From Paraphysomonas bandaiensis (lineage: Eukaryota > Protista > Chrysophyceae), in the NCBI GenBank assembly GCA_965644295.1, contig CBFFRP010000199.1:496001-560000 (forward strand): 64,000 bases of DNA. Reading direction: 5' to 3'. The position numbers and the translations under genes are program-made. Shown piece by piece: positions 1-64,000 of this stretch (position 1 is the first letter of the stretch; every line of letters begins with the position of its first letter). The notes beneath the pieces are model-generated. The model had not been told where the DNA came from. It did not search any database and saw nothing but the letters and a program-made list of their open reading frames with translations.

Positions 1-2413
1 TTGAGCACAAGGAAGTACATATTATATAGCCGAACCTTGATAACGGCCTCCTTGCACCCTTTACTAGCTTCGTTCTTTGAGAAGGGTCGTACTCGAACGT
101 AAACTCGTATTTTACCTTCACATTTTACACCCCTTAGATTAAGCCGCATCACATTATCAAACTTCACCTTTCATATCCTCAAGCTCATTATGAAGCTTCT
201 TGCGTGCAGCTTGTTCTCTACCGAGATCTCTATGCAATTGTGCGTTAAACTTCTGCACATTTCTGGCTTCTTCAATCTCTTCCTGTAAAGTGCATAAATA
301 AGACAAAATCACGAATTAAGAGTAATTTCTTGCCATCATTGCGCGCTGTGCTTCCTCTGATGCTTCAGCACGCTCTTCTGCTTCAGCACTCTTCTTCTTA
401 TAGGACTCAGCCAGTGAGTGTGCGTTGGAAAGCTCCTCGGCAAACTTCGACTGCTTGTCTGCCATTTCGCTGAAAATACGAGTTGGAATTCAATAAACAC
501 AATAATTCAAACGTCATACTTGGTTAGCTCATCTCGCTCAGCATCTCGTTGTTTCTTATATACGCTCATTCGATCCTCGAACTCTCGAGTTAAGCGATGA
601 ATCTCCGATTTGGCCTCATTCAAATCAGACTACACACCGTTCACATTTATACCCGATGCTACGTACAGATCGTTATGAGAACGCACCTGGTACTTTGCCT
701 TGCTTTCATTCATCTTATCCTCTAGACTCTTCAATTCCGCGATATGACGCATCTCCATTTCCTGACTCTGTCGCGCTCTCTCTTCCGCTGCACTCTGTGC
801 CTGTGCAACTTTGTCGGCATGACCTGATTCCAGGTTTGCAAGAGTGTCCTGCATCAAGATTACGATACAAGTGCAAGATGACTACTTTGAAACCTGTAGG
901 CTTTTTAATTTCTCTTCTTCACGAGTAAGAGCGGATTTCGTCTGTTGAAGTTCTCCTTTCAGTTCTGAGTTCTCTTGCTCGATGCGATTCATAATCTCTT
1001 GTGACTCTTTCATCGCCTCACCGCCTGACATCATCGCACCTTCAAGGCGTCGCTTCAGCTCAGCCATCTCACTCTATATTGAAACATTGTGAATGTTACT
1101 AGATGTATGCACTGTTAAAATACCTCCATCCGCTCCTTCTCCCTCTGGTGGAATTGCATCTCTGACTCCAACTTGGCGAGTTTCCCATCTTTCTCTGCGA
1201 TAACTCCCCTGAATTCTTTGCGCTCTTTTTCGAGTGTATCATCTGCCTGCATTTTTGCCTCTGCCAAGAGCTTTTTCATGGCATTGCTGTCCACAGAAGC
1301 ATTGTTATTAGGATTGATGAATGACGGAGCGGACTGTAGCTGCCCAGGTTGTTTACTTGAAAGTTTCTCACTCGCTGGTGGGGGAGTCGAAGTGTCTACC
1401 CCTGGAGCCGTTCCTCCCAGTAAATCATTAGTGCTCTCTACCCGTATAACTGCTCCATAGCCATCGTCGTTATCAGTCTGTTTCGTCTCCGCGGCTCTCC
1501 GGCGTAGGTAATCACTTTCCCACAAGCACTCACCGTTAGTGGTGTTCATATAATACTTTCCGCCTGTTGTCGGGTCAACGTTTTCGGCCCACTCATCATT
1601 TTCCATGTCGCGGATGGACTGCTGGCTTGTAATAGCTGTCTTTGAGGGGGTCGGAATTGCATCGTTCTTACCGAAGAAGAGACCCCCACCTCCGCGAGAA
1701 GCGGCGAAACCTCCTGGTCCTTGACTGGCTGTCATGAGCATTTTCTTTTGTAGAAAAACAGCACATTCATGCATTCCCGCCTCCCTTGCGTAGTCTACTG
1801 CTGTATAATTGTAGTAGTCATGTGTTCCCACATGAGCCCCGTATGATATAAGCATCTTACAGAAATCCACATCACCGGTACCCGCACAATAGTGCAAGGG
1901 TGTACACCCATACGTTGTCTCATTCACTTCAGGATTCGCACCATTTTGAAGTAACAACTTCGCAATATTCTTAGACATAGATTCTTTATAGCACGCGAAA
2001 TGTAAGCAGCTAGCACCAGATGAATTGAGAGCATTGGGATCAGCCCCTTTGTTCAACATTATTCGAACTAGTGCTTCACATCGATATTGGCAAGCCAGTA
2101 AAAGAAGTGTATTGCCATATTCATCACGCTGATCAATATCTTCAACACTCAAAGCGGATAAGGAAGATCTCACAATACTATCATTAGATGCATCACCTTG
2201 CCCGTAATAAGGGATAAACTGAAACAGTATTTCCATCGTATCAGAGTCGTCATCCGCATCTACCGTATCACTCTTTCGAGCAAACGATTTTCTTGAAACA
2301 GGTGGGGTTTCGGGTTCATTTGGAGAGTCCGAGTCTTTAGAAGGTTGTGCTGCGACAGGCTCAGAGCCGGCTGATGGGACTGTGCCTGGCTCGATAGAGG
2401 CACCGTTTCCCAT
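1..2413 (-). CDS. Kinesin-14-like protein with N-terminal MG..S motif, ankyrin repeats, WW domain and coiled coil; multi-exon, motor runs off the window start
   Basis: ORF 1115-2413 has MGNGAS, ankyrin repeats (GNTLLLLAC, GASCLHFAC, GCTPLHYCA) and WW (WAENVDPTTGGKYYMNTTNGECLWE). Downstream exons are coiled coil, then RKKLHNELEDMKG|KIRVYVRVRPF, the kinesin-14 neck and motor start, at ~200-75. Confidence 0.9.
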
Positions 2414-2839
2414 TCAAATGATATCAATACAATGCGAGTAACAATGATACAGCTTCACTGTAAGATTTTGACTAAACAACGGCTGTGACAGGAGTCTGAA
2501 GTCGCTGATGTGTACTGAGAGAGGAGAGGAGAGGATGCTGTCAACGAGATGATGCCCTGCGGTCCGTTTCTCCTATACACACCTACTCTGTACATGCATG
2601 TATACACACATACACTGCTGTACACACCGCATACACAGTGTTTCACAGCAGTGCAGGTATACAGCAGTATGCACAGCACTGTAGTACCAAAATATGTGGA
2701 GTTTTTAGCTGGAAACTGCCTCGCTCTGAATCTGACTGCTATGCTGCAGATCCAGAGATCCGTTCAGATGGCACTGATACTGATATGTGCTGAGCGCCTG
2801 TGATCACTTGAAAGCATGATATCCTCTCACAAGCATTAA

Positions 2840-3595
2840 ATGCATAGTATAGGCACGAAGCATTTGCATCGCATTCGTTGTCATTCGCATTCGTCATTAC
2901 TCGCACGGCGTTATATGTCAGCCTCTAGCACCGATGATGAGGACGGGAGAGGAGCGCATAAACACATCAATGAAGATTTGGTTCCAATCATGGATCGCCT
3001 TCACGCCTCCATATTCCAAATTAGGAATATTAGAGGGAACAATTACGTTCAATTGGCCACTGTGAGTGAGGACGGATTGCCAACCTGCCGAACTGTTGTG
3101 TTTCGAGGGTTCCTGCACCATGACACGTCATTGTTCGGGGCGTCATCTAGCATGCAGTTTATCACGGATAGCCGTAGTAATAAAGTTGCACATTTGAAAC
3201 ATCATCCTGCTGGCGAGGTAGTGTGGTGGATGCCGTCAATTTCAGAGCAGTTCAGAATATCTGGATCTCTAACAGCTATCAGTGCACAACATTCAGATAA
3301 AAGCATGGTGGCCGCTCGCTTGGATATATGGCACACACTAAGTGCGCAGGCAAAACAGCAATTTTTTTGGAACGATCCTGGTCGCCCTTATTTGGAACCT
3401 CCAGTCGCTGTCAGCAGTACCGACTGTGCAATGGTACCTCCACCGGAGAATTTTTTGCTGCTTTTACTTCTTCCGCATAGATTACATTTCTTAAGGCTCA
3501 AAGATAACTATGCACAACAAGATGAACGACGAACGTTGAGTGACATTCAAAGCAGTAGTGGACATCGCTGGCAGTGCTGTCGAGTTAACCCTTAA
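2840..3595 (+). CDS. Pyridoxamine 5'-phosphate oxidase-family FMN-binding protein, possible mitochondrial presequence
   Basis: Motifs QLATV..DGLPTCRTVVFRGF, FITDSRSNKV, EQFRISG, PPENF, C-terminal RVNP. Confidence 0.85.
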   Translation: MHSIGTKHLHRIRCHSHSSLLARRYMSASSTDDEDGRGAHKHINEDLVPIMDRLHASIFQIRNIRGNNYVQLATVSEDGLPTCRTVVFRGFLHHDTSLFGASSSMQFITDSRSNKVAHLKHHPAGEVVWWMPSISEQFRISGSLTAISAQHSDKSMVAARLDIWHTLSAQAKQQFFWNDPGRPYLEPPVAVSSTDCAMVPPPENFLLLLLLPHRLHFLRLKDNYAQQDERRTLSDIQSSSGHRWQCCRVNP

Positions 3596-4308
3596 ATGGA
3601 AGAGACACTGTGTGCAACAATATAATAGACATGCATACTTTGATATCGTTCAATTCGCAGTGAATAAATTGTATTTATGTCATGATGCATGTGGAGTTTG
3701 TTAGAAATTTGGCGTTCTCAGTCCTTACCAATTGTTGATGATCAATCACTTTCAAAATTAGATCAATGAATGATGCACCAGTTTAGTGAATGATATATAT
3801 AGCTGTTGTACATATTTACAAGCTATCATAATATTTGAACTCTGAGAGCTTGTTTCCATTACAGCGTAGTATGAGGAAACCGAATTAGTGAAATAAGTAA
3901 CTCCCCGAGTATGCCTCAGCGGCTAAAGAATGGATGACGCAATACATGACGAGGTGTTTATTGTTTATCGGTGTTGAAATTGACAAGTACACTTGAATAA
4001 AATAGTAGTGAATGTCTGAAACTGTTATTTCGGCAAAAAAATAGATATATTATTATTGCAAAGATATTAGTAGGTCACACACCATAGCAGATTGTCGCTA
4101 TCATGAGTTATGTAAAAGTGAGATACCAAAAAAGCAATAAAAATAAGCTGTACTCATGAACAAATCATTCGGAATGCACATCTCCACATTTAAAAAACTA
4201 CAATACTTTGAAATTCAATAGTAAGAATTCACGGCAAAGTATATACCACGATTAGTATCTATTTGGGCTCGACTAGCAAATATGCTTTAAATTAAGCTTG
4301 ACTTGTTT

Positions 4309-5979
4309 TCATCTCTTCTTCTCTCGCCAGCTTATGGATTCCTTTGTCTGAAAAAAGTAAAACTAAAAACATATATACGATGTGAATATACCAATAGACT
4401 TTCTTCTTGTTGAGCTTGCTTGAAATATTCCAATGCGGCAGTGTGACGTGATTTCAATGTTGATAAGATGGCAGATATCGGTATATTAGCCGATGTTTTA
4501 CTCGTCTTTCTCGTTACATCCACCTAAACTCAAAAAAGTTGGATGTGCTGGAAATTTACATGCGTTGGTGTACCAGCAAGTCATCGATGTCATCATACGT
4601 TGCATCTTTCACTACTTCTTTCATTACTTCCACAAATTTATCTACAGTTTGGGGTAAAGAAGACCTCCACTAGCACGTATCATTCCGTAATACCTGCTGG
4701 TATATTTTTGCTCCTACTGGGAGTCGCCGCCACCAAAGCTGCTTGAAATGCTGCTGGTTGTAATCTACAATTGCATAAACAACTATTACTCAGAAACAAG
4801 AAAAGATGCTGAAAGGGAAATGCCTACGTGTAAATAGATGTGATACTATCCAGCTCTGCTTTCTGCATAAGCTCATTGATTTTACTATTCCGTGCTTCTA
4901 TCCGATTGGCAAGTTCACCCTCAGCAGCCAGTTTCTGCCTCTCAATAGCCAGCTGCTTCTCCGCTCTAAGTGCAGAACTCACGCGTTGTTCCAGATATTC
5001 AAGGAAAAGGTTTATATCCAATGTAGCAGTCGTTGTGGGTAGCTTGGCTTGATAATCAGACTACAAGTATGGCCCATTACGGAAAATTCTCATCACAAAT
5101 ACATACCAGTGTGCTTTCAATATCATCTTCAGTGGAACCCACCACGTGTGAATGGAGCACAGTCGCCAAATCAACTGTGATAAGTGCGTTATATACAAGA
5201 AACAGCGTACTCTATAGTAAAAATGACCTGTTGATAGGGAGTTAAATGCATCTTCGCTGGCAGCATGGAGCTTCTTGGCGAAGGACACAGGGTCCTCTTT
5301 GTACGAGATTGTCACGCGATCAAGCTGCGTTTGCTTTCGTAGATTATTTACTGCAGCAGTGCGGGACAAAACTGTATTCTTTGCTGTCTGCAGCATGTAA
5401 GAATAGGCAACATAACTAGAACAATACCTTTATAGCTCTTTCCCTCGTGCTTAAACTCTCATTAAAGCATTCTGACTGTATCTCAAGCAATTTATTCATC
5501 TGTATATCCAACGCACTGTTCCAATGTAAATAATCACAATATTATTCTAACAAAACAACTGATTTTCTTACTCTATAACACTTTGTATCGAACAATCCCC
5601 TGCTGAAAAGTCGATAACGCATATGAAGTCATCTATATCCTTTTCAGGTACTACACATGGTTATCAGAATGAATCAAAATAAAGTTATGTATGTAGAACC
5701 TTTTGCATTACTGCACACCTCTTGTAGAAGTTGTTTGAGAGTATTACGTGTGTGGAGTGAACCCATGCCGCTGGATTTTCTCTTGAGTTCGCTTTCAAAT
5801 GTTGAGGGGTCCCTCGCATAGGTCATAATCAAGTTACGTGATGGCACTATATATCCAGTAGGAGATTTCTCCCCCTGGTTTTCTGTTTTCGCAGAGGAGA
5901 CGGGAGTGTGACTCGGAGAATGAAAGGTCGTATCCAACTGTAACGGAGAAGGAGCAGCCACCGAACCACTAGCGCCCAT
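4309..5979 (-). CDS. Multi-exon protein of unknown function (MGASGS N-terminus, coiled-coil segments); boundaries approximate
   Basis: Chain of minus-strand ORFs (5674-5988, 5061-5396, 4824-5021, 4332-4523) separated by short GT..AG introns. Confidence 0.6.
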
Positions 5980-6573
5980 ATCTATCAATCAGTCAACCGA
6001 ACCCTCTCATGATATCATTAATCAAAACATCATTAGATATGAAGTACTTTCAACATCACTGAGACTGTTATAACAGGTCTGATGATGTGTTCTCTGCTCT
6101 GTCTATCTAGCAACAGTATCAAGGGTGGCCGGAGGGCTCACAGGAACACTGCCACTGGACTGTTACAGCACTGTATCATACTGAGAGTACAGCAGTACAG
6201 CACCATATGCTGATACACATATGTACACACACATAGACGTACTGCTGTATTTGTAGAGGAGTACGGAATCCAGTACCTGTAGGGGAACCATCCGTATGAG
6301 CACCACACTGACGATGACGGCACTGTATACCTTGTATAGTATACGGCAGGTAATACGGTGAGCTCGCACACACACACCAACAGATGCACCATGATGATGA
6401 TGGATATGACCGTTGATGTTTGCTCACATGCACGTGCTCATGGGTGCTGCTGTACAGTGCTGTGCTCTGTGCTGCATATATACACACACCAAAACATATC
6501 ACTCTTTACTATTCATCTCAGTGAGCGACTGATCATATATTATTTGCAGGATACAATAGAGTCAAGTTGCTCA

Positions 6574-8820
6574 ATGAAAATGACACGCGCTTCGATGGAC
6601 GAAGAGAATATTGCAGATTTAACGAGCATAATCGCTGAGTTCCCAGAAGGTGACGACGACCCGAAACGATTACCAATCAAAAAACTACAAATGACATTTG
6701 ACGATATGGCCAAAGGAAACAAAGACGACGGGTGTATGAAAGTTTATATCAGAGTCCGCCCCATTGCAGCTAAAATTGAAAGCACTGTTCGAGTTGCGTC
6801 TGATACGAGAATAGTCACAAGTGCACCAGAGGTGTCTCGCAGAGCCCAATACACTCGCACTGAAGAGCGACACTATTCCTTTCATCGTGTCTTTGGTCCA
6901 ACCACAGCTCAGTCAGATGTATTCGATAAAGCTGTTCTTCCTTTAGTAACTAGATTTATCAACGGCGAGAGTTGCATCCTCTTCGCTTATGGAATTACCA
7001 ATGCTGGCAAAACGCACACAATTCAAGGAACTCCACAAGACCCAGGAATACTACCCCGATTAGTAAACAAGCTATTAGAAGAGCTTTCACCTTCAGATAA
7101 AGCAGATATAACTTTATCTATGTTTGAAATATATCAGGAGAAGTTATTCGACCTTTTGTCGAAGCGTACCAAATTGTCTGTCCGTGATAGAAATGGCCAG
7201 GTTGAGATCAACAACTTATCTCATCATCCTGTGACTTCATCAAAAGAGGCTCACAAACTTATAACTAAAGGGTCATCAAAGCGGTTCGTAGTGTAATGGG
7301 ATACATATTTTTACTGACAAGTTCACTGTTCAGATCCAATGGACATACCTTGTTGAACTCAGGGTCAAGTCGGTCGCACGCCATCTACACCATTTCACTA
7401 CGAGGACAGGAGTTTCAGATTATTGATTTAGCTGGTGCAGAGAGAAAGTATGTCTTGACTGTTCTATTCGTATATATTCACACGTGTTTGTTAGCTCTCG
7501 TACGAAAGCATCCGGGGCACAAGCGAAGGAGGCGAACAATATCAACATGTCCCTCATGCAGCTGTGGCGATGTCTTCAAGGGCTCAAGAAAAGGGTAATT
7601 TTATTATCTATGAGGTCCATATACTGTCTCAAGCGTTTATATATGTGCAGACGAGTGACTCTCAGGAAACAATCCCCTGTCGTGAGTCAAAGTTGACTCA
7701 CGTGCTTATGAGTCGTCTCTACAGCATCGGTACAGCTGGTATTGCGATGATCGCCTGTATAAATCCATCAGATAGTGATTACGACGAGACTCTTTCAGTA
7801 CTCGGTAATGCATCTCTCGCTTGTGATATCAAAGAGGTTGCACCAATGGCACGACTGCAACAGCAAAGGAGTTCTGTGCTCGCTGCACCTGAGAGACCTG
7901 TAAGCCGTAAGCGCGATGCCAGTGGGATGCAGCGCAAGTCTTCTGTAGTTGGTGCGGTGGCGGAAGCTCAGGCGGCTCGAGCGGAAGCACAGCAAGCAGT
8001 AAAAGCTAAAGCTGCTCAGGAAGAAGAGTTGATGAATCTTCAAGAGAAAATTGCTTTGTTGGAGGCGGAAAACGCTGAGTTGACAAGAGGACAAGTGCTA
8101 AGAGAGCAAGAGATCAGGGAAGAAGTCTGTGGAGAAATGGCGGAGAGAAGCTCGTCACTACTAGAACGAATTAAGGAGCTTCAGGATGAGCTATATGATT
8201 TAAAGAACGATCGTTCTGATCTACACAAGTCAGTCAAGAAAGCGAAGCGGATGCACAGCTTACGCACACAGGAAGTCACCACTAGAGATTTGCAGGAAGC
8301 AGAGGAAGAGTTGGAAAGTACAAGGACTGCCTATGAGAAGGAAATTAAGAGCCTTAAAAACGAAATCCGAGCACTGAGAGCGGAGGCATCGGACTGGAAG
8401 AAGAAGGCTGAGACAGCAATGAGGCAGCTTGCTAGAAGGGATACGGAGTCATCAACTACTAGCCAAGGATCTGCGTGTTCAAATAATGAAAATGATGTGG
8501 CCAATTCCGTGGCTGAGAGTTTCGACAAAAGGTTTAATAAGCATCGAAAGCCGGCAGAAATGAGTCCTAAGTTTGGATCAAAGAAACACGAGCAGAAGAG
8601 AGAACCTCTTAGTCCTGTATCCCCCAATGTGTCTTCTGGAGAGGATTCGGTGTCCAGTAACAAAAGCAGAAAGATACCAAAGATGCGACCCAGACCACAG
8701 TCGCCTTATAGAGAGAGTGATGCTCCCCCAATAGCCCCTCCTCAGCGTGAAATGATTGTTGGTTCCGGTCCCTTTTATCCGACACGTTCTCTGAGATCAC
8801 AGTCACAGTTGAGAGTTTAG
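6574..8820 (+). CDS. Kinesin-6 (MKLP/KIF20-like), 3 short introns
   Basis: Motifs KVYIRVRP, AYGITNAGKTHT (kinesin-6-type P-loop), EIYQE, SSRSH, DLAGAER, PCRESKLT, followed by a coiled-coil tail. Confidence 0.88.
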
Positions 8821-9351
8821 TTCTGTGGAAGCCATCTACATCTCTCCCACCTTTTGTGACATGTTGTCGTGTGTAAGCACCAGGATGCCCTCTATTGTTT
8901 GAAAAGAAGGCTGCGACTGAAGCTGAATGATATGTATGTATGCCCACAGTCCTGGTTCTACTAAAATATTGTTCTGTGTTGCTATTGTGCGCCACCCAGC
9001 GTGACTATAAAATAATATTGATAACTACAGCAAAGTCTATAGCAAAGTTTGTTAAGTTGGTTGTGCAAACTTAATGCGTTAAATTTTCAGTATAATAACA
9101 ATATAAACTTACAAAGAAAATTGCTACGGTTATTGCTGCAGTTTATAATTTCAACGGTAACCACTAACAAAAAGAAACTGCGAGAGAAAGAACGAATTAA
9201 TACAATACTTAATGCATTATGATGATACGTCATCATAAGTATCTTCAACAGATACAATCATTAATTCAGTTCATGATGAATTTCATTGAACATTATATCA
9301 CATATACTGTCTTATATAAAGTTGAATCCTAATACAGTTAACAGTACGCAA

Positions 9352-9465
9352 CAGAGCCTGGTAACTGTTAATGGTAATGGCATTAATGGCCATTAATGGT
9401 AATGCCATTATAATTGCCGGGAACGGGACTACCATTAATGGGCTATTAGCGGTTACCAGGCCCTG
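9352..9465 (-). mobile_element. 114-bp hAT MITE derived from the family at 62281-63686
   Basis: TIRs CAGAGCCTGGTAAC/GTTACCAGGCCCTG; perfect 8-bp TSD GTACGCAA (9344-9351, 9466-9473); sequence matches the fused termini of the 62281 element. Confidence 0.9.
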
Positions 9466-10425
9466 GTACGCAATAGGTGAGACCAAATCATAGCAGTTAC
9501 GAAGGAAGTAAATTCAGCTATTGATGTAGATCTATATAGGATATTTCTGGACGTGTAATATACTGATGAACAGATAATAAACTTATATATTATGTAGAGT
9601 AGAACAGATGTTCACCAGGTGATATTAAGAAGCGCAAGCTTGTGCGTTGCCGCGACCAACCTAACAACTCGCGCGACACTAAGCATAACAGGGCTCTCAT
9701 CTATTGCATGCACCGGCAAGTGCCCAACTATACAACACGACTTAGTTAGCTACATGGGCATACGACGAGTTGCGTGTTTAATCCGGGTCATACGCACCTG
9801 CCCAATCTACTTGTCCTAACACAAACAACTTGCGGTCGGTGTCTTCGGCATATTATGTCTCCTGTATATGCGGCAGATCTTTAGGGCTCTCTTCAAGGTG
9901 GTGTTCACAGCAGCAGGTGGTCTGGAAGGGAGAATAAAGTAGCTCTATAGCACCGGGTCCTCCCACGGTCATGAAGCGGTCTCACTGGTGCAATTTTGCA
10001 CACTGACGCATGAAACAGACATCTACCAAAATCTGTTACAAATTCAAGCTGACTCCAATGTCTTCCCTCCATATTGTGTGCACTCGTCCAGCACATGCAT
10101 TCACCTTGCACTCTTCTCCCGAGTGACTTACACTAGTAGGAAACCGTGCACCTTCCCCGCTCGGATGAAAACCTACGAAGCAAGAATAACATAAAAGCAT
10201 CACAAATGTACCTGACACTGCTTGGAGAACAGTGCCAGAGCCTTGATATAATCTCAATGACCTGGGTCAGGAGAAACCAAGACTAGGCAGTATACGTGTA
10301 AGAAGACATGACAGGTCTAATCACATCATTGCCATTGCCATGCATCCATGAGGAAAGTTTGACGCATTACCTCGGTCATTGGCCACACAGATACCGAATA
10401 ATGTGAACTCATACTCAGCATCAAT

Positions 10426-10819
10426 CACTCAAAGCAAACGCAGGGAGCAAGCAGAAAGTTGATATACCTGACATCTGCTGACTTCAGGTTTTTTGAGTTC
10501 TTAAGGTGAACATCCCGGATGCTTAACTTCAGCAGGCAGCCCAATACCCCGGTTACCCTTCTGGTGGGCCCTGTCCCGGATGCCCTTTTGAGGTGGGCCC
10601 ATTTCCGGATGCCTGTTTATTCGTCAGGGCCCAAAGACGTCTACACAAGTGACACTTATTTGTGTCCCTTGTACCACACAAGCATTTGGCTATGAGTGGG
10701 CAGAACAATATATCTGCTGACTATATAATATGCGGCTCACGTTAGTTTCCTGGAGAAATATCTCCGGTGCTTATCCCCCAGAACACCACGAAAAGGTGCG
10801 AGTCCGACTTTGTTGAGGG
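10426..10819 (-). mobile_element. SINE-like repeat copy (head and body, tail missing)
   Basis: Reverse complement aligns to 57975-58270; 5' end at CCCTCAAC. Confidence 0.85.
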
Positions 10820-11184
10820 TATAGAGAGTAATAGTTAGCCGAATACAATAAGTTCTCTCATATAATAATTAGATCTTCATAATTGAGGGTTCACCAGGTG
10901 GTACATAAGATTTTGTAAATTGTTTAGATTAATATAATTTGTAATTGCGTTGTGAAAGTACTTTGCGTGCAACAAAGCGTAATATAGAAGCTAAACGTCA
11001 GTGATAATATATGTCTTATATTCTAACAGGTAGCAAGCAGTACATTGCATAAGAGTACACAAAGGGGGAAGTAAGGTGGTAAAGTTTGACAAGGTCATAA
11101 GACAGCCGAGTGCAAGAGTTAGTAGACGTATAAAGTTCAATTATCAGTAGAGTATGATGGCGCCATCACGTTGTATACAAGTAC

Positions 11185-12450
11185 TAGTAGCGAATGTCTG
11201 ATTACTAGTTGTAGGTGTGTAACAAATTTAGCTTTGCCTTCAACAAAGTCGGACTCACACCTTTTCGTAGTGTTCTGGGGGATAGGTACCGGAAATATTT
11301 CTTCGGGAAACTAACGTTAGCCGCAAATATATACCGCAGATAACGCTCTGCCTACTCATAGTGTCATTTGTGTAGACATCTTTGGACCTTCGAATAAACA
11401 GGCATCGGGAAATGGGCCCACCTGAAGGGCATCAAGTGTATCCGGGCTATTCACCTACTTATAAAAACAGAGAACAAAAGTGGTTACACCTTTGTGCTTT
11501 GCGATGCCGCACAAGCAGTATTCGTAGCGCCAAATAGTGGGATATCAGTGTTAAGAACTAGTTTAACTTTAGTTAAATTGTTTTGCTACATACATTAGTT
11601 CTGAATCTTAAAAGTATATTATTGCTACTAATCAGATGTTCACTTCTTAACGTTGCAATTTAATTAAGAAGTACTTACCTCTGATATCCTACTATATATT
11701 AGCGCTGCGAAAGCTGCTTGTGCGTCACCGCAAGCACCAAGGTGCAACCACTTTAGCTTTATTACTCAAAGCAAACGCAGTGAGCAACAGGCAGACTGTT
11801 GATATAACATCTGACATATTCAGCCCGGATTCTTGACTTCAACTTCAGCAGGCAGCTCATTACCCCGGTTACCTTCAGGTGGGCCCATTCCTGGATACGG
11901 GTTTATTCATCAGGGCCCAAAGACGTCTACTCAAGTGCCACTTATATTAGTGTCTCTTATATCACACAAGCATTTGGCTATGAGTGGGAAGAACGTTATC
12001 TGCTGACTATATTTGCGGCTCATCCGTTTTGTCATGTAATAATCAGACATTCTATTGAACTACAACCAACTCCTACGTGCGTACTTGAAGTTTGGTAGAG
12101 CCAATCGCTAGTAGCTATCCTGTATTCTATGTAGCAATGAAATACAGAATATACATGACTACACTATAGTAGGAGTAGCTATTACAAAGAAACTGAAAGT
12201 ATAGTAGCTGTTAAACATACGATTTGTAGAACAGAATGCTGATGTTGGTGAATGACGTGGTTCCTAAATCAACATCATAATTTTCACTATATATATCTCT
12301 AAACGTAATTCAGGAAATACTACACTCTTAAAAGCTTAACTTAATACATTCTTATTATATATTTGCGGTTCATGTTAGTTTCCGAGAGTAACCTCGCCGG
12401 TTCTTATTCCTCAGAACACCACGACAAGGAGCAAGTCCAACTTTGTTGTA
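11185..12450. mobile_element. Cluster of SINE-like copies: plus copy 11237-~11645, minus copy ~11650-12022, head fragment ~12361-12448, tail fragments ~11185-11220 and ~12036-12055
   Basis: Shared motifs CAACAAAGTCGGACTC, GTGGTT(G/A)CACCTT, AATAGTAGGATATCAG and TAATCAGACATTC. Confidence 0.8.
12055..12285. repeat. Dispersed ~230-bp repeat; second copy inverted at ~58515-58762
   Basis: AACTACAACCAACTCCTACGTGCGTACTTG...GACGTGGTTCCTAAATC matches the reverse complement of ~58515-58762. Confidence 0.8.
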
Positions 12451-13959
12451 ATCAGCTATTTTGAAATGTAAAGACTGGTGGGATAGCAAGGCACAGAGTA
12501 AATATTTAGTTAAGTTTTCTGACGAGCAGATGAATTATCTAGTTTCTATATAATATAGTGGAATATAGTACATACATATCTTTTACAACTGTTCTGTTTG
12601 ATGAGTCCGTTCACGTAAGCTAAATTCGAAGTTGAAGTGAATTCCAGAGAATTAAATTGCTCAATCGGAAAACTGGAAGAAGGTGGTCTTTGCCAGTAAA
12701 AAACTACAAGGGTAACTATCCTGAGAGATCTAATTGTGGAACTCCATCATTGTTACGGAAGAGAGAGTTCAAATCGCTCAATAGGCAAATCACACAAGGA
12801 CTTCAAGGGTGGTGACAAATGTGTCAGAATGAGCGTGAAGACGAGTGTAGCCTTCAACAACGGATTCTCGTCAGCGGTAAGTACTATTCACAACCACAAA
12901 GCACTCAGTCGGACTGCAACTTTTCTTTTCTAGAGTGAAGTAGAATATGTATCGTTGAACAGCAATTATCTGTGAAGAAATAGTGTACAGGTCGTATAGG
13001 TCAACTTCGATGTATTGCTAACAGGAGAGCAAAGATTTATTTCCGTCAAAGCTCTTAGCGAAATTTGAGTGTAGCCAAACAATATCCCGGCAATTCATGT
13101 AAGAAAAAAACATATCAAAGGAGGTTGAAATGTGATACATATTGGAACACCCAGAGAAAAAATAAAAGTAAGCATCGAGTCGCCAGGTAGAATTTAGTCC
13201 ACAGGTAAGAGTTAGTTTGAAATACTGAGTTCGAATTATTTTGAGACTGTTCGCATAGGGTCACCGGTCTAGGCGTTGGCGTTCCCACTGAACTTGACAA
13301 TTCTGCTAAGAGTAAGTGAACAACTCAGAAATGCTTCGCTGTCGTTCCGAGTGAACGTAATGTACACTACGCAGATAATATTTCATGGATTCGAGGCCAC
13401 TACATGCCGACAAACATGATATGCAAATGAAAAATGTATTGGACCAAAGCAAATGTGGCTTCAAACAGTGCAATTATTAAGCAATCCAATTTATCATTTC
13501 CATCTGCTCACAGCCAGTAATTTGATTGATACTCATCAGCACCTAGGAAAAATTACAGATGCTCATTGCGGCTTCCACCATAAAAATATGAATCGAAACA
13601 TCGCCTTAAACAATTCAGCAACAAAAGAACATCTTAACAGTTTAATCGACAACAATTCAAAAATGGCAATGCAAATGTTTATCAATTGGAAGATCGTGGT
13701 CAAATATACAAATACTACAACCGTTGAAATATTGTAGCAAAAACATAATCCGATCATTTCCTAAATTTCCGACTCACCGAATAATGATTCCATTCCTCTC
13801 AACGCTGGTTATTCCAACACCAGTAATGCCCACACGTATTGCGTCTGAAGTCTGTGCAATTTGATGAACAACCCAAACTGTCTCCAAATAAACGTTTCGT
13901 ACTGATCAAATTATATTTATTCGACTGAATATCATGCTTTTTCAATGACATTGGCGGAC

Positions 13960-14210
13960 TTTCGTCACGAAAGCATACACCGAGGAGACAGGTGTTGCAC
14001 TATATTCCTTGCAGGGACATCAATTCCGGCAAAATAATTGCCGACTACACGGGCACCAGACTTCCATATACGGAGACTCGATAGTCTACATATTACTCTG
14101 ACTTTGTGCTACAGGACAGTACCAGTTTATTCGCGATTATCTGCCAACATATACAATAATGAGCTAGCGGCTACATTACAGATCCTCTCCAGGAACATGT
14201 AGCCTTATAA
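13960..14210 (+). pseudogene. Decayed SET-domain fragment, probably TE-derived
   Basis: Manual translation: RDINSGKIIADYTG...SDFVLQD...SGYITDPL, interrupted by stop codons. Confidence 0.4.
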
Positions 14211-14763
14211 ATTCCTTAGAGAAAAGGAAAATATGTATTCAAACAGGTAAAGATGTCTCGGAACATGAAGGCCTCCTCATTAGTTGTGGACACGAGTGCT
14301 GGGCTGGACACCTCAATCACAGGAGACATTACAACGAGAGATAGACGCATATATCGACGACATGAGGTCACAGAAAAAGAGAATGGGACGGCCTTATAAT
14401 AGAACATGAACCCATATCACCGTCACACTATGCCTCCTCACAATCATACTGACAGACCTCAGAGTACAAAAACGGCAACCCATCTCACTAATCGGACACA
14501 CTAGAAGAGATTACCAACCATTTCCGAAAATGAAAGATACTGCCTACTGCTACAGTCCACAGGCTACAGGACATGTGCGCGGATTCATATCATGCTCCTA
14601 TCCAACATCACCCACACCGTACATGGAAGTATCCTCATACTGCTATAGTTTTTTTGTATTTCTATAGTCAAAAACAAGTCGACTCAGCATGGACGGTCAT
14701 ACAATGCAAACCGCACCCGCTCTCGTTCCGCTCGCGGAAGTTAAGTTGCATCTGGCCCGGTTA

Positions 14764-16548
14764 CACGCGTTCTTAACAAAAAAAAACCTACCCACAAATC
14801 CTACCTTTTTCAAAACCTCGGTGGTGAGGTTTTGGGTTTTCGTTTTGCACCGTACTAACAAAAAAATCCTCCCCATAAACCAGAGGATTTCGAAAACCTC
14901 TGCATTCGTCCACCAGGTTTGAATATTTAAACAGTGTACTATAGAATTACTCGATAAATCATTATTATTCGATAATATAAGGTTAAAAATGGACACTTCT
15001 TCAGTTTCCAATGACATGGGCGGGTTTGTTGACCCTCAATAGGAAGCAGATATTGATGATATCGAGTCACCAACTCTTGGAACAATTGAAGGTCGAGGCT
15101 TCATCATTGACATATCAGACTTGAGTGAAGTTGTGACATAAGAAGCGTTTCGAAGAGAGACTGTTCATTGCTGTTGGTAATTCGGCTCAGTTTTCCATGG
15201 TGAGATGAATCTCAGGAGTGAGTATCTACATAGAAACGTAGACGAGCGTCGAAGGAATACAGGCAACAATTTCTGCGCGAGAAAACGAGCAAGGAATTAC
15301 GGAATACGAGATAGATCTTGCGGAGTGGGAGTTCGGAAAGCAGTTCCATCTAGCTGCGTCAATGAGAGCATCAAAGTATAGCCATGAGATAAAAGATAAA
15401 CTGTTAGCCATGAAAACTATTCGTAGTTCGTAGTATATAGTATATAGTATTCACTAGCTTCAGCTCCACCCCCATCAGTAAATTTTAATGACAGTAGTGT
15501 AAAATATGATAGCTAGGATGTTGCGAACACTCACAGTTGGAAATGTTAACGACTGATGTGATGACTTTGCCATTATTAAAATACTTAACGATATATAACG
15601 GTAGTGAATTCAATTGTTGATAGCGTGGCGAATACATGGTAATGAAAGTGACACTATTGATAAACAAATGCAATACGTGAAGGAGGGATATGTATACAGT
15701 CACACCTATTGCAACGTGCCCCAGGGGACATATCTGTGTTGGTCAACATTCAACATAAGGCAGCCAAAGAACTCTTGACTGGTGTCTAATATTTTGGAAG
15801 TCAATAATAATTGTTATTATCATCATTTTCAGTGTTCTACACTGTTGATTACACACAGTCTCCCTACTCAACATAGTAACACAAATCACAGTCTTTACTC
15901 TTTCAAAGGAAGGATATAGAAGGACTAAATTATAAGTGTTACTTTTTCGGTCCTCTCCAACAAATCTCAGAAGATAATGTGCCATATATATATATCATGC
16001 TGCTGGGAGTAGATTTCCTCTTTCATCATAGTTAACTCATGATGAATCTTCGGTATAATCTGGGATAAGTTGTTAAAGATAAGTTTGTATCGTCGACAGA
16101 GGATCGCCAACAGAGCGATCCTGAGTTCATTGCGATTCAGTATATACTATTCCCCATAGTACAGGTGGCATATAGTAATAGAAAAGGTTTGCTCAAATTT
16201 ACCGCACTCCTTCGTCAGTGTCCAGCCCATAATATGGATCTTCCATACCAGATACTTCTTCACCACTATCACTGTCAACGTCCTCCATTAGCACATCCAT
16301 GGTCAAGGGCTAAACCAGTTATAATATGTGTTTAGTGTGCTCTATTTGTTATATAATATCGATTCATATGGTACATCGACCAGACCATAGGTTTTGGACC
16401 CGAGGTTTTGAAGGACCACCCGGATGGTCGTTCAAAACCTCACCCCCCCATTTTTGGGTAGGTTTTGAAAACCTCCTATGGGTAGGTTTTGTAAAAGGTA
16501 GGATTTTTCCGAGGTTTTTTGGTAGGTTTTTTTTGTTAAGAACGGCTG
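14764..16548. mobile_element. Non-autonomous TIR element with 3-bp TTA TSD (Harbinger-like; CACTA not excluded)
   Basis: TIR CA(CG/GC)CGTTCTTAACAAAAAAAAACCTAC at both ends; TTA at 14761-63 and 16549-51; subterminal AAAACCT/AGGTTTT repeats; decayed convergent ORFs inside. Confidence 0.75.
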
Positions 16549-16739
16549 TTAGTAGTACGGTGGGTGACCACGTGCGAAGTCCGGGTACTGTCCGTTTTTG
16601 TACTCAGACTGGTATTTGCCACTGTATTTTAGTAAACAATGTGGGGATTTTGTTGAGAGAGGATATAAAAGTTGGGGTATTTTGGACGAAAAATCAAACT
16701 TTGTACAGCAGAAGAGTTTTTATATAGCAGCTAGAGACA

Positions 16740-18013
16740 CATTCATATTTTGATCAAAACTGGGTTCACATCCCTAAGCGTGGCTCTGGATTCGGGTTTC
16801 ATTTGGCTATATTGACATGTCCCAGCGCAGTAAACCTGATAGGGAGCCTCCGGAGTCCAGCAACGGAAAAGGACTATCGGATTTGGTGTTATATTAAGTT
16901 AGACACGTTTGAATTGTGTCGAGTGAAATTGAAGTACATGTCGAATACGTATTATATAGCAGCCACAGATCAGTAGCAGCAACCTGTGAGCATGAAGTTT
17001 ACAGCACTTGCGGAAGTTACACTCCGTATCGTCCACAAGAAAATACAGCTTCCTTCGTGATGCTCAGAGATCCACTCGACCGCCTACTCGCATTTTTTTC
17101 ACTGTTTAAGTGGATCTAATGCTACTAAAGCCGTCGATGTATTCTTGTTTTGTTCTCGCTCCAATGGCACACTTCGTGTGGAACCAGAAAATTATCTGTC
17201 GTTTTACAATGCTATAGTATAAGAGCGATCAGGCACAGAACTTCTGGCTACCCGCCACACGTGCTGTCCAGACTAAGATGCGACTTGGGCTTGGACCGGT
17301 TCGTTACGTTCAACAGTTTTTTTATATTTTCGATTGTCATGTTATTAGCCGTTACGATGTTGTTGTCACGTATAATTCATTGTTTGTTTACAGTAAGAAT
17401 GGGTAATTTTGTACTATATAGCTGTCAGTGAAGTCAGAGTAAGATTGACGGTAAGTATTCAGAATATGAATTCATTTTTACAGATACGTATACACGCCCT
17501 GCATGAAAGTGATATAACTTTTGTTTCATGCGTTGTGTGAAGTCTCGCTTTACTTGTTGCATGTAATAATGAATTGATCTTTATAATATTAAAACAATGT
17601 TGTGATTATTAGAGTGTAAGTAATGAACACGATAGGGTGAAAATTATAAATAACAATATAGAACATAGCTATCATGCACAACGGAAGAGTTAGAAGTGTA
17701 ACTGATAATGACGACGTTATGATGACGATCACGTATCTTCGACAGATACTCTCTCTAATTCAGTTCATGGTATATTTCATTGAACATTATAACTCACAGA
17801 TACAATCATGTATTAAGCTGCATCCTATTACATGTTGGTAGTGAAGCAACTCGACAAGAGTTTAAAAATTCACTACTTAAAATGGGGTTTAGCGATCCCT
17901 ACGATGAGTATACCGTTGCAATGGCGAAACGCGTGTTCTATTTACGGTGGAAGCGTTTTAACGTTACAACCACACAACCACTGCCGAGTGTTCCAGTTGA
18001 AGTCGTTATATAG
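16740..18013 (+). pseudogene. Sulfotransferase-family pseudogene, frameshifted and interrupted by a repeat
   Basis: WVHIPKRGSG (5'-PSB-like), MLRDPLDRL (3'-PB-like) and C-terminal DPYDEYTVAMAKRVF lie in different ORF pieces with stops between them. Confidence 0.6.
17562..17832. repeat. ~270-bp AT-rich dispersed repeat, solo-LTR-like; other copies ~20140-20406 (inverted) and partial ~9190-9336
   Basis: Clear three-way similarity (GTATCTTC(A/G)ACAGATAC...AATTCAGTTCA(T/C)G...TTTCATTGAACA); this copy is bounded by TGTAATA/TATTACA. Confidence 0.65.
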
Positions 18014-18020
18014 ATGACTC

Positions 18021-18897
18021 ATCTGCACTACGGAGACTCTCCAGCAGAGCCTGGAATCCCTCCATCCCACAGGTCGAGAGATACTGGACTGGAACCATCA
18101 CAGCAGCCCAACTGGAAACGGTCTTCGGAGATGCCATACACAACCACCTGACGGCACACAGTCTACGGAACCTAGAAACAGCGGTTATTAATCTCCTGCA
18201 ACCGCTTTACACTGCAGCGAAGCTTATGTTACAGGATCGCGGTTGTCGCTATATCACCATGTCCAAAAGCCGCCCAGGCTACTCCCGAGACCCCGTCCGA
18301 AACGCAGTCAGTCAAGACAACGTCCGAGAGTCCTTCGATACTAGGGTCCAACGAAGACCCCCCACAGCGTATCCGACTCCAGACACACGTGCACACCTCA
18401 CAGGTCCTACCCGACAGAGCACTGGACTGCCCAGACCTCCACAACGCCGACGGCTTCGACAACTCTATCTACACCCGCGGCCCCACAGGAGCACAGTAAC
18501 ACAGACTACAAACCCAACTCCTCCTCCCAACAATCCCCACCACTCTCAACCCACACATCTGGAACTAGGTGCACTCAGGACCCTAATTCAGAACGCTGAG
18601 CCCCCTCCAAAACCAATGGAGACCCATCCCAAAGGGAGACCCCCAGATCAATAGCGCCGGTGAGTCCACGGACACACAATAAAGGCGAATTTCATATCAC
18701 ACAAAAAGAACGGAAGTGGTTGCACCTTGGTGCTTGCGGCGACGCACAAGCAGCTTTCGTAGCGTTAAATAGTAGGATAAAAGAGTTTGTATTGATTAGT
18801 TACGGGTAGTGGTCTAACTAGTATGACTAGCATTCTTCTAGCCACTAATTGATGCAAGGTCTCAACGCCTATTGCTAAATAATTAGACATTCACTAC
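18021..18897 (+). mobile_element. 5'-truncated non-LTR retrotransposon (LINE) 3' end
   Basis: 14-bp TSD TATATAGATGACTC (18007-18020, 18898-18911); open frame from the 5' junction (..VERYWTGTITAAQL..AAKLMLQDR..GRPPDQ*) to 18654; 3' UTR ends CATTCACTAC. No RT domain is visible, so the LINE call rests on the TSD and truncation. Confidence 0.75.
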
Positions 18898-19261
18898 TAT
18901 ATAGATGACTCCATACTTCTTTCTCTATCACACTTTGCTGTGGTGTGTATATATTTGGAGTGTCAAATTAAAATAATTAAAGAATTTTAGTGCTGCAGAT
19001 AAAGCACTTAGATATATATCGAAACATACCGCTTTTCTTATATATTCACTAATCGTACGAAATTATTTCGTACCCTATTCAGGTTCTGTAAATTCCCTGT
19101 TATTCACCATTCAGATTAGTTTCGATTATTATAAGAGTCACACTCCTTTGTTACTGGGATTAGAACATAACGTACACGTCTGTAGACTTAGTAGTCATAT
19201 AAGGTATTCACCTTATAAGGACAGAGGACGAAAGTGGTTGCACCTTTGTACTTGCGGTGAC

Positions 19262-20013
19262 CAGGGCTGCGTAACAATTAATTGCAATTAATTGTAATTG
19301 TAATTAAATTGCATGGAACATACATAATCATTGCAATTGTAATTGCTCGCTGTAAGGTTGCAATTACATTGCAATTAATTGGCAATTATTAACTATATAG
19401 TTTAAGAGCACATAATAATAGAATTAGAAGTTGCAAAGCATTAAGGACAATGGCCAGTTATTGCCCTTAATGGCTGTACTACAATGGATATTACAATGTG
19501 TGGAAGGTTGGCCTCTCATTATAACGTTTTCTTTACATTAGGAAAGGTACTGTTTTTTTGAACGATCGATTATGTGTCTTTCCTCTTGATTTTGAGCTAC
19601 AAAACTTAGTTCAGCTCGATCCATTGTGTATATATATATATGTAATGCTCAATACCCCTCTTGTTGAAGATATATATTTATAAGTAGTAGTGTGGCAATC
19701 ATGTTCTTCTGATCCTGGATGCCTTACAGGACACTGCAGGATTGAAGTTCACTACGAACTGGATGTGCAGCGGTATGGACATGGATTATCAGGACTTTTC
19801 ACTGTTTTTTGCAGACGAAAACCATGTAAATATCATACTCCGTCAATTATATCATCATATGGTTGAAGATGCTACACGTGCTTGCAATGAGTAACTAAGT
19901 TAATTAGACAATAATTGGCACAATAAAATATCAATTAGGTTTAGCTAATAATTGCAATTTAATTTCCAAAAAACATTTGCAATTAAATTGCAATTAATTG
20001 TTACGCAGACCTG
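19262..20013. mobile_element. 752-bp non-coding hAT-type element inserted into a SINE tail (host copy ~19205-20132)
   Basis: TIR CAGG(G/T)CTGCGTAACAATTAATTGCAATT; 8-bp TSD GCGGTGAC/GTGGTGAC; flanks rejoin to the SINE motif CTTGCGGTGAC..ACAAGCAG. Confidence 0.85.
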
Positions 20014-20424
20014 GTGGTGACACACAAGCAGCATTCGTAGCGCTAAATAGTAGGATATCAGGGTAAGAACTAGTTAGTTACATTAGTTCTGACGCTTACA
20101 AGCCTATTGCTAATAATCAGACATTATCACTAGCCTACTTATTAAGATTCAGCTTAATACAAGATTGTATCTGTGAGTTATAGTGTTCAATGAAATATAT
20201 CGTGAACTGAATTAGAGAGAGTATCTGTTGAAGATACATGATCGTCATCATAACGTTGTCATTATCAGTTACACCTCTAACTCTTCCGTTGTGCATGATA
20301 GTTATGTTTTATATTGTTATTCATAATTCTCACTCTACTGTGTTCATTACTGTACACTCTAATAATCACAGCATTGTTTTACTATTACTAAGATCAATTC
20401 TTTATTCTACTAGCCAATGCAGTC

Positions 20425-20590
20425 ATTGTGAATTGAAAGATTGAAAGTATGAATTATTTAATGACATGATTTTTAACCTCTTGACTAGGTCTTGACATTA
20501 TTTTTAGTGTGACAAGGAAATTACACCAAATTAACTAGGTCTAGTAATAGATTCGTTTAAAATATGGTTGGTGGTGATATTGATAATAAT
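20425..20590. repeat. Diverged dispersed repeat; second copy inverted at ~39425-39577
   Basis: GAAATTACACCAAAT..ACTAGGTC..TAATAGAT and TGAATTATTTA.TGAC match the reverse complement at 39460-39577. Confidence 0.6.
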
Positions 20591-21029
20591 CTGTATGGTG
20601 AGGACAGAGATGAAGAGAGTAATTAATGTAAGAGTAACTTTTACTAATACACTAAAGTTGACAATGTAGCGCAGTGATTTTTCAATTTAATAACCAAGAG
20701 GTTTCATACTAGTACTACACGACCGTAGCATTTAGCTGTAGCTCCGCAGTATTATTGCTATGTAGTTTTCTCGTATTCTCTACCCTTGAAACATGAAATA
20801 GATATACATATAATGTGTTTCCAGCCAGGATAATCGCTTACGGGTACTACACCTAAACTAACACTCTAGTATCAATCTTTCAAAAGCTCTTCACTTGCAT
20901 TATATAATTACTTGGCGTCACACAGTTATTTTGTGCTAAAGTTATATAGGTATAGCTCACAACGAGCATGGGCTCATCAAACAGCCAGAAAGCAGCAGTA
21001 TCAAAATTTAAATACTGTCAGCTAGAAAT

Positions 21030-21551
21030 TTACTTGTGAGAAGCCTTGTAGTCCGATTCATCATCATCATCATCATCATCATCTTTGCCCTCTGCACGCC
21101 TGTTGCTACTCCCACTCCCCTTGCTGCTACGCTTACTGTCTGATGCCTTGGCACCATCATCTTTGCTCTCAGAATTATTAATCTTCTTCGCGGCCCGCAC
21201 CATCAATTTATAAAATGCAGGATAGTCCGTACAAGCGACAAGATAGTTCACGAAATGTACAAGTTTTTTGTCCTTGATGTTGGTGTCCTCTTGGACATCA
21301 CTCAACTGCTCAAAGAACTCCCTGTCATTCCCTCCAAGCGACTCAACAAAATCAGAGAGTTGTTCCTCATACAGCTTCAAATATTTGGTGTAAAGGTCAT
21401 AGAACTCAAGGTTCTGTTCTCCCGAATTTTCAATGAGAGGGGCATCAACAAACTTGTGAGCATGCTTGGCAGTGAATTCTCTGAACACTTCTTGTCCATC
21501 TTTGCTCCACATGTGGCGAGCTGCGGCATCAACTAACGGATACTTTGACAT
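21030..21551 (-). CDS. BART-domain protein (ARL2BP/CFAP36-like)
   Basis: F...HAHKF....GEQNLEFYDLYTKYLKLYEEQLSDFVESLG and ACTDYPAFYKLM; acidic tail; start taken at MSKYPLV. Confidence 0.8.
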   Translation of the reverse strand: MSKYPLVDAAARHMWSKDGQEVFREFTAKHAHKFVDAPLIENSGEQNLEFYDLYTKYLKLYEEQLSDFVESLGGNDREFFEQLSDVQEDTNIKDKKLVHFVNYLVACTDYPAFYKLMVRAAKKINNSESKDDGAKASDSKRSSKGSGSSNRRAEGKDDDDDDDDESDYKASHK

Positions 21552-22977
21552 TCTAACAAATATGCCTGAGACAATATCAACCAGTGAAGTATGTAATAAT
21601 ACAATGAGCTTATTTCTGTATGGTACGATATCGTTACATGTATATGTACATACTCTGCAGCACGTCAACACCCATCGCACATACACCAGCAGCAGTATAG
21701 TGGTACAGGGGTTCAGTGCACGGGCTGTTTGGTGTTGTCACCCCATGATCGGTATACAGCAGTATACCAGGGTATACCAAACCCGAACAGACTACGACGT
21801 ACGTCATATGTCTAGATATCAGAACTTTATGTTCTCAACACGTGGATTTTAGGTCTCGGCAACATAAACAGACAGCTGTTCGGTGTTCCGTCCCCCAGAC
21901 CACTGTGTTCAGCAGAAGAGAGAATAACAAGACTGGATCTGGATCGGATGGGGTAGATTCTTGATGGGGCGGGATAGGAGATGCTACATGGTTACAGATT
22001 TCTATAGAGAAGCTGGTTACAGTTACTGTTGTCATAGGTAGTGCTTCTCGATCGGTAATACTTATGAAGTTGATACTATAGCGGCACCAATTAGGTGGAA
22101 GCTTAAGCGAATCCTACCCACTGAATGTTGTAATGTGGATATATATAATCACAAATTACTTGTCTTTCCTTGAGGCGATTTTGATATTAAATTGGCAGTA
22201 CCTTGTGCTGTAGCTGCTGAAATTGAGGCCCGGCAGGCACAAAATCTCTGTTCACATATACATGCGAGAAGATACAAATCCTTCGGACCCACACTGCTTG
22301 TTGATGTCAAATGCTCTTTATTTTACTATTGAAGTGTACACATAGAAATCTATGTGTAGCAACGTTGAAGAAATCTGGTACTGCCTGTGCCACTAAATTT
22401 AGCTGAATTGTATGCTATTTATATCCAGTGTGATTCAACTTTCTTTGTTGTGCACAATATTGTGTTGATCATCGACGAAGCTACAGATATCTGAAGGAAC
22501 AGGCCTCATGGGGGCAGGGATATGTTTTACAGTATTAGATATGTAGCATGTAGATTGCTATATTGATAGCAAGGTCGCATCATCGATTCAATATGATAAG
22601 TACCATAGCGGCATGTTAATGTATAGGTTTTATGACATTACCAGTATCATTTGTATTTACTGTTCAGGTTACTAGCTAATGTCTTAATGATGTAACCAAT
22701 TAACGTATGCATTGTGTACTGTGTACGTACTTCCTGTTGTAGCGGATATTAAAACATTCGTTATTCTTACACATTAAGAGGAATATATATATATATACAA
22801 ATTCAAAAGCTATAATTACCAATACACACGTACTCATTTTTCAAAATAAATTAATTTTAGTACTAAGCCTCTCATCATATTCAATTCTAAGTTGTTATAT
22901 CAAGCAATTAAATTCAATAATCAACATTTTTCGTATATTAAAGATATTAAACTCAGCTCCTACTTTTTAGATATTGA

Positions 22978-23762
22978 CTAGGATGCATGTGAAACTAGAG
23001 TGTTGAATTTGGAAACCCACGTCGTAGGAATATTAAACTTTTCCTTCACAGACGAGGATTTATACTGAAGACGGCTGTTGAGCCAAGAAAAACCGTCGTG
23101 CAGTCCATTCTTGGTAATAGCACAGCAGGAAAAGACACGCCAGTCTCCTTGTTGCCACCCTTTCGATATCATACTCTTTTCATATGCCGGGGTGAGATGA
23201 AGGTGCTCGGCGACCTCGTGACTACTCATCGCATTTGGCAGGTCAGATTTATTAGCAAGAACCAAAATAGGAATTCCTGGTGCAACTTCTTGCAGCAAAA
23301 CTATCACAGGCGTGAATTCATCGTGGCATTGATCAATACGATCTCTGTCATTACTAAGTATTGTTGGTACAATTTCAGGGAATCGGAGTAATATCAATAC
23401 CTGTCAACCACAAATACCAATCCATCAGATTTTTCAAAGTAAAAGCGATAAAGAGGTCTCATTGGAGATCTTCCACCAACATCCCAAGCAGTCATACTAG
23501 TGGACTTATATTTCACTGATTCCACATTAAATCCTACATACAGATTATGTGAATTCCACAGAATAAATACTATGAATGGCATTACCAATTGTTGGAATAG
23601 TATTTTCAATGAAGCTATTCTTTGAAAACATATTGTAGATAATAGTCGTTTTGCCTATGCATAATTCGTTTATTGGGCTACTGTTGAAATTAGTTAGGCA
23701 CCTGATGCATCAAGTCCAATAATGTTAACTTTCACCTCAGTGGTAGTAATCCAGTTTCCCAT
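22978..23762 (-). CDS. Divergent Arf/Arl GTPase, 3 introns
   Basis: MGNW.., IIGLDASG|KTT, TIPTIG|[36 protein letters not shown]. Confidence 0.9.
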
Positions 23763-25135
23763 TATCACAAATTTCTGTTTCAGCAATTATAACAACACAA
23801 TTAAAGGCCTTGTGTTGCAGATAGATATGCATATCCATATCTATATAGGAGTGCATGGCCTGCCACTGCAGATCTCGTCACTCTTCTTCGAAAATAATCC
23901 TGTTGATTTTCATCCAATCAGATTCAGAGTGCTAAGGGTATTCCTTATAGATTTAGGAACATGTTTTTAGGAACATTTTCAGGAACATTTGTTGCTGGAA
24001 TTTTGCAAAAACCCCCCCTTATACATTTTCAGCAACATTTTCAGGAACATTTTCAGCAACATTTGTTCCTGGCAAAGTCGGCAGCAGGCGTTTTTGCCAG
24101 CAACATAGGCCAATGTTCCTGGCAAAACGAATTTTTTCCAGCAACACAGGAACATTGTGACGTGCATGAATATATACTTTAAAGTGTATATTATTACATG
24201 AATTTACTATACCTAAAACAGTTATTGTTGACATATGGAGGAAATCGATGTTAATGTGGAGGCTGCCGATGAGGTCGGCAACACTGACACCGCTGTCGAC
24301 GAAGCTGAGGACCAGCCAGAACCGGTGGTCAAGTTCACCTCAGCCGCTCCCTTGCTGAAACTGTTACAAGAGAAAGACCTAGGAGGTTCGGGTTATATAT
24401 TGTGATTCTACACAACTCTTCTATTTTTTCTGTTGCCTTGCCGGTGAGAGTTCGTCACAAACTTCCATGAGCAAGGTAGAGATCAGGAGAGAGATTATGC
24501 AGTAAAATTCTTATTCTGGTTGCGAGATATTGGTACACCAGACGAGCACGTTCAGGGCATCTTGCGACACGCTGAGTCTCTCTCAAACCCAACCTACACA
24601 AATGAGTGGGCCAAAAAGAAGGATCCAGGGAGGGTGCGTGCTCCAGAAGATATTCCAGCTGTCTATTCCTAGGCAGACCAGCTTGTAATAACTGCAGGGG
24701 CTTCATGTCTGGTAAGGCTGTCGATATGTCAGTAAATCGTCTGCAAGATATCAAGGATATGGCACCTAAGCATACAAGAGCCCCCATAATCACCAGCCTC
24801 AAGGATCGTCTTGAGACTCTAAAGGAAATGGGCTATGACCGAAATGATCCACCCTACCTCTCGCTTTCGCAGGAGCTACTTAAGGAACAAGAAGCTGAGA
24901 CTATGGAGTTGTGAGCTCTTATCACTGAACCTGCAACAGAAGTAAATAACAACGGGTAGAGTTGATATTGAACTGCTTGAAAGTTGTGCATTGACTGGTT
25001 ACAGTCATAATAAATATGACCAACTTTCTAAATTAATTGTTTTGTCGTAGATCAGCTACTTAACTTAACACATTAATACAAGTTAAGTATTAAAATCAAA
25101 ATCCTCTACCATATGAAGTTGTTAATATTATTTCC

Positions 25136-25278
25136 TCGTGCGGGTGGATTCTTGTGAAACACCAACCTCTATCGTGCGATTGGATTCTTGTGAAACACCA
25201 ATCTCTATCGTGCGGTTGGATTCTTGTGAAACACCAATCTCTATCGTGCGGTTGGATACTTGTGAAACACCAATCCTA
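25136..25278 (+). repeat. 36-bp tandem repeat, ~4 copies
   Basis: Unit TCGTGCGGTTGGATTCTTGTGAAACACCAATCTCTA, head to tail with no spacers. Confidence 0.9.
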
Positions 25279-25399
25279 TCTACAAGCAACTTATAGAGTG
25301 AAGAAATTGCATCTTATTATCAATAATCAATATAATATGTTCACTTAAAGCATATACAATAGAGATCATAGCGTCCGATAGCTGTTTATTACACTTGGT

Positions 25400-26010
25400 A
25401 CGCAGCATTTCGTTCTAAATTTTCTTGACATGGTGTCTACTTTCAGTTGACAATAAGCTCGCACTAACTTTGTAGGATCATTTCTATACCTAGTGTTATG
25501 CTTGCTATTGAAATAACTAGCTAAGACTTACCATTACGATAGGCACGGTAGCAATCAAGATTGAAATTTTCAGCCAGTTGTAAGATGTATCCACCTTCAC
25601 CTAGGCGGTCACGTTCTATCCTTTGTTCGTCTGTGAACCAATCATCCCCTTCGTATACAGCAATGACATCTCCGTTGTTGTAGGCTATGTGAGAAAGAAG
25701 GCCATGACCCGTGCTCGAGGTGTATGTCTGACCATTGCTGTCGCGAGCTACAAGCAAAGAAGGTCTGTGGTATAGTGCTCGCTTACTCTGTTCCTCTATC
25801 CTGGCATCGAAAACTAGAATTTGGAGGCGGTTCAAATGTGTGGGCAACTAACAAGTCTTTTGCATTTTCTTCTATATGAAACATTTCAATAATAATACTT
25901 TCCCTATTGGCAGGCAAATCAAAAGGTTGAGGCAATTCAGGTGCCACCTCAATATCCATTTCAACTCCGTGGCATACTCCATCTCCTCTTTAATCTTCAA
26001 AGTCCATAGG
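25400..26010 (-). pseudogene. SET-domain (lysine methyltransferase-like) remnant inside the Harbinger element
   Basis: STGHGLLSHIAYNNGDVIAVYEG...GYILQL...LDCY; after a frameshift LASYFNS, the SET N-motif equivalent. Confidence 0.65.
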
Positions 26011-28307
26011 TATGGCTTCAGTGTTATATAACGGTTGTCAAACTATGAGATGTACTATGTTAAAGTTGGCGAACACATAGTCCCTTCAAACTGATAATGT
26101 TGCTGGCAAAATGTTGCTGAAAATGTTCCTAAATCTATAAAGGGGCTTTTTTCAGCAACATTTTTAGGAAGAAAAACATGCGAGGAACATGTTCCTCAAA
26201 ATGTTCCTAAAAAAATGTTCCTAAATGTATAAGGGATACCCTAAGATGATAGGAGGTATACCGGTATACCGTACCTGCAGAATACCATGCATAGATATTT
26301 GGCAAGCGGCTATTGAACTCGAATGATACTCTGAACTGAGATACGAGTCAGAGTCGATCCCGTCTGCTCTCAACTGAATGTATTCTGTCGCATTATTTCT
26401 GCATTTCTGACCGGAAGTTCATTTACTTTAAGTTTCACTGCAACACAACAACAACAGATAGCAGGCGCTATTACGCAGGTACTGTAGCGGCCTGAGCACC
26501 ACTTATAGATACCCTTCTGATGAAGATGAGAAAAATAAGGAAGAATTACCATTTATGATTGTTTGAAACTCTGGTTAATCGTAACTATTTTGTGGTAACG
26601 TGTTTATGTATTTGCATTGCCGAGTACTATCAAGAAAAACAACATGAACTACATATGAGTCTAGGCTCTGAGTGTATTCAACCTTCAACTATGAAGTATA
26701 TCCAGTAATTATCGCCGTAATATGCGTTGGATAGAAGACACCACTAAATACAGCTCGAAACTAGGCATATTCATGCTGCGTCAGATGTATGAAGCCTACT
26801 CATGTCTTCCAACTCTTTCTACGAAACGACATCTCCCTGAGTAGTTGGAAACGGTGTTGCTTATGTAGGATGCCGTACACTATTAGTTTTATTTTCAGAA
26901 ACAAGGCATCACAACGAAGGTCATACTTACTAGATAGCGCATTCCAGCATCCACGAGGCCTATGTGTATGCCGCTAATCATGATGTAACTGCTGTTAGTC
27001 CCACGCTTACTTGTACTAACGAACATTTTGCACTTCCTCTACTGAACGTAATCGCTCTGTGATGTATTTAGTTCGTGGACTCTTTGGCACTTGCAGATCA
27101 GGATTGTACCCAGAGAAGACGTTAGTGATATCTATTTCACTCAATAGGGAACAAGTGGCAGTTTGTATCAATGTGCACATTGATCATACTTCATGCGAGT
27201 TTAATGAACACATAAACATACAAAACAAGAGTGATACAAGTAGTCTTATGAACTCTTTTTCTGAATGAGATATCGACATACGAAGTCTGTGTTGGAAATG
27301 TGCTCCTGTGTACCAGAACCACGGCTGCTATATATATAAAACCACGTCGCTGATATAGAGTGTATAATAATACACAGTGGAGTTATAGATCAGCGACGTA
27401 TGATACGAGAAAAGAAACTTACAATAATTTGTTATCAGAGGATATTTTAGATAAAAGAATCGAAGAGATAAAACTGACGAAAGATTTTGTAAGTTATAGG
27501 TCTCATATTAAACCTCTATATTACTTCTGAATAAGAATTTACCTATCAAGTTCAGCAGAAACTACTTTCAAAAATGATTTTTAGTTTATTGTATTAACGA
27601 AAATCGTTGGAGTTAGACATGTATTACTAGGTAAACTTTAAACTTTCTTTACAGCACACATTGCTTACTTCATTAATACACACTTCAAAGATATGGTTTA
27701 TTTACTGAAGCATACTTCTCCCATCACCCACAGGACATAAGGTGAACGACTGATCTCCTCAATTAAAGTCACGACACCTTAAATAATTTACGTAGCTCAA
27801 CAAAAGTAACGGAGTGCATTCCTTCGCAACTAAAGTTTCCTGTTCCTACAGTTGAGTTCTGCTATATGAGAGCAATTGAAAGCTGTAGTTCTAAGCTACG
27901 TTACGAGTAGTTTACGGTTGTAGTAAATGTAGTAAACTGTATAATGAGAGCTAATGTCATGACGATGAGCATATAGTAGTGAAACGGAATATATAGTCAC
28001 CAGTACATGCAAGTTAGTGACGACATAAGAACGTACCAGAAATGAATGGTAAAGATAGCATGAAAGTAGTGAATGATAAGAGATATTGTTTATAATCTAA
28101 TCAGAATAGAGTGAAAGTATTGTTCAGTTATGGCATTTTCTAACACCTACTGAATACGTTTGTTTTCCCCATTGTACTACATTACCTTTCTCCAATAGAA
28201 TTGCAACTAATAATATTAGCTAGTGTAATTTCATGTTTTACACAATTTAATAGCGATTAAATCAATTCCTATTCATGTAATTACTACATTGAAGGTCTTA
28301 TTATTAG

Positions 28308-28815
28308 TGCCCCATTCCGAGGGCGTGGCCATAGTGTAGGCTGGCTGGTGCCCCACCTAAAACACCGAGATATAGCACTGATTCTACTACCCACCCACCC
28401 GTGTACCAACGTAGCTGACCACATAGATCACGCGCAGATTCTGTAGTCCCCTCCACCTGTGTTAACCTTTGCTGAGATTACGCGGGATTTCTCATAATTA
28501 TGCATGACTTTTATACATGTAATTCGCGCAGATTCTATTAAGACCATGTGTACCTTCCCATCATTACCTAACAAAGATTACGCGGGGATTCTCGTGACCA
28601 TGCATGACTCAGTATAGGTCTAGTGTGACTTTGGCCACCCCCCCTCCCTCCCCTAGAATGCGCGGGGTTTCTCGTAATCTAGGCTATCAGGTATTGTGTA
28701 GATCTAGCTAGAGCTTTCTTGATGTCAACACACGAATAATACGCTGAGATTTTTATTAATAATCTATACGTTACTTAGCTTAGTCAACACTAGGGTACGC
28801 TCTCAGAATGGGGCA
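28308..28815. mobile_element. 508-bp MITE with TG..CA ends, 19-bp TIR and 5-bp TSD
   Basis: TGCCCCATTCCGAGGGCGT / ACGCTCTCAGAATGGGGCA (2 mismatches); TSD ATTAG (28303-07, 28816-20); internal repeats of (GATTA)CGCGGG...TTCTC. Confidence 0.8.
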
Positions 28816-29508
28816 ATTAGCAGTAGGCGTTAGTTTAGTAGGTAGAAGAACACTAGTCAAGCTGGATAGACGTCTATCTGTAACTAACTAGTACGAACTC
28901 TATTATCCTACTATTTAACGCTACAGAGGCTGCTTGTGCGTCGCTCTATCGCTCCACGCAAACGCCATGAGCAAGCAAAATGTTGATATACCTGACATCT
29001 GCTGACTTCAGTTTTTTTGAGTCCTCAAGGTGAACATCCCGAATGCTTCACTTCAGCAGACAGCCCAATACCCCGGTTACCCTTCAGGTGGGCCCTGTCC
29101 CAGATGCCTGTTTATTCGTCAAGGCCCAAAGACGTCTACACAAGTGACACTTATTAGTATCCCTTGTACCACACAAGCATTCGGCCATGAGTGGGCAGAA
29201 CAATATCTGCTGCCTATATATGCGGCTCACGTTATTAGAATATGGACTGTATCCTAGTATATTCAATGTGGTACTTGAAGACAATGTACGAGAATACAGT
29301 GAAGTATGGTGATGTGTAGATGCTGTTATGATATTGAGAAAACTGAAATAGTTTGCTCTTTCAAGATATGTTTAGTAGCGAAAGGTCTACAGAAGTAGTG
29401 ATTTATGCATGGCACAAAACGAGCTTGTGTTGTTTAACACAATTTGTGTAAACGATATTAATAAATCTATCTAGTCTAACAACTTAATCTCTCTTTGATC
29501 TAAGTAAA

Positions 29509-32253
29509 ATGAGCATTTCCCAACATGGTAGCGAGCGAGGAGGAGAGAAGGAGGATAGAGGAGTAGTTCCTCAGTTCAACGAGACTAACGTTGAACAATG
29601 GATTGAGGACTTCGAGACATTCCTTATGAGGAAGGAACAAAGCGAGGTAGCGGTGGAACTGCCACCTAAGGAGAGCGACTTCGGGGAGCAGCCACTTACG
29701 TTGATGGAGGAGAAGGCGTACAGACAGGCTGTGAAGAGGTATTGGAAGGCGAACGCCATAGCTTATTCTTACTGCAGGGATGCGGTGCAGCATTCCCCGA
29801 AAGCGCTGCGTAAATTCCATCTTACCCACAAAGCGTTCAAGGCAGAAGGGAGTGGTGTAAACAGGTTCAAAACACATGTAATGATTGATGAGTTGAAGAA
29901 GTGTTTTGCTGGAGGGAAGCAAAATAGGATCAGTGACCTCTTAACTCAATATGGTTCTTTCCGTATGCGTCCGGAGGAGACGGCGAAGGACTACGTACTA
30001 CGGTTCGAACTACTGCTGAAGGAACTACAGGAGCAGCAGCAGGATATCTCGGAGGTATCAAAAACAAGTCGACTACGAGAAGGCTTGCTCAATGAAGAGT
30101 ATGCTCAACTGAGAGTTGGATTATACTTGATGGATGATGATGTTAATTATGTAACTGTATCACGTAAGATAGAAGGCTATGATGATACTATGGCTGGGAA
30201 GGAAGCGTTGGAGAAGAAGCGTAAAAGAGTGGAGGAGCTGAACCTGATAGACAGTAAGAAACGATATCGCAGAGAGAGGGATCATCGTAAGAAGAACAAC
30301 GGTAAGAAGAAGCCGATGAAGAAGGATACAGAGATTACAGGGCAGCGACCTGGAAGTGCCGAATATACTGGGTGCAGAAATTGTAAGTCAAAGGAACATC
30401 TTGCCATCGATTGTCCAGCATCGAAAAAGAAGTACTCGCAAAGCAAGAGCAAGGCTGTGAGGTTTCAAGATGGAAGGAAACCAGACAAAAGACTACTTAC
30501 AGTTGAAAACATCAGGCGTGGAGAGCCAGCGGATTTGTCTGACGAAGACGAAGCAAATATGATCGAGCAACAGGAAGAGTATCACTTGTCATGTAATGTG
30601 TATGAGACGAATATATGCAGTAGTGTGCATGAGGATATTCACTATACATACATTGATACCTGTTGTTCGTCATCAATGTTTTTGATAAATGATGTGAATA
30701 TACTTGATAGTCATATGCACACATCAAAGGTTATTAATGGTTCGAAAAAAGGGTCAGAGATATGCGTCACGAGTGTAGGTTCCCGTGGAGCATGGAAGAA
30801 CATTGAGGTATCAAGTCAGATAAATCGGTGTCTTTGTTCTGGACGGAAGTTGAACGATATGGGATATCGATTTACTGTATGGTATGGTATACAGATATAT
30901 GACAGAAATACGGATGAGCTGGTGTTGGAGGGACCTATGAAGAATGGAATGACTGCTGTGCCAACACAGCAGTTATTGGAGCTTCCAGACGTATCGACAT
31001 CCAGTGATTCAGAAGTAAATCTCAGTGACCGTACGGGTGAGGATGAACTGGAGCTGTTACATAGGAGAGCGGGTCATTTTAACAAGCATGCGTTGGTAGA
31101 AGCCCACAAAAGAATGCTAATTATTGGGACTGGACTGAAACGAAAACATCTCTCGAAACGTGTTTCCAAAGAACAGTGTCTATGTGATGTATGCGCCAGG
31201 GCGAAGATCACCAGAGTAAGTTTTCGGACAAAGGATGAGGACTCCGTTCGTCCAAATTTCTCGGCCGATATAGCAGTATACTTAAATTGTCCAGCTCGAG
31301 GAGGGGAAATATATGTGCTCAAACTAACACACCATGCCAGTCGGATGTTCTGGTCGGAAGGGCTTGTTCATAGGACTGGGTCATCGGTACTGCAGGTTTT
31401 CAAGAAGATTTTTGAAGGAGATGTGAAAAGGTACAAATTAGAAATGCATCATTACCATGCAGATGGAGCAGGGGAGCTAATATGTGATGAGCTGCGACAA
31501 TATCTTAGGTCACAGGGTTGCTATCAACATACGTGGAGCTCTACGGACTCTCCTGAGATGAACGCGATTGAGGAGCGGAAATTCAGGACCTGTGGTGAGA
31601 TGACATTAGCGATGCTGATTCAGTCAGGATTGCCTTCACAGTTTTGGCTAGATGCCTACATGGCAGCCAGGTACATATTAATTCGATTGCCTACAAAGAC
31701 AGCGAAGGGGTATATGTCCCCTCTTGAATTTTTGACTGGTGAGGCTCCCAACCTGAAATATCTCAGAGTATGGGGGTGTCGTGCGTATGTCCTCACTACA
31801 AAGGCGGATCGACGGAAAGACTGGGACGACAAGGCCCTTATCGGATATCTGATAGGATATTCAGATGAAAAGGTAGGATATGATGTATATCTACCTGCGA
31901 CTGATAGGGTCGTCACGTCGGTACATGTATTAACTGATGAGTCCATACCGTCACGCTCGGAGAGCTATTTCGCTGAGATAGATGCTCTTCGAGTGAAGGA
32001 GGCCGAGAGACCGAAAATTGTGTCTGACTATGCGGGCTTAGAAGGTACATATCATATTGATGATGAGGATGGTCTTCTCTACAAGACCACGAGAGTAGTA
32101 GAACGAAAGGGGGTAATAGTAGCCTATCGATCTCTGGTAACTGCAGGTCGGAAGCATATCGAGCACCGGGTGCCGATTCACGTCGAGGACGTAGTGCGAA
32201 TGACTGCAGAAACTCCCGGGAATACCGGATATATAGGAAAGGGGACGCCCTGA
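29509..32253 (+). CDS. Copia Gag-protease-integrase polyprotein
   Basis: Zn knuckle CRNCKSKEHLAIDC; protease YIDTCCS; integrase HRRAGH..CDVC, ADI, HADGAGE, AIEERKFRT, LRVWGC. Confidence 0.93.
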   Translation: MSISQHGSERGGEKEDRGVVPQFNETNVEQWIEDFETFLMRKEQSEVAVELPPKESDFGEQPLTLMEEKAYRQAVKRYWKANAIAYSYCRDAVQHSPKALRKFHLTHKAFKAEGSGVNRFKTHVMIDELKKCFAGGKQNRISDLLTQYGSFRMRPEETAKDYVLRFELLLKELQEQQQDISEVSKTSRLREGLLNEEYAQLRVGLYLMDDDVNYVTVSRKIEGYDDTMAGKEALEKKRKRVEELNLIDSKKRYRRERDHRKKNNGKKKPMKKDTEITGQRPGSAEYTGCRNCKSKEHLAIDCPASKKKYSQSKSKAVRFQDGRKPDKRLLTVENIRRGEPADLSDEDEANMIEQQEEYHLSCNVYETNICSSVHEDIHYTYIDTCCSSSMFLINDVNILDSHMHTSKVINGSKKGSEICVTSVGSRGAWKNIEVSSQINRCLCSGRKLNDMGYRFTVWYGIQIYDRNTDELVLEGPMKNGMTAVPTQQLLELPDVSTSSDSEVNLSDRTGEDELELLHRRAGHFNKHALVEAHKRMLIIGTGLKRKHLSKRVSKEQCLCDVCARAKITRVSFRTKDEDSVRPNFSADIAVYLNCPARGGEIYVLKLTHHASRMFWSEGLVHRTGSSVLQVFKKIFEGDVKRYKLEMHHYHADGAGELICDELRQYLRSQGCYQHTWSSTDSPEMNAIEERKFRTCGEMTLAMLIQSGLPSQFWLDAYMAARYILIRLPTKTAKGYMSPLEFLTGEAPNLKYLRVWGCRAYVLTTKADRRKDWDDKALIGYLIGYSDEKVGYDVYLPATDRVVTSVHVLTDESIPSRSESYFAEIDALRVKEAERPKIVSDYAGLEGTYHIDDEDGLLYKTTRVVERKGVIVAYRSLVTAGRKHIEHRVPIHVEDVVRMTAETPGNTGYIGKGTP

Positions 32254-32258
32254 GTACT

Positions 32259-34220
32259 ATGCCAGCCAGGGTGCTGGACCAGGGAAGACCTGGAGGGTTA
32301 CAGGAGAGTCCTGACCCAACCTGTCAGGAGACAGCTGTGAGGTTGCAGACCTCTGAAGACTATGAGTCTGGGGTTGTGAGCGGGGCTCCTCCCACAACGC
32401 ACGATGTGCGTGCTCAGGATGAGCAAGGTACGGGTTCTTATATACCTCGTCGACCGATTGAACTAGATGGTGATGGTCGGGTCCGACGCAAACGGCTGCA
32501 GCGGAGACTGGCAAACGCGTCAGTTTTAGGAGAGATTAATATGGTTGAAGTACCGGATGCGCATAATATTGATCTTAACCATGCAGAGACAGAAGATATC
32601 AAGATACCAAATTCATATGCCGAGGCAGAGAGATCTCCACAGTATCAACAATGGAGAAAAGCTCGAATGGTGGAGAAGACATCATTGCTGAAAAGACGTG
32701 TCTTGAAGATCGTGAAAATTCCAAGCGGAGTGAAATTAGTTAGAGCGAAATATGTGCATACGGTGAAGCGAGACATACTAGGGAATATAGTAAAGTACAA
32801 GGCTCGGCTAGTGGCATTAGGAAATCTCCAAGAGAAGAAGGAGGAGGAGCCGTCCACTTTCGCTCCAGTGGTTAAGGGTATAACCATTAGACTAGTGTTA
32901 GCGATTGCGTTTATGTTACAGATGCATGTGCATCAATTAGATGTATCATCCGCATTTTGCTATGCAGATCTGGAGGATGACGTGTATATGGCACCTCCAC
33001 CAGATGAGGAATTACTAGCTGGATGGTGTTTTCAACTAATCAAGGCATTGTATGGACTGCGATCTTCACCGCGACAGTGGAATAAACATATTGACAAGTT
33101 TATTAAATCATTGCATTTTACTCCGTGTATTTTGGATACGTGTTTGTATATGCGATGGAGTAACGGAAAACTGCATTTATTATTGATATATGTTGATGAT
33201 ATCATAATTGCATCCGCTGATCTGACTTACTTGGAAAGCGTAAAGCGTAGGTTCTGTGAAACATTCGAGATGCATGATCTGGGAGTGTGTAAGCGATTTC
33301 TGAACATCAGGATAACCAGAGGAGAAAATTGGTATATGTTAGATCAATCTGAGTATGCTAAGAATATTATCAAGAAATTCAGCTCAGTTATGGGAAAGAG
33401 TAGTAAGAATAAGGAGGCCCCACTACCTACTAATGTTCAGGATCTGTTGGCAGAGGAACGTGAACTTACGGAGGAGCAGAAGCAGTGGGTTGACTCATTT
33501 CCGTATCGGCAAATTATTGGAGCAGTGTTGTATCTAGCAATGCATACTAGACCTGATCTGGCTTATGCAGTGGGGTTATTGTCTCGATTTAGTAGTTGTC
33601 CGACATATGCATCGTGCAAACTGGCGATTCACTTATTGAAATATTTGCGTGGAACAATTGATGAGGGCATCAGATTCAGTGGGAGTGAGTTCGACTTACA
33701 TGTGTTCAGTGATTCAGATTGGGCTGGTGATAGACTGACTCGGCGATCGACAACAGGATACATTGTGTTCTTATGTGCAGGCGCATTGGCCTGGCAGTCT
33801 AAACTACAGACCACAGTTGCAACTTCGAGCATGGAATCTGAATATATGGCGGAGTATGCGGCTATGCAAGAACTGGTGTGGCTTCGGGGGGTGTTCAAGG
33901 AGCTCGGGCTCTTAGTTGCGAAGCCGACTCCATTCTTTATGGATAGCAAGAGTGCGAAAGATCTCTCCGAGAATCCTGTGTATCATAAGAGGTCGAAGCA
34001 TATAGACATCAAGTATCACTGGGTGAGAGAGCATGTAAATGGAAAATTTCCTACGGCAAAGTTGATTCATGTGTCGACGGATGATATGGCGGCTGATATT
34101 TTCACGAAGGCATTGTCAACGAAACTTTTCAGTCGTCATGAGAAAACTATTACCGGGGTTAAGAGAAGTGTGTCAACCAGAGTTGAGGAGCAGCAGAAGA
34201 AGCGACCCCGAAGAGGTTAA
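32259..34220 (+). CDS. Copia reverse transcriptase-RNase H, in the -1 frame relative to ORF1
   Basis: KARLVALG, QLDVSSAF, KALYGLRSSPRQW, IYVDD, SDSDWAG, RSKHIDIKYH. Confidence 0.93.
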   Translation: MPARVLDQGRPGGLQESPDPTCQETAVRLQTSEDYESGVVSGAPPTTHDVRAQDEQGTGSYIPRRPIELDGDGRVRRKRLQRRLANASVLGEINMVEVPDAHNIDLNHAETEDIKIPNSYAEAERSPQYQQWRKARMVEKTSLLKRRVLKIVKIPSGVKLVRAKYVHTVKRDILGNIVKYKARLVALGNLQEKKEEEPSTFAPVVKGITIRLVLAIAFMLQMHVHQLDVSSAFCYADLEDDVYMAPPPDEELLAGWCFQLIKALYGLRSSPRQWNKHIDKFIKSLHFTPCILDTCLYMRWSNGKLHLLLIYVDDIIIASADLTYLESVKRRFCETFEMHDLGVCKRFLNIRITRGENWYMLDQSEYAKNIIKKFSSVMGKSSKNKEAPLPTNVQDLLAEERELTEEQKQWVDSFPYRQIIGAVLYLAMHTRPDLAYAVGLLSRFSSCPTYASCKLAIHLLKYLRGTIDEGIRFSGSEFDLHVFSDSDWAGDRLTRRSTTGYIVFLCAGALAWQSKLQTTVATSSMESEYMAEYAAMQELVWLRGVFKELGLLVAKPTPFFMDSKSAKDLSENPVYHKRSKHIDIKYHWVREHVNGKFPTAKLIHVSTDDMAADIFTKALSTKLFSRHEKTITGVKRSVSTRVEEQQKKRPRRG

Positions 34221-35461
34221 AGGTGTGTTTTAGTGGGTGAGAATCCCACATAACTATATATCTAGTTGACTGCTAGTTATATATGTATCTTGATAAGATT
34301 TCACATCTATTTTACCTATGAGACTAGTTTATAGCATGAAGATCACTGTACTCATTGTTGTTTCGTATCACTGCATTCTACATTGAGTGGGAGTATTAGA
34401 ATATGGACTGTATCCTAGTATATTCAATGTGGTACTTGAAGACAATGTACGAGAATACAGTGAAGTATGGTGATGTGTAGATGCTGTTATGATATTGAGA
34501 AAACTGAAATAGTTTGCTCTTTCAAGATATGTTTAGTAGCGAAAGGTCTACAGAAGTAGTGATTTATGCATGGCACAAAACGAGCTTGTGTTGTTTAACA
34601 CAATTTGTGTAAACGATATTAATAAATCTATCTAGTCTAACAACTTAATCTCTCTTTGATCTAAGTAAAATGAGCATTTCCCAACACACGTTAGTTTCTC
34701 GGAGAAATATTTCCGGTACTTATCTCCCATAACACCGCATAAAACGTGCGAGTCCGACTTTGTTGAGGGATGTAATTACTAGTGATACATACACATGCAT
34801 GCGTTTGCTGCAAATTAACGACAAATCTTGATATATGCTAAATTTCACCTAATCTTATAGTTCATTACAGTACACCATCTAGTTCTCATTATTGCTTGCG
34901 CATGTAACAGAAAAGCAATAACTGTACCCCAATGAATGAACTGATTATTACTCAACAGACCAATAGTACTCCAGCTACACACTCTACTACTCTAGTCTCT
35001 AGTACCAATACTTATTACCTGACACTAGCCGGGAGTCTCTGGAGCTTAAAGCCATTTCTGATACATTATTTCTCTTTTTACCACGACTGAGAGCATTGCT
35101 CAGTAAGTCGAGCATATCCACTACCTCACCTGCATGGTCTTCTTTTTCCATTTCAAACACGGTTTCATGCTGTAAATCAGCACATGAATCAACGACGTAC
35201 TCGGACTGAACTTTCACTGCGCATTTCAAATGCTTTTCTCCCCTCCAATACTAATAGGCATACTGCTTGCTTGCGTCGTCTTCAATAACCTCGAGACATA
35301 CACTCTCCGCTTTTCTACAGGTCACGGGAACCCACTTGTCACGCTCATTTTGTCGATAATGAGGCATAAACCTTCACAATAGCTCTCCCGCATAGTGATG
35401 AAGCTTGCAATACGAACTCACAGTTAATAATGGCACGATTCACAGTGTATTCGCTCTCTCA

Positions 35462-35640
35462 AATTCCTTCTGTGGGAATAAGTCGATCCAGCGGAATATG
35501 TCGATCCAGCAAAAAAATCGACCTTTTTTCGTTATTTCTCTGAAATATATTCGTCAAAAAACAGCATGCATCAAAAAAACCTGGATTTTTTTGCTGGATC
35601 GACATATTCTGCTGGATCTTATATTCCCACACACAGAATT
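35462..35640. repeat. ~175-bp foldback, MITE-like
   Basis: TGTGGGAATA..GATCCAGC(G/A)GAATATGTCGATCCAGCAAAAAAATC mirrored at both ends; TSD not resolved. Confidence 0.7.
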
Positions 35641-36584
35641 GTTGCCTTATTGGAATTCCAAGACATCACTATCTAAGTGCGTGGCATTCGCTACTTCAAA
35701 ATTGAAGTTGCGGTTTCTGCAGCACGACATCAAGATTTCAGCTGGATGATGGTATCTTGTTCCCTCAAACCATCCCTATCTGCTTCTTGGAGTTCCAAAA
35801 CGCTGTTCACATACCAGTGCCTGCCCATACTTCAATGTTCTGTTCGACGTCACACTTTAGTCAGCCGCATTTGCGATTACTACACAATCACAACTTCACT
35901 GCAATCAAGTCAGAGTTATCATCACGACTAAGATTCGTGTCCTCACAGTGAGTGTTGCCTGGAGTGACACTTCTTTATTGGCATGCTCCATTTCTGATTG
36001 GCTTCTGCGGTATATTTTTTTGGACAAGACGATGAAAAACGACGCTTTTGTTCTCGTTAGCGCGAAGGGCATCCCAGTAGAGCTCATAGAACTCCCATCC
36101 ATACACTCGTATCCAGAATATACTCCAGAGCGCAAGTAAAACTCCCTTGCCTGACAATCCTGGAGTTTTACTTGCGCTCTGGAGCTTGAGGAAGATTTTA
36201 CTCCCTTGCCTGACGATCCTGCAGAGTGTTCGATCATGGAAGACCGCAGTCCTGATCCCTTCTATCAGACATTGCATGCTCTTACTTGTCCAGATACACT
36301 GGATGAAATGATTCGTTACTAATATTCGCCGCAAGGGAATGGATACTTTAAACGAGCAGCAGCATGTGGCAGCTCGAACAGCCGAACTGGAGACATCACG
36401 GTATCATGACCAGCTCACTGAAACCAATTCATTTCCGTCGGCTGACTTAACACTGCTTCCTGCATCGTTTGTTTCTACTTATTTAGTAATATTTTTTGCT
36501 ATCTGTTCCTTAGTCTTAGTTTGTTTCATTTTTACCATTAACTAACATTCGATACAACGTAACTTTTACTTACATAACCTTTCG

Positions 36585-36686
36585 ACACTTAGTAACACTT
36601 ACTTCTATTCACACTTAGTAACAACTTAGTAACACTTACTTAGTAACACTTACTTCTATTCACACTTAGTAACAACTTAGTAACAC
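36585..36686 (+). repeat. Low-complexity tandem repeat of ACACTTAGTAAC/ACTT units
   Basis: Directly visible, with a duplicated ~50-bp higher-order unit. Confidence 0.85.
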
Positions 36687-37099
36687 CATATATATAATAT
36701 TCATATAAATATCTCCTTTATAAGGATATAGTTTTACAAAGTAGTTGCAGCGATAAGCATCTCACTCACAAAGACTATGATAATAGTCACCTTCAGTAGG
36801 ATAAAAACAACACCTGATAAATATTACAATATTACTATAGGCGAAACGGAGAATATATACTTGAAACACATCGATAGTATTATTACCACAAGTGAGATAA
36901 ATATATGTTCCCGTATATATAGCTATAGTAAATGAACACTGATGTGTCATAATATAGCCTATAGTGACAGCACGAAGCATGTTTAATGAGTCATATGCAA
37001 TGTAAATGAAAAACCACAAAAATGAAATAATAAGCGCAGGCGATTTATACGTAACATGAAAGAGAATTCAGTGATAACCAATATATACAAAAAAAAAGA

Positions 37100-37939
37100 T
37101 TAAAACCCTTCAACGTCAAAGCTGTCTAGATATGTATCTGCCATGTTGTCATCAACACACAAATTATCCATAAGTTCTGCAGAACACGAGACTGTTCTAT
37201 CAGACCATGAATGGCGCCAAAGTGTTACTGGGTGCTTACGCGTTTGAAGGCGCCTTTTGATAGTGTCCCTTAGATCTACGCAGTCTAAAACATTAAGAAC
37301 AACATCGAAAGACTCGCGGAACAAAGATCGATAATACAAAAATAGCGCTAGATCAATCACATCGCTCTTAGAACAGTATGATGAGACAAATTGAAGTGTA
37401 TGACGGGCCTGAACAGCAGAGAATCTCTTCCCAGCAGCCTCAATATCCACTAGAGTTTCCCAGTCGCAAGAAAGAGCTTGGTTGTCTAGATCAACAAGGG
37501 ACTCCATTATCGTACGGAAGTCAGGCTCAAGTAAACCCTGACACGATAAATTCTTTTGTAATGAAATGGATCTCAAGCTAAGCAAGTCTGCGATATTCTT
37601 TCCCGCAGTCGTCTGCAGTATAATCGGTTCTGTCCCTTCAATCATTTCTGGGTTGAAATATGTTCTAGCAATATCGATTTGAATATCATGAGATGTAAAT
37701 GTCCACGATAGTGCGGATTGCAGTGGTATGTAAATAACATTCACCGATAAGTTGTCAGAAGTAAGTTCAATGTGCTCACTTCTAATACGAAGTTTCATAC
37801 TTTCAGGCAGCGCAGTTGAAGCGCATATGGAGTTTACACGAACGAGATTGACTTCAAATACGGATACATCAGTAAGTGTTCCATTAAAATAAGAACTTTT
37901 ACGTTCCGCAGAATCCCTCACAGAGATTGCTCCACCCAT
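37100..37939 (-). CDS. Protein of unknown function, 279 aa, MGGAIS N-terminus
   Basis: Long intact ORF, divergent from the Rab gene. Confidence 0.65.
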   Translation of the reverse strand: MGGAISVRDSAERKSSYFNGTLTDVSVFEVNLVRVNSICASTALPESMKLRIRSEHIELTSDNLSVNVIYIPLQSALSWTFTSHDIQIDIARTYFNPEMIEGTEPIILQTTAGKNIADLLSLRSISLQKNLSCQGLLEPDFRTIMESLVDLDNQALSCDWETLVDIEAAGKRFSAVQARHTLQFVSSYCSKSDVIDLALFLYYRSLFRESFDVVLNVLDCVDLRDTIKRRLQTRKHPVTLWRHSWSDRTVSCSAELMDNLCVDDNMADTYLDSFDVEGF

Positions 37940-38455
37940 GATGATTATTATTACTCCTGATTACCTAATTATGAACTTATATCTTTGACATTATACCTTG
38001 TAAGCGAGTTCATCTACTACAACTACTAGCAAAGCTCAATGTTGATTAATTGAACCTTCAATACAGACATGTGTATGATTTATAGCTATGGTACGACTAT
38101 TCTGGTGAAAAGGGCGCAGTGTTGCTATTCCCCAAAGAGATCGCTATCCTTCAGCAGTGTGATAGTGTGATGTCAGAGTGTTGAGCTGGAAATGCTATGG
38201 ACGTAAATATCCACATACAAATAAAATTTTCAAATGCTGTATTTTACGTATTTTCTACTACAGGACATCCATCTTCATAAATACATAGTATACAGTACTG
38301 CATTTTTATACAGTGCAGTACATCGCCTGTACCATCCTCCTTACAGTATCATCCTCCTTACAGGAAGCAACTTGCTTGAAGAAGTTTCTCAGATTAGTAA
38401 TCAGTGCCATGATATCTGCACCTGCTACACCTCTTCGTAATCCGTTGTAAGAATC

Positions 38456-39034
38456 ATGGGGATTTCACCTTCTGGATACGTCATCCAGGACGAGGATTGG
38501 AATGATATCACGGAATATCATCGAAATCTATTTAAAATCACTTTAGTTGGAGATAAACAGGTCGGGAAAACTTCACTGCTTGAAAGAGTAATCGGACACG
38601 AGATTCCTGCAGAATATATTCCCACAGTAGGCGTTGATTTTAGAGTACACAGAATAGTTGTGGCATCAACCCCTCCTACAATAATTTCCCTGCAAATATG
38701 GGATACTACTGGGAACGAAGCTTCTCGATCTATTGTGCAATCTTACACTAGAGGTTATGCAATTATTCTAGTGTTTGATGTTAGTAACAAAAACTCCTTT
38801 GACAATGTTAAGTCGTGGGCGGAACTGGCAAGTATTGATGGAAACTGTGGGCCGCCGGCAGTTCTTGTGGGCAACAAATGTGACTTGCATGATAACAGAG
38901 CTGTGACAGTCACGATGGGAGAAGAGATGGCGAGAGAGCTTGGAATTAGACGTTATATTGATGTTAGCGCTAAGGCAAATATTCGGGTGGATGATGCATT
39001 TGCAACACTCCTCGCAGACCGCAGCCTGATTTAA
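38456..39034 (+). CDS. Divergent intronless Rab-family GTPase
   Basis: LFKITLVGDKQVGKTSLL, PTVGVDF, LQIWDTTGNE, LVGNKCDL, VSAK. Confidence 0.9.
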   Translation: MGISPSGYVIQDEDWNDITEYHRNLFKITLVGDKQVGKTSLLERVIGHEIPAEYIPTVGVDFRVHRIVVASTPPTIISLQIWDTTGNEASRSIVQSYTRGYAIILVFDVSNKNSFDNVKSWAELASIDGNCGPPAVLVGNKCDLHDNRAVTVTMGEEMARELGIRRYIDVSAKANIRVDDAFATLLADRSLI

Positions 39035-39860
39035 ATCTAATGTTTGCATTGTTATTTCGTGACTAAAGAGCAAGTGCTTTTTATACCAATAACGCCACAG
39101 GTAAGCTGTATATGTCTAATAAGTGCGCTAGAGAGTGTGACGTATATGAGATAATTTTATTACACATTTAAGGCATTCGCCACATAACCATATATCCACT
39201 ATAGCAGCTGTAGTCAATAATTAGGTACAAATGTAAATAATCTGATGGACTCTTTCTGATGTACTGTTGGATCTTGTCAAATGCAGTGGAAATCTGTACT
39301 ACACGCTTAGTATAGAGAAACTTATTTAGCGAATATTTAGAATAATTGTGATGACCATAATCACCAGATATTGTCTGAGTCTCTCAGATAATTTTATCAT
39401 CTAAGGAAGCAATCACCATGACGATTATTCACCTCCAACTCATTTTGAAGGGATATGTTTTGATCTATTATTGGACCTAGTCATTTGGTGTAATTTCTTA
39501 GTCATACCAAAAATAGTGTGAAAACCTACTAGTCAACGGGTTGAAAATCTGGTCACTAAATAATTCATATTTTCAATCCACAATCTCTCGGTTGACTAAG
39601 GTGACTAGATGTTTATGGAGTTTACCTCTCCATCAATTAATGGAAGCAAATACTGAATTATTTATTACTTTGGCTAGGGTTTTACACCAAAAATAGTATG
39701 ACTTGGAAATTCAACCATTTGACGAGGTTGAATAATATATCTCATACTGTTCACAAGTTGCAGTCTGACTTCCAATCATCATAAGTATAAGTCATGGGTA
39801 CATAATTTGCGCATTTAGTACAGTAGTACTATTCTCGCACATGTATAACATAATCCAAAG

Positions 39861-41185
39861 CAGGGATAGGGAACAATATATTGTATTGCAATATATTGTA
39901 CAATATATTGCAATATATTGTAAAATATATTGATTGGTGGACTGGTCAAATATTCCATCAATAGTGTTTCTGTTAATAGAGCTCACAATACTATTGCAAT
40001 ATATTGCAATCAATATTATGATAGTCATATAAGAGAAGATCCTCAACTGTATGGTGCAAAATATACGCCTCTGTATACAAATATCCGGAAAATAAGAAAA
40101 AAAGCCTATTTTTGATGTTATTTTCTATTTTTTATGTATCGCCAGCTCAAACAGCACTCTACACCTCTCCACATGTATGTACAGTACTTCTCTTAATATA
40201 GTATATATATCCTATAGTGACAAGAAGAGACAACTGAATGATGAGTGCATACAAGAGTAGGGACATTTACCGCTGTTTTTGGAGTCCGGTCGAAGGTGTC
40301 CCGAACAAACACGAGTGTAAAATCTGCGGACGTAAACGACAACAGAATATTCGGAATGGATACAACAATCTAAAGGATCACACTTTCTCTCATGATGTGT
40401 GGGAGGAGACATTGAAGAGGTATTTACGGGCTGTCTGCACCAATGGTCCCATGGATGCTTTTGTTCTGCAGCCTTCAGACTTAATGATCCGAATTTCGAG
40501 AATGGAATTGCAAAACTCCAAGCAGGCGAAGAATTGGACTTGACAAGATCTGAGAAAGATGCTGTTAGAATATATCTCCGTTCAGACAGTGATTATTGCA
40601 ACAATACAGAGGATGATGAAGCTGAAGTTGGCTATGCGGAAAAAATTCTTCAATCAGCTCAAAAACTTAAGAAGCGAAAAGTTGAAATATCTAAGTACAG
40701 GTGCACGAGTCATGTAGTATGTACTTCCAATACGTGTGAACGCCTGTTCAGCGCAGCAAAACTGATTATATCAGTGTTGCGCAAACGTATGCATCCTACT
40801 ACACTTAATATGCTGTTGTTTCTGAAAGCTAACCGACAGTTGTGGCCGGATGCAAGCATATTTCAATCAATATTGAATGAATATGGTGATGATGATGTCA
40901 CCGATGATGGCTCAGAGGATGAGTATGAGGAAACTTTTAATTAGTTAAGAGTAGTGGGTTTGATTATCAAGTGACCTTAGACCTTATAAAATATGGCAAG
41001 TACTAAAAATGAAAACTACGGATGTGTTTACTTACTGATTAGTCATACTAATATATTGCAATATATTGTACAATATATTGCAATATATTGCAATAGTATT
41101 GTAGGGCCGGTTTAAAAAATCCATCAATACTATTGATGGAACGCTACCTAACAATAGTATTGCAATATATTGTTCCCTATCCCTG
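39861..41185 (+). mobile_element. Internally deleted hAT DNA transposon
   Basis: TIR CAGGGATAGGGAACAATATATTG; 8-bp TSD ATCCAAAG; BED finger (CKIC..GYNNLKDH...H) fused by deletion to the hAT dimerisation region (TSNTCERLFSAAK..RKRMHP..LLFLKANRQLW). Confidence 0.93.
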
Positions 41186-41466
41186 ATCCAAAGGATATAT
41201 GGCCAATACACAATAACATGTCACATATATATGTTTAGTCTACATCATTTAATATCTAATATCATTAAATTACTAGGCAAGGAAATGATGAATGGTTCTC
41301 AATCCACACTTTTTATTCAAGAGAGGTAGTTAGTGATTGTTAGACATCGCGGTGGAGTCGCGTTTCTAATGTACTTCATAACTACAGATAAAATTACAAC
41401 AGATGAGCTACAACTAATTACATGAACACAATATATCTAACTACAACAAACAGAGTGTTCTAAATT

Positions 41467-43221
41467 TTAGTTCGATGCTACTGCATCATCATCACCCAAA
41501 AGATTAGCTTCTTTAAGAGCGTCCATAATATCGGCTTGTGACACAGTTTCGTGCCTGTAGTAGTCCTCATCAGGCGGAGTTCCGCACACACTTGCAGCAT
41601 CACTTTCCGCCCTGGTCAACGGCTTATGCTGCCAACTGACTGGTGCTTGTACTCCATACAGACCTTGAAATCGCTTGAGAAAGTCATCTTTGCACATCCA
41701 GAAAGCTCCGTCATCAGCGCAGCGAGTGTCATGCAATTCGTGTTTATACTGCTTGAATTCCTTTGAGTGATCACTCCATGCGCCCTGCCACTCCGACTCT
41801 CCCCCTATGAACCATATATAAGCCAACATGACTACATTAACTTCTACACTCACATGTGTTTCGTAGGCGCAATAATTGTATAGTCTTGTTATATTTGTCT
41901 TTGAGCTCCACAGCGTCAATGACAGCGTACGCATGCTCAATACCACTCACGATACCGTTCGCATTTACTTTAGATAAATGCGGCTTGGTCACAGTCGCCG
42001 CACCGATCCGGCATTTAACATCTTGCCTCAGTAACTTCGCAACAGTCTTCCACTCTTTACTCACTGTGAGGTTGTATTCCCGTGGCTCGAGGCCCGTCAG
42101 CATCTGCATAATTTCTCCTGCGTAATACGGACGGCGCAGTATCTGCGTATACCCCCCAGTACTGGCACCATAAATTTTGGCGATACACTTTTCCACCAAG
42201 TGTGGCCAAACGATATGTGCACCCTCACGACAGGTTGAGAACAACGGTGTCCCATCTCCCTCCCGACATGGTACGAAGTCATCGACTAGTACCCATCCGG
42301 GTACAGTTATGAGGGCAGGGGTGCCATCCTCATTCATCTTACCAGAAGGATCAGGGGTACTTACAAACACCTTGAGTGAATATACACCATAGATATTCAG
42401 TTCAGACAACAGCGTTTTCATGAAACTACCCCTACAGAGAATATATAGTAAGGTGCACTATAATAAAATACTAAGCCAAACCTGTATATACATGCGATTG
42501 CACCAATTGCAGCAGTGCAAGAGCATATTCCACTGTGTTTTTCATTCTGAATGATGTTGTCCCATATCTGAGTATCAGTCTCGTCGAATACTTTCATACC
42601 TTTACCGTATATGTAGGGTAGCCTATTGAAATGTCGTAGGGTGTGAAGGTCCGTGTACTGATTGTCGTGGTTAGGATTGCAAGGGGTAGCCAGCGATGGA
42701 CCAGGAGGGAATTCTTCGTCTATAAAGAGCTGGTGGTAATCATGGCATATAGCTAATAATTTTGGAGCAGGGTCTTCTTTGTATATCTGCAGCATAGGGT
42801 CAGCGTGATCTAGACAGTGATGAATCTTCGGCAGTTCTGTTAGGTATGACAATATGTCAAAAGCAGCGGGCGACCTCTTGAAGAAGCCTATTTCAGTATT
42901 TGCCTCTTCACATTGACTAGGATTGTGCAATTCAGATTCAGAGAATGAAAGTGATGATGCCCCCTTAGGATCGTCTGTCCATGTGGTTGACTTTCTGGCC
43001 AACACAGGTGCGGTGTATTCTTTACGAAGTTTCAGTTCGAGAAAAAAACGCTCGCCTGACACAACAAGCGTCGAGTCGTGCTTTCCATCGATGATTCTAA
43101 ATAAGGCTTCTTCATCGAAGCGCTTCTGCATATCGTCCGTCCACTGATCGCCTATGATATCTTTCACTTCTTGAAGAGTGTACCATCCATTAGGGTCCAT
43201 TGTCGCAGCACCTGCACCCAT
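41467..43221 (-). CDS. Calpain-like cysteine protease (CysPc only), 2 introns, MGAGAA N-terminus
   Basis: FIDEEFPP, IIQ...GICSCTAAIGAI (Cys), VDDFVP, WPHLVEKCIAK, HAYAV (His), LRLRNT (Asn), WQGAWSD, DDGAFWM. Confidence 0.88.
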
Positions 43222-44546
43222 CTTAATCCTTTTCAAATATCAATATCGCTAACGATGGAAAGTATGAAACGAGGAGTCATATGTATGTATGTATGTATGT
43301 ATGTATATATGAGTGTGGTCACGGTGCTGTCACACTTCGCTCTTCTTGTGCCCTTCAACTTCCAAGTACGCAGCTCTCGCTCTTCTTCTCTGTGTATATT
43401 ATGTACATATGGAAGTACCGTTTCGCGTATACAGTACAAAAATCCCCACTTTAGACTTCGTTTCATCGTATTCAAAATTACTACACCGTATGTCCTGCTG
43501 TATTTCCGCGTATGAGCCAGAATCAACACACACACACACTGCACCTGCCTACACAGAGCAGGCAGTATCTTGCATCCAGCTGCAGCGTATCCATCCATTG
43601 ATCTCCACCTTCAGCAGCACAGGTAGATACCAATTCATGACTCTTATGAAGCTATTCTGGATTCAGTGACTCCAGAGCAGAGGTATTTATTGTAATTGTA
43701 ATAACAGATCCTCCTATGCGCGGAGAGAGTTAATCACATTTGTGAAACAGCGAAATATTGTGCTTGAAAGAAGGAAATATTCTTTATAAGAGCCGAAATA
43801 ATAGAAGCATATCCTTCTAGATATACAGAATTAATATACGGTCTTTGACCTTTTTAGTATTGTGTAAAACAGTGGGGTGTTCACTTAACCAAAATAGAAG
43901 ATGTCGTGTAGTAATTAAAAGTGCTGGTAAGTGTAGAAATATTCTACGAGTAGGTTGACATGGTATGGTGGAATGTTCTTTGAGAGTTTAGGGTCAACAA
44001 TATGTACTACAGGAAATACAATAAGAAGATAAAAGATACTGTTCTGTAATACTAAATACAATATATTGATCCCTAGCCCTGATATCGATATGTATACGAT
44101 GTATCGATGTATGTCATTATAAGCTAATACATTACATATAAAATAGGCCTGGTATTACTTTGTTTCTATAAACGTATAGGAGTTCGTGTGTGACCGTTTC
44201 TAACCCATCATTGCGGGGTTAGAGTTATCGTTGGTGAAGTATCACAGTTATATCGTACAAAGTACTATTCTATTATTGCTTACTTGAAATACCTTGAATT
44301 ATATGTTTCCTTTTAGTGAAATCTTCATATTACATACGGAAACAGACTGTATATGAGCACTCATATCTTCTCGCGCAATTACCAATCATTACTTAGCAAT
44401 CACTGGATAACATTCCACCACTCCGTAAGAATTTCACATCTCAAAACACAAAATTTATAAAGTCGATAACCAACTTCTCCAGATACGTGTTCACCACAAG
44501 ATACACACATTATCGTACGAAGAAGAAATAGTACCGGAATACATTA

Positions 44547-45343
44547 CTATGTTAAATAATATAAGGCTTCATTGAGATGTAATGCAAACATCGTTCCTAC
44601 AAATGTAAAGGCCATAATTGCAATCAGCACAATGGCAACTCCAGGTGAAACTGCATCCATTAATCTAAACGCTATCGCCATTCCGAGAGAAAGACACAAA
44701 ACGGGAAATAAATGTAGACACTTTTTGAAAATCGTAACTGGTGAGCTCATTCGCTTGCGCTTCTTTTTGTAATCATATTTTGAATGCGAGTAAAACCAAT
44801 CTCGAGCCTCGAATCTAACCTCACCGTTACGGTCATGTTGCTTTTTACCTTTCAACCACTCGTCTATTCCATAGTACTCTCTCATTACATCTGCACTCTC
44901 CTCCAAACCAAATGAAAGCATAGAATTTCCCATAAGAGTTCTGAGCTTCACTGATATAGATAATAGAACTATAACAATGACGAAACCTATTATCACGGAA
45001 ATGCCAAGCATGAGAACATAAAGATCAAATAAGCTCTTGAAATCGAAGTCCTTTCTCCTTGCGCTGACTATAAGATGAATACAAAAAACCAGCAACAACG
45101 CAGAAAATCCAGCAACGCTGATGCCAATTTGTGCCTTTTTCTCCATCACTCGTTCTCCACGTCTTCCCTGCACCCAAATGTAATGTTAAGGCTGTATGTG
45201 ATAGGAAATGTCTTTAATACCATGAAGAGAAATGTATTATCCGGTAACAACTCAAGTCCCGTTCCAAGTTCAACATTATTTTCAAGGTCAAAAGTAAGAT
45301 CCGACCTGCTGAGAGATGGATGTACACTGCAATTCGTAGTCAT
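44547..45343 (-). CDS. Putative 4-TM membrane protein; 5' structure uncertain (possible frameshift)
   Basis: ORF 44547-45173 has four hydrophobic segments; upstream ORF 45146-45343 is in another frame. Confidence 0.5.
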
Positions 45344-45809
45344 TTAATGATTATAAACACTAAACAACCACCCACATCATCACTTTCGGAATTGGATAAT
45401 AATTATCAACAGGACAACAATCGTATAGAACCAACAATAATCCTTACTAATCTCGATTCATACCATGCTACTATCAGCCTGCTTTTCTCCAGTAAACTCT
45501 GTACATGTTACTGACCGAGACACATGTTTTGATCCTCACCAAAAACAAGCACACTGACAAGTATAAGTTGCAACCACTGCGGTATACGGTTGTATATGTG
45601 TATATGTAGGTTGTGTGTATGTGTATGCAAGTATATATTCGAGAATGTAATTATGTATGTAGGGTGGGTAGGTACAGTAGATAGGTACAGCGGCAGAAAG
45701 GTACGTATGTGGGTGTGTATAAACTGCGTTCACAGTGATATGCTGATGTGCACTGCAAGACAGCAGCTTCACAGCAGTACAGAACCGTCTCATCAAAGAG
45801 CGTTCTCCT

Positions 45810-47775
45810 ATGAATCGTTCTCTTGGAAGAGTCATCAAGTCAGTGCGATGTCGCCGTGGATCCCTCTGTATCACTCAGTGGCGCAGCGGCTCATCGTCTT
45901 CCTCATCTTTTGAGACGATGCTTCAGCCCCACCACACATCTGTCGTCAAGGAGGAAGCCGTGCTACTGGGACAACTATATACCGCCTTGGCCACACTGGA
46001 TCCTGATTCTCCGGATTTAAGTGTCATTAAAGACACGATGTCAGGTATAGACGATCTGTTCATGGTGGTGGTGGTGGGAGAGTTCAACTCAGGGAAGGTA
46101 AAGAAAGACGCATCAGTTTATCAAATGTTTTAATTGTTTTGCTAGTCGACGCTTATAAACAGCCTTCTCGGTGGGGACTATCTTAAGTGTGGTGTGTTAC
46201 CCACAACAGCGAAAGTATGCGTCCTGCGATATATAAATAGTATCGAATCCCGTACATGGCGCAGCACCGACAACTTACTGCTTAAGGACTTTGAGGAAAT
46301 TGATCTGCCTGTAGAGTGGCTTCAACATATTGCCATCGTGGATACTCCAGGCACGAATGCGATAATAGCGCAGCACGAAAAAATCACTCACCAAGTAATA
46401 CCACGAGCGGATCTTGTGCTGTTTGTAACATCTGCCGAACGACCAGTATCAGAGTCGGAGGCATCGTTTCTTCGAAAAATCAGCCAGTGGGGCAAGAAAG
46501 TTATAATGGTGGTGAACAAGATGGATATCGTCCAGCCCGCTGAACGTGACGAAATTGTAGCTTTTGTGACACAAAATTCTGCCACCATTCTGGGAACACG
46601 AAACCCATTACCCGTTTTCGGAGTATCTGGTAAACAAGGCTTGTCGGCAAAATTAAAGTCATCAGACAATAAAGGAAACAGCTGGGATAGTGGCAATATG
46701 GTATCTCTGGAGCGATACTTGCTCAAGATCCTTGGAAAAGAGGAGATAATCCGTAACAAGCTCGAGAATCCTCTCAACGTGGCGGATCGTGTAGTGGCAA
46801 CGGCAGAAGGTATTATATCAGAGCGGCAGCAAATGTTAGAGGGTGACTCACGGGTGCTAGAATTCATAGAGGAAAATATGGATGCGTTTGTGTATGATAT
46901 AGAAAGGGATGTAAGATACTTCCGTCAGCAGATCCACGTAGTGCTGAACGGTCTAGTTGTACGTGGGGACCGGTTTCTAGATGAAAACATATCTATTTTT
47001 AAACCTCAACTATTATTTGATAGTAAAGCCTTTGAAGAAGCGTTTAAGCGTGAGGTTTTGATTGATATTGAGTCACCCGTAGAAGACATTATAGGTGATG
47101 TCAGTGAACTCATTTCGAAGCGTGCGCGGGCACAGGCAGAGGCAGTATCAACTTACATAGGCACTCGTCCGAGTAAATATGCTGGAAAAATAATTGGAAC
47201 AGTGCGCTCAGGCGCGGCTACATCAGATGACTTTCATACGTCACGACATGTGTTGCTGGAGCGTTTACGTAGAGATAGTGGGGACGTCATGCGCACTCAC
47301 ACACAGGCGGAAGAGTCGGCCCGTGTGACAAATGCAGTCAGAAACTGTGTACAGCAGATTGCAGCTCTACAAGCGGTTTCGGTGGTGTCTCTTGGTGGCT
47401 TGATATCTGCACACATGTTGGATGTCACTGGTGTTGCCGTTTTATCGGGATTTGCTGCCTCCACACTGCTTTTACTCCCATATAGAAGAAATGTGATGAA
47501 GTATGGATATGTATTGGATACTGTTTTGTTATAACTTGTATATATCTTTCAGGCAAGAGTTTGCGGATAAAATAAAGGTGTTAGAGAGCCGCCTAGACGA
47601 AGTATTGACTAATAATATTGAGACTCAGTTGCATGGAGTCAAGGAGAAGATAGGCGATTCCATAGGGCCGTATTCACGATTTGTGCGTGTAGAAAATAAG
47701 AAGACCGCAGAAGTAGCAGAAGAAATGAAATTCATCAAGGCCGCCATTGCCAAAGTTCGGTCACAGATTAGATAG
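45810..47775 (+). CDS. FZL/bacterial dynamin-like (mitofusin-related) GTPase, 2 introns
   Basis: VVVGEFNSGK|STLINSLLG, GVLPTT, DTPGTN, VNKMD, NKLENPL; C-terminal hydrophobic hairpin followed by LPYRR. Confidence 0.85.
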
Positions 47776-47979
47776 ATTAAATTATTGACATCGTTCAATT
47801 TATATACTTTGCACTTTGGCGATTCGGATTTCCTAGATATGCATAACTATTGTTTCTTCTTAATCTTCACTCTTTTCTATTTCTATAGCCCTGTCTTGAT
47901 ATTTCAATGTCTTGCAGTATGCAGTCTGCAGTATGATACGTTATACATTGTGCAATTGACGCAATCGACGTGAGTTAAT

Positions 47980-48313
47980 AGTGTAGTGAATGTCTGATTA
48001 TTAGCAATAGGCATGTAAGAGTCAGAAATAATGTACTAAAAAATTTAACTCAAGTGCTTAACTCTGATATCCTACTATTTAACGCTACGAAAGCTGCTTG
48101 TCCGTCACCAAGGTGCAACCACTTTCTCTCTGACCTTAAGGTAAACAGCCCGGATGCTTGAAGTCAGTAGGTTGCCCATTACCCCCGATGCCCTTGAGGT
48201 GGTGCGGTGACTCACAAGCAGATTTTGTAGCGTTAAATAGTATCAGAGGTAAGCACTAGTTAGTTAAATTGCAATGCTAAATTAGGTCTGCTATGAATAA
48301 GACATTCACAACT
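47980..48313. mobile_element. Two SINE 3' fragments joined head to head (minus ~47980-48202, plus ~48203-48313)
   Basis: Both contain the ACAAGCAG..TAGCGTTAAATAGTA..AGACATTCAC tail. Confidence 0.75.
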
Positions 48314-48690
48314 AGAGTTGCTAACTGCCGACGGCGAGCACGTTGCACCACGCACGGCAGGGCATCTATCAAGGTATCGCCACACCCAATACTTGCTAAG
48401 TCCAAGTCCAAGAGGTAGGCGCTCTCGCACCCTGTGCGACGTAAACTAAGGTTGCTCCATATAAATGTTTCTTCACAAAGAACTTGGCTGTGAGTGGACA
48501 GAATATTATCTGCTGTATACAATTGCGTTTTAATTTTATTCTATCATCACCCCGAATCTGGAGATCGGGAAAAATATATCTAACTTATTAAACCCCACTT
48601 CATTCAAAGATTATGTAATCTGACATCATATTACAAAAACAAGACTATAAGTGGGAGAGCAATGTTAGCTGTAGTTTAGTTGAAGTCAGA

Positions 48691-50961
48691 CTACTGCTTC
48701 GACAAAACAATCTCCTTCTTCGATGTTCCCGCTCGAGGGTGTGTTGCAAGTACATGGATAGAATCTCCTTCATTTCCAAGCAACGTCCAAGTGGCCATTG
48801 CTCTATCAGGTGTACCATCACAGCCACTCCTATGCATGTGTAAGATAAAACTAAAAGCTAAATACAGCATACCAATCCACTCTCGTCGCCAGCCTCCCAC
48901 TTAACTGACCGAGCTTCACACGCTGTGGCGAATGCCCATCAGCCATTACCAAGCACTCACCCGTCTGTATTACATATTAGAGTCATAAAAGTCGATCTCA
49001 ATACTTGTACCGCAGACATTATTTCAACGGACACCGGGAGGACAGCATCAATCTCTATCGCCTTCTCAGTGACATTGGTTGGCAAGAACCCAGTGTTTGC
49101 AATTCCTAGCATAAAAGTGATGTGTCTACAGATAGAAAGTACGTTTAGGTACCAATATCCACCCTCCATATGCCTTTAGACTCTCCCGATACCACATCAG
49201 TGCGACCTACAAGTGTCGAACGAGTCATCACCACCTCTAACTTTGGTGACAACATAGCCTACACGCCAAATGCGACGTCAGTACGCTCCACAATTATTCG
49301 CAATATAAGCGAGACCTGGTATATAGCAAAATCAGAATGGGGAGCAACTTCCTGCTTCAAAAGATGAGGAGGAGGATTCGTGATGAGTCTAAAGTCATTC
49401 GGTCCACCGAGTTCAACTTGTCCAAGCTGTGGGTGTGTAAAAGGCCGCCATGGTTGAAAAAACTCTGGCGCGTTAGCATCTGCCCACTTTGCTATGGCAA
49501 GCATCTCGTCTACGGTTGGACCCAAGTACCATATCTTGGTAGAAGCACGGTGTCCGGTAGCAGCGTAGATAACATCCCAAAACTCAGTTGTCCAGGAGAA
49601 TACACCAACATGGTCGTACATGAAGTCGTCTGAGGCACCGCTCATGCAGTGCTTCTTGTCGAACGTGAAATCCTCGAAGCAGCTATGCGTTGGATTACCT
49701 GTCAGTTCTGTCCCGCGCTCTCCCATCTGTGTTTTACGCAGGACAATAAGATAAAAGCATATATGTAGTCATCCGTTGTATCACCTCTTTAAACACCCAT
49801 AGATCTACGGGTGAAAGATCGGAGTCGGGTTTACAAGAGTGAGGGCGTAAGAGCACTCCACCGGCGGTGTGATATGCATTGTAGCCGCACACATTCGGCC
49901 GAGATGTAATGGCACGCACCAGATGGTATATCTGCCTAACTATTAGCTATAAAACTGTACAGTCTCTCGCAAAATACTCACCTCAGGCTCTGACAGAGCA
50001 TGCTCTCCCGACCCCTTCACCTCCTTCCCCCAGCCTGCAGGAAAGTTCCGGTTAAGATCTAAGCCGGCACGGTTTCCGGGTGTAGGGATGGTAAATCCAT
50101 CGTAGTTTTCAATCATACCCTCGGTAAGTAGGCGGTATCTCTGAATCGGACCCTCGCTGCCGATCGCTGACGGAAGAGGACACAGTGGTGAATCTTTATG
50201 GTCGACTGGGATCATTACACGGTCATCGGAGGGATGAGAAACCCATGCACCGTGAGGATCTTTCACACGCATCGTCAGAATGTTCCCATCACCATCAATA
50301 TCGGAAGCAACGATTCCAGGCCATTTGTGGCCTGCCCATGGCCATGGACGCACGGAGGACCTCAAATACGTAGGATTATCCGCCAAGGCAGCCTAACATT
50401 TAGCTCAAGTCAAATTGAAAAGTTATATTAATGATTATCACTTGCCTCTACGCCGTCAGGGTTCACTCGAGGAGCTATGTAAAAGGTTCTTGTCCGAAGG
50501 GCTTCAACAATGCGACTATTACCAGATGTATAGCCGACTGCTAGGTGGTGAATCAAGTGACATGCTGCCACACCAGATGTCGTTTCGGTAGAATGAATAT
50601 TAGCTGTGACAGCAAATGAATTACACGAAACACGCATGCTACTGATAAGGAGGGCGAGGGTGAGGGATTAACGCATGTATGTGCAGGTCATCATATGATC
50701 TCATGTATGCATAGCACTGACCGTCCACCCAGTGCGCAGGCTTCTCATGATGCAATCCAGTGGACTTATCAGTGACAGTAACTAGCCATAGATCCCTCCC
50801 CTGTTGACTCTTCCCGTAAGACTCAACCAGTATGAGGTGAGGGTGTTTCTGCTGCATGTCATGCAGCCACTCGCTCAGATCATCATAACGTAAGAACCTG
50901 TCTGCACTGCTGTTATCCAGTGTACACACACACACAGATGCTTACCGAAACCATACTCCAT
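48691..50961 (-). CDS. M14 zinc carboxypeptidase, bacterial-type, multi-exon
   Basis: MEYGF|DRFLRYDDL, SYGKSQQGRDLW, NIHSTE, PRVNPDG, DLNRNFP, SEPE, AYHTAGG, WTTEFWD. Confidence 0.88.
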
Positions 50962-51339
50962 GCTGTTGGATGATGTTCAGGTGGTCTAATCCGCTCTCTC
51001 TCTATATATATATATGTATATTCTACAGGAAGAGTGCGGCTGGAAGAGGCTCTCAGTGTACCGGTGCAGGTGTACGCATAGAGCTCCATCCCTGCAGCAG
51101 TACAGCAGTGCAGCAGTGCAGCAGTACAGAATAGTTCTCTGGATACAACTCTGTATGTGGATGTATGATTCGGAATACTCTGCCCTACAGCCACATCTGC
51201 AGCTGCCACTGCAGCTCGCTCAGTGCCTCATCCCGCATCCTCCACACCTGCTGAGGGCTCGAGGAGCAGAGGAGGGTCTCATTGGACTGACAGCCCATCC
51301 CTCCACATCATACACAGCGTATGGTACATACGTGAGGCC

Positions 51340-52293
51340 ATGACGATGTCCCTGATGATGGTATTGCTGTCTGTGTGTCCTGCTGTGTTGTATGCTTTAC
51401 AGAGTACAGAGCACGCATCTGTTGACCGTGTAATGACATCTACAGCCACCAGAGCGTATATCATACACGGCGACCGCAGAAGAACACACAGTCTCAGAAG
51501 ATTCGTGCACGATATGGGCTTCAGTCCGAAGCATGTGGAGTATGTCCCAGCCGTTAAACGGATTCATATAACGTCCAGTAAGTTTATGCGGTCACTGCAG
51601 CAGATGGGATTCATAGACAACAGGTGGATACAGAGATATGTTACTACTGTTAGAGACCAAAATAATTTAATGAGTAATTATGGGCGTTTGGCATTAATAA
51701 TCACTATGGACAAAATAATGGGGAAGTTCTTAGCCTCCAACTATAGTAATATGCTTTTGTTTGAAGACGACGTAGCAATAAGTCCTGAATTCAGTCCAGA
51801 TACTGCTCGATCATTGTTTGTATCAATGCTTGACGTTCCATCTGAACACTGGCACGTGCAGTATTTGGGTTTTTGTTACGAGTGTGGAAATTCAACGAAT
51901 TATCAACACAGAGTTGTCACCTCTAGCTATGTGAATGCTGTTTTTCCACTCTGCAAGCACGCGATATTAATGAGCCGAAAATTGGTCACGCTATTCATGA
52001 ATACATATAAACCACTGACAAGTAATAAAGGTGACTGGATGTTACACGACACTTTATGCAAGTACGGCCTCAACGCTATTCGTCCAATTACTCCTATTTT
52101 TGTGCAAAATACGACCTATCAATCACGACTGGGAAATTTTTTTGACAAGAGACCTTTTGCGAATTGGGTCAGTTGTAATGAAGAAGAAAGTAAATGCTTG
52201 GCGTCTACTAGAGTCACAATGGAGTTGAAATCTTTGATGACCACTTTGAAGAAGCGTCCTATAACTACGTACGTTAAATTACCAGCCAGCTGA
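51340..52293 (+). CDS. Secreted or type II GT25-like glycosyltransferase
   Basis: Hydrophobic N-terminus, LLFEDDV, WHVQYLGFCYEC, PLCKHAILMSR, IFVQN. Confidence 0.65.
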   Translation: MTMSLMMVLLSVCPAVLYALQSTEHASVDRVMTSTATRAYIIHGDRRRTHSLRRFVHDMGFSPKHVEYVPAVKRIHITSSKFMRSLQQMGFIDNRWIQRYVTTVRDQNNLMSNYGRLALIITMDKIMGKFLASNYSNMLLFEDDVAISPEFSPDTARSLFVSMLDVPSEHWHVQYLGFCYECGNSTNYQHRVVTSSYVNAVFPLCKHAILMSRKLVTLFMNTYKPLTSNKGDWMLHDTLCKYGLNAIRPITPIFVQNTTYQSRLGNFFDKRPFANWVSCNEEESKCLASTRVTMELKSLMTTLKKRPITTYVKLPAS

Positions 52294-52461
52294 CATCACA
52301 TGCCTGTATATAGCCCTTTCCAGTAAGTATATAGCAACTTTCCAGTATGTGGAATGTTATAGGAAGCAATTACGTTGGTAATTAGATTCCATAACAAATA
52401 ACAACTAAATGTTTTTGTGAAATTAAGGTTTAGTAATTAGTTATAATCGTTTTTCTATATA

Positions 52462-52620
52462 AGAATATCTGATTATTACATGAGAACGGTTGTGTACAGA
52501 AATTAGTTTTACATCTATAGTCTAACTAATAAGGGGACTTGCTATATACGACTAGTGGTGGGCAACCGTCTCGGGACTGCTTGTGCATCGCTGCGAGCAC
52601 CATGGTGCAACCGTGCAACC
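52462..52620 (-). repeat. Diverged fragment related to the SINE/LINE tail
   Basis: CTGCTTGTGCATCGCTGCGAGCACCATGGTGCAACC and ATCTGATTATTAC. Confidence 0.55.
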
Positions 52621-52936
52621 TAATCATTTTTTCTAGACTAAAATGTAGTTGCCATCTAATTTGAAACAAACTTCGATTCGATGAGGCATCCTTCCCATTT
52701 TCCACTTTAATATAGGCTTACCGTGTGCCACCATTAGTACTACATACTTGGACAGAGTGATCAGAATCAAGAAATGTCAAAACGTGGGCAGCACAAGTAT
52801 GGTAATGTAAAAGATTGATTACTAGAGTTAACAAATCATTCGTGCAATTAGGGTAGCAAGTGATAAACCACTTTATTCCGTATGGCATGGTATTGTAACC
52901 TCATAATATCAGTGCGCAAAAATTAGACGAAATGCC

Positions 52937-55007
52937 TTACTTGACTATGGACGGAGGAGAGCGCTTTTTCAATTTGCAGAGGTCTTCATATAAATTCCGC
53001 TGAAGAACAGCACTTGCACATAAAAGTCCACCGAACGAAGCCCCAGCAAACCCGCAATTGAATACATCCTGACCTGTCAGATACAGATTTTTGATATTCG
53101 TCTTAGGTCGCAGTTCAACGGTGGCTTCTGGAGTGAACCGGTCAACGGTGTGGTCGCACCCATACATTTCCCCACCACCAGCAGCAAGATAATATTTATT
53201 GGTCACCGGCGTTCCAATATCAAAATATTCTACTTTATCTTTCAGCTGCGGAAACAAAGCTACAGTTTGCTTCCAAATAACTTCACCAAGCGCCTTCTTG
53301 AGAGCCTGGTACTGTGCACCCCTATGCATGACTCTGTTATCTTCCCACTCCTTAAACCAATCGTAATTAGCAAATGTGACGATTGTAGCGGTGGTTTTCC
53401 CCGGATGCTTAGTATCCCATAGAGGGTCTTTTGCACTCGGGAAAGATATGAACAGCAAGGGAACAGGTCCGTTGGCTAATTGTTCACGAGGTCGTTGCAC
53501 GTATCGCTCAGTTATGGCATCAAGATCTTCCTTGCCTTGTTGTGTCCACATTGCCCAATAGTGCTTTCCCTCAACTCCCAACTCTTGGGCCGTCCCTTTT
53601 AGACCAACATACACTGACAATCCTCCTGTGCCGTGCCTGACATGCTTCATCATATGGTCCATTCGGGGGACAGCCACAGGAGGCAACAGGCTTTTCGTAG
53701 TGTTGAATAGCCCCGCATCGGAAATAATTACTGGAGCGGAAATTATTCTCCCATCCTTTTTCATTTGAACACCAGTTGCTGTTCGTCCATACTTATCTGT
53801 TATAATTCGGTCTACCTCAGCTCGCACAAGTACCTGCCCCCCTGATCTCATTATGGTGGGGATAATAGAAAACGCAATTTCGGAAGATCCACCTACAGGA
53901 TATGACACGCCTCGTAAGAAGTGGTTCTGCAACGATGCATGAAGGCTAAACGGCGCGTCCTTTGGAATCGTGCCGTAGTCACCAAAATTATACGCAAGCA
54001 CCGATCGGAGAGTGGAGTTGGAAGTTATCTCTCTGAGCACATCACTCACGCTTCGAGAGGCGAGTTTAAAGAAGTCTGTATACCAATGCACCAGACCAGT
54101 ACACACGAGTAAACGGCCAATCCAAGCAGGCATAAACTTAAGACCCACGAAATGGCGCATATATTGCCGGTTCAGTTCGATCAAATCGAAATAGTGGTTA
54201 ATAGCTTTCTTCTCGCCTGGAAAAGCCGCCAGTAAACTATTCACAGTCGCCTCGCGACTACTCCGATAAGAAATCTATCATATCAGTTATATCAAACCAA
54301 ACGTCTAAACCAAGGTTATAATAACAAATTCTTACCCACTTTGACTTTAGAATGCTTTCTGTTTTTACTGCATCATCCACTCGCTGCAATCCAGCCGCAC
54401 AGTCACCATCATCGTCGACCAGAACAACTGTATCAAAATCATCGCATACATCTGCCCAGCTCAGTTGTCCATCCGACAGTTGATCCATAAGAAACCTTAA
54501 GGCAGTGTTGTTGCGCATTTCCCCAATGTAGTGTATGCCTGTGTCGAACTCGTAACCCTTCTCGTGAAAAGAGTGGCAACAGCCACCAGCTTGATCATGC
54601 TGTTCCAACACTAAGACAGCTTTACCAGCTCTGGCTAACAGCGCTGCAGTTACTAGCCCTCCTATCCCTACATGTATATGATATGAGCCTGTAGCACACG
54701 CATGTGTTCATCCACTGCGCACTCACTCACCGGACCCTATCACTATTGCATCATAATCAGATGACAGCTTCTTGGCAGAGTAGCCGTTCTTTATGATCTG
54801 ATCCCTCTTGCGTTGATCGCTCTCATAGGGCTTCTTGTTTAATCGAGTATCAGTTGTGAAGGGGTTTCGTGCTGCAGGTGAGTGATAGACAGTGAAGTAT
54901 GTTATGATTCCGGCTACACCAGCAGCAGCAGCTACAGCCCCTGTATAGAGGACACACGCATCATCACCCACACCCTTAAACAGAGAGGAGAGATGGAGAG
55001 ACGACAT
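52937..55007 (-). CDS. RETSAT: All-trans-retinol 13,14-reductase (RETSAT)-like FAD oxidoreductase, 2 introns
   Basis: DAIVIGSG|[62 protein letters not shown]. Confidence 0.9.
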
Positions 55008-55459
55008 TGTTATGCACCGCCGTCCTCGATGATATTACTGGTGATATTTAGAGGCAGTGATGGATATCGTGACACGGCATGTGTGCAGGTCCTGCTGCTG
55101 CTCCTGCTGCTGTATGGTGATATGTGGGAAGGATATGGATATCGTCATATCATATCAGCAGGAGCAGCAGAGTACAAGTAGATTGACAGAATTTCTCTCC
55201 GTCACCAGCAGCAGCAATTTGGTGTAGTATCTGTATTCCTGTGTATAGGGTGTTGGTGCCTCGGACTTGCATGTCAACATACAGCAGCGTATATATGAGT
55301 GATGAGAGGGGGGGCTCACATACAAGTGTATACAGGAGCTACTGCTACTGCAACCCCTTCATCTGAGCGCTGCTGCACTGCTCCACACTTGTGTTCCACC
55401 CTCACCCCGTAGACTCATCCATATATTGTCTCTGTATATCTATCTGCAGCGTGTTTATT

Positions 55460-56904
55460 ATGGGGATACTCGAGCGCATAAAGGAGATAGGTGAGCCTCT
55501 TCCTCTACACCACTAGACCATGCTCATCAGATAACACTCTATGCGTGTATCATCAGAGCTTGAGCTCTCTAGGACTCAGATCAACAAGGCAACCACCACG
55601 CATATAGGGATGCTCAAATCTCAGCTCTCTAAGCTGCGCACACAGGTGCTCTTGTATCGCAGTCTCTAATCGAAGTTACACTCTATTATGCAGTTGATGG
55701 AGCCGAAACCAGGCGAACAAAATGCTGGTGGACATGAGGGTTTTGCTGTTGCGAAGAACGGAGACGGTCGCGTGGCGTTGATTGGCTTCCCCAGTGTAGG
55801 GAAGTCTAGTCTTTTGAACGCAGTTACAGATACCAAATCCGAGGTACAGTCAACGCCTTTAATCATTCTCAATTCAATTTTTTTAGGCCGCAGCTTATGA
55901 GTTTACTACTTTGACTTGCATTCCTGGCAATCTAGTTTTGAATGATACCAAGATTCAAATGTTAGATTTACCAGGAATTATCGAGGGAGCAGCTGGAGGT
56001 AGGGGACGAGGCAGGGAAGTTATCGCTGTTGCACGTTCTGCCGACTTGGTGATGATGGTTCTCGACGGTGCTAGGGAGCAAAACAACCAGCACAGAAACA
56101 TTTTGGAGCGGGAGCTTGAAACGATGGGTATTCGGCTCAACAAAAGACCACCAGATATCTATTTCAAAGTATGACATTCGTTGCTATTTCGCCTTGCATT
56201 TAACTTTGTCACATTCTATCTTAATGTATCAGAAAAAGGCCGGTGGAGGTGTCAAGTTTAATGCCACTGTTCCCTTGACTAAGATGGGCGACGATCCTGG
56301 AGAGAGTGTTAGCCGTATACTTCACCAGTACCGCATCCATAACGCAGAAGTTTTGTTCCGCGAGGACTGTGGAGTAGACGAACTGATTGACGTAATTGAG
56401 GGTAACAGGAAGTACATCAAATGCCTGTATGTTTACAACAAGATTGATGCATTAAGTATTGAGGAAGTGGATGAACTGGCGCGCAAGCCAGACAGTGTAG
56501 TAATATCCATCTATATGAACCTCAATATAGATGAGATGCTTCAGAAGATGTGGGAATACATGGGTCTCATTCGAATTTACACCAAAAAACGCGGGCAACC
56601 GCCTGATCTAAATGATCCTGTTGTCCTATCCTCAGAAAGACATGGACTCACAGTTGAGGCGGCATGTAAATCTGTTTCGAAGGACCTTCTCCAGAAGTTC
56701 AACTTCGCATTAGTGTGGGGAAGGAGCACCAAGTACAATCCCCAGAGGGTTGGGCTTAGTCATGTGTTACAGGACGAAGATGTTGTGCAGATTGTCCCAA
56801 AAACTCTTGTGCAACAACAGCAATCTAAAGACTATAGTGCTATTGCTACCGCCCACAACTTGGCCATTGCGAAAGAGAGGAGGAAGAAGCACAAGAAAAA
56901 ATAA
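55460..56904 (+). CDS. DRG2: Developmentally regulated GTP-binding protein 2
   Basis: [10 protein letters not shown].., [48 protein letters not shown] domain ([26 protein letters not shown]). Confidence 0.95.
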
Positions 56905-57974
56905 TTGTAAACTCGTAGGCATATTTCTCAGTGAGAGGGGTTAAAACTTAGTGAGCGTTATCATCAAAGTTTCCAATTAGTTTTACTTGCTTTCTTCTAA
57001 ATGTAATTAATTACAGTGACTGTGTGGTATGTGAAATATGAAATGAGTGTATAATTCCTAGGTTATGCAATAGAGCATTTGGATATTGGTATGTGCATGT
57101 GCAATACCTGCAGCCCAAAGTGGACACTTTCTTGGCTTGTTTATTCCAATTACTGGAAAATTGTATATTGTACGTACGTAGTACAAATTGCACGTCGGTT
57201 TTCACAGAATCGTTGAGGCATGAACATAACAAAAAGTGCAATAATGAATATTGCGAAAAGTCACCTAAAGCAAGAGTTTTTTCCGCGACATGATTTTATT
57301 CTCAAGCAGTAGCAGTAAGAACAATTCAATACTAATCAAACTATTCATATGTGAAATCAAAAGCCATTTGAGCAGAGCAGAAACTAGCATTCCTAATGTT
57401 TTATAAGGGGTCATTGACTTACAAATATGACGTAGTTTGTATAATATAGTAATTTATTGGTTAGATTTTATACAGCTTTTAAAGATTTTTATGCTACTTT
57501 AGTACTTTTATGGATACTGCTGCCAAATTATTGCAACATATGTTGCTTTGAAAATAAAAAAGTAAAAATAAATAGTACAAACCCATCATGTTGCACTGTA
57601 ATATCTTTTCATTCCCGATTATATTATTTCATTATCTTAAAGCCTAAATCACAAAAGATTGATCGCAAAAACAGAAGTGACAGCAAAAGAAAGATAGGTG
57701 TATTATATAGAGATCATCAAAGCAAAAAGACTGCTTTCACCTCATGACTACTATTTGCTGTTTGCAGCAGTAGCAGATGCTAAGTTTGGTTATATCTTTT
57801 TACCAGGTTTATTCGTCCTATGGACTTAACGTATAGACGAGACACAAGAACATCAAATTGGGATTCAAAAATTTTCAGAAACGAGAAAATACCCGAGTAT
57901 CGTTACATGTCTCAGACGGTGATGTGGGATATAAATCGATGATATGTGAAGAAGGTGAATCCAGTTAAGGGGTA

Positions 57975-58440
57975 CCCTCAACAAAGTCGGACTCGCACCT
58001 TTTCGTGGTGTTATGGGGGATAAGTACCGGAGATATTTCTCTGGAAAACTAACGTGAGCCGCATAATTTTATATAGTCAGCAGATATTCTTTTGCCCACT
58101 CACAAATGCTTGTGCGATACAAGGGATACTAAAATATAAGTGTCACTAGTGTAGCCGTCTTTGGGCCTTGGCGAATAAACCGGTATCCGGGAATGGGCCC
58201 ACCTGAAGGGTAACCGGGGTATTGGGCTGCCTACTGAATTCAAGCATTCGGGCTTCTCACCTTAAGAACAGAGAGCGAAAGTGGTTTCACCTTGGTGCTT
58301 GCGGTGACGCACAAGCAGTTTTCGTAGAGCTAAATAGTAGGATATCAGAGTGAAGCACTAGTTAGTTAAATTGCAATGCTACATCAGCTTCTGACTCTTA
58401 CGCGCCTATTTATTGTTAATAATAATCAGACATTCACTAC
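57975..58440 (+). mobile_element. Uninterrupted SINE-like copy (reference copy)
   Basis: Runs from the CCCTCAAC head to the TAATCAGACATTCACTAC tail; no ORF; TSD not evident for this copy. A further tail fragment lies at ~58767-58862. Confidence 0.85.
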
Positions 58441-58911
58441 AAGTAGCTTTCGTTATTAAATTAAGCTTGTAGTAGTACAGTATAGACTAAATTACGTTAA
58501 GAGAGATATTGTAAAAATTATGATGATGTAGCACTGTGATTTAGGAACCACGTCAATCACCAACATCACATCAACATTCTGTCCTACAAATCGTATCTTT
58601 ATCAGCTACTATATTTTCGGTTTCTTTGTATACTTGTGATAGCTACTCCTATAGTGTAGCCATGTATATTATGTATTTCATTGCTACATAGAATGCAGGA
58701 TAGCTTCTAGCGATAGGCTTTACCAAACATCAAGTACGCACGTAGGAGTTGGTTGTAGTTCAACATTCGTAGTGTTAAATAGTACGTAGGATATCGAGTT
58801 AAGAGTTAAGCATTAAGCACTGACTCTTAAATGTCTCGTGCTAATAACAATAATTCATTACTAAGAAAATTGGATTCTGGTTCGTAATGAAGACATACTT
58901 CAACTTGGAGA

Positions 58912-59018
58912 TGAATTTACTATTTATTAAAATAAAATATTACATCTACTTCGACAAAACCTCCTTCACAGGAAAAGTGACCATATATAACGACATGATT
59001 CAAGTGCATGTAGTCAGA
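58912..59018 (+). repeat. Direct repeat of ~63900-64000; the second copy runs off the window end
   Basis: TTTACTATTTATTAAAATAAA...CCTTCACAGGAA...ATGATTCAA.TGCATGTAGTCAG. Confidence 0.8.
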
Positions 59019-59592
59019 TATAATTTCCTGCGGTCAGTTGAGACAAGATCTATACACTATTGCGTCTATACACCTTTGCGCCGACAACCTGCAAAGCATA
59101 TATGTCATTGACTTGGTTTCCGCCAAGTCTTACGTGCCAACGCAATAGTTATACTATAGTAAATCTGCGATAAGAGAAACCCCTATTTTATCAATGGAAC
59201 ACATTCCAATGGCTATGTCCCACATTGGACGATTCACTTCCATGAAGTAGACAATACGTTCTGCGCTAATATTATTTCACAAAAACAGAGAGACTCTAAA
59301 GCCATTAATCCACCGTTGGAAACATTATGTCAATTCCTTCCATAGATACTATTGAACTAGAGATCACAGCGGGAAAGAACTGCACAGTGACGTTCGATGA
59401 CGACGAAGGAATCACTCGTAACAATAAAACAAACAATACATTCATAAGATAAGACAGAGAAGTATTTATGGACTATATCCAGTTCGAATTGAAGACATAC
59501 TTCAAGATGGAGAAAATCCTCGGTAGCATCAGTCGAGGAGCAGTCACCTATTGCAACCGGATTTTACAGTACAAACGGCAAAAGATTGTCAA

Positions 59593-60767
59593 TTACGACA
59601 AATTGACCAGGTCAGGTAGACGAAGACTTGTTGACGGAATCAACCTGAAGAAATACATCAGAAAAGAAGAGTGCAAGTGCAATACAAGTGTGCTTTCCCA
59701 ACTCACCACGACGAATTGCACAACTCCGCGCCGTGGGGTCACCTTTGACAGCAATTCCTCTGATTGCACTGTATCTGAGTGCATTTCTGCTGTCCTTTTC
59801 ACACCCGTAATGTGTTGTTCTCCACTTTGCTCATTGGACGGAGAAATTCGTTTCAAAAAGTCTGTCACGATATCACATTCAGACTGCTTGAGTACTCCAC
59901 GCTGCTCGAGGTACGAAACATTAGAATCCAATTTAGAAACGAAATTATCCAATGAGTGCACCATTTCTCGCTGTACCATACATTCGAAGTTTCCTTTCGC
60001 AACAATCTCCTCCAGAGATGAGTAGTTACCACTCATAATAAGAGCATACTCACACAACCATAATGCGTCCTCTAAACTGCTCACGTTTCGACTGAATTTC
60101 TTATTCCTTGCAGATCTAATACCTGCATTGACCTGTACTCGAAATGAATTGGCGGAGGTCTGAGAAATGTACTTCGGCTGCTTGAGCTTTGGTGGAAGAC
60201 GAACTGATGCCAACGGTGTAGGCATAATAGGAACAATAGCTGTGTCTGCAGGGTTCGGCGGACCAGTAGAGCTACTCACAGTCGGTATCGTTGGTAAAAT
60301 ATTAACCCATAACGTTCCAGGAAGATTAAATTGGCCTGTCGAAGGTTCTGAAGTGGAACAGTCTAGTAAATGCAACAGAGCATTATTTGCGGTTTCACTC
60401 TCTGGAACCAGAACAAGCTTGCCACTTGGAAGTAATATCATCGGGCGTACACTAAGGGGATGGGATTGAGATCCTGGATTTTCTGCGAATATATTACAGA
60501 AATGACAAACGGTTGCAGCATATACCACAAACCTGACGAATTAAAGGAGAAAACAGGCCTATCGTCTATTCGATGAGCGGGCGGCAGATATGACTGAGCT
60601 GAACACTCCGCATAATCTATATTCCAATCAGGTAAACGCACAGGGCTCGATGAATGAGATCCTGAATCAGAACTCATACACTGTGGTTTCTCTCCAGTGG
60701 GAATATGAGGGTAATGCCCTCCGCTTCCTCCTCCAGGGGTCGTCATTGCAATCAACAGCACTGACAC
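59593..60767 (-). CDS. Unknown protein with a possible AP2-like beta-beta-beta-alpha DNA-binding module; ends approximate
   Basis: Two ORFs joined by a GT..AG intron at ~60482-60531; segment PKYISQTSANSFRVQV...KKFSRNVSSLEDALWLCEYAL. Confidence 0.55.
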
Positions 60768-62280
60768 TTACAGACACTGTAAGCCTAGAGATGAGTGCAG
60801 TATCATTCCAGTGACACGGTGTGTTTCATATCACATGCAGTGTACAACTCATATAGAGAAGCCTGCGTCCATCCAGTGCCTCCTATTAACATAATGGAAG
60901 CACTGTAGGCGCACTATGTCAGACTGATGAATTAGAGTGAGTGAGGTGTGGAGTATTCTGCGGTGGAGCCCCGCAGCAGATACTCCCCTCAGCCCCGCAC
61001 ACACAACATAGAAATTCTTCTTCAGTATTTTAATGACTGTATATAGTGTGGTACTCGGTACTGTATACTGTAATACTGCCTGCCTGCCTGTCCCATGCGT
61101 GTCCCCTGCATGACCCCCCATATACATATATAGACACCTGCACGACAGTGGAGTGGACTCTGTCAGAGCCATTAAACCCAGGTATGATAGTGTACAGGGA
61201 TATCCACTCACTGCATTGGCATCTGCGTATATCATAGGTCTCCAGACACAGATTTGCTTATGGTTTGTGTGACATGTCCCAGTGATCTTCCCTTCATATG
61301 TATATACCCACGCCTGAGTTCACTCACGTGACGTTAACTACATATGATTGGAGTCTGTGAATGAAAATTATTTGTGGAAGTGTTCAACGCCAGTCACAAT
61401 ATCTATTGAGCCACTTCACTGGCGTTGTGGAGTGACTCTCTCTGCTAACGTTTACAAGGAAACTTATCAACGCATGTAAAATTATAAGAAATAAGTTTCG
61501 TATTCAACGAGATATTGTTAATTTGGCACGCGGTATGCGAATAGTTAAACAATTCTCGTCATATGCTCATTTAAGGTTTAGGATATTTATACAGATGGGT
61601 CTTGTGGGTGCCTAGGTCCTCGGTCTTCACTTGTTTCCTTCTGTTGAATGTAGAGCCGCATCTAGCCATTGCGGTGCGTGAGCATGCCGCTATATATGTC
61701 AGGCACAACGCTTCGGAAATGAGATATCAAGTTTGGAGTATTAGGATGCATTGCATGCTGCCTATATATTACTGAGTGTGTACGTATATGTGTATAGTGT
61801 ATATATTATATATATAGTACTAATTATTGTACACACATCAACATTATATATTGGTTACAATTCTATATATATTGTTGTGTGTTACAAGTAGACATTAATC
61901 ATTGTTATTGTTGATACCAATTGCAATGGGAAACCACATCAAGTGTAAGTGCTGACTGTTAAGAGTTAATACCGGGTACCAAACAGAACGTCTAGATTTC
62001 GCCTGTCTCCTCCACTATATCTACAGCTATGTGCACGTAAAAGATATAGTTTAATAAAATATCATTTATTAGTAGTAGTTCATAAGTTCATAAATACATT
62101 TTCAGAAGCTGCGCGCAAGCCGATTTCAATATCAGTGTCTAGAATTAGAACGTGGATGAGGCAATAGTAAAGTTTTATCTAGGCGCTAATTTTAAATTGC
62201 TTTAGTTTGTAATTTGATCTCCATTTTTTTGAATCCAGCATTATTTGCACAGTCCTTTTTGAAGCAGCACATATTAGAAA

Positions 62281-63686
62281 CAGGGCCTGATAACCATTAA
62301 CGGCCCATTAATGGTAGTCCAGTTCCCAGCAATTATAATGGCCCATTATATATACCTACTAACTTAAAGTAGATAGCACCACTCATAAAATAGATAGTGT
62401 TGTGCTCCCTTAATTCCTAATTTTTAGTTGAATAGCAGACTACAAAGTTTAACTATTTCTCGCTCTCTACTGACACATCAGGATCTTCTTGCAGGGCTTT
62501 ATGGAGGGCATAAACATCCCACAACATGGAATTGGCTCGTAGGAATAGCAACGATTCTAGACGATATGGATTCATGTTTCTACGCTCAGGTGTCATAATC
62601 AACATTTCATGACTATAAAGAGCCTCTCAACAACATTAGATTGCGCTTCAATATGAAGCAAGCAGCGGTAGTTGGACTCATAGGTACCAAGTCGAGCTCT
62701 CTTGGTGACGTCGGCGATGTCCAGAACACACTGTGCAAAATCAGTTCCTTCACTCTCGTCCTCGTTATATCTGTCGGGTACACCAACCTCCATGAATGAA
62801 TCCAGTTGCAAATGTCTAACTGCTCTTCTCTCATTGTCTGTCAACTCACTTTTATCGTTCCCTTGAATTTTAGCCACTGCCTTCTCAAAATATGCACTGG
62901 CAACAATGCTTGCATTAGGGGAAAGGTATGGATGCAGCTCTGGAAATTCTTGTTGCAGCATATCAAATAACTGGCGGGCTTGTTACAAATTTGTTCCATC
63001 TCTTCCGAACATACTTATTCTCCACGATAGAAAATGGTTCGTCGTTCAAAACTATCCATTCCAGCCACCGAAATAAGTTCCTTGCAGCAGGAGATACTCT
63101 CTTTCTTACAAAAGACAATAAATCGCCCCCGTGAAGTCTTTCACTTCCCAAAATTCTCTCGAGTTCCTCTTGCCAAGAAAAACCCGCATGTTCGGAGCCC
63201 TTCTTGGCTATATATGATTAACACAACTCATGTAACCTCGCTTTATTTCTTGATTAACATTGCACAACGAGCAAATATGATACAGAGCACTGAGAGGATT
63301 CTCTGAATCCACTCGGAAGAAGACTCTGTAAATCACACTGCCATCAATTTTTGCTGCCATCATCGTTGCTTAATATGCTGGATGGTATAAATACAGAGTA
63401 TAATTAATTTTCTTAGTGAACAAGGTTGCCACAGAGTGCCTGTAGAGTTGCATGAACATTGTTGTCTAATATTGTTTACTACTAGTTTCTTCGGAGTATA
63501 GAGGAGATACTATATTCTATTATATTAAAAACACTCAGTTCCATATATAGCAGTACAGGTCATTAATGGTAGTCCGGTTACCGGTAATTAATTATAATGG
63601 CATTAATTAAAAATGTCCCGGCAATTATATTGGCATTACCATTAATGGCCATTAATGCCATTACCATTAATGGTTACCAGGCCCCG
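62281..63686 (-). mobile_element. Internally deleted, decayed hAT DNA transposon
   Basis: TIR CAGGGCCTGATAACCATTAA / TTAATGGTTACCAGGCCCCG; 8-bp TSD ATTAGAAA; remnants WLEWIVLNDEPFSIVEN, FEKAVAKIQ, QSNVVERLF, LLFLRANSMLW. Confidence 0.92.
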
Positions 63687-64000
63687 ATTAGAAATATAAT
63701 GATTGCTTTCCTAAAAGTCAGCAAGACAGAGTAAAGAATGGAAACAATCTTAATTGCACGACAGACTCCATACCATGGCTGGTATGCTCCATAGTAGCCA
63801 TAGGGATGCCAATATTACATCAGAATATTACATGAGGTATTACTACTATAAAAAGAAACAGACTGGAGCTTGATTGTGTGACACCTATACAGTACAAAGA
63901 GTTTACTATTTATTAAAATAAAGAATTCCATCTACGACAACAACACCTTCACAGGAACGATGACTGTGTATAGCGATATGATTCAAATGCATGTAGTCAG

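Follow-up and report, generated by a model that had tools for sequence, protein, structure and literature searches.

The window, by which we mean the whole 64,000-nucleotide stretch of DNA that was analysed, holds host genes, an LTR retrotransposon and copies of a non-coding, SINE-like element. A kinesin gene at 6358-8820 (+) is split over two ORFs with its motor domain in two parts, from which it follows that introns occur in host genes. For the ankyrin-WW protein encoded nearby (1115-2413, -), the nearest named homologues are those of Phaeothamnion and Ectocarpus. The SINE-like element is present as a whole copy of 464 bp at 57975-58438 (+), made up of a head, a body and a LINE 3'-UTR tail, and no recognisable TSD (target-site duplication) was found for this copy. 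Its head, at 57975-58061 (+), is a candidate HDV-like ribozyme of the L1TcRz/Pr77 type with predicted cleavage 5' of C57975.

A 25-mer of the head was located at 10795-10819 (-), 11237-11261 (+), 34745-34769 (-) and 57975-57999 (+) with 0-1 mismatches, the chance expectation being 0. The four heads reported in the initial annotation were thereby recovered at their sites, and a fifth, decayed head starting at 12452 (-) was added to them (12368-12452, -, roughly 82% identity). The copy at 9620-10819 (-) is a near-full member of the main 1.2-kb family, with 96.6% identity over 1,208 nt and its head at 10733-10819 (29.2 bits with the CM R1 described below), while the head at 11237-11323 (+) belongs to an older, diverged copy (CM 16.5 bits). 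Heads also occur in head-to-head pairs, 6 nt apart at locus L006 (about 1536-1690) and 417 nt apart in the window (10819(-)/11237(+)), an arrangement suggestive of insertions that are nested or clustered close to element 5' ends.

The copy starting at 34769 was broken at about position 80 by a Ty1/copia insertion (RVT_2). Its head, nt 1-82, occupies 34687-34769 (-) and its 3' part lies at 28288-29234 (-), terminating AATAATAAGACCTTCAAT(G) immediately before the TSD. The 12-bp TSD claimed for this copy, TAGTAATTACAT, was confirmed on both sides, at 34770-34781 and 28275-28286. The P2 3' strand of the same copy is consequently to be read at about 29230 and is not the GTGTGTTGG beside its head. 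The Ty1/copia-type LTR retrotransposon itself spans about 29235-34686 (+) and carries ORFs at 29509-32253 and 32259-34220 with SH3_retrovirus and RVT_2 domains; AACGT(G) is duplicated at the insertion junctions in the split copy.

The number of heads in the genome was estimated with a 22-mer at no more than 3 mismatches. This gave about 1,510 heads in the 62.5-Mb, 669-contig assembly, compared with 0 for a reversed control pattern. In 30 out of 30 fetched genomic copies flank similarity stops exactly upstream of CCCTCAAC, and in most of the 30 copies TSDs of 10-14 bp bracket CCCTCAAC...TTTTCAAT(AT). The TSDs abut C1, and no extra 5' base precedes C1 in the fetched copies with TSDs. Similarity also breaks at 57973-57975 in more than 160 contigs from a public DNA run of the same organism. 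A run whose label names another species contains the family as well, at 90-95% identity. C1 of CCCTCAAC is the first base of the element, fixed by TSDs, and the exact common 5' end proposed at the outset holds for every copy fetched.

The main family is a 1,212-bp element without an ORF. It terminates ...CTTCTTAATAATCAGATTTTCAAT(AT), has no poly(A) and is flanked by the 10-14 bp TSDs in most of the 30 copies. Main-family copies are 98-100% identical to one another and are therefore recent. The element had been described as a SINE, but most copies are the 1.2-kb element and not a short SINE. The 3' end without poly(A), taken together with TSDs of 10-14 bp, bears the mark of LINE-driven target-primed reverse transcription. 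In the window copy, nt 1-87 constitute the head, followed by a body of about 210 nt that is common to the 1.2-kb family and by a final segment of about 170 nt that is LINE-derived. This tail shares 88.8% identity with the 3' UTR of a LINE from another contig (the C440 LINE, G000:C440:4173-13235, -), and both terminate AATAATCAGACATTCACT. A terminal AATAATCAGA-type motif is common to other LINE and SINE-like families of the genome. Between the window subfamily and the main family, identity amounts to 96.6% in the head, 82% in the next 113 nt and 69% in the following 120 nt. Judged from these sequence identities, the head is better conserved than the body, which points to constraint acting on the head.

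The C440 LINE has a single ORF of 3,021 codons in which a SET methyltransferase domain lies upstream of an AP-endonuclease and an RT. Roughly 1,090 N-terminal and 770 C-terminal residues of its protein are without a Pfam match. Pattern, scorer and CM searches of 12.4 kb, of which 2.1 kb lie upstream of the ORF, found no head-like motif on this one LINE copy, whose 5' boundary is obscured by another repeat in the upstream DNA. Head and tail are the two parts that a SIDE has in common with its own LINE; here the tail is common with the C440 LINE, and no head was found in the single copy of that LINE that was examined. The repeat directly upstream of the LINE ORF (G000:C440:13101-14601) gave 814 first-look candidates at 75-92% identity and is interrupted by about 208 nt in this copy.

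The fold of the window head was then resolved part by part, all on the (+) strand. The P1 5' strand CCCTCAAC (nt 1-8, 57975-57982), whose nt 1 is the TSD-defined start, pairs with the P1 3' strand GTTATGGGGG at 58010-58019, which is 10 nt long compared with 7 nt in the other class members described below. The best P1 register runs C1-G45...C5-G41 and A6-U38...C8-G36 with positions 39-40 (A/C39 and U40) bulged, giving 8 bp as 5+3; within the head, genomic copies vary mainly at position 58013 (nt 39, part of the bulge). The P2 5' strand CGGACTCGC (nt 14-22, 57988-57996, with A17 bulged) forms 8 bp with the P2 3' strand GTGAGCCG (nt 80-87, 58054-58061), and this helix crosses P1. P3 is ACC/GGT around a 7-nt L3, TTTTCGT (57997-58009), and is embedded in the sequence CACCT-NNN-CGTGGTG, which does not vary across 14 class members, L1Tc Pr77 and drz-Fpra among them. 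It is followed by J1/4, ATAAGTA (58020-58026; class consensus NNNRGTA), from which A46 would pair with U28 of L3 as a single-bp P1.1, and by the P4 hairpin CCGGAGA-TATT-TCTCTGG (58027-58044), for which other copies show G-C, G-U and A-U alternatives. J4/2, AAAACTAAC (58045-58053), has C58049 in the position of the catalytic cytosine, and its GAARCUAA is a conserved element of the class that L1TcRz has as well. The assignment of this putative catalytic cytosine is by position, CUAAC preceding P2 as in three class members; L1TcRz has CUAAG at the comparable place. The helices of the initial annotation were all found in the sequence at the coordinates given for them, and only the P1 register had to be revised, to 5+3 bp with positions 39-40 bulged.

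In order to evaluate the fold, an HDV-topology scorer was employed that forces P1 from nt 1, takes a P3 of 3 bp and an L3 of 6-9 nt, and has P2 cross P1. One small bulge per helix was allowed, a C was required in J4/2, and P4 was taken as the best available hairpin. The candidate head scored 63. None of 2,000 dinucleotide shuffles reached this score (maximum 53, with 82% giving no solution), and among 504,238 natural 97-nt windows about 5 that are not heads did so, roughly 1 in 100,000, mostly palindromic repeats; as the ranges of the scorer were chosen after the candidate had been seen, the resulting p-value is indicative and not exact. The active T. cruzi L1TcRz (Pr77 sequence, PMC1874656) scored 58 and its published fold was recovered.

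These frequencies bear on one alternative, that the head is the ordinary 5' UTR of a LINE-dependent retroposon to which an HDV-like pairing was fitted by eye. Several deviations were allowed in the fit and short helices are easily found in 87 nt. No Rfam HDV-family model matched the head (57900-58500, E<=10), and the stability of its nested MFE fold is not unusual (z = -0.9), a measure that is uninformative here, as would be expected of a pseudoknot. As a further point against the ribozyme reading, copies within the genome gave no usable covariation for P1 or P2, isolated compensatory changes being about as many as disruptive ones; these copies are mostly young and decay neutrally. Against a fit by eye stand the rarity of the score in shuffles and natural windows, and evidence from outside the genome that is given in the following.

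The head and Pr77 have in common the CCCT start, CACCT-NNN-CGTGGTG (P3 and L3), AGTA in J1/4 and GAA(A/G)CTAA in J4/2. When the two were aligned globally, 13 of 5,000 shuffles scored as high. The first G of GAAACUAA is A in the window copy and G in the main family. Metagenome contigs were scanned with the pattern CCCT...CACCTNNNCGTGGTG...GAARCTAA, in which neither P1 nor P2 pairing is required. The scan returned 17 loci with 15 distinct sequences, and 13 of the 15 fold as complete HDV-like ribozymes with complementary P1 and P2. Two of these 13 are the Rfam HDV-F-prausnitzii ribozyme (84 bits), while the other eleven (loci L061-L077, of the ACC/GGU...AGUA...GAARCUAA type) do not attain the gathering score of any Rfam family. 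At least two metagenomic members lie on eukaryotic contigs, one with a HET domain (L068) and one with a split N-myristoyltransferase gene (L066).

P1 and P1.1 were counted in the eleven metagenomic members and Pr77 (n=12), leaving out the two drz-Fpra-type sequences. P1 of the class is a continuous 7-bp helix in which 82 of 84 cells are paired, a count equalled in 0 of 5,000 permutations, and six of its positions show 3-5 pair types. P1.1 is likewise variable in sequence: the first nucleotide of J1/4 pairs with the third of L3 in 12/12 members, as U-A, A-U, C-G or G-C. In the 14-member alignment 90.9% of the P2 and P3 cells are paired, compared with 34-46% when the 3' partners are slid, and double changes occur in all six P2 pairs. 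Covariation in P2 and P3 had been named earlier as a check on the fold, and it is seen at the level of the class. J4/2 of the class reads CUAAGA or CUAAC. The candidate agrees with these features in that its J1/4, AUAAGUA, is identical to that of two class members and, with L3 UUUUCGU, its A46-U28 pair follows the P1.1 rule.

A CM, R1, was built from P2, P3 and the sequence of the 14 class members with the candidate excluded. P1 was left out of the model and counted by script because differing J1/2 and P2 lengths kept MAFFT from aligning the P1 5' strands. R1 gave 18 matches in 123 kb comprising the window and the loci; 18/18 were heads and none was a non-head sequence. Intact heads scored 27-32 bits (E 3e-6 to 8e-5) and main-family heads 30-32 bits, the window head giving 27.1 bits (E 7.9e-5) at 57980-58060. 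By the class rule, cleavage is placed 5' of the nucleotide paired with the last base before the 7-nt J1/4. In the candidate this nucleotide is C1, so that the predicted site coincides with the TSD-defined first base and two independent definitions agree. The original proposal of an HDV-type head at the exact 5' end of the element is thus strengthened in modelling terms by a shared core signature, an independent CM, class covariation and a predicted cleavage site at the first base.

Returning to the fit by eye, a model built without the candidate finds heads and nothing else, and the J1/4, P1.1 and J4/2 features, which were not used in the first search, match as well. We regard this alternative as improbable. 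A conventional Pol III SINE, with a head derived from tRNA, 5S, 7SL or snRNA, was weighed in the same manner. The element is abundant, non-coding and LINE-tailed, as such SINEs are expected to be under this explanation, and there is 5S-like sequence elsewhere in the window. However, no tRNA and no Rfam family at E<=10 were found in 57900-58500, and a scan tolerating up to 1 mismatch showed neither an A nor a B box. There are also four T4 runs, the first at nt 26-29 and the others further downstream, and the main family has a length of 1.2 kb. The Pol III reading was rejected on the missing A/B boxes, the four T4 runs and the lack of a tRNA, 5S or 7SL match; we consider it extremely improbable. 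The initial statement that the head has no tRNA, 5S or 7SL similarity and no B box and contains a TTTT run was borne out by the Rfam search at E<=10, the box scan and the four T4 runs. Chance resemblance and a Pol III head are accordingly both taken to be unlikely. The 5S-like sequence is the only match in the window at Rfam gathering thresholds. It lies at 14689-14775 (+), is 87 nt long, scores 45.5 bits with 5S_rRNA against a gathering score of 38, and covers model positions 1-120; possible identities are a 5S-like sequence that has been shortened and the head of a repeat derived from 5S.

The main deviation of the candidate from its class is P1. In HDV-like ribozymes P1 starts at the cleavage site and is normally a continuous helix of 7 bp (6-7). 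The candidate has 8 bp with a 2-nt bulge, and a continuous 7-bp P1 is found in 12/12 other class members, so the early caveat of a bulged P1, atypical for the class, stands. Three further caveats raised with it lost their weight upon comparison with the class. A first P1 pair of C-G in place of a G start is the norm, being present in 9/12 class members; the supposed extra C before P2 is the CUAAC form of three class members; and P1.1, which had been expected to be U-rich, consists, like that of L1TcRz, of one covarying pair, here A46-U28. A variant with a canonical P1 was sought genome-wide with the CM, and the best match (C395, 39.7 bits) was rejected as a head with a J1/4-P4 deletion.

The bulge makes it conceivable that the head is a relic, that is, a Pr77-type HDV-like ribozyme crippled by a lengthened, bulged P1, whose 87 nt would act mainly as an internal promoter for Pol II, or as a 5' UTR module, with transcription beginning at C1. 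The bulged 8-bp P1 is found in the candidate alone, conservation of the head fits a promoter function equally well, L1Tc Pr77 combines ribozyme activity with a proven internal Pol II promoter function (PMC1874656, PMC3185411), and certain well-folded trypanosomatid Pr77 candidates with adequate predicted folds are inactive in vitro (PMC4035085). The remainder of the catalytic core is intact, however (L3, P1.1, the C of CUAA, P2 and P3), and the base of P1 lies exactly at nt 1. Moreover, the very young copies, 98-100% identical, all have exactly this P1, which implies that active masters used it. A relic is on this evidence somewhat unlikely, and the reading that we favour, with fair though not full confidence and from modelled structure, is that the head is a putative HDV-like self-cleaving ribozyme of the L1TcRz/Pr77 subclass at nt +1 of a LINE-mobilised non-coding retroposon family.

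It is established that R2, RTE and the trypanosomatid L1Tc/ingi clade have HDV-like ribozymes at their retroposon 5' ends; Pr77 has so far been regarded as a hallmark of trypanosomatids. The closest known system is L1TcRz/Pr77 of L1Tc, NARTc and SIDER (PMC3185411, PMC3383444, PMC4035085), where the HDV-like fold is likewise formed by the first 77-87 nt or so of a non-LTR retroposon with cleavage at +1, which is predicted here. Experiments have shown L1TcRz to be an active HDV-like ribozyme with its cleavage site at +1 of L1Tc and NARTc (PMC3185411, PMC3383444), and the same 77 nt also act as an internal Pol II promoter (PMC1874656, PMC3185411). Both systems have the CCCT start, a C1-G first pair, P3 ACC/GGU, L3 U-NNN-CGU, J1/4 AGUA, a single-bp P1.1 and J4/2 GAA(A/G)CUAA, and both are found on multicopy non-autonomous, non-coding derivatives. 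They differ in that the host here is not a trypanosomatid, its nearest named protein homologues being those of ochrophyte algae; in that P1 here is 8 bp with a 2-nt bulge compared with 7 bp; and in that the element here is without a poly(A) tail. In addition, L1Tc and NARTc share their head, whereas the partner C440 LINE (SET-APE-RT; one examined) is without it.

Comparable systems are the R2 ribozyme, R2-derived SIDEs (PMC3414825) and the HDV-like ribozymes of RTE, in which a 5' HDV-like ribozyme frees the element RNA from a co-transcript. R2 SIDEs are also alike in being internally deleted non-autonomous derivatives that retain the ribozyme and a 3' end recognised by the RT. R2 is nevertheless rDNA-specific, with a G-start P1 and other core sequences, whereas the family described here is dispersed, has variable TSDs and belongs to the ACC/GGU...CUAA subclass. 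The Faecalibacterium prausnitzii HDV ribozyme drz-Fpra-1 (Rfam RF02682) has the P3/L3 core CACaCCUCUaCGUGGuG in common with the candidate and a J4/2 of CUAAGA; it is bacterial, however, its J1/4 is AGGCAA compared with NNNAGUA, and its Rfam model misses the candidate. [quoted passage not shown]

The model of the HDV-like head leads to the following course of events. Transcription of the element would either form part of a longer RNA, of host or read-through origin, or start from an internal promoter, as it does in L1Tc. Nt 1-87 of the element would then fold into a nested double pseudoknot (P1, P1.1, P2, P3 and P4), and the J4/2 cytosine C75 (58049 in the window) would catalyse cleavage immediately 5' of C1. 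In this way the element would probably free its own RNA by a cut at the first base of the element; here self-cleavage, the role of C75 and the polymerase making the precursor are points that we infer. The released RNA would have a LINE-type 3' tail terminating AATAATCAGA(Y)(W)TTC, which a LINE reverse transcriptase may recognise and use for inserting copies at new sites through target-primed reverse transcription. The expected outcome is full-length copies that all start from C1, without poly(A) and with variable TSDs of 10-14 bp. The element had also been called promoter-less; this is not borne out, because the homologous L1Tc Pr77 doubles as a Pol II promoter.

Retroposons of this kind are already known, namely NARTc and SIDERs with Pr77 and the SIDEs of R2; what is new is the host lineage and the variant P1. 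Uncoupling of the ribozyme head from the 5' end of the LINE itself is possibly new as well. A tentative extension, to which we lend rather little weight, is that the head was not inherited from the partner LINE and that a free-standing module combined with a LINE 3' tail forms a composite SINE in which a ribozyme replaces the Pol III promoter head. Were this so, the element would rely on host genes for read-through transcription, and the Pr77-type "trypanosomatid" ribozyme would be an ancient and widespread eukaryotic retroposon module, because it is also found on fungal-type metagenome contigs.

For the favoured reading, an HDV-like ribozyme at nt +1, the results mean that a putative L1TcRz-type subclass member heads about 1,500 young non-coding retroposon copies in a eukaryote unrelated to trypanosomatids and probably belonging to the stramenopiles. 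Covarying ribozymes on eukaryotic metagenome contigs that are missed by Rfam, together with these roughly 1,500 heads, suggest a broader, under-annotated ribozyme subclass linked to retroposon RNA processing. The natural P1 variant, with 8 bp and a bulge, bears on the tolerance of the HDV fold. Furthermore, 1,500 potential cleavage sites in host transcripts could affect mRNA integrity, as has been proposed for Leishmania SIDERs.

A further repeat family of the genome is head-less and terminates ...AACGCCTATTGC(C/T)AAATAATAAGACTTTCAAT (L022, about 2700-2965; L028, about 1750-1815; and L082). The 3' UTRs of two LINE families match it with 76-79% identity along about 280 nt, and at L028 the tail of this family is followed directly by a 5'-truncated head.
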